Source: an archaeon (GTDB taxonomy: Archaea; Iainarchaeota; Iainarchaeia; Iainarchaeales; 1-14-0-10-31-34). From it: 15,393 nucleotides of DNA. A program made the translations under genes and the position numbers. The stretch covers positions 1 to 15,393 of the forward strand of contig JBDRFE010000030.1 in NCBI GenBank assembly GCA_043819075.1, written 5' to 3'. The notes under the pieces were generated by a model that searched no databases, had not been told where the DNA came from, and saw nothing but the letters and a program-made list of their open reading frames with translations. Below, one piece after another: positions 1 through 15,393 of this stretch (position 1 is the first letter of the stretch; every line of letters starts with the position of its first letter).

Positions 1-2
1 CT

Positions 3-239
3 TTTTTCAGAAAAGACTGCAGTTCAACTGAAAGATTAATGAAAGAAGTCCTGACTTTAAGCCCCGGACTGTATTACGCGCAAAACTATATTACTGCCTG
101 CCAGGAAGCCAAAATAAAAGGATTATATTCAGATGACTGGCTAAGCCAGATATGGCTTTTCCTGATAATAGCAGTTTTAGTTGCAGTGGCATACTATTTC
201 ATTAAAGTCAAAAAAATAACTATTACAGCAAAAAAGTAA
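3..239 (+). CDS. 3' end of a membrane-anchored hypothetical protein (5'-truncated by the window)
   Basis: The frame of the 39..239 ORF is open back to position 3 (FFRKDCSSTERLMKEV...). It ends in a hydrophobic helix (IWLFLIIAVLVAVAYYFI) followed by a basic tail. Confidence 0.6.
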   Translation, partial: FFRKDCSSTERLMKEVLTLSPGLYYAQNYITACQEAKIKGLYSDDWLSQIWLFLIIAVLVAVAYYFIKVKKITITAKK

Positions 240-256
240 AATAAAAAAAGAGGGCT

Positions 257-1567
257 TTAAGCCCTCTGCATTTGCTTGTATGCAGCCAAATCCAGCAAAC
301 CATGCCCTGAAAAATTAAAGGCAATAATTTTTTGTTGTTTTTCTTTTTTTGCCTTTAACGCACAGTCAATTGCTGCATTTATTGCATGAGCTGTTTCTGG
401 TGCAGGAATTATTCCTTCACTGTTGGCAAAAAGTCTTGCCGCTTCAAAAGTTTCTTTTTGGTTGTATGCAACTGCTTTCATAAAACCAAGCTTTTTCAGC
501 AGTGAAAGAGAAGGAGAATCCCCGTGATATCTTAGGCCTCCTGCATGAATTGGCTCTGGAATAAAGTCATAGCCCACAGTATACATTTTAATTAATGGAG
601 TCATTTTTCCTGTGTCGCCAAAATCATACCTGTATTCTCCTTTGGTTAGAGTTGGAACTGCTTTTGGTTCAACTGCAATCACTTCAAAGTCTTCTTTTCC
701 TTTTAGTTTGTCTTTCATAAAAGGATAAACCATTCCTGAAAAATTGCTTCCTCCTCCAACACAGCCAATTAATACATCAGGTTTTTTGTCAATTGATTCA
801 AACTGTTTGATTGTTTCCAAACCAATTATTGTCTGATGCATTAAAACATGGTTTAAGACAGAGCCAATAGAATAAAATGTTTTTTCGTTTGTTGCTGCTT
901 TTTCTATTGCCTCGCTTATTGCAATGCCTAAAGAACCATTAAAGTTCTTTTTTTCTTTCAGCAATTGTTTTCCAATATTAGTGTTTTCTGAAGGAGAAGC
1001 AAAAACTTTTGCCCCAAACAAATTCATTAAAATTTCCCTGTAAGGCTTCTGCAAAAAAGAACTTCTCACCATAAAGACTTCTGCTTTTAGTTCATTAAAC
1101 ATTGCTGCCAAAGAAACAGCTGAACCCCATTGCCCTGCACCGGTTTCAGTGGAAACATTTTCAAACCCCTGTTTTTTTCCATAATATGCTTGAGCTAAAG
1201 CAGTGTTTGGTTTATGCGAACCAACAGGGCTTAAGTCTTCTCTTTTATAATAGATTTCTATCCCTTTTGGAAGGGAAAGTTTTTTTTCCAGTCTTAAAGC
1301 CCTGTATAAAGGCCTTGGCCTGCCCAAAAAAATGTATTGCTCTCTTAATTCTTCTGGAATCCTGATAAAAGATTCTGAACTGAATTCCTGTTTAATGCAT
1401 TCTTTTGGAAACAAAACTTCAAAGTCTTGTGGCTTTACAGGCTGCATTGTGCCTGGATTCAAAGGAAAAGGAAGTTCTTCAGGCAAATCCGGAAGAATGT
1501 TGTAGTAATGTTTTGGCAAATCTTCAACAGGCAATTGGATGACGCCAAAGACTCCTCCCTTCCTCAA
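257..1567 (-). CDS. trpB: Tryptophan synthase beta chain, TrpB2 type (PLP enzyme). The true N-terminus probably comes from ATG 1601 via a +1 frameshift at 1550-1544.
   Basis: Motifs GSHKPNTA (PLP Lys), [41 protein letters not shown] and SGHGLLDL, plus the TrpB2-type N-terminal extension (YYNILPDLP). The in-frame TTG at 1567 has no ribosome-binding site. Confidence 0.95.
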
Positions 1568-1982
1568 AGTTTTTTGTTTTAATTTCTTTTATTTTGTTCA
1601 TTGTATTACCTCCTATTTTATAGTTTATCCTGAATAATTCAAGAACATGTTTTGTTGTTTTGCAGGGAAAAAGGTTTTCAATTAAAGCCCTTGAAATCAC
1701 ATCTGATTTTGTTGCACTGAACCCTTTTCTTCTGTTCAATAACTTTATTTCATCAGAAAAATAGTCAACCAAAAAACAGGGAATTTTTTTTATTCCAAGA
1801 AGCCTGAAAGCTTTTACCCTGTGATGGCCGTCAAGGATTGTAAGACTTGTTTTGTCTATTACCACAGGGAAAAAAAGAGTCTTGTTTTTTCTGATTGAAT
1901 TAATGATTTTTAAGAGCCTTGAAGGAATTATTTTTTCATGCGGTTTAAGAAGCGAGATTTCAATTAATTTTATTTTGTTCAA
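1524..1982 (-). CDS. ParB/Srx-fold protein, SerK/SbnI-like putative free-serine kinase
   Basis: LKPHE...RL...PVVID...ILDGHHR...LG..KIP...VDY is the ParB/Srx signature with the PHE glutamate of SerK/SbnI. It overlaps the trpB2 ORF by 44 nt. The TTG start lacks an RBS and directly follows a CTT TGG C site. Confidence 0.75.
1544..1613 (-). promoter_or_regulatory. Internal start (SD GGAGGT 1613-1608, ATG 1601) and prfB-like +1 frameshift cassette GGGAGG-AGT-CTT-TGG-C (1559-1544)
   Basis: Read directly from the minus strand. CTT (1550-1548) is in the frame of ATG 1601; TTT GGC (1549-1544) is in the TrpB2 frame. Confidence 0.75.
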
Positions 1983-2062
1983 GCCAAAGGCTTTCGCTGT
2001 TCTGGCAGCTCCCTTCAGAAAAAAATTTTTTTGAGCTATAATTAACTAAAACAGAATCAGAA

Positions 2063-2095
2063 TTAATTTTGCCAAAGTCGCTCAACTCTTTGCAT
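2063..2095 (-). CDS. Putative leader peptide MQRVERLWQN (10 aa) containing frameshift site 1 (CTT TGG C, 2077-2071)
   Basis: ATG CAA AGA GTT GAG CGA CTT TGG CAA AAT TAA; the ATG lies 23-30 nt downstream of a TATA box, consistent with a leaderless transcript. Confidence 0.65.
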   Translation of the reverse strand: MQRVERLWQN

Positions 2096-2117
2096 AAAAT
2101 AACTGGATAAAAAAAAG

Positions 2118-2125
2118 TATTTAAA
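2118..2125 (-). promoter_or_regulatory. Archaeal TATA box (TTTAAATA) for the leader/kinase/trpB2 transcript
   Basis: Consensus-like TATA at -30..-23 relative to ATG 2095. Confidence 0.55.
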
Positions 2126-2177
2126 GGCATTGCATGAAACAGCAGTTTTTTTAACAGGAAAAGCCTTTATTTTGAAC

Positions 2178-2654
2178 ATGAAAAATAAAAAAGAAAAAGG
2201 ACCGTTAGAAAAGTGGGCTGACTTCTTTTACTCAAACAACAAATTTTCATTCAAAAAACTGGCATTGATTTATTTTTTTCTCGTGATTTTAATTCTTTTA
2301 CAGGGCATAAATGACTGCGAAGAATCAATTAGTTTTTGTTTAACCCAAATAAAATTAACTCCCTTGTTTTTTGCAGTAGTTTTTGGCTTGCCTTTAATTG
2401 CATTGGCTCTCGCTTTCTTTCTGGTTTGGATTGAAAAAAACACTAAAATGAATCCTAAAATTTTTTTGGGAATAATTATTTTTATTCCAATGATAAGTCT
2501 TCTAATAGGCGGAACATTATACAGAATAATAAACAAGCAAGATCTCGCGGGAATTTTATTGTTGTGGGGAATTGTGCTGGTTTCGTTTGTAGCTGCATTT
2601 CTTTACATAAAAGTGCCTGAATTTATAAGAAAAAAATTCGGCAGAAAGCATTAG
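2178..2654 (+). CDS. Hypothetical membrane protein (about 4 TM helices)
   Basis: ORF 2130..2654 with four hydrophobic segments. ATG 2178 (MKNKKEK) is preferred over TTG 2130. Confidence 0.7.
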   Translation: MKNKKEKGPLEKWADFFYSNNKFSFKKLALIYFFLVILILLQGINDCEESISFCLTQIKLTPLFFAVVFGLPLIALALAFFLVWIEKNTKMNPKIFLGIIIFIPMISLLIGGTLYRIINKQDLAGILLLWGIVLVSFVAAFLYIKVPEFIRKKFGRKH

Positions 2655-2691
2655 TTTTTTTAACAACAAAAGCGTTAATATTGTTGATTAA

Positions 2692-3363
2692 ATGATTCCA
2701 GAAGACCAGATTGAAGCTTTAGTTGAAAAATATATTAAGCACGGGCAAACCATTGGAATCGGCTCAAGCGAATTAGGAGTAAAGTTTTTAAAAAAAATGG
2801 CTTTAAAAAAAGAAATTGAAAGCCTTGAATTAAAAATTGTTCCGACTTCAGCTGAAATGACTTTAATTTTAAAACAATTAAACTTGGAAATGGGTTCACT
2901 TGATGAAAAAGAAGTTGATGTAGCAATAGAGTTCGCTGATTTAGTTGACCACAGCTATAATTATGTTAAAAGGCAGTCAAAAAGTTTTGTCAGGGACAAA
3001 ATGATTGCACAAAGCGCTGAAACACTTATTATTGTAACAGAAAAAAAGAATTTTGTTTCAAGATTATTCGGGGTTGTGCCATTTGAAGTTTCTCCTTTCT
3101 GGTGGAAGAGAACTAAACTTCAGTTAGAAAGCATGGGTGCGGCAAAAGAAAGAAAAACAGGAGAAAGCTTAACTAAAACTGAATCAGGAAACTATATAAT
3201 TGATGTTTTAACTGATTCAATTCCTTCGCCGGAAGAATTTGAGTATCAGGCAAAAGAAATTCCCGGAGTACTAGAAACAGGATTGTTTGTAGGCTATGCA
3301 GACAGAATCATATTATACGATAAAGGCAAAATTGAAGTTAAAAGCAGAATAGGCAAAGAGTAA
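2692..3363 (+). CDS. rpiA: Ribose-5-phosphate isomerase A family protein with divergent active-site motifs
   Basis: Overall RpiA pattern: TIGIGS, IVPTS, DVAIEFADLVD, VPFEVSPF, TESGNYIID, IPGVLETGLF. Confidence 0.8.
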   Translation: MIPEDQIEALVEKYIKHGQTIGIGSSELGVKFLKKMALKKEIESLELKIVPTSAEMTLILKQLNLEMGSLDEKEVDVAIEFADLVDHSYNYVKRQSKSFVRDKMIAQSAETLIIVTEKKNFVSRLFGVVPFEVSPFWWKRTKLQLESMGAAKERKTGESLTKTESGNYIIDVLTDSIPSPEEFEYQAKEIPGVLETGLFVGYADRIILYDKGKIEVKSRIGKE

Positions 3364-3424
3364 TTTAATCTGCTTCTGTTATTCTTTAAATGCTTTCCAT
3401 AAAGAAATATTAAATCCAGTATTC

Positions 3425-3499
3425 GCCGGTGTAGCTCAGCCTGGTTAGAGCGTTTGACTCATAATCAAAAGGTCGAGGGTTCAAATCCCTCCACCGGCA
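3425..3499 (+). tRNA. tRNA-Met (CAT), elongator type, no intron, CCA not encoded
   Basis: Acceptor GCCGGTG/CACCGGC, anticodon arm TTTGA-CTCATAA-TCAAA, T arm GAGGG-TTCAAAT-CCCTC. Confidence 0.93.
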
Positions 3500-3634
3500 T
3501 ACTTTCTTTTATTTTTTAAAGGAAAGGTTTTGAGAAAGTTGTTCTTAGTTTTTAATGGAATTCTAACTTGATGCCATTTGAAATTATCTTTTAGATTGTT
3601 CATAAAGTTCAGTGGCAAGATACTCTCAAAAGCG

Positions 3635-3642
3635 TTTATAAA
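3635..3642 (+). promoter_or_regulatory. TATA box (TTTATAAA) with upstream purine-rich BRE for the LAGLIDADG gene/tRNA-Glu
   Basis: CAAAAGCG-TTTATAAA beginning 29 nt before ATG 3664. Confidence 0.55.
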
Positions 3643-3663
3643 TCACAAAATCAAGATTTCAAT

Positions 3664-4620
3664 ATGAAGTATGTTGAGAATTCTGAAAAAAGAATAAAAC
3701 TAATTAAAGGAAAACAAAAAGAGTTATTGCATGAAGCAAAGAGTAAAGCAAAATTTAGCTGGTCTGAATTAGCCGCATATCTTAACATTTCTAGCGGATA
3801 TCTTAGAAATGAGTTAAGAAAAGAAGTTTGGACGTTAAGAGAAGATTTATATAGAAAGTTAGTGAAGTTAGCAGGGCAAAACTATGATACTGAAATAGAA
3901 AAAATGCTTGAGAGCAACTGGGGGCAAATAAAAGGTGGCAAAAATAGTTATAGCCAGCCTAAAAAATCTAGGTTATTAATAACAGAACCTAATGAAACTC
4001 TCGCAGAATTAATTGGAATAATGCTTGGAGACGGCAACATGTATGAGATGAAAGAAAAAAGCATTTATCAAACAAGAGTATTTGGGCATAAGGTTGATGA
4101 TTGGGATTACATAACAAAATGGGTGAGTAATATATTTGAAAAGTTGTTTGACATTACTCCTCAAATTAATTACTTAAAAGACGTGCAAGTTGTAATACTA
4201 TTCAAACAAAGCAAACACTTAAATTTCACTTTAAAACATTTTGGACTGAAACCAGGAAACAAGGTGACAAACAACGCTTCAATACCTCAATGGGTTTTTG
4301 ATAACAAAAAATATCTTGAAGCTTGTATTAGGGGCCTTATAGACACTGATGGCAGTATATGCCCAAAAACAAAAAGACACAAAACACCTAGTATTTGGTT
4401 CTGCAATGCTTCTCCAAATATAAGAAGAGACTTTAATAAAGCCTTAAAAATTTTAGGATACAGTGTTTCTAAATGGGTGGTGAAGAAAAACAGAAACAGT
4501 CAAGACTGTTCAATAGGAAATGCTAATGCTGTGTGGAGATACTACAAAGAAATAGGATTTAGCAATCCAAAACATAAAAAAAGATTTGAAATGTTCTGGA
4601 AAAAAGCCCCGATGGTCTAG
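3664..4620 (+). CDS. Free-standing two-motif LAGLIDADG (DOD-type) homing endonuclease-like protein with N-terminal HTH-like region
   Basis: LAELIGIMLGDG and IRGLIDTDGS motifs; SWSELAAYLNISSGYL is HTH-like; C-terminal IGFSNPKH. The last 15 nt lie inside tRNA-Glu. Confidence 0.88.
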   Translation: MKYVENSEKRIKLIKGKQKELLHEAKSKAKFSWSELAAYLNISSGYLRNELRKEVWTLREDLYRKLVKLAGQNYDTEIEKMLESNWGQIKGGKNSYSQPKKSRLLITEPNETLAELIGIMLGDGNMYEMKEKSIYQTRVFGHKVDDWDYITKWVSNIFEKLFDITPQINYLKDVQVVILFKQSKHLNFTLKHFGLKPGNKVTNNASIPQWVFDNKKYLEACIRGLIDTDGSICPKTKRHKTPSIWFCNASPNIRRDFNKALKILGYSVSKWVVKKNRNSQDCSIGNANAVWRYYKEIGFSNPKHKKRFEMFWKKAPMV

Positions 4621-4680
4621 TTCGGTTAAGGATTCTGGCCTCTCAAGCCAGCGACGCGGGTTCAAATCCCGCTCGGGGCA
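4606..4680 (+). tRNA. tRNA-Glu (CTC)
   Basis: Acceptor GCCCCGA/TCGGGGC, anticodon arm CTGGC-CTCTCAA-GCCAG, T arm GCGGG-TTCAAAT-CCCGC. Confidence 0.95.
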
Positions 4681-4684
4681 TTTT

Positions 4685-4792
4685 CGCGATTTCGCTAGCC
4701 GATTTCGCTCGGCTGTCACGAGGCACGACATAAAGTCGTGCTAGCATGGCTTTACGCCATGCACAGATGTCAACTGGCTGGGCAGTTGCGCG
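4685..4792 (+). ncRNA. GC-rich four-hairpin element in the tRNA-Glu trailer, related to the tRNA-Thr intron
   Basis: Hairpins at 4696-4715, 4722-4742, 4744-4762 and 4771-4788. Segment 4722-4750 matches 9128-9156 at 23/29 nt with compensatory changes. Confidence 0.55.
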
Positions 4793-4797
4793 GCAGT

Positions 4798-5820
4798 TTA
4801 GCCAAAGCATCTGCAGCGCCCAGAAGTATTGCAGACTCCTAATGTTCTTCCCTGACTGACACAATAAGCATCACAACAGCCAGGGTCACATATTACAGGG
4901 CACTCTGTTTGTGGCAGGCAGCCGTAATCGCAGGTCCTGTCATGGCATAACTGCTCATTAACACAGTAATCTGCTCCCCATGAAGTACAAGAATCATCAA
5001 CGCATTGAGTTTGGACATCACAACCTAAACTGCAAGTTCTTGTCTGCTGTGTTTGATTTAAATCACAGCTTCCTCCGCCGCAGACACCATCAAGCCATGC
5101 AGTGCAAGAATCATTAACACATTGAGTTTGCGGGGCACAACCAAAATTGCATGTTCTAGTCTGGTATAATTGAATTGAACTGCAACCGTTTCCGCCGCAA
5201 GAATTATCTGCCCAAGCACTGCAAGAATCATCAATGCATTGTGATTCAATATCACAGCCAGCCGGATTACAGGATCTTGTCTGCTGCATTTGGTCAGAAG
5301 AACAGCTTCCTCCGCAAAAAACATTATTCCATGAACCGCAACTGCATGATGCAACTGAAGAAGGAAGAATTTTTCCTGCAATAGGTTTTTGTCCTGTAAA
5401 AATGTTTCCTGTAATAACACCAGAAGAATAAGTTAATTTTACTTCAAATTCATAGTTTTCTCCGCTTGAACCAGCAACCCCTGTTATACCTGAAACAGTC
5501 GCAATTTGCCCTGCAGGAATAATTACATCTGGTTGAACTCCAATGTCAATTCCATTAACAGTTATTTCAGTTAAAGTAATCGGCTTAGCGTCCAAATTTT
5601 GGACAACAAAAACTGCTTCAGTTGGTTCAGTTGTTATTTTCCATTCCTTTAATGAAAGAGGATAAGTTGTATTCCAGTAAATTTTGCTTTGGTTTTCGTT
5701 TATTCCAGTGGATAAACCTGAAACGCCTCCAAAAACCCCTACTACAACCAAAGCAATAACTATCAATAACCCAATTAAAACCAGGTATTCAACTGTCCCT
5801 TGCCCTTTAACTGAAAACAT
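4798..5820 (-). CDS. Class III signal peptide (archaeal type IV pilin-like) protein with Cys-rich TSP1-like repeats
   Basis: KG/QGTVEYLVLIGLLIVIALVVVG prepilin motif, followed by a beta-rich domain and C-x-x-W...C...QTRTC...C repeats. The start is ATG 5820 or 5835. Confidence 0.85.
   Translation of the reverse strand: MFSVKGQGTVEYLVLIGLLIVIALVVVGVFGGVSGLSTGINENQSKIYWNTTYPLSLKEWKITTEPTEAVFVVQNLDAKPITLTEITVNGIDIGVQPDVIIPAGQIATVSGITGVAGSSGENYEFEVKLTYSSGVITGNIFTGQKPIAGKILPSSVASCSCGSWNNVFCGGSCSSDQMQQTRSCNPAGCDIESQCIDDSCSAWADNSCGGNGCSSIQLYQTRTCNFGCAPQTQCVNDSCTAWLDGVCGGGSCDLNQTQQTRTCSLGCDVQTQCVDDSCTSWGADYCVNEQLCHDRTCDYGCLPQTECPVICDPGCCDAYCVSQGRTLGVCNTSGRCRCFG
4895..5345 (-). repeat. Intragenic degenerate tandem repeat, 117-nt (39-aa) unit, about 4 copies
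   Basis: CAAGAATCAT recurs at 4988, 5105 and 5222 (117-nt spacing), and the protein repeats are visible in the translation. Confidence 0.8.
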
Positions 5821-5869
5821 GCCTGAATATAACATAAAAGTTATTATTTAAAAGAGTTTATTCAATCTT

Positions 5870-5970
5870 GTCAAAAACCACCAGTCAGAGACTGGTGGTT
5901 TGTAACAGTGGTTTTTGACGTTACAAATTCCACTGAATTAAACCACTCATTAAAAATGAGTGGAATTTGT
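5870..5970. mobile_element. Nested palindromic element resembling the joined ends of an IS200/IS605-family element (non-autonomous remnant)
   Basis: Hairpin AAACCACCAGTC-AGA-GACTGGTGGTTT; GTCAAAAACCA/TGGTTTTTGAC inverted repeat; second hairpin CCACTCATT-AAA-AATGAGTGG. The family assignment is from recalled resemblance only. Confidence 0.45.
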
Positions 5971-5997
5971 TTAATTAAAATACAGAGGTGGTTTTAT

Positions 5998-6402
5998 TTG
6001 GATTTAAAAAAGTTTTTGCTTTCAGGAATTGCTGCAGGAATTGCAATTTGGATTATTAGCTTTGTTTTTGATTCATTGGTTTCAATAGCGTTTCCTTATA
6101 ATATTCTTGAATTAGGCGGAATGCGAAGCATTGAAGACCCTTTAATGCTGTTATTTTTCCTGAACCCATTTGTATTAAGTTTTGCAATGACAATAGTTTA
6201 TCCTTTCTTAAAGCTTGAAGGAAATTATTTAAGCAAAGGAAAAACTTTTGGATTATTGGTTTGGCTTGTAGCAGGAATTCCATCAGCGTTTATAGTTTAT
6301 ACTAGCATGACTTATCCAATCGGATTTACAATCAGCTCTTTCATCGGAAGTCTGCTTTACATGCTTGGAGCAGGAATAGTTATTGCAAAATTCATGGAAT
6401 AA
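5998..6402 (+). CDS. Small 4-TM membrane protein (DUF1761-like)
   Basis: SD GAGGTG (5985-5990) precedes in-frame TTG 5998; four hydrophobic helices. The 5908 start would run through the palindromic element. Confidence 0.75.
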   Translation: MDLKKFLLSGIAAGIAIWIISFVFDSLVSIAFPYNILELGGMRSIEDPLMLLFFLNPFVLSFAMTIVYPFLKLEGNYLSKGKTFGLLVWLVAGIPSAFIVYTSMTYPIGFTISSFIGSLLYMLGAGIVIAKFME

Positions 6403-6404
6403 AT

Positions 6405-7595
6405 TCAGGCTAAAAGGTTTGGCGCAAACAATAAAATTAATCCAAGCACAACAAGAATTGCGCCGCCTAAAATCTTGCAGTAAACAGCATACTTTTGCAT
6501 GAAACTGCTGTTAACTGCAAAAGCCGCAAAACCAAAAATAACCATGTCATCTAACATGAAAAAAAAGTCGTAAACCAGAATATAAAAATAATGCTCAAAA
6601 AAAGAGAGATTGCTTAAAACAAGAATCTGCGTAAAAACAGCCGGAATAGCAGAAGAACAGACAAACTCAATTGAATTAACAACAAAAGCCAAAGCAAAAA
6701 CACCAAAAATTACTGCCAAAGACAAGGGCTGGGAAATTAATTCATTAATTTTATTCATTGTCGTTTTATGAGAACTTTCGTCTCCAACTTTACAGGTTAA
6801 ATTTCCTTTTGAATCAAAAAATTCTTTGACACTTAAAATTCCTCCGCCTAAAGCAAGTAATCCAATTAAAACAGTTAGAAATCTGATGTAACCTAAAAAC
6901 AGAAAAACATTAAGCCAGGCAGTCATAAACAAAAAATAAAGCAAACCAGAAGCAAAAACAAAACTGCCAACAACAATCCAGGTTCTCTTCTTGTCCTTTA
7001 CATTAGCTAAAACTGCAATCAAGTAAACCAAGACCCACATTGCACAAGGATTGAATCCGTCAATCAAGCCCAAAACAACTGCCAGAACAGGAATGGAAAA
7101 AGAAGTCAAATTGGTTTTGCCTAAAAAAGGCAAATCAAATTCAGTTAAAGCAGTTGAACTTCTTTCATCTGGTTTAATTGCTTCATTGTTTTGTGCACTG
7201 GAAATCGCATCCAAGATTTCCTGTTTTGAATGCACTCCAACCAAAGCCTGGTTTCCGATAAAAGTAGTCGGAGTCCTGATAACAGAAGAATCAATGCCGG
7301 TTTTTACAGCCAATTCAAGATACAATTTAGAGCCATCAACAGTTGAAGCATCATTGAAGACAAAAGAAAATTCAGGCAATTCATTTTGGAGTTCAAGAAT
7401 AATTGGTTTTTGTTCAGCACAATGAGGGCATTCCGGGAGAAAAAAATAATTTACAGTCAAATTGTTTCCTGAAACCTGCTGCTGGTTTGCATCAAAAGGA
7501 AAAAAAACAATAAAGCCTCCGAGCAGAACAAGAAAAACAACAAGAAACAAATTAAATTTTGGCTTAAGAAAATTTCTTAAAAAAGAAAGGTCCAT
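6405..7595 (-). CDS. Thioredoxin/glutaredoxin-like domain fused to a DsbD/CcdA-like multi-pass membrane domain
   Basis: N-terminal TM helix, CPHC and TPT (cis-Pro) motifs, then DGFNPCAMWVL and EFVCS membrane cysteines within about 6 TM helices. Confidence 0.82.
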   Translation of the reverse strand: MDLSFLRNFLKPKFNLFLVVFLVLLGGFIVFFPFDANQQQVSGNNLTVNYFFLPECPHCAEQKPIILELQNELPEFSFVFNDASTVDGSKLYLELAVKTGIDSSVIRTPTTFIGNQALVGVHSKQEILDAISSAQNNEAIKPDERSSTALTEFDLPFLGKTNLTSFSIPVLAVVLGLIDGFNPCAMWVLVYLIAVLANVKDKKRTWIVVGSFVFASGLLYFLFMTAWLNVFLFLGYIRFLTVLIGLLALGGGILSVKEFFDSKGNLTCKVGDESSHKTTMNKINELISQPLSLAVIFGVFALAFVVNSIEFVCSSAIPAVFTQILVLSNLSFFEHYFYILVYDFFFMLDDMVIFGFAAFAVNSSFMQKYAVYCKILGGAILVVLGLILLFAPNLLA

Positions 7596-7604
7596 GAAAA
7601 CACT

Positions 7605-7925
7605 TTAGTCGTTAACTCTTTTAATTTTATTGCCGGAAAAACAATAGTTTCCTCCTTCAATCCTGATTGCTTTGCCTTTAACTATTGCTTCGGCAATCTT
7701 TTTTCTTGCGCCAAGAATCAGCCTGTGGAAAGTCGGCTGGGAAATATTCATTTTTTTTGCACAATCATCTTGGTCTAATCCAACTAAATCCTTTAATCTC
7801 ACAGCCTCAAATTCTTCAACCGAAACAATTACTTCTTCCAGTTCCCTTAATTTGATTCCGGCTGGCTTAAAGTAAGTTATGTCTGGTTCTGAATGAACTC
7901 TTCTGAATCTTCTTGGCCTGACCAT
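7605..7925 (-). CDS. DUF134 (UPF0251) family putative DNA-binding regulator
   Basis: [40 protein letters not shown]...ARKKIAEA...GKAIRIEGG. Confidence 0.92.
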
Positions 7926-7926
7926 T

Positions 7927-8184
7927 TCAATCCTTTATTTCTTTAAGTTTTTCTTCAATTGCTTTCTTTTCGTCTTCAATGTCTTTTAACTCTTCTTGAA
8001 GAATTTTTTTTTCTTCTTCATTGGTTAAAGGCCTGCTGAAAGGTTCGTCATAGAAACCAAAGTTTCTGAATCCTCTTCCGAAACCTCTTCTAAAGCCTCT
8101 TCCGCATCCTTTTCTGCAATAACCAAAACCTCTTCCTGTTAAAGGGCCTCTTCCAGCAGGTCCAAATCCATTATAGCCAGGCAT
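7927..8184 (-). CDS. DUF5320 family small Gly/Arg-rich protein with C-terminal coiled coil (85 aa)
   Basis: SD GGAGGT (8197-8192) precedes ATG 8184; [27 protein letters not shown] repeats and an E/K-rich helix. Confidence 0.85.
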
Positions 8185-8206
8185 AATTATTACCTCCTTT
8201 AAATTT

Positions 8207-8284
8207 TTATTTACATTTTCCTTTTTTTCTTCCTGTTTTTGGTCCTTTTCCTTCAGGGCCTTTTCCATCTTTATTCGGCATCAT
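8207..8284 (-). CDS. 25-aa micro-protein MMPNKDGKGPEGKGPKTGRKKGKCK (stand-alone DUF5320 N-terminal motif)
   Basis: Own SD GGAGGT just upstream, TAA stop at 8209-8207; matches the MPxxDGxGPxGxGPxTGRxxGxC motif. Absent from the ORF track. Confidence 0.7.
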   Translation of the reverse strand: MMPNKDGKGPEGKGPKTGRKKGKCK

Positions 8285-8308
8285 GAATACCTCCATTAAA
8301 ATTCTGTA

Positions 8309-8337
8309 ATGAATATATATTCATAACACTATTTAAA
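8309..8337 (-). promoter_or_regulatory. TATA box (TTTAAATA, 8337-8330) followed by perfect 16-bp palindrome ATGAATATATATTCAT (8309-8324), a putative operator
   Basis: The palindrome lies between the TATA box and the first RBS of the operon that contains the DUF134 regulator. Confidence 0.65.
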
Positions 8338-8970
8338 GGTTTTGGCCTGAAAAATTGCGTTAAAATCTTCTTTACTTAGCTCGCACAGCCTTTTGTCTTC
8401 AAAGAAAGCATTTCCTTTTTTCGGAAGAATTTTCCAAATAGAATTAAAGCCTTGTTTTTTTATTTTATCAAAATAGTTTTTTATGTTTTCATAATGCGCC
8501 TGAGATTTTTCCTGAAAATCTTTTTCATGCTTAAAGCCTTGTTTCAGTAAAGCGCAGAAAGAATAACTTTTTTTAAAATCGGTTTCTTTTTTCAGTGAAA
8601 TGAATGGAAACAACTTGCATTGCATTGGCTTTGCTTCATGAATAGTGCATAACCCGTTTTCAAGGAAAACACAGTGTTCTTTTTTCTTTAAAGAAATGTT
8701 TGGCAGAACAAAAAAATAATCTGAATCAGAGTGCTTTTCCAGTTTTTCAAGAATTTTTTCCGGAACCACCTGTTTTTTTACTGCAAAAAAGTTTTCTGTT
8801 TTTCCTGAAGGAAAAAACTGCAGCATTAACTCACAGTTTTTTTCAATAAACTCTTTTTTGCTTAAACCCAGTTTTTTTGCTATTTTTTCTGCTTCTTTTG
8901 GCAGTAAAGTGATATTATACCTTTTACAGCATTCCTGGCAGGCAGAACAAATGCTTTTAATTGATTTCAT
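8329..8970 (-). CDS. YkgJ/FliB-like cysteine-cluster (Zn or Fe-S) protein
   Basis: CSACQECC ... CVFLENGLCTIHEAKPMQCKLFPF ... C. Confidence 0.88.
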   Translation of the reverse strand: MKSIKSICSACQECCKRYNITLLPKEAEKIAKKLGLSKKEFIEKNCELMLQFFPSGKTENFFAVKKQVVPEKILEKLEKHSDSDYFFVLPNISLKKKEHCVFLENGLCTIHEAKPMQCKLFPFISLKKETDFKKSYSFCALLKQGFKHEKDFQEKSQAHYENIKNYFDKIKKQGFNSIWKILPKKGNAFFEDKRLCELSKEDFNAIFQAKTFK

Positions 8971-9012
8971 TAAAAAGTATTTATTGCTTTAGTTCTTTTA
9001 ATTAAAGCGTTT

Positions 9013-9240
9013 GCCTCTATAGCTCAGTGGTAGAGTGACTGACTTGTACAACCGTTTCGCCGGTTGGTAACGAAGTACGGGATAAACCCGTACATGCTTC
9101 GCAACCGTCACGATCAGTTGGTATGCGGGCACGGCGTAAAACCGTGCTAGCAGGACTGAACGAAGTGAATGTCCTGCACCGTTACTCTCGAGCGGAATCG
9201 AGAAATCAGTAGGTCGGGGGTTCAAATCCCCCTAGAGGCT
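9013..9240 (+). tRNA. tRNA-Thr (TGT) with a 156-nt intron at the canonical 37/38 position
   Basis: Acceptor GCCTCTA/TAGAGGC, anticodon stem ACTGA/TCAGT, loop CTTGTA|A, T arm GGGGG-TTCAAAT-CCCCC. Exons 9013-9048 and 9205-9240. Confidence 0.93.
9049..9204 (+). other. Long, highly structured BHB-type tRNA intron
   Basis: CTTG (positions 32-35) pairs with intron CGAG (9199-9202); 3-nt bulges TA|C and AA|A; at least six internal helices. Confidence 0.85.
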
Positions 9241-9260
9241 TCCTTCAAAAAAGTAAAGCC

Positions 9261-9407
9261 CTATTTCATTTTTGTCTTTTTTTGTGGTTTGTCCCAGTAA
9301 TGGCTTTTGCATTTAGGGCAAACTAAAGGCTTGCCTTTTTTGGTTCTTGCCACCCAAATATGTTTACATCTTTCACATTTGCATCCAAATAATTTAACTT
9401 TAGCCAT
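9261..9407 (-). CDS. 48-aa zinc-ribbon protein MAKVKLFGCKCERCKHIWVARTKKGKPLVCPKCKSHYWDKPQKKTKMK
   Basis: Translated by hand (ATG 9407, TAG 9263-9261); CxxC-x-H-x-W ... CPxCxS-x-YW pattern. Confidence 0.85.
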   Translation of the reverse strand: MAKVKLFGCKCERCKHIWVARTKKGKPLVCPKCKSHYWDKPQKKTKMK

Positions 9408-9470
9408 ATAATTACTATAATATGCCAAACAGAATTTAAGTGTTTTAGGTTACCACGCACTGCAAAAAAA

Positions 9471-10307
9471 GCTTCGAATAATTTGTTTTTCACGCCCTAA
9501 AGGCTTTTAAAGACAAATCAGGCAAATATTATTAATTGTTTTAATTCACTAATTGTTAAATGAATGAATTTAAAGTGGACGAAGAATTCGGCAGAAAATC
9601 ATATTCCCTCCAATCAATGGATAAAAAAAAGTTACAGGAAATTGCCGCTGATTTAGGATATAAAATAGACTATGCATGGCATCCTTTATACAGTGAAATA
9701 TTCGGGGTTAGTAAAAGCAATCCAAAAAATACTTTTTTTCAAGAAAGTCTGATTCTACATGATTTAAATAATGAAGGCCCAATATATGAGAAATTTTTAA
9801 CAGAAGAAAGAGAAAATCCAGAATTTAAAAAAAAAGCTAAAATGGATTATGAAGAACTGAAAAAGAATGGAGAAACAGATGAATCAATTATGAACAGCCA
9901 TCAAGATGATGCCCTTGATTATTGGCATGATGGAGAATTAAACAAAATTGCAGACAAAAAAATGTTTAAAAGGTATGGTGGGGTAATTTTTTATAACAAG
10001 GAACAAGAAAAAGAATACGAAAAAATGATGGAATGGGGCTATGATTACTTTGCAGAAAGAAACATATTACATTTAAAAACCATTAATTCTAATAAACCAA
10101 AAGTTTTATTGTTCCTTGACCATAAAAATTTTGGCTACAACTCTCAAAAAATCAACGAAACTCAATGGAAAAAATACTTAAACATCATGCAAAAAAAACT
10201 AGAAAAATCATAAAACTGTTTTTAACTGCTTTTACACCATATTTTTATTGTAAACCAAAAAGCCTGATAGGCTTTGAATAATTTGTTTTCCTAGTCCTAG
10301 AGGCTTT
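9471..10307 (+). repeat. 37-bp imperfect direct repeat (9471-9507 and 10271-10307) flanking the 217-aa gene
   Basis: GCTTCGAATAATTTGTTTTTCACGCCCTAAAGGCTTT vs GCTTTGAATAATTTGTTTTCCTAGTCCTAGAGGCTTT: 31/37 identical, 800 nt apart. Confidence 0.8.
9560..10213 (+). CDS. Hypothetical soluble protein (217 aa)
   Basis: Long ORF with normal composition; no family recognised. Confidence 0.7.
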   Translation: MNEFKVDEEFGRKSYSLQSMDKKKLQEIAADLGYKIDYAWHPLYSEIFGVSKSNPKNTFFQESLILHDLNNEGPIYEKFLTEERENPEFKKKAKMDYEELKKNGETDESIMNSHQDDALDYWHDGELNKIADKKMFKRYGGVIFYNKEQEKEYEKMMEWGYDYFAERNILHLKTINSNKPKVLLFLDHKNFGYNSQKINETQWKKYLNIMQKKLEKS

Positions 10308-10482
10308 GGCCTTTTAGCCAAGGAAAACCAAAAAGTTAAAATAAAAGTTTAAACTTATTGCAAACTATTACAGAAGAGAAATAAGTCCTTTTAAGCAGAA
10401 AAAGCCATGTTGTTTCTTTAACTATTTTTTTTATTTTTCTCTTAAAGTTAACTTTATATTTGATTAATACATAAAATACTGT

Positions 10483-11937
10483 ATGAACAAAATACTGTTA
10501 ATTTTCTTAATAATTACATTAACAATCTCTTTCGGCTGCCTTGAAGAAAAAAACGGAATTGGAAAAGCAGTCAAACTTATTCCTGCCGACAATATAGCCA
10601 TAGAAAAAACAAGCACAATTCAAAAAGAAACGCATTCAAAATGCAGCAACCAACAATGTATTGAAGTGCAGGGGATAGGAACAAACGAATGCCGGTCAAA
10701 TTCTGATTGCACTGGCATGAATTTAGATGAAATGTTAAATATGTGTTATGGTTTAACACAACAAGAATGCAATCAATACAAAGTTAAATTTGTTAAAACA
10801 ATTATAGAAAAATACAAATATTATCACAAAAACTCAAACGAATTATTTAATCAATACGAAAAGGATAACTTATTTATTGAATGGGACAATAATCTTTCTG
10901 AAAGCATTGGAAGCCCTGTCGGGGGACATTTTACAGATCCTGTCTATTCTTATCCATTAACCAAAATATACAACACAGATTTCAACAGGGTGCTTGAAGA
11001 ACTCAAAAAAAAGCACATAATATTTAATTATTTTGTGCACGGAAACCCTACAACAGCAGGCTTTGGGTTAAACTTGAATGAAACAGAATCCGAAAGAAAC
11101 AAAATTTATACTACAAATGAGGAATTCATAAACTTTGCTTTTGAAAACGGTTCTCCGGCTCTTCTTGTTGACGCAAAAGCCTGTGGAAGCTGGATAATCT
11201 GGGACAATAAAGACCAGTTTTGTTGCTGGCCACAGGCAATGACCGGTTCAGGAGTATGGCTTTATATGGATCCTTTTGGTGGCTATGAATACCAGCAAAA
11301 TTTACAAAAAAAATTAAGTTCAGGAGAAATTGCAGGAAAATCTTTGCTTGAAGTTTCCAGAAGCGAACTATATTTGCATGGAGATATAACAGCGCATTTG
11401 CCTGGTAATGGAACAGAAGAACTTTCATGTGGATGGGCTAATAAATTAGGAGTTGATTGTGTTTGCAGCCCTCCAGAAGAAAAAAACAAACTTGGCATAA
11501 TAATAAAACAAAACGGAATTTACAATAATCCTGAATTAGTCAATTCAATTAATCAGTTCATAGATGCTGTTAAAATAGACACAGGAATTTCTGGAAGTTT
11601 ATATAAATTCAGTGGAAGTTCTTTTGAAGAACTAGACTCTTTCATTGAAAACTTGTATGACATTTCAAATGTGGCTTATGTGATAATAATTGGGACTGAC
11701 TTACCTGTAGCTGAAACAATTGAATCGGATGGATTACAGCTTGTGGGTGCACAAGAACTTGGAACAGTAAACAATGTAATAGAAAATGATATTGGCTGCT
11801 ATGATGTAGCCATTTCATATATACTGCCTCCTTTGCACTACCCTCAAAACTGCAAAAAAGGGGAAACCAATTGTGTTGAAGGGCAGTTATATAAATGCAA
11901 CGATTATAACTGGGTTTCAACAGGAGAAAATTGTTAA
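10483..11937 (+). CDS. Secreted lipoprotein-like clan CD (C25 gingipain-like) cysteine peptidase, apparently circularly permuted
   Basis: Signal peptide with SFGC lipobox-like motif; FNYFVHG (H186), LLVDAKACGS (C234), SGEIAGKSL and LYLHGD, followed later by YVIIIGTDLP. Confidence 0.6.
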   Translation: MNKILLIFLIITLTISFGCLEEKNGIGKAVKLIPADNIAIEKTSTIQKETHSKCSNQQCIEVQGIGTNECRSNSDCTGMNLDEMLNMCYGLTQQECNQYKVKFVKTIIEKYKYYHKNSNELFNQYEKDNLFIEWDNNLSESIGSPVGGHFTDPVYSYPLTKIYNTDFNRVLEELKKKHIIFNYFVHGNPTTAGFGLNLNETESERNKIYTTNEEFINFAFENGSPALLVDAKACGSWIIWDNKDQFCCWPQAMTGSGVWLYMDPFGGYEYQQNLQKKLSSGEIAGKSLLEVSRSELYLHGDITAHLPGNGTEELSCGWANKLGVDCVCSPPEEKNKLGIIIKQNGIYNNPELVNSINQFIDAVKIDTGISGSLYKFSGSSFEELDSFIENLYDISNVAYVIIIGTDLPVAETIESDGLQLVGAQELGTVNNVIENDIGCYDVAISYILPPLHYPQNCKKGETNCVEGQLYKCNDYNWVSTGENC

Positions 11938-12063
11938 TTTATGTTCATAAAAAATAGTTTTAATTTTTCATAAAAACAGGACAAATATACATCTTCCCCC
12001 TAGAGGCTTTTCCTGTTTTTTAACACAGCACTGTTTTTATTCTTTTTTGTCTGAGTATTTTTT

Positions 12064-12657
12064 ATGGAAAACAAAGGTGCGCCTAACAAAAGCATTGCAT
12101 TAATCATTTTAGCCTGCCTTATAGCAGGAATTGCCGGTGCGATGATATTTGAAGCATTTTTTTCTGCAAACAAGGAAAAAATTGCATTTGAAAAAACGGT
12201 TTCAGTTCCATTAACAGAAATTTCTTCTTACACTCTGCTACAGAGAATGAATGCAAACGATAACAGCTTTGTAATAGTTGATTCAAGAGACAAAACAGCA
12301 TATGATTTAGGGCACATTAAGGGAGCAATCTCAATGCCTTTAAGCGAAATTCCTTCACGTTACAAGGAACTGCCTGAAGGCAAAGACATTATAGTGTATT
12401 GCTGGAGCAGTGAATGCATGCTTAGCCCGACAGCTTCCTCTAAGCTGGCAGAGCTTGGAGTAAAAAACTTAAAGGAATTAAGGATTGGCTGGTGCGAGTG
12501 GAGCGAAAGAGGATTTCCAATTGAAGGAAAAAGATATGTATTAGAAGGAGAATGCTTTGTGCCCCAAAGAAGTTTTAACAACGAAGAAGTTGAAGTAATT
12601 AAAATCATTGACGCAAACTATTTGGAGCCATGCACTGCAGATGGAACAGGCTGTTAA
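12064..12657 (+). CDS. Membrane-anchored rhodanese-domain protein
   Basis: N-terminal TM helix; IVDSR...YDLGHIKGAISMP, IIVYCWS, LRIGWCEW...GFP. Confidence 0.9.
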   Translation: MENKGAPNKSIALIILACLIAGIAGAMIFEAFFSANKEKIAFEKTVSVPLTEISSYTLLQRMNANDNSFVIVDSRDKTAYDLGHIKGAISMPLSEIPSRYKELPEGKDIIVYCWSSECMLSPTASSKLAELGVKNLKELRIGWCEWSERGFPIEGKRYVLEGECFVPQRSFNNEEVEVIKIIDANYLEPCTADGTGC

Positions 12658-12663
12658 AAAAAA

Positions 12664-12951
12664 CTATTTTCTTTTTGAATGCTTTCTGAGAATTTTGTCT
12701 AATTCAAGCATTGTCTGCCTTGAATTAACGTCAGTAAAGGGCACTCTTTTTCCGCCAGGGTAAATCAAAGTAAGTTTTCCTGCACGCACAACAGAGGTAA
12801 AGCCAAGGGAAGAAAGCTTGTGCAAAGCCTGATTTGAATCCATTGCAGTCATTCTTGAGCCAATTTTGGCAACCCCAGAACCAATTCTGACAAGCTTTTT
12901 TCCAGCCATGTGCCTAAGATTTGCAAGCACATGCTTTTTCATTAAAGGCAT
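12664..12951 (-). CDS. Small basic hypothetical protein
   Basis: Fills the gap between neighbouring genes; the start is uncertain (12993, 12951 or 12942). Confidence 0.5.
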   Translation of the reverse strand: MPLMKKHVLANLRHMAGKKLVRIGSGVAKIGSRMTAMDSNQALHKLSSLGFTSVVRAGKLTLIYPGGKRVPFTDVNSRQTMLELDKILRKHSKRK

Positions 12952-13089
12952 GAAAAAACAAAGCCCAGTTTTTAATTTAAAGATAACGCACAAATAAGTT
13001 AATTTCTGGATAAAAAAAACAGTTTAATGGTTTTCTTAAAAGAAAAACTATTTATACTATAAAACTTTTAATATTGAGAAGGTGATGCA

Positions 13090-13527
13090 ATGGAAGAATC
13101 AATTCAGTTTGTAGCAAACATGAATGGCTGGATTTCAATCAAAAAATTAAAGGTAACAGAACAAACTAATCCAAAAAGCGTAATGGAGTTTCTGGCTTCC
13201 CTTGGAACAGGATTAGACAGGAAAGTTGAAGAAAATCTGGGAAAAATTGTTGAACTACAGAAACTGGATTCAGCTTTAAATGAAATTCTAAATGAAGCAG
13301 GGAAAAGCCCTGAAAAAATCATTCAGGAAGTGAACACAAGAAAAATTAATGCAATAATAAATGAATTAGTTGAAAAACCTCAATGGCGGAAAGGAGAAAA
13401 AAAAGAAGTCTCAGAATTTTTAAAAGTTTATGCAATGAAAAAAGCTTTAAAGAACATTAAAATAAGAGTGGATTACTCTGAAATAGAGATTCCGGGAATG
13501 AAGAAAGTAAAAAAAGCAAAGGTTTAA
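13090..13527 (+). CDS. Archaeal conserved protein, DUF2666-like
   Basis: SD GGTGA at 13081; the IQFVAN..GWISIKKL....T.PK.VMEFLASL N-terminus resembles DUF2666 (from recall). Confidence 0.65.
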   Translation: MEESIQFVANMNGWISIKKLKVTEQTNPKSVMEFLASLGTGLDRKVEENLGKIVELQKLDSALNEILNEAGKSPEKIIQEVNTRKINAIINELVEKPQWRKGEKKEVSEFLKVYAMKKALKNIKIRVDYSEIEIPGMKKVKKAKV

Positions 13528-13530
13528 TTC

Positions 13531-14403
13531 ATGGTATTAGAGTTCTCTGACACAACAATACTGCATGCAGTGCAAAACTTTCATCCAATTCCATTGTATT
13601 ACATGGATTACTTAATAAGGTTTTTAACTGAATTAGGGTCGCCTTTGTTATGGCTGTTTTTAGTGGCTTTTTTGTATTGGAGAGGAAAAGAAAAAGAATC
13701 CTTTCATTTAATGAACTTAATTGTTTTCTCTGTACTGGTTGTCGGAGCAGCAAAAGAATTCTTTCACAAGCCAAGGCCTTCGATTGACGAAGGATTCCGA
13801 GTATTAGTGCAAGAAAGATTCGGGGGGTTTGGCTTTCCTTCAGGGCATTCAACTACCATTGCAGCAATATTCGGCTACTACTTGAACAACAAAAACAAGT
13901 TAATTGTCGTAGGATTAGGGATTGCAACAATTTTAGTGGCTTATTCAAGGCTTTACTTAGGAGCACATTTTCCTTCAGATGTTGTTGTAGGAGTTGTGTT
14001 AGGAATATTAATCGGAATGAGCAACAACAGAGTGCTGAAAAGCCTGGAAAACTATTCTTTTAAGCTAAGCAAAATACAGGACGAAATTCTTATAGGAGTG
14101 CTAATTGCAATTGCATTATTGCTTCTTTTTTTGAGCCCAAAATTTGTTTACGGAGGATTATTCTTTGGCTATTACGCTGGATTCTTTTTCTTGAGAGAAA
14201 TAGATTTCGAGCAGAAAAAAATTTCAAAAAAAGAAGTAACAGAAAAAACAGTTATTGGCTTTATCGGAATGGCTTTGCTGACAGCACCAATAATTTTGCA
14301 GCCAGAATTTATTTCAGATTCAGTGCAGTTTGCTTTAATGCTGTTTTTAGGTTTATGGGTTTCACTGATTGTTCCAGTGTTATACGAAAAAACAAGAAAA
14401 TAA
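13531..14403 (+). CDS. PAP2 family membrane phosphatase
   Basis: K.....PRP, FPSGH and SRLYLGAHFPSDV catalytic motifs; multiple TM helices. Confidence 0.93.
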   Translation: MVLEFSDTTILHAVQNFHPIPLYYMDYLIRFLTELGSPLLWLFLVAFLYWRGKEKESFHLMNLIVFSVLVVGAAKEFFHKPRPSIDEGFRVLVQERFGGFGFPSGHSTTIAAIFGYYLNNKNKLIVVGLGIATILVAYSRLYLGAHFPSDVVVGVVLGILIGMSNNRVLKSLENYSFKLSKIQDEILIGVLIAIALLLLFLSPKFVYGGLFFGYYAGFFFLREIDFEQKKISKKEVTEKTVIGFIGMALLTAPIILQPEFISDSVQFALMLFLGLWVSLIVPVLYEKTRK

Positions 14404-14430
14404 AAAAAAAGAAAAAGTGGATTAAAAGCA

Positions 14431-14628
14431 TCATTTTTTCATAAAAGAAACGTAAATCATGTATAATGCTGACAATCCAACTAATACATAAACTAGTTGA
14501 GCCAGAACAGGAATTGAGCCAAAAATGATTTTAACCAAATCCATATTAGCTATTCCGACTAAACCCCAGTTCAGTCCTCCTATAATGACTAAAACCAAGG
14601 CAATTACATCCACAATGTTTTTCTCCAT
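14431..14628 (-). CDS. DUF378 family small membrane protein
   Basis: LVLVIIGGLNWGLVG...DLV..IFG......VYVLVGLSALY; GGAGG-type SD upstream of ATG 14628. Confidence 0.9.
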   Translation of the reverse strand: MEKNIVDVIALVLVIIGGLNWGLVGIANMDLVKIIFGSIPVLAQLVYVLVGLSALYMIYVSFMKK

Positions 14629-14769
14629 AAACCACCCTCCAAAAACCATAACGGCTATAATTTAAACAAAAAACTGCAATATAATGGTTTGCATTCCCAA
14701 AAAAAACAGAAAAGGCTTTAAATTCTTCAAACCACTACTTCTTAATCATTTTTTAATGATAAAAAGGAA

Positions 14770-14931
14770 CCCGCCTTTGCATAGTAGTAGTGCGCTCGGC
14801 TGTAGTTTTTTGCAAACACTGAAAAAGGTGTTAGGAGTGACAGCTGTACTGAGCAAAGCGAAGTACTGCGTTGTTGCGTCCGATCGAAATCGGACACCGA
14901 GAGGTCCCCGGTGCAAATCCGGGAGGCGGGA
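14770..14931 (+). tRNA. tRNA-Tyr (GTA) with a 90-nt intron at 37/38 (14806-14895)
   Basis: Acceptor CCCGCCT/AGGCGGG (C1-G72, A73), anticodon stem CTCGG/CCGAG, loop CTGTAG|A, T arm CCCGG-TGCAAAT-CCGGG. Confidence 0.92.
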
Positions 14932-14953
14932 TTATACCGACTGTAATGAGTTA

Positions 14954-15393
14954 GTGGTTAGCGGTAAGCAGTACGACATATACTCTTCAGAAAAAAGGCT
15001 GTCTTCTGCGCTAACCAGTCTCTCAACTTCTTCAATTTTAGATTCAAACAAAGAATTGATTGTAAAATTCATTCATTCAATGAAAGCTCAAGGAATCAAA
15101 GCAATACGATTAAAAAAATCTGTTTATATGCTCCGTGACTTAGCCTTAATCCTCAATAAGCCATTTGATTCAGCAGACAAACAAGACATTGAATCTCTTT
15201 TATGTGAATTGGAGTCAAGGAATTATTCTGCCTGGACTAAATCTGATTACAAGATTATTCTAAAAAGGTTCTATAAATGGCTTTTAGGTGAAGATGAAGT
15301 TTATCCTCGTATCATTAGTTGGATTAAGAATAAAGAGCCAAAAAATGGGATTTTGCCTGAAGAACTGATTACGGAGCAAGAGGTAATTCAATT
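14954..15393 (+). CDS. Tyrosine recombinase/integrase, N-terminal part (runs off the window)
   Basis: Hand translation from GTG 14954: ...YDIYSSEKRL...NKELIVKF...KPFDSADKQDIE...YSAWTKSDYKIILKRFYKWL...YP...SWIK...LPEELITEQEV, typical of the core-binding domain of archaeal tRNA-adjacent integrases. The catalytic residues are outside the window. Confidence 0.82.
   Translation, partial: MVSGKQYDIYSSEKRLSSALTSLSTSSILDSNKELIVKFIHSMKAQGIKAIRLKKSVYMLRDLALILNKPFDSADKQDIESLLCELESRNYSAWTKSDYKIILKRFYKWLLGEDEVYPRIISWIKNKEPKNGILPEELITEQEVIQ

What the first reader, a model, noticed from the sequence alone, without database searches (positions are those of the whole stretch)
1524..2125. Chain of three in-frame CUU-UGG-C sites: candidate tryptophan-sensing +1 frameshift cascade controlling a Trp synthesis operon
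SEEN (minus strand): a TATA box (2125-2118) precedes ATG 2095, which reads MQRVER-CTT-TGG-C (2077-2071) and stops 2 codons after the Trp. A +1 slip (CUU to UUU) enters a stop-free 29-codon linker that arrives in frame at a second CTT-TGG-C (1989-1983; unshifted stop TGA 1962-1960). A second +1 slip gives GGC-TTG, the frame of the ParB/SerK-like ORF. That ORF's only Trp codon is a third in-frame CTT-TGG-C (1550-1544; unshifted stop 1526-1524). A third +1 slip enters TrpB2. Neither enzyme ORF has an RBS-supported in-frame start. KNOWN: CUU-U is the slippery P-site of the bacterial prfB +1 frameshift, which is driven by slow decoding of the A-site codon. INFERENCE: scarce Trp-tRNA stalls ribosomes at UGG and switches on the enzymes that make Trp. 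Predicted products are 189 aa (kinase, 2 shifts), 611 aa (fusion, 3 shifts) and 447 aa (TrpB2 from internal ATG 1601, 1 shift). I know of no described archaeal amino-acid-sensing frameshift regulator of this kind.
Basis: partly seen in the sequence, partly recalled or inferred. Interest (0 to 1): 0.96.

Follow-up and report, generated by a model that had tools for sequence, protein, structure and literature searches.

The report
Tryptophan-sensing frameshift cascade before serK-trpB2
In a tiny groundwater archaeon the two genes that turn serine and scavenged indole into tryptophan appear to be readable only when ribosomes slip one base forward at tryptophan codons, which would make the message itself a gauge of tryptophan shortage of a kind I found in no paper.

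Summary
On the minus strand a TATA box and a leaderless 10-codon mini-gene, a 29-codon linker, a mini serine-kinase gene and trpB2 lie in four successive +1 frames. Each junction is CTT-TGG-C. Contigs from four independent studies show no indels there.

The layout is conserved. Three relatives keep all three junctions while the flanks diverge, and all three indels inside the predicted translated parts are multiples of three. In the order, 14 of 20 classifiable trpB2 loci have a short upstream frame with a ribosome-binding site, one UGG at the junction, and trpB2 in the +1 frame. Six of those 14 have no canonical in-frame start.

A related 15-base cassette in the order carries a Trp, His or Pro codon in front of Trp, His or Pro genes. 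Two serine-kinase genes paired with cysteine synthase carry a Cys codon instead.

My best reading (0.65) is a prfB-like +1 frameshift triggered by scarce charged tRNA-Trp, with two shifts in series for the kinase and one for TrpB2. The main rival is a Trp leader peptide with weak ordinary starts, since TTG 1982 sits where homologues have ATG. Nothing has been tested experimentally.

This scan reported such cassettes before on other DNA. My five literature searches found no paper describing them.

The parts
2118..2127 (-). BRE/TATA-like element CCTTTAAATA. It lies 22 nt upstream of ATG 2095, so the mRNA is probably leaderless.
   Evidence: CCTTTAAA(A/T)(T/A) lies 22-23 nt before the first mini-gene's ATG in all 4 aligned loci.
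2063..2095 (-). uORF1, MQRVERLWQN*. The Trp codon is codon 8 and the stop follows two codons later.
   Evidence: The same 10-codon frame with Leu-Trp at codons 7-8 is found in G001, G004 and L038. G006 also has Leu-Trp at codons 7-8, but in a longer frame.
2071..2077 (-). Shift site 1, CTT-TGG-C.
   Evidence: CTTTGG is invariant in 4 of 4 aligned loci. No indel in contigs of runs X1, X2, X4 and X5.
1987..2073 (-). Linker frame of 29 codons (GGC to CTT) with no start codon of its own in relatives. It contains the invariant GAAGGGAGCTG.
   Evidence: The linker is 29, 29, 30 and 29 codons long in the four loci, so its one indel is 3 nt. In G001 the frame has no ATG/GTG/TTG.
1983..1989 (-). Shift site 2, CTT-TGG-C. 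It is TTT-TGG-N in G001, G004 and L038. The unshifted stop is TGA 1962-1960.
   Evidence: No indel in contigs X1, X2 and X5.
1524..1985 (-). Mini serine-kinase-like gene (ParB/Srx fold, KPHE and DGHHR motifs). TTG 1982 lies at the position of the ATG in homologues. Its 3' end runs through uORF3.
   Evidence: PDB 5x0b free serine kinase, E 9.9e-13, query residues 6-104. NCBIfam SerK 71.8 bits, below the cut-off of 380. Pfam ParB_N 21.4 bits, below the cut-off of 26.3. L039 begins MNKIKL at the aligned position.
1608..1614 (-). Shine-Dalgarno AGGAGGT, 6 nt before ATG 1601.
   Evidence: The 16S rRNA 3' end is GGATCACCTCCTT. GGAGG is invariant in 5 of 5 aligned loci.
1524..1601 (-). uORF3, [25 protein letters not shown], in the kinase frame. 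It is a separate frame with an ATGA overlap in G004.
1554..1559 (-). SD-like GGGAGG, 3 nt (AGT) before CTT of site 3. This is the geometry of the prfB stimulator.
   Evidence: GAAGGGAG is invariant in 5 of 5 loci. RF2 stimulator passages of PMC5009743. The 3-nt spacing in prfB is recalled, not read.
1544..1550 (-). Shift site 3, CTT-TGG-C. It is GTT-TGG-C in L038.
   Evidence: No indel in contigs X1 and X4.
257..1546 (-). trpB2, read from GGC 1546 after the shift. In-frame TTG codons lie at 1567 and 1534, neither with an SD.
   Evidence: NCBIfam NF009057 655.8 bits, cut-off 366. PDB 6hul, E 1.2e-139.
249..267 (-). Terminator-like hairpin followed by a T run. It overlaps the trpB2 stop.

Best explanation
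The locus is a two-gene indole-salvage operon: a mini serine kinase that probably makes O-phosphoserine, and TrpB2. I think its translation is gated by programmed +1 ribosomal frameshifting at tryptophan codons.

Proposed mechanism (inferred):

- The mRNA starts at or next to ATG 2095 (leaderless).
- When charged tRNA-Trp is plentiful, ribosomes read UGG and stop a few codons later, at 2063, 1960 or 1524.
- When it is scarce, the A site stays empty at UGG. The peptidyl-tRNA-Leu(GAG) on CUU re-pairs with UUU one base on, and GGC (Gly) is read in the new frame.
- Two such shifts in series (sites 1 and 2) are needed to enter the kinase frame.
- One shift (site 3) is needed to enter trpB2. It can be made by ribosomes that started at the SD-ATG at 1601 or that come from the kinase frame.
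- At site 3 an SD-like GGGAGG 3 nt upstream probably pushes the ribosome forward, as in bacterial prfB.

Shown here: the frame layout, its conservation, the lack of ordinary starts in several relatives, and the match between junction codon and pathway.

Inferred: that shifting happens, its efficiency, and that Trp-tRNA controls it.
For: 1. Layout and coordinates are confirmed and contigs of four studies show no indels.

2. The whole three-site cascade is kept in G001 (74% kinase identity), G004 (60%) and L038 (60%). CTTTGG or TTTGG and GAAGGGAG are invariant while the flanks vary.

3. All 3 indels inside the predicted translated segments are multiples of three: 3 nt in the linker, 6 nt after site 2, and 3 nt in uORF3. 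Indels upstream of the first ATG are 10 and 2 nt.

4. The kinase frame has no ATG/GTG/TTG before KPHE in G001, L038 and G006. By contrast, 77 of 80 metagenome homologues have one at least 9 codons upstream.

5. I examined 23 trpB2 loci in 22 of the order's 196 genomes. Fourteen have an SD-ATG mini-frame with a single UGG in the overlap and trpB2 in the +1 frame. Six have ordinary in-frame SD-ATG starts, and 3 could not be classified.

6. In G126, G120, G135 and L117 a stop lies directly 5' of the junction in the gene's frame, so the overlap is only 3-4 codons and includes UGG. Downstream of it, and before any ATG, the trpB2-frame peptide is conserved, with a 6-nt indel.

7. The P-site codons at the 25 junctions found through protein searches are CUU (16), UUU (3), GUU (2) and GCC (4). 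The A-site codon is UGG in every case and the gene is always in the +1 frame.

8. The cassette resembles prfB: CUU_U or UUU_U, C after the A-site codon, and an SD-like stimulator (passages of PMC5009743). The genome has tRNA-Leu(GAG) and a CCUCC anti-SD.

9. The junction codon follows the pathway. The 15-mer AGAAGGGATTTACTT is found exactly at 39 places in the order.
   - With TGG next, the first long downstream ORF that has an assignment is a Trp gene in 13 of 14 loci: TrpE in 10, and TrpD, SerK and TrpB2 in one each.
   - With CAT or CAC next, it is His-related in 6 of 8: HisG, PRA-PH and 4 HisRS-like.
   - With CCN next, it is P5CR or a ProB-like kinase in 3 of 3.
   - SerK genes paired with CysO (1wkv, E 1.4e-99) carry ATT-TGC at the junction.

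10. The genome lacks TrpE and TrpA at 90.55% completeness, so this pair is its Trp source.
Against: - There is no direct evidence. No RNA run holds the locus, and there are no proteomic or reporter data.
- In this window ordinary starts cannot be excluded. TTG 1982 lies exactly where homologue L039 has its ATG. TTG 1567 and TTG 1534 lie in the trpB2 frame.
- 8 of the 14 trpB2 cassettes have an in-frame ATG, GTG or TTG a few codons upstream of the junction.
- G148 encodes GGGKFG in frame, so the conserved GG.FG in the trpB2 frame may be an old coding sequence and not only a signal.
- Sites 1 and 2 lack an SD-like element at prfB distance. Two shifts in series would give low output.
- GCC cannot re-pair well in the +1 frame.
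- In-frame CTT-TGG occurs in 16 other ORFs of my crude gene set. Its 3-fold depletion is shared by ATT-, GTT- and TTT-TGG.
- The linker is conserved at third codon positions too (TCTGATTCTGTTTTA). That hints at a further, unexplained nucleic-acid-level role.
- The related genomes are not independent samples.
Confidence: 0.65

Rival explanations
1. Trp leader peptides without frameshifting. The mini-genes are translated and sense Trp by stalling at UGG. The enzymes start by ordinary but weak initiation or by termination-reinitiation at in-frame TTG/GTG/ATG codons (TTG 1982; TTG 1567 or 1534). The stalled or terminating ribosome modulates access to those starts.
For: TTG 1982 aligns with the ATG of homologues. 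8 of 14 trpB2 cassettes have an in-frame canonical start near the junction. The uORF3 stop lies 8 nt after an in-frame TTG in the window, G001 and G004. Single-Trp mini-genes resemble classical leader peptides.
Against: There is no canonical start in the kinase frame of G001, L038 and G006, nor in the trpB2 frame of G004, G007, G059, G126, G120 and G135. The candidate starts are not positionally conserved: TTG, CTG or TTA at one aligned column, and TTG or CTG at another (strain variant). None has an SD at working distance. A stalling model does not explain why the gene is always in the +1 frame, why the codon before UGG is CUU, UUU, GUU or GCC, or why the linker keeps its frame. The leader folds no better than shuffles (z 0.44).
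Confidence: 0.22
2. Real +1 frameshifting that is constitutive, not regulatory. The sites set a fixed low ratio of enzymes to mini-peptides, or compensate for old indels, without responding to Trp.
For: Set-ratio frameshifting is common (PMC8211752 passages). No data on Trp dependence exist.
Against: The A-site codon at all 25 junctions before Trp-related genes is UGG, a rare codon. In sister cassettes it changes to His, Pro or Cys codons together with the pathway. That is hard to explain without sensing.
Confidence: 0.08
3. Artefact or decay: assembly indels, or pseudogenes broken by three single-base insertions.
For: The genome is a metagenome-assembled draft of 75 contigs with 2.93% contamination.
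Against: Independent contigs from four studies agree and show no indels. The same frame changes recur at the same places in divergent genomes, and the enzyme ORFs are intact.
Confidence: 0.01

Closest known systems
Autoregulatory +1 frameshift of bacterial release factor 2 (prfB)
   Same: It has a short zero-frame ORF and a slippery CUU_U (UUU_U in a minority of species). C follows the A-site codon. An SD-like stimulator lies just upstream, and the functional product is in the +1 frame. Slow decoding of the A-site codon sets the yield (passages of PMC5009743).
   Different: The A-site codon here is the sense codon UGG, not the stop UGA. The factor sensed would be charged tRNA-Trp, not a release factor. 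The organism is archaeal. Two sites act in series, and sites 1 and 2 lack the close SD element.
Yeast Ty1 / ABP140 +1 site CUU_AGG_C and 'hungry codon' frameshifting in starved E. coli
   Same: Both are heptamers of the form CUU_NGG_C in which P-site tRNA-Leu slips while a sense A-site codon waits for a scarce tRNA (passages of PMC5009743).
   Different: In Ty1 the tRNA is constitutively rare, so the ratio is set and not regulated. Hungry-codon shifts in E. coli are errors. The review states that no example is known of trans-frame proteins made specifically under starvation.
Leader-peptide attenuation of trp operons (trpL) and related Trp leader peptides
   Same: A short translated leader with Trp codon(s) couples the supply of charged tRNA-Trp to expression of Trp genes.
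   Different: The classical leaders have tandem Trp codons and alternative terminator/antiterminator hairpins, and they act on transcription (recalled). Here there is one UGG, no significant fold, no Rfam match, and a fixed +1 relation to the gene.
Antizyme +1 frameshift (polyamine sensor)
   Same: A regulatory +1 shift acts as both sensor and effector of a metabolic feedback loop (PMC8211752 and PMC5009743 passages).
   Different: It senses polyamines at a UGA stop and is eukaryotic.
Earlier reports of this scan on other DNA (e1-6866553, e1-6950302, e1-6525637, e1-6951289, e1-7895115)
   Same: They describe the same kind of UGG or other-codon +1 cassette before trpB2, trpE, trpD, his and pro genes in archaea. 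One concerns the same order of 196 genomes.
   Different: Those are unpublished AI notes. New here are the three-site series on one mRNA, the kinase entered by two shifts, and the Trp-to-Cys swap of the codon in front of SerK homologues.

Membership tests
prfB-type +1 programmed frameshift cassette | Slippery P-site CUU followed by U | tested here: met
   CTT-T at all three window sites. Relatives have CTT, TTT or GTT, and GCC in one genus.
prfB-type +1 programmed frameshift cassette | A-site codon is the UGA stop read by RF2 | tested here: not met
   The A-site codon is UGG (Trp) at all three sites. So it works like prfB but is not a member.
prfB-type +1 programmed frameshift cassette | SD-like element a few nt 5' of the slippery codon, complementary to the 16S 3' end | tested here: inconclusive
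   Met at site 3: GGGAGG, then AGT, then CTT, with a 16S tail of CCTCCTT. Not met at site 1. At site 2 GAAGGGAG lies 18 nt upstream.
prfB-type +1 programmed frameshift cassette | Short zero-frame ORF, with the functional product in the +1 frame | tested here: met
prfB-type +1 programmed frameshift cassette | Frameshifting demonstrated and responsive to the sensed factor | not testable with these tools
   Needs reporters, cell-free translation or proteomics.
Leader-peptide transcription attenuator (trpL type) | Alternative terminator/antiterminator hairpins between leader peptide and gene | tested here: not met
   The leader 2095-1940 folds at -27.3 kcal/mol, z 0.44 against shuffles. No terminator-like site lies between 2095 and 1524 on the minus strand.
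Known cis-regulatory RNA (T-box, riboswitch) | Match to an Rfam model | tested here: not met
   Only a sub-threshold L20_leader hit at 236-351, E 0.31.
TrpB2 (TrpB-like PLP enzyme, NCBIfam NF009057 / TIGR01415) | Score above the curated cut-off and full-length match | tested here: met
   655.8 bits (cut-off 366) and 646.1 bits (cut-off 518.85). PDB 6hul, E 1.2e-139.
SerK, ADP-dependent free L-serine kinase (NCBIfam NF053625) | Score above the curated cut-off and full-length match | tested here: not met
   71.8 bits against a cut-off of 380. Only residues 5-97 match profile positions 17-113 of 244. About 80 residues of the solved enzymes' second half are missing.
SerK, ADP-dependent free L-serine kinase (NCBIfam NF053625) | N-terminal ParB/Srx-like domain with KPHE and DGHHR motifs | tested here: met
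   Alignment to 5x0b residues 20-122, E 9.9e-13. The Glu of KPHE aligns with the position that differs (E/Q) between entries 5x0b and 5x0j. That this Glu is the catalytic base is recalled.
SerK, ADP-dependent free L-serine kinase (NCBIfam NF053625) | Serine kinase activity | not testable with these tools
   Inferred only, from adjacency to TrpB2 in many loci and to CysO in L052.

The most novel reading that the evidence does not exclude
This order of DPANN archaea uses a modular family of aminoacyl-tRNA gauges. Each is a short translated cassette in which the ribosome slips +1 when one chosen sense codon (Trp, His, Pro or Cys) waits for its charged tRNA. Evolution rewires the cassette by swapping that codon.

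In this window three Trp gauges sit on one mRNA. Two lie in series before the serine kinase, which would give a steeper-than-linear response. One lies before TrpB2.

If true, this would be the first natural 'hungry codon' regulatory frameshift and the first well-supported +1 programmed frameshift in cellular archaeal genes.
Probability: 0.55. Interest if true: 0.92.

Novelty: new variant of a known kind. Interest (0 to 1): 0.86.

Why it matters
Regulatory frameshifts are known that sense a release factor (prfB) or polyamines (antizyme). A frameshift that reads the charging level of one tRNA and switches on the pathway for that amino acid has been discussed but never found. The 2016 reference review says 'no examples are known'.

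How archaea, and genome-reduced DPANN archaea in particular, sense amino-acid supply is largely unknown.

The cassette is 15-20 nt long, portable and apparently reprogrammable by one codon. That makes it easy to test and potentially useful as a synthetic amino-acid sensor.

It also affects annotation. Gene callers will truncate or mis-start these genes, or call them pseudogenes.

Finally, the locus ties the mini serine kinase to TrpB2. That bears on where phosphoserine-using TrpB2 enzymes get their substrate.

Tried and rejected
- **RNA evidence.** No RNA holder was listed for the locus. Only assembled DNA contigs could be laid, so transcript ends and expression are untested.
- **Codon-pair avoidance.** In-frame CTT-TGG is depleted: 17 observed against 55.7 expected among Leu-Trp pairs. 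ATT-, GTT- and TTT-TGG are depleted too, so this is not specific and I dropped it as evidence.
- **Other cassettes in this genome.** Two scans found only the window locus and its second copy on contig C21. Other hits were ordinary gene starts or chance. The 15-mer of the sister cassette has 0 hits in the own genome.
- **Leader RNA structure.** The fold is no better than shuffles and there is no Rfam family.
- **Genome-contig scan with TrpB2.** It gave only 3 loci, two of which were already held.
- **Substitution phase in the linker.** I read this by eye from alignment A2. With four close sequences it gave no clear third-position signal in any frame and is inconclusive.
- **Not classified.** G156 could not be classified because my motif search failed. 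G176 and G133 have incomplete 5' ends, with the match starting at query residue 78.
- **Transcriptional slippage.** I consider it unlikely because the T run is only 3 nt and the GCC-TGG variants have no run. This is reasoning, not a test.
- **Not attempted.** Structure or complex prediction, and a search beyond the order. I did not inspect the SerK hits in G097 and G009.
Full report
**1. What is there**

All features read on the minus strand.

- CCTTTAAATA (2127-2118) is followed after 22 nt by ATG 2095. This opens a 10-codon frame (MQRVERLWQN*) with CTT-TGG-C at 2077-2071.
- One base forward, a frame opens that has no stop for 29 codons. It ends at a second CTT-TGG-C (1989-1983), with its own stop at 1962-1960.
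- One base forward again is a 152-codon ORF, counted from TTG 1982. Its single Trp codon is a third CTT-TGG-C (1550-1544), with the stop at 1526-1524.
- One base forward again is a 436-codon ORF, counted from TTG 1567.
- A strong Shine-Dalgarno, AGGAGGT (1614-1608), precedes ATG 1601. That ATG lies in the second ORF's frame, not the last one's. It opens a 25-codon frame that ends just after the third site.
- A hairpin plus T run at 267-249 closes the unit.

The last ORF is TrpB2 (NCBIfam NF009057, 655.8 bits against a cut-off of 366; PDB 6hul, E 1.2e-139).

The middle ORF is a shortened relative of the free serine kinases SerK and SbnI (PDB 5x0b, E 9.9e-13). The KPHE and DGHHR motifs are kept, and about 80 residues of the second half are missing. 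It scores below the NCBIfam and Pfam cut-offs.

The genome is 90.55% complete. A same-genus record is titled Candidatus Diapherotrites archaeon. It has no Chorismate_bind and no Trp_syntA match. The pair is therefore best read as indole salvage: serine to phosphoserine, then phosphoserine plus indole to Trp. That TrpB2 enzymes can use phosphoserine is recalled, not checked here.

**2. Is it more than chance or error?**

- The heptamer is not rare: 9 in the window against 3.66 expected, and 206 in the genome.
- This is the only triple within 600 nt in the genome, against a Poisson expectation of 0.25. Clustering alone is weak evidence.
- Assembly error is excluded. A contig of run X1 spans 1450-2162 with 12 substitutions and no gap. 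Contigs of three other studies cover site 1 (X2, X4, X5), site 2 (X2, X5) and site 3 (X4). No insertion or deletion is reported.
- The X1 strain changes TTG 1534 to CTG and ATC to ATA. Both changes are silent in the trpB2 frame, and one of them alters the mini-frame peptide.

**3. Conservation of the cascade**

The kinase is rare, found in 7 of 196 genomes of the order. G001 (74% identity), G004 (60%) and metagenome locus L038 (60%) all keep the following features:

- the TATA element 22-23 nt before the first ATG;
- a 10-codon first frame with Leu-Trp at codons 7-8;
- a linker of 29, 30 and 29 codons that ends in TTT-TGG;
- the kinase one base forward;
- an SD-ATG mini-frame ending shortly after CTT-TGG-C (GTT-TGG-C in L038);
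- trpB2 one base forward.

The three indels that fall inside the predicted translated parts are 3, 6 and 3 nt. Those upstream of the first ATG are 10 and 2 nt.

In G001 and L038 the kinase frame contains no ATG, GTG or TTG before the conserved core. In G004 there is only a GTG 4 codons before it. In G001 the linker frame has no start codon at all.

In G006, a different genus, a single mini-frame (MKRRDLLW...) sits one base behind a kinase frame that again has no start codon. Its trpB2 has an ordinary SD-ATG.

A second, diverged copy of the locus lies at the end of contig C21 of the same draft genome. It has the same third site.

**4. trpB2 across the order**

TrpB2 is present in 22 of 196 genomes. 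I examined 23 loci:

- 14 have the cassette: an SD-ATG mini-frame, a single UGG in the overlap, and trpB2 in the +1 frame.
- 6 have an ordinary in-frame SD-ATG (G006, G061, G125, G127, G148, G178).
- 3 could not be classified.

The cassette occurs in three families. In genus g46 the codon before UGG is GCC. In G126, G120 and G135 a TAG lies directly in front of the junction in the trpB2 frame, so the two frames overlap by only 3-4 codons, one of which is UGG. Between that point and the first in-frame ATG the trpB2-frame peptide (...LGKKV(I/V)ML...) is conserved and matches the in-frame N-termini of G125, G127 and G148. The length difference there is 6 nt.

This is the strongest single argument that translation enters the gene's frame at the junction.

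Against this, 8 of the 14 cassette loci do have an ATG, GTG or TTG a few codons upstream of the junction in the trpB2 frame. None has an SD at working distance, and they fall at different alignment columns.

**5. The kinase elsewhere**

Of the 80 best metagenome loci (378 relatives were found), 77 have a canonical start at least 9 codons before the HE motif. It is typically an ATG 11-14 codons before it. L039 begins MNKIKL..., which is exactly where the window has TTG 1982. In this window, ordinary initiation of the kinase therefore cannot be ruled out.

L117 (39% identity, GC 47%) is an independent case. It has an SD-ATG mini-frame MNTGDLVWLR*, and the kinase frame opens directly at TTT-GGC after a TAG.

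L052 and L100 carry the kinase next to CysO (PDB 1wkv, E 1.4e-99). There the mini-frame is (M)VKSIC(L/I)* with ATT-TGC at the junction, so the codon is Cys.

**6. The codon follows the pathway**

The 15-mer shared by the G006 and G007 cassettes occurs exactly at 39 places in the order. With up to one mismatch it occurs in 89 of 196 genomes. I read 61 loci and scanned the first long downstream ORF against Pfam.

| Next codon | Loci | Loci with an assigned downstream ORF | What they are |
|---|---|---|---|
| TGG (Trp) | 18 | 14 | 13 Trp genes (TrpE 10, TrpD 1, SerK 1, TrpB2 1); 1 phosphoribosyltransferase domain protein |
| CAT/CAC (His) | 11 | 8 | HisG, PRA-PH, 4 HisRS-like; 2 glycosyltransferases (the motif lies inside a longer frame) |
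| CCN (Pro) | 7 | 3 | P5C reductase, 2 ProB-like kinases |

No Trp cassette stood before a His or Pro gene, or the reverse.

Six loci were chance matches: four inside or before unrelated genes (L125, L139, L141, L140) and two with a stop codon next (L127, L134).

These genomes are related, so the counts overstate independence. Even so, the pattern is what a codon-specific sensor predicts. A fixed-ratio shift or a plain leader peptide does not require it.

**7. Mechanism**

The cassette has the anatomy of the prfB site as described in the passages of PMC5009743 that I read:

- CUU_U as the shift site, with UUU_U in a minority of species;
- C after the A-site codon;
- an SD-like stimulator (GG_GGG or GG_AGG);
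- frameshift yield set by slow decoding of the A-site codon.

The Ty1 site CUU_AGG_C shifts at about 40% on a scarce tRNA.

In this genome the 16S rRNA ends in CCTCCTT and tRNA-Leu(GAG) is present. Site 3 reads GGGAGG, AGT, CTT, TGG, C.

I therefore propose that an empty A site at UGG lets tRNA-Leu slip from CUU to UUU, so that GGC is read next. Sites 1 and 2 lack the close SD-like element. At site 1 the ribosome is only seven codons from a leaderless 5' end, which may matter. This is inferred.

**8. Literature**

Five searches found no paper describing a Trp- or amino-acid-sensing frameshift before biosynthetic genes.

- The 2016 review says of starvation-specific trans-frame proteins that 'no examples are known' (passage).
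- The 2021 review of archaeal recoding lists only the fucA1 -1 shift as demonstrated, and +1 events only as suggestions (passages).
- I saw only search listings, abstracts and these passages. Subscription journals are not covered.

This scan has reported the same kind of cassette on other DNA. Those are unchecked AI notes.

**9. Verdict**

I put 0.65 on a Trp-tRNA-sensing +1 frameshift gate, 0.22 on a leader peptide with weak ordinary starts, 0.08 on a constitutive shift, and about 0.01 on artefact.

It works like prfB but is not a member of that family, because the A-site codon is a sense codon. I class it as a new variant of a known kind.

Noticed in passing
L052 about 2390-2500 and L100 about 2390-2500 (just upstream of the SerK match at 2501): SerK homologues paired with CysO (O-phosphoserine sulfhydrylase-like, 1wkv E 1.4e-99). 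They have an in-frame TGA just before the kinase frame and an overlapping mini-frame (M)VKSIC(L/I)* with ATT-TGC. This is a possible cysteine-sensing version of the same switch.
   Followed up: partly
L148-L151, L156, L173, L174 (family f13; upstream of trpE): After MARRDLLW mini-frames the +1 frame is only 30-40 codons long. It ends in a conserved Trp-rich peptide (...FIKF(F/Y)S(I/L)YAW.W.) 130-460 nt before trpE. In these leaders the shift does not run into the gene, so it must act in some other way.
   Followed up: no
window 2030-2060 (minus strand), inside the linker: TCTGATTCTGTTTTA and the following TTAATTATA are conserved at all codon positions among the four cascade loci. This is more than coding would need. 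It could be an operator, an internal promoter or an RNA signal, and it is unexplained.
   Followed up: no
G000 contig C21:5211-6973 (L006, L008, L034): A second, diverged copy of the serK-trpB2 locus (TrpB2 86% identical) with similar downstream flank lies at a contig end of the same draft genome. It is either a second strain binned together or a duplication.
   Followed up: partly
window 3425-4680: A LAGLIDADG_3-domain ORF (3664-4620) lies between tRNA-Met (3425-3499) and tRNA-Glu (4606-4680) and overlaps the start of the latter. Earlier notes of this scan describe homing endonucleases at tRNA genes in this genome.
   Followed up: partly
metagenome loci L053, L054, L057-L059, L077, L079-L081, L084, L087, L106, L110, L117: The mini serine kinase lies next to trpB2 in many unrelated contigs with ordinary starts. 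L079 also has a TrpA-like ORF upstream. This supports a functional kinase-TrpB2 pair.
   Followed up: partly
window 1992 and 1517-1538: Strain variants in other runs. At 1992 the codon before CTT of site 2 changes from AGC to TGC, which is Cys as in relatives. At 1534 TTG becomes CTG, which removes one candidate trpB2 start.
   Followed up: yes
G000 contig C41, about 7391 (minus strand): MFFWKQRVC* mini-frame with AAGGGA, then 6 nt, then TTT-TGG, and a 109-codon +1 frame rich in Cys. It is probably chance.
   Followed up: no

Follow-up and report, generated by a model that had tools for sequence, protein, structure and literature searches.

The gene for TrpB2 in a 15,393-nt stretch of archaeal DNA, referred to here as the window, has no usable in-frame start codon and is connected to its SD-led ATG across a +1 break at a TGG codon. 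The best reading of this break, and of similar breaks ahead of other Trp genes, is with high probability a programmed +1 frameshift, in which the ribosome slips at a hungry UGG codon and Trp-tRNA is thereby sensed. The architecture is conserved, it is restricted to Trp genes and to UGG, and it is accompanied by complementarity to the anti-SD. From these observations we infer the shift itself, and the pattern of the sequences makes its dependence on tryptophan likely as well.

The locus lies on the minus strand of the window (Table 1). The GGAGGT element, ATG 1601, the string GGGAGG-AGT-CTT-TGG-C, and the unshifted 25-aa peptide that the initial annotation had described were all found in place on this strand. 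From ATG 1601, 18 codons run to CTT 1550, which is followed by TGG and then by the 0-frame stop TGA 1526-1524. This ATG shares its frame with the upstream ParB_N/SerK-like ORF, which extends past it as far as site 3, and the TrpB2 body, read from GGC 1546, is in the +1 frame. At sites 1 (2077) and 2 (1989), CTT-TGG-C likewise closes a short frame and the +1 frame carries on. The leader ATG is not preceded by an SD, and the +1 leader frame ends at the stop TGA 1962 without a shift at site 2. The genome that holds the window (G000; 1.24 Mb, 90.55% complete) contains 206 copies of the CTTTGGC 7-mer; at this genome rate, three copies inside 550 nt have a Poisson probability of approximately 1.6e-5, the frame condition being left aside. 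GGAGG-NNN-CTTTGGC has a single occurrence in the same genome. Elsewhere in the window, an ORF with a LAGLIDADG domain (3664-4620, plus strand) was found between tRNA-Met (3425-3499) and tRNA-Glu (4606-4680), overlapping the start of the latter.

Table 1. Features of the trpB2 locus in the window, listed in the direction of transcription
Feature	Position	Strand	Description
TATA-like box	2118..2125	-	30 nt 5′ of the leader ATG; from sequence; putative promoter
Leader uORF	2063..2095	-	ATG 2095; P-site CTT is codon 7; TGG 2074; stop TAA 2065
Shift site 1, CTT-TGG-C at 2077	2071..2089	-	Weak SD-like tract with one mismatch, common register
+1 leader frame	1960..2073	-	29 codons up to site 2; U-rich
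Shift site 2, CTT-TGG-C	1983..1989	-	Entry to the kinase frame; without SD-like tract
SerK/SbnI-like short ORF (ParB_N fold), putative free-serine kinase	1524..1985	-	Sequence and fold match
Start belonging to trpB2 itself: ATG 1601 with strong SD	1599..1614	-	SD GGAGGT 1613-1608, -11.3 kcal/mol
Shift site 3	1544..1559	-	GGGAGG 1559-1554, AGT, CTT 1550-1548, TGG 1547-1545, C 1544; prfB register
TrpB2 body, +1 frame	257..1546	-	429 aa; 447 aa including the 18-residue leader; TIGR01415 and PRK12391

A pseudogene or an assembly error was considered as the origin of the breaks. The contig of an independent study covers positions 1400-2162 gap-free with 12 substitutions, and no indels in the locus were listed in any of the four sequencing runs compared. 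All three sites are retained in two relatives (G001 and G005), in which site 1 is kept and the counterpart of site 2 reads TTT-TGG. Breaks of the same kind occur in three families, and no stop was found inside any of the TrpB2 matches. This conservation effectively refutes both possibilities. At window position 1992, another base was present in sequencing runs X1 and X3, with which the codon before site 2 has T as its first base, the state also seen in G001 and G005. A purine tract at 2005-2016 (minus strand), about 20 nt before site 2, is nearly identical to the tract preceding site 3 in a second copy of the locus (L025); it is kept in G001 and G005 and is possibly the relic of an older site.

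The TrpB2 body scored above the cut-offs of both TIGR01415 (646 bits; cut-off, 518.85) and PRK12391 (656 bits; cut-off, 366). Its in-frame starts are three TTG codons, for which the SD energies were +0.8, -3.0, and -1.7 kcal/mol. A start at MRKGG (TTG 1567) was rejected, as it has no SD (+0.8 kcal/mol) and, of the three closest copies checked, two have no start codon at this position. In the 90.55% complete assembly of G000, trpA and trpE were not found, nor were TrpRS and tRNA-Trp; TrpRS was seen in all five family relatives. The second kinase-trpB2 copy (L025; G000:C21:5444-6973) is 86% identical, has the same break at site 3, and is truncated by a contig end. Because its downstream gene has an 81% counterpart at window positions 3-236, this copy may stem from a co-binned relative and not be a paralogue.

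The short ORF upstream of trpB2 matched the free serine kinase 5x0b of the PDB by sequence (E = 5e-13), and a fold search also placed free-serine kinase first. With the NF053625 (SerK) profile, the ORF scored 72.7 bits against a cut-off of 380, covering positions 17-98 of 244, and is thus not a full-length member; it is about half as long as SerK and lacks the middle part. In the alignment, the Glu at the position of SerK E30, mutants of which are named in the titles of PDB entries, and the DGHHR motif are kept in the short kinase and are invariant in 5/5 sequences. The C-terminal motif of SerK is also retained. No Trp is encoded in 1602-1985, and neither G001 nor G008 has a start codon ahead of the conserved HEK motif. 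The kinase is linked to trpB2 in five of the six genomes having a kinase match. Judging from this likeness and linkage, the ORF is likely to be a free-serine kinase. Since SerK produces phosphoserine, as stated in the accessible part of PMC5120207, and TrpB2-class enzymes are cited as O-phospho-L-serine-dependent in that of PMC11917138, the two genes would form a route by which indole is salvaged to Trp via phosphoserine. No earlier description of a SerK-TrpB2 pairing was found in the open literature. A full-length SerK/SbnI-like ORF of 255 codons with an in-frame ATG occurs at another locus (L126; G128:C81), where it does not adjoin trpB2.

Across the phylum, 22 trpB2 genes were found in 21 of 215 genomes, and 20 of them were readable, two being cut at contig ends. 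The +1 break at TGG behind an SD-led, out-of-frame ATG was present in 14 of the 20 (10 with CTT and 4 with GCC), and six were intact. Outside the phylum, all 78 trpB2 genes had in-frame starts, and none had the TGG break. Together with the lack of an SD at the MRKGG start, these results support the earlier proposal that TrpB2 is entered at UGG by one +1 shift from its own SD-led ATG. An SD of -7 kcal/mol or better preceded 11 of 12 trpB2 entries. Alternative in-frame starts in shifted genes included an ATG with an SD of -7.4 kcal/mol (G091) and TTG codons with -6.0 kcal/mol (G091 and G092), and four genes of family f10 have a weak-SD in-frame ATG at residue 4. In a tree of 36 rows, including 16 of the 78 outside genes, phylum trpB2 formed one clade, within which the entry shift changes at least four times. 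One Trp was found in each of the 20 phylum TrpB2 bodies, compared with 2-7 in the 78 outside bodies. A tRNA-Trp(CCA) gene sits between the leader and trpB2 at L007, L027, L028, L029, L034, and L038; at L035 and L036, a degenerate tRNA, called as Lys, takes its place. In-frame starts were observed at the TrpB1 loci (L008-L023) and in trpS of five family relatives.

Most Trp codons of the leaders are in the +1 frame. In 43 leaders, TGG was counted 75, 6, and 8 times in the +1, 0, and +2 frames, respectively. Their +1 frames, to which the +1 leader frame of the window is the counterpart, are 28-78 codons long (the minimum set by the rule was 25) and end in Trp codons: Trp occurs within the last 10 codons in 36/43 leaders, and 28/43 have two or more. 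The tandem Trp codons are in the +1 frame, and frame 0 has one Trp codon. The shift is positioned at codon 6 or 7 in 37/43 leaders. None of the 43 leader ATGs is preceded by an SD, and a TATA-like box was found before 35 of them, compared with 5% of random windows and 1/12 trpB2 entries; the trpB2 entries thus show the reverse of the leader pattern, with the SD present and the box mostly absent. U-tracts were present in 33/43 leaders versus 39% of a control that is weak because it mixes in coding DNA.

The leaders of family f10 (L007, L032-L036, and L038) have GTC-TGG-A, show no SD excess, and fold over UGG into a hairpin with an energy of -13 to -22 kcal/mol, and they perhaps represent a second sub-mechanism. 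These hairpins, together with the weak in-frame starts seen in several genes, would also fit leader-peptide attenuation without any shift, in which the enzymes reinitiate at weak in-frame codons. Such attenuation is very improbable, because the Trp codons are concentrated in the +1 frame, the kinases of G001 and G008 have no start before the conserved motif, the SDs of the window trpB2 starts are no better than -3.0 kcal/mol, and the window leader folds no better than its shuffles (z = -0.30). No terminator hairpin was found in the window. In archaea, translation is coupled to transcription, and transcription terminates at U-tracts. Under the frameshift reading, since non-coding +1 frames ending in Trp codons precede a tRNA gene and U-tracts are present, the gate at site 1 would probably also govern transcriptional read-through, with ribosomes carried over the U-rich stretch. 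We regard transcriptional coupling via the leader, as judged from these patterns, as evenly balanced between acceptance and doubt.

An 18-base cassette was found at 24 places in 23 of the 215 phylum genomes, with no matches to the reversed pattern. Depending on the place, its +1 frame encodes TrpB2, TrpB1, the kinase, or a racemase whose gene is followed by trpS, or it forms a leader ahead of tRNA-Trp and trpE. The same 18 bases stand before the kinase of G008 and before trpB2 of G007 and of G143; an entry private to TrpB2, as had been suggested, is contradicted by the kinase of G008 and by the weak SD at site 1 of the window. In G032, two shifts in series lead to TrpD, and the match in G044 precedes tRNA-Trp-like DNA and a phosphoribosyltransferase. 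Every traced case had UGG in the A site and a Trp gene downstream. Frameshifting at a constitutive, set ratio, which would lower expression with no response to tryptophan, has a precedent in Ty1, where CUU and a slow codon shift at 40% without a signal (accessible part of PMC5009743); it is nevertheless quite improbable in view of this restriction, of the tandem Trp codons that end the +1 leaders, and of the avoidance of Trp in the products. At L143 and L147, the cassette enters a gene of the Asp/Glu racemase family, behind which trpS lies in L147; the product is a possible D-Trp salvage enzyme. The tRNA-Trp-like genes after the leaders of L137, L138, L139, and L149 appear to be interrupted just 3′ of the anticodon, probably by introns. 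A threonine version of the cassette, searched as one pattern, was at background level (7 matches versus 8 in the control). Among 1101 long ORFs of G000, a search for SD-led out-of-frame leaders gave seven rows; three of them belong to the two trpB2 copies, and the remainder were unconvincing.

Among 98 metagenome matches to the 18-mer, the architecture was present in 16, and the other 82, which were without it, were treated as chance or undecided. Six matches (L221, L243, L247, L250, L251, and L289) enter a different TrpE, whose named neighbours are records of Thermoplasmata or Euryarchaeota. In 12 of 120 such TrpE homologues, the called N-terminus contains the cassette as read in +1, and a protein atlas returned the TrpE family alone. 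The presence of the cassette in Thermoplasmata-like TrpE suggests a second phylum, the lineage being taken from protein likeness.

Anchoring on trpE, without use of the motif, matched 43 genomes; 39 loci were examined, and 36 were usable. Sites fitting the codon rule were found before trpE in 29 of the 36, and TrpE itself is entered in the +1 frame in four genomes. The corresponding figures for trpB2 were 18/19 usable loci versus 5/76 outside loci, none of the five being a gene entry, with the qualifications that the NYY rule was set post hoc after the data had been seen, that the outside controls are mostly GC-rich bacteria, and that kin are non-independent. Three of 67 rule matches were inside tRNA-Trp genes and were dropped, leaving 64 sites; the statistics are those of rule-picked sites, and the trpB2 entries of L025 and L030 were missed by the rule. 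The P codon was CTT in 45/64 sites versus 12/596 control NYY-TGG pairs, and C followed the A-site codon in 39/64. Fifteen of the 64 P codons were GTC (7), GCC (4), GTT (2), or CCC (2), and some types re-pair poorly in +1. At the window sites, CUU can re-pair on UUU in +1; the GTC, GCC, and CTC sites of relatives re-pair poorly. Frame correction at the RNA level by polymerase slippage or editing, or four-base decoding, would be compatible with the DNA data alone, but both are highly improbable: only three T occur at the sites, GCC and GTC sites have no T run, conservation extends to the codon phase, the SD register, and the position at codon 7, and nearby tRNA-Trp genes were called with a normal CCA anticodon.

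Pairing with the anti-SD was computed against the located 3′ end of the 16S rRNA of G000. The 12 nt upstream of site 3 pair with this end, which is the genome's own, at -10.0 kcal/mol, an energy reached by 0.2% of 596 in-frame NYY-TGG sites. The kinase sites had been described as having no clear SD; this was borne out at site 2 (-0.2 kcal/mol). At site 1, the SD is mismatched and weak; its energy of -5.1 kcal/mol falls within the top 11% of controls. No stimulator was found at site 2, where neither an SD nor a 3′ structure beating shuffles was detected, and RNA structure near sites 1-2 or near site 3 was no better than shuffles (z = -0.30 and +0.32, respectively). The mean energy of 47 distinct contexts was -5.95 kcal/mol versus -2.29 kcal/mol in controls; as kin are not independent, p values are overstated. 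Synonymous re-encoding with the codon usage of G000 gave a mean of -4.52 kcal/mol, and none of 300 re-encodings reached the observed mean, so the constraint is partly on nucleotides.

The prfB register, with a helix of at least 4, was found in only four of the 47 contexts (window, G001, G005, and G094). A register four bases further upstream was found at the same helix length in 26/47 contexts versus 4.7% of controls; in this common register, 3 nt separate the end of a GGUGAU-like tract from the P codon. Site 1 fits the common register weakly, and site 2 fits neither. Eight GTC/CTC contexts showed no SD excess (p = 0.18). Because the common register resembles initiation spacing, a stimulatory role would be less secure for it than for the prfB register. 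The claim that the internal SD stimulates the shift gains from the strong pairing at site 3, but an SD in the prfB register is not the general stimulator (4/47). The TGG break is conserved at homologous loci (14/20). On these sequence grounds, we lean toward SD stimulation at site 3.

The frameshift mechanism would operate as follows. When Trp-tRNA is ample, a ribosome whose P site holds CUU and whose A site holds UGG would keep the frame and reach a stop a few codons on. When Trp-tRNA is scarce, the ribosome would pause, peptidyl-tRNA(Leu) would re-pair on UUU, GGN would be read, and translation would continue in +1. Sites 1 and 3 would probably be assisted by an SD-like tract whose end lies about 3 nt upstream of the P codon. 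The window would have three gates on a single transcript, two into the SerK-like kinase and one from ATG 1601 into TrpB2. Gate 3 would also be reachable from the kinase frame, and the predicted products are TrpB2 of 447 aa from ATG 1601, a kinase of 189 aa after two shifts, and a kinase-TrpB2 fusion of 611 aa after three. A fusion would be impossible in G005 and G008, in which the stop codon of the kinase overlaps the ATG of trpB2. Several observations speak against the frameshift reading: some shifted genes have alternative in-frame starts, some P codons re-pair poorly, no stimulator was found at site 2, six of the 20 phylum trpB2 genes are intact with at least four changes of the entry shift on the tree, and TrpRS and tRNA-Trp were not found in G000.

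The initial annotation had proposed a tiered response, in which a single shift with the help of an SD induces TrpB2 first, and the kinase follows, through two unassisted shifts, only when starvation deepens. The differences in SD strength are consistent with such tiers, as the order of sites 3 > 1 > 2 (-10.0, -5.1, and -0.2 kcal/mol) also holds in G001 and G005, and the SD at ATG 1601 is strong in all four genus-level copies. Several observations make the tiers doubtful, however, and the proposal is less likely than not. Because only the first leader of the window has a TATA-like box, trpB2 would be downstream on the same transcript, and a box of their own was found at just 1/12 trpB2 entries. 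The kinase alone is gated in G008, where trpB2 is intact, and an unshifted kinase lies behind trpB2 in G007. The overlap of the kinase stop with the trpB2 ATG in G005 and G008 suggests coupling, and TrpB2 enzymes are reported to need phosphoserine (accessible part of PMC11917138), which the kinase would make. In the window, serial action of the sites is more probable than tiered action.

On a broader scale, the case is about as strong for as against the view that archaea of at least two phyla regulate Trp genes by a portable frameshift cassette that replaces attenuator hairpins and repressors. One shift would lead either into an enzyme or to tandem Trp codons, which would hold the ribosome over a U-rich stretch so that transcription reaches tRNA-Trp and the operon. 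Serial gates would multiply the response, with a kinase-TrpB2 fusion being possible, and an anti-SD helix reaching the E-site codon, in a register other than that of prfB, would be an archaeal +1 stimulator. If true, this would represent natural amino-acid sensing by frameshifting and chromosomal +1 recoding in archaea, and it would be evidence that archaeal ribosomes scan for anti-SD pairing during elongation. As gene callers mis-start or drop shifted genes, the biosynthetic ability of these small-genome archaea would then have been misread. The cassette is shorter than 25 nt and is directly testable in reporters.

In bacterial trpL attenuation, a leader peptide with Trp codons precedes trp operons, and alternative terminator and antiterminator hairpins form. 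In contrast, the leaders described here have a single Trp codon in frame 0 and tandem Trp codons in +1 only, and the shift often leads directly into the enzyme. Laboratory prfB constructs with UGG replacing UGA have reportedly been made. The window shares with prfB (RF2) the CUU-U slip, a slow A site, the C after it, a short 0-frame product, and the logic of negative feedback, and the likeness to E. coli prfB (AGGGGG, 3 nt, CTTT, TGA, C) that had been pointed out agrees with the accessible part of PMC12421855. However, an internal SD spaced 3 nt from the slip codon is shared by site 3 only, most sites of the lineage being in another anti-SD register. Nor is the site a prfB cassette, as it has UGG in place of an in-frame UGA or UAA and belongs to trpB2 or other Trp genes and not to the RF2 gene. 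Because the A site holds the sense codon UGG, the sensor would be charged tRNA, unlike the release factor of prfB. The sites also differ from bacterial prfB in being archaeal, in serving several genes, and in lying in series.

A P-site CUU, a slow sense codon in the A site, and a +1 shift are shared with Ty1 CUU_AGG_C and with hungry-codon shifting, as described in the accessible part of PMC5009743, a review of 2016 in which no examples were known of frameshifting under starvation that yields a useful trans-frame protein. The hungry codon here, unlike in those cases, is that of the pathway's own product. The use of a frameshift as metabolite sensor and effector is shared with the +1 shift of antizyme, which responds to polyamines at a stop codon, whereas Trp-tRNA and a sense codon are involved here (PMC8211752, accessible part). 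Archaeal fucA1 is likewise a chromosomal archaeal gene needing a shift, although its shift is -1 at a heptamer; in the accessible part of the same 2021 review, fucA1 is the only reported chromosomal archaeal case, and +1 is listed only for the virus HSTV-2. The accessible part of PMC13759103 contained nothing on a Trp-gene frameshift switch, and no description of one was found in the open literature, subscription journals being outside this coverage. The system therefore appears to be new, with parts known from prfB and Ty1.

Follow-up and report, generated by a model that had tools for sequence, protein, structure and literature searches.

Tandem integrase-free units at the 3' end of a tRNA-Thr gene in an archaeon of the order Iainarchaeales

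Comparative analysis of a 15,393-nucleotide stretch of an Iainarchaeales genome (contig JBDRFE010000030.1; here called the window) showed that short cores matching the 3' end of a tRNA-Thr(TGT) gene separate small units that contain no integrase; in relatives the same site is empty or variously filled, breakpoints fall at the cores, and the arms beside the cores share homology between units. On the best reading, this tRNA 3' end is a docking site reused by mobile DNA, and not an integron. In our view, and with some reserve, the array probably arose through repeated site-specific integration and through deletions inside the elements, which left miniature CIME-like islets stacked in tandem; we infer the order of events, deletion as the origin, and later excision or transfer of units.

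Results

The tRNA-Thr site and its units

Exact matches to CCTARAGGCTT begin at 9231, 9496, 10296, and 11999, all on the plus strand and just where the first-pass annotation had placed them; the corresponding 12-nt cores start at 9230, 9495, 10295, and 11998 (Table 1). The window holds 5 matches with at most one mismatch, against 0.71 expected, while 4 of the 6 exact matches in the 1.24-Mb assembly lie in the array; the G form occurs three times in the genome, always in this array (0.10 expected). A terminator-like or genome-wide repeat was rejected, since the core matches are concentrated at the array. ARAGORN missed the tRNA when run without introns and miscalled it as Ser when run with them, whereas the intron-less G005 orthologue was called Thr(tgt), which confirms the assignment. 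The symmetry centre of core 1 would lie at 9233, corresponding to tRNA position 66.

Each core-to-core interval of the window (265, 800, and 1,703 bp for units 1 to 3) holds a single open reading frame, of 55, 217, and 484 aa, respectively, and has a core, and hence an att end, on both sides. Units 2 and 3 are short, single-gene, and co-oriented, and unit 1 is reversed. The 37-bp context reported for the two inner cores is present, at 84% identity, and the claim that no recombinase lies inside also held: a profile of 30 related integrases, with both controls matched, found no integrase remnant in 9242-13022, and Pfam and NCBIfam revealed no integration or transfer families in the window cargo. 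No integrase for the tRNA-Thr site was found in the window's assembly, which lacks about a tenth of the genome. The array bounds first proposed (9227..12020) take in the first three units and miss a probable fourth, which carries a rhodanese and spans 12010-13021, probably closed by a worn core at 13022. The array is extended to this unit because relatives with an empty site lack the segment and because a probable decayed core follows it at 13022-13033. The decayed cores of the window and G001 each lie 68 nt before the start of the DUF2666 gene, and the intact core at empty sites lies 65 or 72 nt before it. In the window, G001, and L043, the core farthest from the tRNA is the decayed one, which counts in favour of stacking.

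The cargo is sparsely distributed. Five of the 9 family genomes have homologues of the 55-aa zinc-ribbon protein, and several of these genes adjoin transposase or restriction-type genes; the protein probably acts as a small mobile-element regulator. The 217-aa protein, with no Pfam or NCBIfam match, was found in 1 of 196 order genomes and has three homologues at 52-54%; L043 carries a 41-aa stub of it after a core. The 484-aa lipoprotein occurs in 4 of the 196 genomes, and its G001 orthologue stands before a core. It had been labelled peptidase-like, a label that we do not retain: no Pfam or NCBIfam family matched, atlas scores were below 0.9, and TM by query reached at most 0.39 to C25/CHAT folds, so that a peptidase fold is a weak lead. 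With the window protein as the query, the rhodanese was found in 1 of 9 family genomes, and it is missing from the empty sites.

Table 1. Features of the tRNA-Thr array in window coordinates. G000 is the window's genome, other G numbers are related genomes, and L numbers are metagenome contig loci.
Feature	Position	Strand	Remarks
Left flank gene, CxxCxxCC / YkgJ-like	8329..8970	-	PF03692; upstream of tRNA-Thr in 5/5 congeners
tRNA-Thr(TGT)	9013..9240	+	156-nt structured intron 9049-9204; 3' end is the attachment site
Core 1 (attL)	9230..9241	+	Final 11 nt of tRNA plus 1
Unit 1 left arm X	9242..9261	+	Common to L043, L050 (unrelated cargo)
Unit 1 cargo, 55-aa CxxC..CxxC zinc-ribbon protein	9261..9428	-	Weak NF038384, below cut-off
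Unit 1 right arm A	9469..9494	+	AGGCTT-like hexamer at -26..-21
Core 2	9495..9506	+	One mismatch; closes unit 1
Unit 2 cargo, 217-aa protein	9560..10213	+	No known family
Unit 2 right arm A	10260..10294	+	AAGCCT-N3-AGGCTT; common to G002 unit 3, L043 unit 2
Core 3	10295..10306	+	Closes unit 2
Unit 3 cargo, 484-aa Cys-rich protein	10483..11937	+	Secreted or lipid-anchored (signal read from sequence)
Unit 3 right arm B	11962..11997	+	Common to G001 (same cargo), L059 (AAA ATPase cargo)
Core 4	11995..12009	+	15 nt identical to tRNA end; closes unit 3
Unit 4 cargo (probable), membrane-anchored rhodanese	12064..12657	+	PF00581
Doubtful ORF after rhodanese	12664-12993	-	
Decayed core 5 (probable)	13022..13033	+	6/12 to core, 9/12 to decayed G001 copy
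Right flank gene DUF2666	13090..13527	+	Conserved; directly after tRNA at empty sites

The same site in related genomes

The tRNA-Thr site is empty in G003, G005, and G006, and two congeners have an empty site; G002 carries three other units there, and G001 has the lipoprotein unit as in the window but a different unit next to it. Sequence shared between relatives starts or stops at cores, and the cargo differs. These findings bear out the first-pass proposal of serial site-specific insertion over a single decayed provirus. Its description of the units as single-gene does not extend to the relatives, in which core-to-core units measure 0.4-4.0 kb and hold 1 to about 5 genes. Among eight close-kin metagenome loci, three have an integrase, three have other cargo, and two end too early; the integrase lies 62-63 nt after the core and is intact in L055 and L057 and broken in L056. 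In G140, a member of the same order, the orthologous tRNA-Thr site holds a complete 6,255-bp integrase element; like unit 1 of the window, it has a small gene on the reverse strand ahead of its right end.

Across the order, the core pattern occurs in 56 of 196 genomes, but at least three copies on one contig were seen only in G000 and G002; most of 10 other matches that were fetched lie inside open reading frames. The arm A pattern is exact only in G000 and G002 among these 196 genomes. A scan for arm plus core gave 13 loci, 2 matching the G002 array and 11 from unrelated organisms, and an integrase scan of the genome collection found nothing. Three scans for a free or viral attP gave 1, 0, and 6 loci, with the pattern matches all in open reading frames and judged to be chance. 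The right ends of elements at tRNA-Asn in G006 and tRNA-Tyr in G007 were searched for and not found.

Partner integrases and site geometry

Larger elements at the tRNA-Thr site in relatives carry a family of tyrosine integrases with SAM-like and PF00589 domains and a terminal CxxC..CxxC tail; among 30 homologous integrases, 23 lie behind the 3' end of a tRNA gene. The L055 element has primase/polymerase genes in addition to its own integrase. The window units share sequence with these elements: arm X resembles the arm before the L055 integrase (uncorrected p=0.003, best of 21 comparisons), the right arm of the G140 element matches those of units 1 and 2 (8 of 11 nt at the same offset for unit 1), and the arm motifs of units 1 and 2 match complete elements at fixed offsets. 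Seven of the 14 distal cores, covering four arm types, have an AGGCTT-like hexamer at -26 (background, 0.7% per position).

When element ends were rejoined, symmetry was greatest about position 66 in 7 of 9 two-ended integrase-bearing units, and it was also seen in G002 units 1 and 2 and in a tRNA-Gly islet of the window's genome; the ends of G002 unit 1 (650 bp, one gene) are well matched, at 22/30. Other symmetry results count against accretion with deletion: the window units are weakly symmetric (13, 11, and 13 of 30), with centre 3 ranking second, and the peak is missing in 3 of 4 islets at other tRNAs and in all 3 integrase-free units of the rejoined-end comparison.

Junction repeats and comparison with integrons

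The array had first been described as integron-like, and a true integron or CALIN, in which attC hairpins are recombined as folded single strands by IntI, would agree with one gene per interval and with the junction structure of the window. All three junctions carry the inverted repeats described earlier (10-11 nt, one mismatch allowed; about 8% each by chance), and for two of them folding is better than that of shuffled sequences on one strand or both. A role for these repeats at the cores was not borne out: the fold is not conserved, an inverted repeat is found at 1 of 8 junctions of other genomes, and a C-to-T allele at 12012 breaks the core-4 repeat in runs X1 and X4. The repeats were rejected as recombination signals, given also that there was no symmetry peak in nine junctions. 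The attC R-box pattern is RYYYAAC..GTTRRRY; within 150 nt of the cores, on both strands, it was absent at all four. The L055 and L057 integrases scored 52 bits on TIGR02249, against an IntI cut-off of 265, and the sole full PF00589 protein of the window's genome passed as XerA (273 versus 220) and failed as IntI (205 versus 265). With the core itself being a tRNA end, we regard integron membership as highly improbable.

Arms, cargo, and variation between strains

Unrelated cargo stands behind the same arms, with arm X in 3 units, Y in 4, A in 4, and B in 3. Between units with a common arm, homology mostly stops at the arm edge (core index 30-31 in all three arm X pairs and 37-45 in 5 of 6 arm Y pairs). 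This is tidier than random deletion would predict and counts against a deletion origin, as does the lack of integrase stubs in 10 integrase-free stretches. Nor did any parent element turn up that combined arm X, A, or B with this cargo. The recurring arms, the stops at their edges, and the lack of stubs, together with the symmetric ends of G002 unit 1, suit non-autonomous mini-cassettes, for which arms of about 70 bp (-35 to +41 around the core) would be a reusable handle on small circles of one or a few genes, worked by an integrase in trans; this is the mechanism of the first-pass annotation without its integron parts. The arms would come from tyrosine-integrase elements, joined to single genes at outer binding motifs, and integrase-free mini-circles would be exchanged and stacked by the integrases of passing elements. 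The 217-aa and lipoprotein units do have differing neighbours in G000, G001, and L043, but excision from a longer ancestral stack could give the same result. Also counting against mini-cassettes, unit 1 resembles the regulator end of a full element, and no two arrays were found to share an identical unit. At four-fold sites, the lipoprotein gene has diverged between G000 and G001 (0.39) as much as four flanking genes have (0.27-0.42); no recent transfer of this unit is therefore seen, and that idea was rejected. Such mini-cassettes seem to us a tentative alternative.

Population data came from four runs examined as assembled contigs, which cannot show absence (low-share runs X6-X8 were left out), and these contigs showed neither a joint at a core nor a circle, a further point against exchange of mini-cassettes. 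A single contig of run X1 carries this array, without differences over 9319-12011. This identity, the vertical pattern of lipoprotein divergence, the lack of a cognate integrase in the assembly, and the presence of arm A in both units 1 and 2, which duplication could explain, would fit one old mosaic island, now fixed, whose inner cores are relics of past tandem integrations or duplications and whose present variation arises by homologous recombination between strains and not site specifically. Against this, cores and arm motifs have stayed intact at fixed offsets while the cargo of congeners was replaced outright. All 30 substitutions in the array-spanning X1 contig piece fall from 12012 onwards, three bases beyond core 4, which is suggestive only but points the same way. 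We consider a fixed island unlikely.

Discussion

Our results are consistent with accretion and deletion at a tRNA gene. The tRNA-Thr(TGT) 3' end serves one family of tyrosine-integrase elements, of about 4-17 kb, as its chromosomal attachment site, with the integrase gene starting about 60 nt past the core and arms symmetric about tRNA position 66. Each integration would restore the tRNA and leave a 12-nt core downstream, so that repeated events would stack units. Elements may shed the integrase along with most of what lies between their ends, leaving CIME-like one-gene islets of 0.27-1.7 kb that retain both ends; deletions across a core could join one unit's left end to another's right end, and the integrase of a later incoming element could excise or rearrange units at cores. 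Internal deletion of larger integrase elements would explain much of the data: arm homology and the layout with a regulator at the end are compatible with deletion from an autonomous element, for which stubs and a parent were not found.

CIME formation and accretion have been described (PMC5704250), as have integrase loss and tandem integration in archaea (PMC8371274). As in the CIMEs of the former account, integrase-free units here keep both att ends and form a tandem stack at a host gene's 3' end, a site shared with integrase-bearing relatives (L055, L056, L057, and G140). Unlike those CIMEs, the present units have an archaeal host, measure as little as 265 bp with one gene, and have short arms that recur with unrelated cargo, with mobilisation being putative; no conjugation genes were noticed in the partner elements read here. 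The ssrA islands of Dehalococcoides, 15 of which are reported without an integration module (PMC3146451), are likewise tandem, with direct repeats of an RNA gene 3' end between them and a conserved motif immediately before the repeat. As described there, they involve a serine recombinase and a tmRNA target, whereas here there are a tyrosine integrase, tRNA-Thr, and a 12-nt core. In the tycheposon islands of Prochlorococcus (bioRxiv 10.1101/2020.12.28.424599), partial tRNA copies also lie between elements and newer elements push older ones outward, as proposed here; primase/polymerase genes can occur in both systems, on the side of the present partner elements in L055. By that account, tycheposons have their own integrases and sites of about 40 nt, while the window units have no integrase, and fragmented integrases are reported in tycheposon islands, while none were found in units of the window type.

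The archaeal SNJ2/pNOB8/XerA group (PMC5861418, PMC8371274, PMC6563490) also uses a short core at a tRNA 3' end (14 bp in SNJ2), shows tandem arrays and integrase loss, and resembles the partner integrase in domain content (SAM-like plus PF00589). The partner integrase, placed by domains alone, differs in starting beside the core and in its CxxC..CxxC tail; one-gene units and DPANN hosts are not described in the portions of those accounts available to us. Integrons and CALINs, including archaeal ones (bioRxiv 10.1101/2022.02.06.479319), share with the array mostly co-oriented small units between recombination sites, as far as that account describes them, but there is no IntI, attI, or attC here, the site is a tRNA end, and the hairpins are not conserved. 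Compared with XerA-dif or pdif modules, the sites here are copies of a tRNA end with arms of a tRNA-integrase family.

These results name an attachment site, a candidate enzyme, and a predicted geometry, comprising a 12-nt core, symmetry about tRNA position 66, and motifs about 24-38 bp on either side. Such units would escape island finders that depend on an integrase. It is conceivable, though less likely than not, that small archaea have a tRNA-anchored cassette system without integron parts, in which symmetric arms of about 70 bp are joined to unrelated genes. Capture of unrelated genes by the arms, if real, would make this a cassette system independent of integrons; otherwise the array would be an extreme miniature of known accretion. 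The islets may supply strain-specific surface and accessory genes. The array illustrates a route by which an archaeon with a 1.2-Mb genome acquires and loses accessory genes singly or in small groups.

Architecture of the array

The array behind the tRNA-Thr(TGT) gene is a real feature that resembles a stack of gene cassettes in its workings but is not an integron. The "integron-like" label of the first-pass annotation is not supported in the sense of membership among integrons (no IntI and no attC). Units 1 to 3 measure 265, 800, and 1,703 bp from core to core, with one ORF apiece (zinc ribbon, 217-aa protein, and lipoprotein, respectively), and a profile of 30 integrase sequences that matched both controls found no integrase remnant in the window units. 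The core is not a widespread motif: exact matches to the 11-mer number 6 across the source genome (G000), 4 of them in the window. Its G form occurs three times (0.10 expected genome-wide), always in the window, and its A form three times (1.18 expected). Gene content and the size of the assembly (1.24 Mb, 90.6% complete, with the window as the entire contig C30) point to a small-genome (DPANN-type) host.

An intron-less orthologue in the congener G005 confirmed the Thr identity of the tRNA; the intron is 99 nt long in another congener, G003, and long introns (76 to 185 nt) occur in many G000 tRNA genes. G005 also lacks the LAGLIDADG-domain ORF that the window has between tRNA-Met and tRNA-Glu.

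The rhodanese region is probably a fourth unit, overlooked at first. Its worn core lies 68 nt upstream from the DUF2666 gene; the copy at the corresponding place in the congener G001 is less decayed (9/12), and at empty sites of relatives an intact core lies 65 and 72 nt before DUF2666.

Coordinates and organization of the array, related islets, and neighboring features
Feature	Location	Strand	Description
tRNA-Thr(TGT)	window, 9013-9240	+	156-nt intron (9049-9204); 3' end is the first core copy
11-mer cores	window, 9231, 9496, 10296, 11999	+	
Probable unit 4 (rhodanese region)	window, 12010-13021		missing at empty sites of relatives; worn core at end
LAGLIDADG-domain ORF	window, 3664-4620		between tRNA-Met and tRNA-Glu
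tRNA-Tyr and integrase part	window, 14770-15393		intron-containing tRNA, immediately followed by N-terminal part of a tyrosine integrase running off the contig end
Islet behind tRNA-Glu(TTC)	G000 C9, near 2065-5154		3,015 bp
Islet behind tRNA-Gly(CCC)	G000 C59, near 6730-9943		3,040 bp; symmetric ends
tRNA-Tyr array	G001 C37 (locus L025), 2920-5820		tRNA and two integrase-free units bounded by tRNA-end copies
Orthologous site in order-mate G140			tRNA-Thr, element, one gene, DUF2666, PAP2, tRNA-Tyr

Variation of the locus among relatives

Gene order is not fixed, and cargo changes at the cores among congeners and metagenome loci, as serial capture of cassettes had led the first-pass annotation to expect. 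Two of five congeners (G003 and G005) and the family member G006 have an empty site, with the tRNA immediately before DUF2666, while G002 carries three units with different cargo (650, 3,400, and 972 bp, with one, three, and one gene). Breakpoints do not lie away from the cores: G001, where the tRNA is at the contig end, has the same lipoprotein gene and core and then a 400-bp unit in place of the rhodanese. The G004 contig breaks at the tRNA, and a separate G004 contig begins at a core, which two different genes follow.

Scanning metagenomes for the tRNA-Thr end gave 20 loci, some on contigs that duplicate G001 or G004 sequence and are not independent. Ten were nonsyntenic and set aside (two, L045 and L058, have short duplications); two had DUF2666-like synteny, one empty (L054) and one with one gene and no second core (L047). 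Among the eight close-kin loci, three have an integrase gene 62 to 63 nt past the core (intact in L055 and L057, broken in L056), three carry other cargo (L043, L050, and L059), and two end too early. In L043, a 4-kb glycosylation unit is followed by a core and then by a stub of the 217-aa gene, so that unit 2 has other neighbors there.

The inverted repeats reported to bracket the cores did not survive comparison as a feature of the array. Each has one half at the close of a unit and the other where the following unit begins; equally long repeats arise in 19/231 noncognate arm pairs and 49/600 random intergenic spots. Only one of eight junctions elsewhere has one, although the eight include junctions with these same arms, and the centers of the repeats differ. 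Their presence at all three window junctions exceeds chance alone and is not fully explained. The core 2 junction folds no better than shuffled sequence, and an allele in sequencing runs X1 and X4 disrupts the core 4 repeat. The repeats are not attC-like, the attC pattern being absent within 150 nt of all four cores on both strands.

Integrases and site geometry

The L055 and L057 proteins are PF00589 tyrosine integrases with weak SAM-like matches and a CxxC..CxxC tail, and the L055 element additionally encodes a primase-polymerase. Of 196 genomes of the order, 60 encode homologues; a tRNA 3' end precedes the integrase in 23 of the 30 best loci, 22 of them within 200 nt of the match (upstream DNA was too short in four others and a tRNA absent in three). 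At the orthologous site, G140 carries a complete 6,255-bp element. Its cargo is surface-protein-like, and ahead of the right end lies a reverse-strand gene for a 57-aa protein, labeled HTH-like from its sequence. Small reverse-strand genes (AbrB-like, HTH-like, or zinc ribbon) often lie just inside right ends (L043, L175, and the C9 islet), possibly as directionality factors or regulators.

The G000 assembly encodes XerA and, behind tRNA-Tyr at the end of C30, the N-terminal portion of a family member, and no other integrases; both are of other types, and the L055 type was not found in this 90.6% complete assembly. G007 has a close homologue of the tRNA-Tyr fragment at the same site. A contig of run X1 departs into other sequence after 14931, in this region; also in run X1, 63 other bases take the place of 14409-14661, a stretch that includes a 72-aa ORF (14431-14649).

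Across 12 units, the two-fold symmetry of rejoined unit ends peaks at core index 3 (tRNA position 66; 0.41 versus 0.22 to 0.34 at 32 other centers), with no comparable peak over nine cross-core junctions. This center was chosen from G002 units 1 and 2 (22 and 19 of 30), hence the need for independent tests. The scan took in 20 regions, of which 18 had a usable tRNA. Index 3 was best in 7/9 two-ended integrase-bearing units (the right end of one of the nine is doubtful) and in 0/3 integrase-free units of that set. It was also best in 1/4 islets behind other tRNAs and, by a small margin, in the eight Thr units that remained (81 of 216, against 76 for the runner-up and a mean of 63). Window units 1 to 3 are weakly symmetric (13, 11, and 13 of 30), and index 3 ranks second. 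AGGCTT-like hexamers, at -26 in 7/14 distal cores and four arm types (background, 0.7%), are probable integrase-binding sites. In both unit 1 and unit 2, the right arm agrees with the G140 right arm at 8/11 positions at the same offset; arm X, the left arm of unit 1, resembles the arm preceding the L055 integrase (P = 0.003, uncorrected, the best of 21 comparisons), and the left arms of units 2 to 4 are mostly unlike it.

Origin of the units

The locus has a reused attachment site, site-bounded units, elements with an integrase that occupy this site in relatives, and homologous arms. Elements probably integrated at the tRNA end and lost their interiors by deletion, with fusion of neighboring units. 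Integration, internal deletion, and unit fusion are among the processes described for cis-mobilizable elements (CIMEs) (PMC5704250), and integrase loss and tandem integration are among those noted in archaea (PMC8371274 and PMC6563490). Unit 1 has the appearance of an element reduced to its two ends and a terminal small gene. This deletion model is strained by the recurrence of the same arms with unrelated cargo (type X in three units, Y in four, A in four, and B in three); homology between same-arm units mostly ends where the arm does, and a scan of 10 stretches found no surviving integrase stub. These observations keep alive the tentative alternative that integrase-free cassettes were mobilized in trans. 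Against it, no circles or joints at cores were seen in four sets of contigs, and the lipoprotein diverges between G000 and G001 much as flanking genes do (0.39 versus 0.27 to 0.42). A contig of run X1 over 9319-14409 shows 0 differences in 9319-12011 and 30 substitutions in 12012-13909, a hint of a boundary; homologous recombination also explains this, because the stretch upstream of the tRNA is near identical too.

Integrase-free 3-kb islets with five to six ORFs lie behind tRNA-Glu and tRNA-Gly elsewhere in G000, with no integrase by the 30-sequence profile. The two L025 units comprise 1,465 bp with one long ORF and 1,267 bp with three ORFs, two of which look like an antitoxin-toxin pair. 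GC-rich hairpins lie directly 3' of several G000 tRNAs and are duplicated along with the tRNA-Glu islet boundary. In G109 (C84, L183), tRNA-Thr(CGT) is separated from a complete 7.7-kb integrase element by an integrase-free unit of 778 bp; the right boundary of this unit duplicates the whole T-arm, which leaves the insertion order ambiguous.

Tandem islands including integrase-free members are already known from Dehalococcoides (PMC3146451), as are stacks separated by partial tRNAs from Prochlorococcus (bioRxiv 2020.12.28.424599). We found no description of such arrays in DPANN archaea in the literature searched, which covered main texts and a minority of subscription journals. A true integrase-free cassette system is the less probable reading; on balance, the array is likely to represent CIME-type accretion at a tRNA gene, in an archaeal and miniature form.
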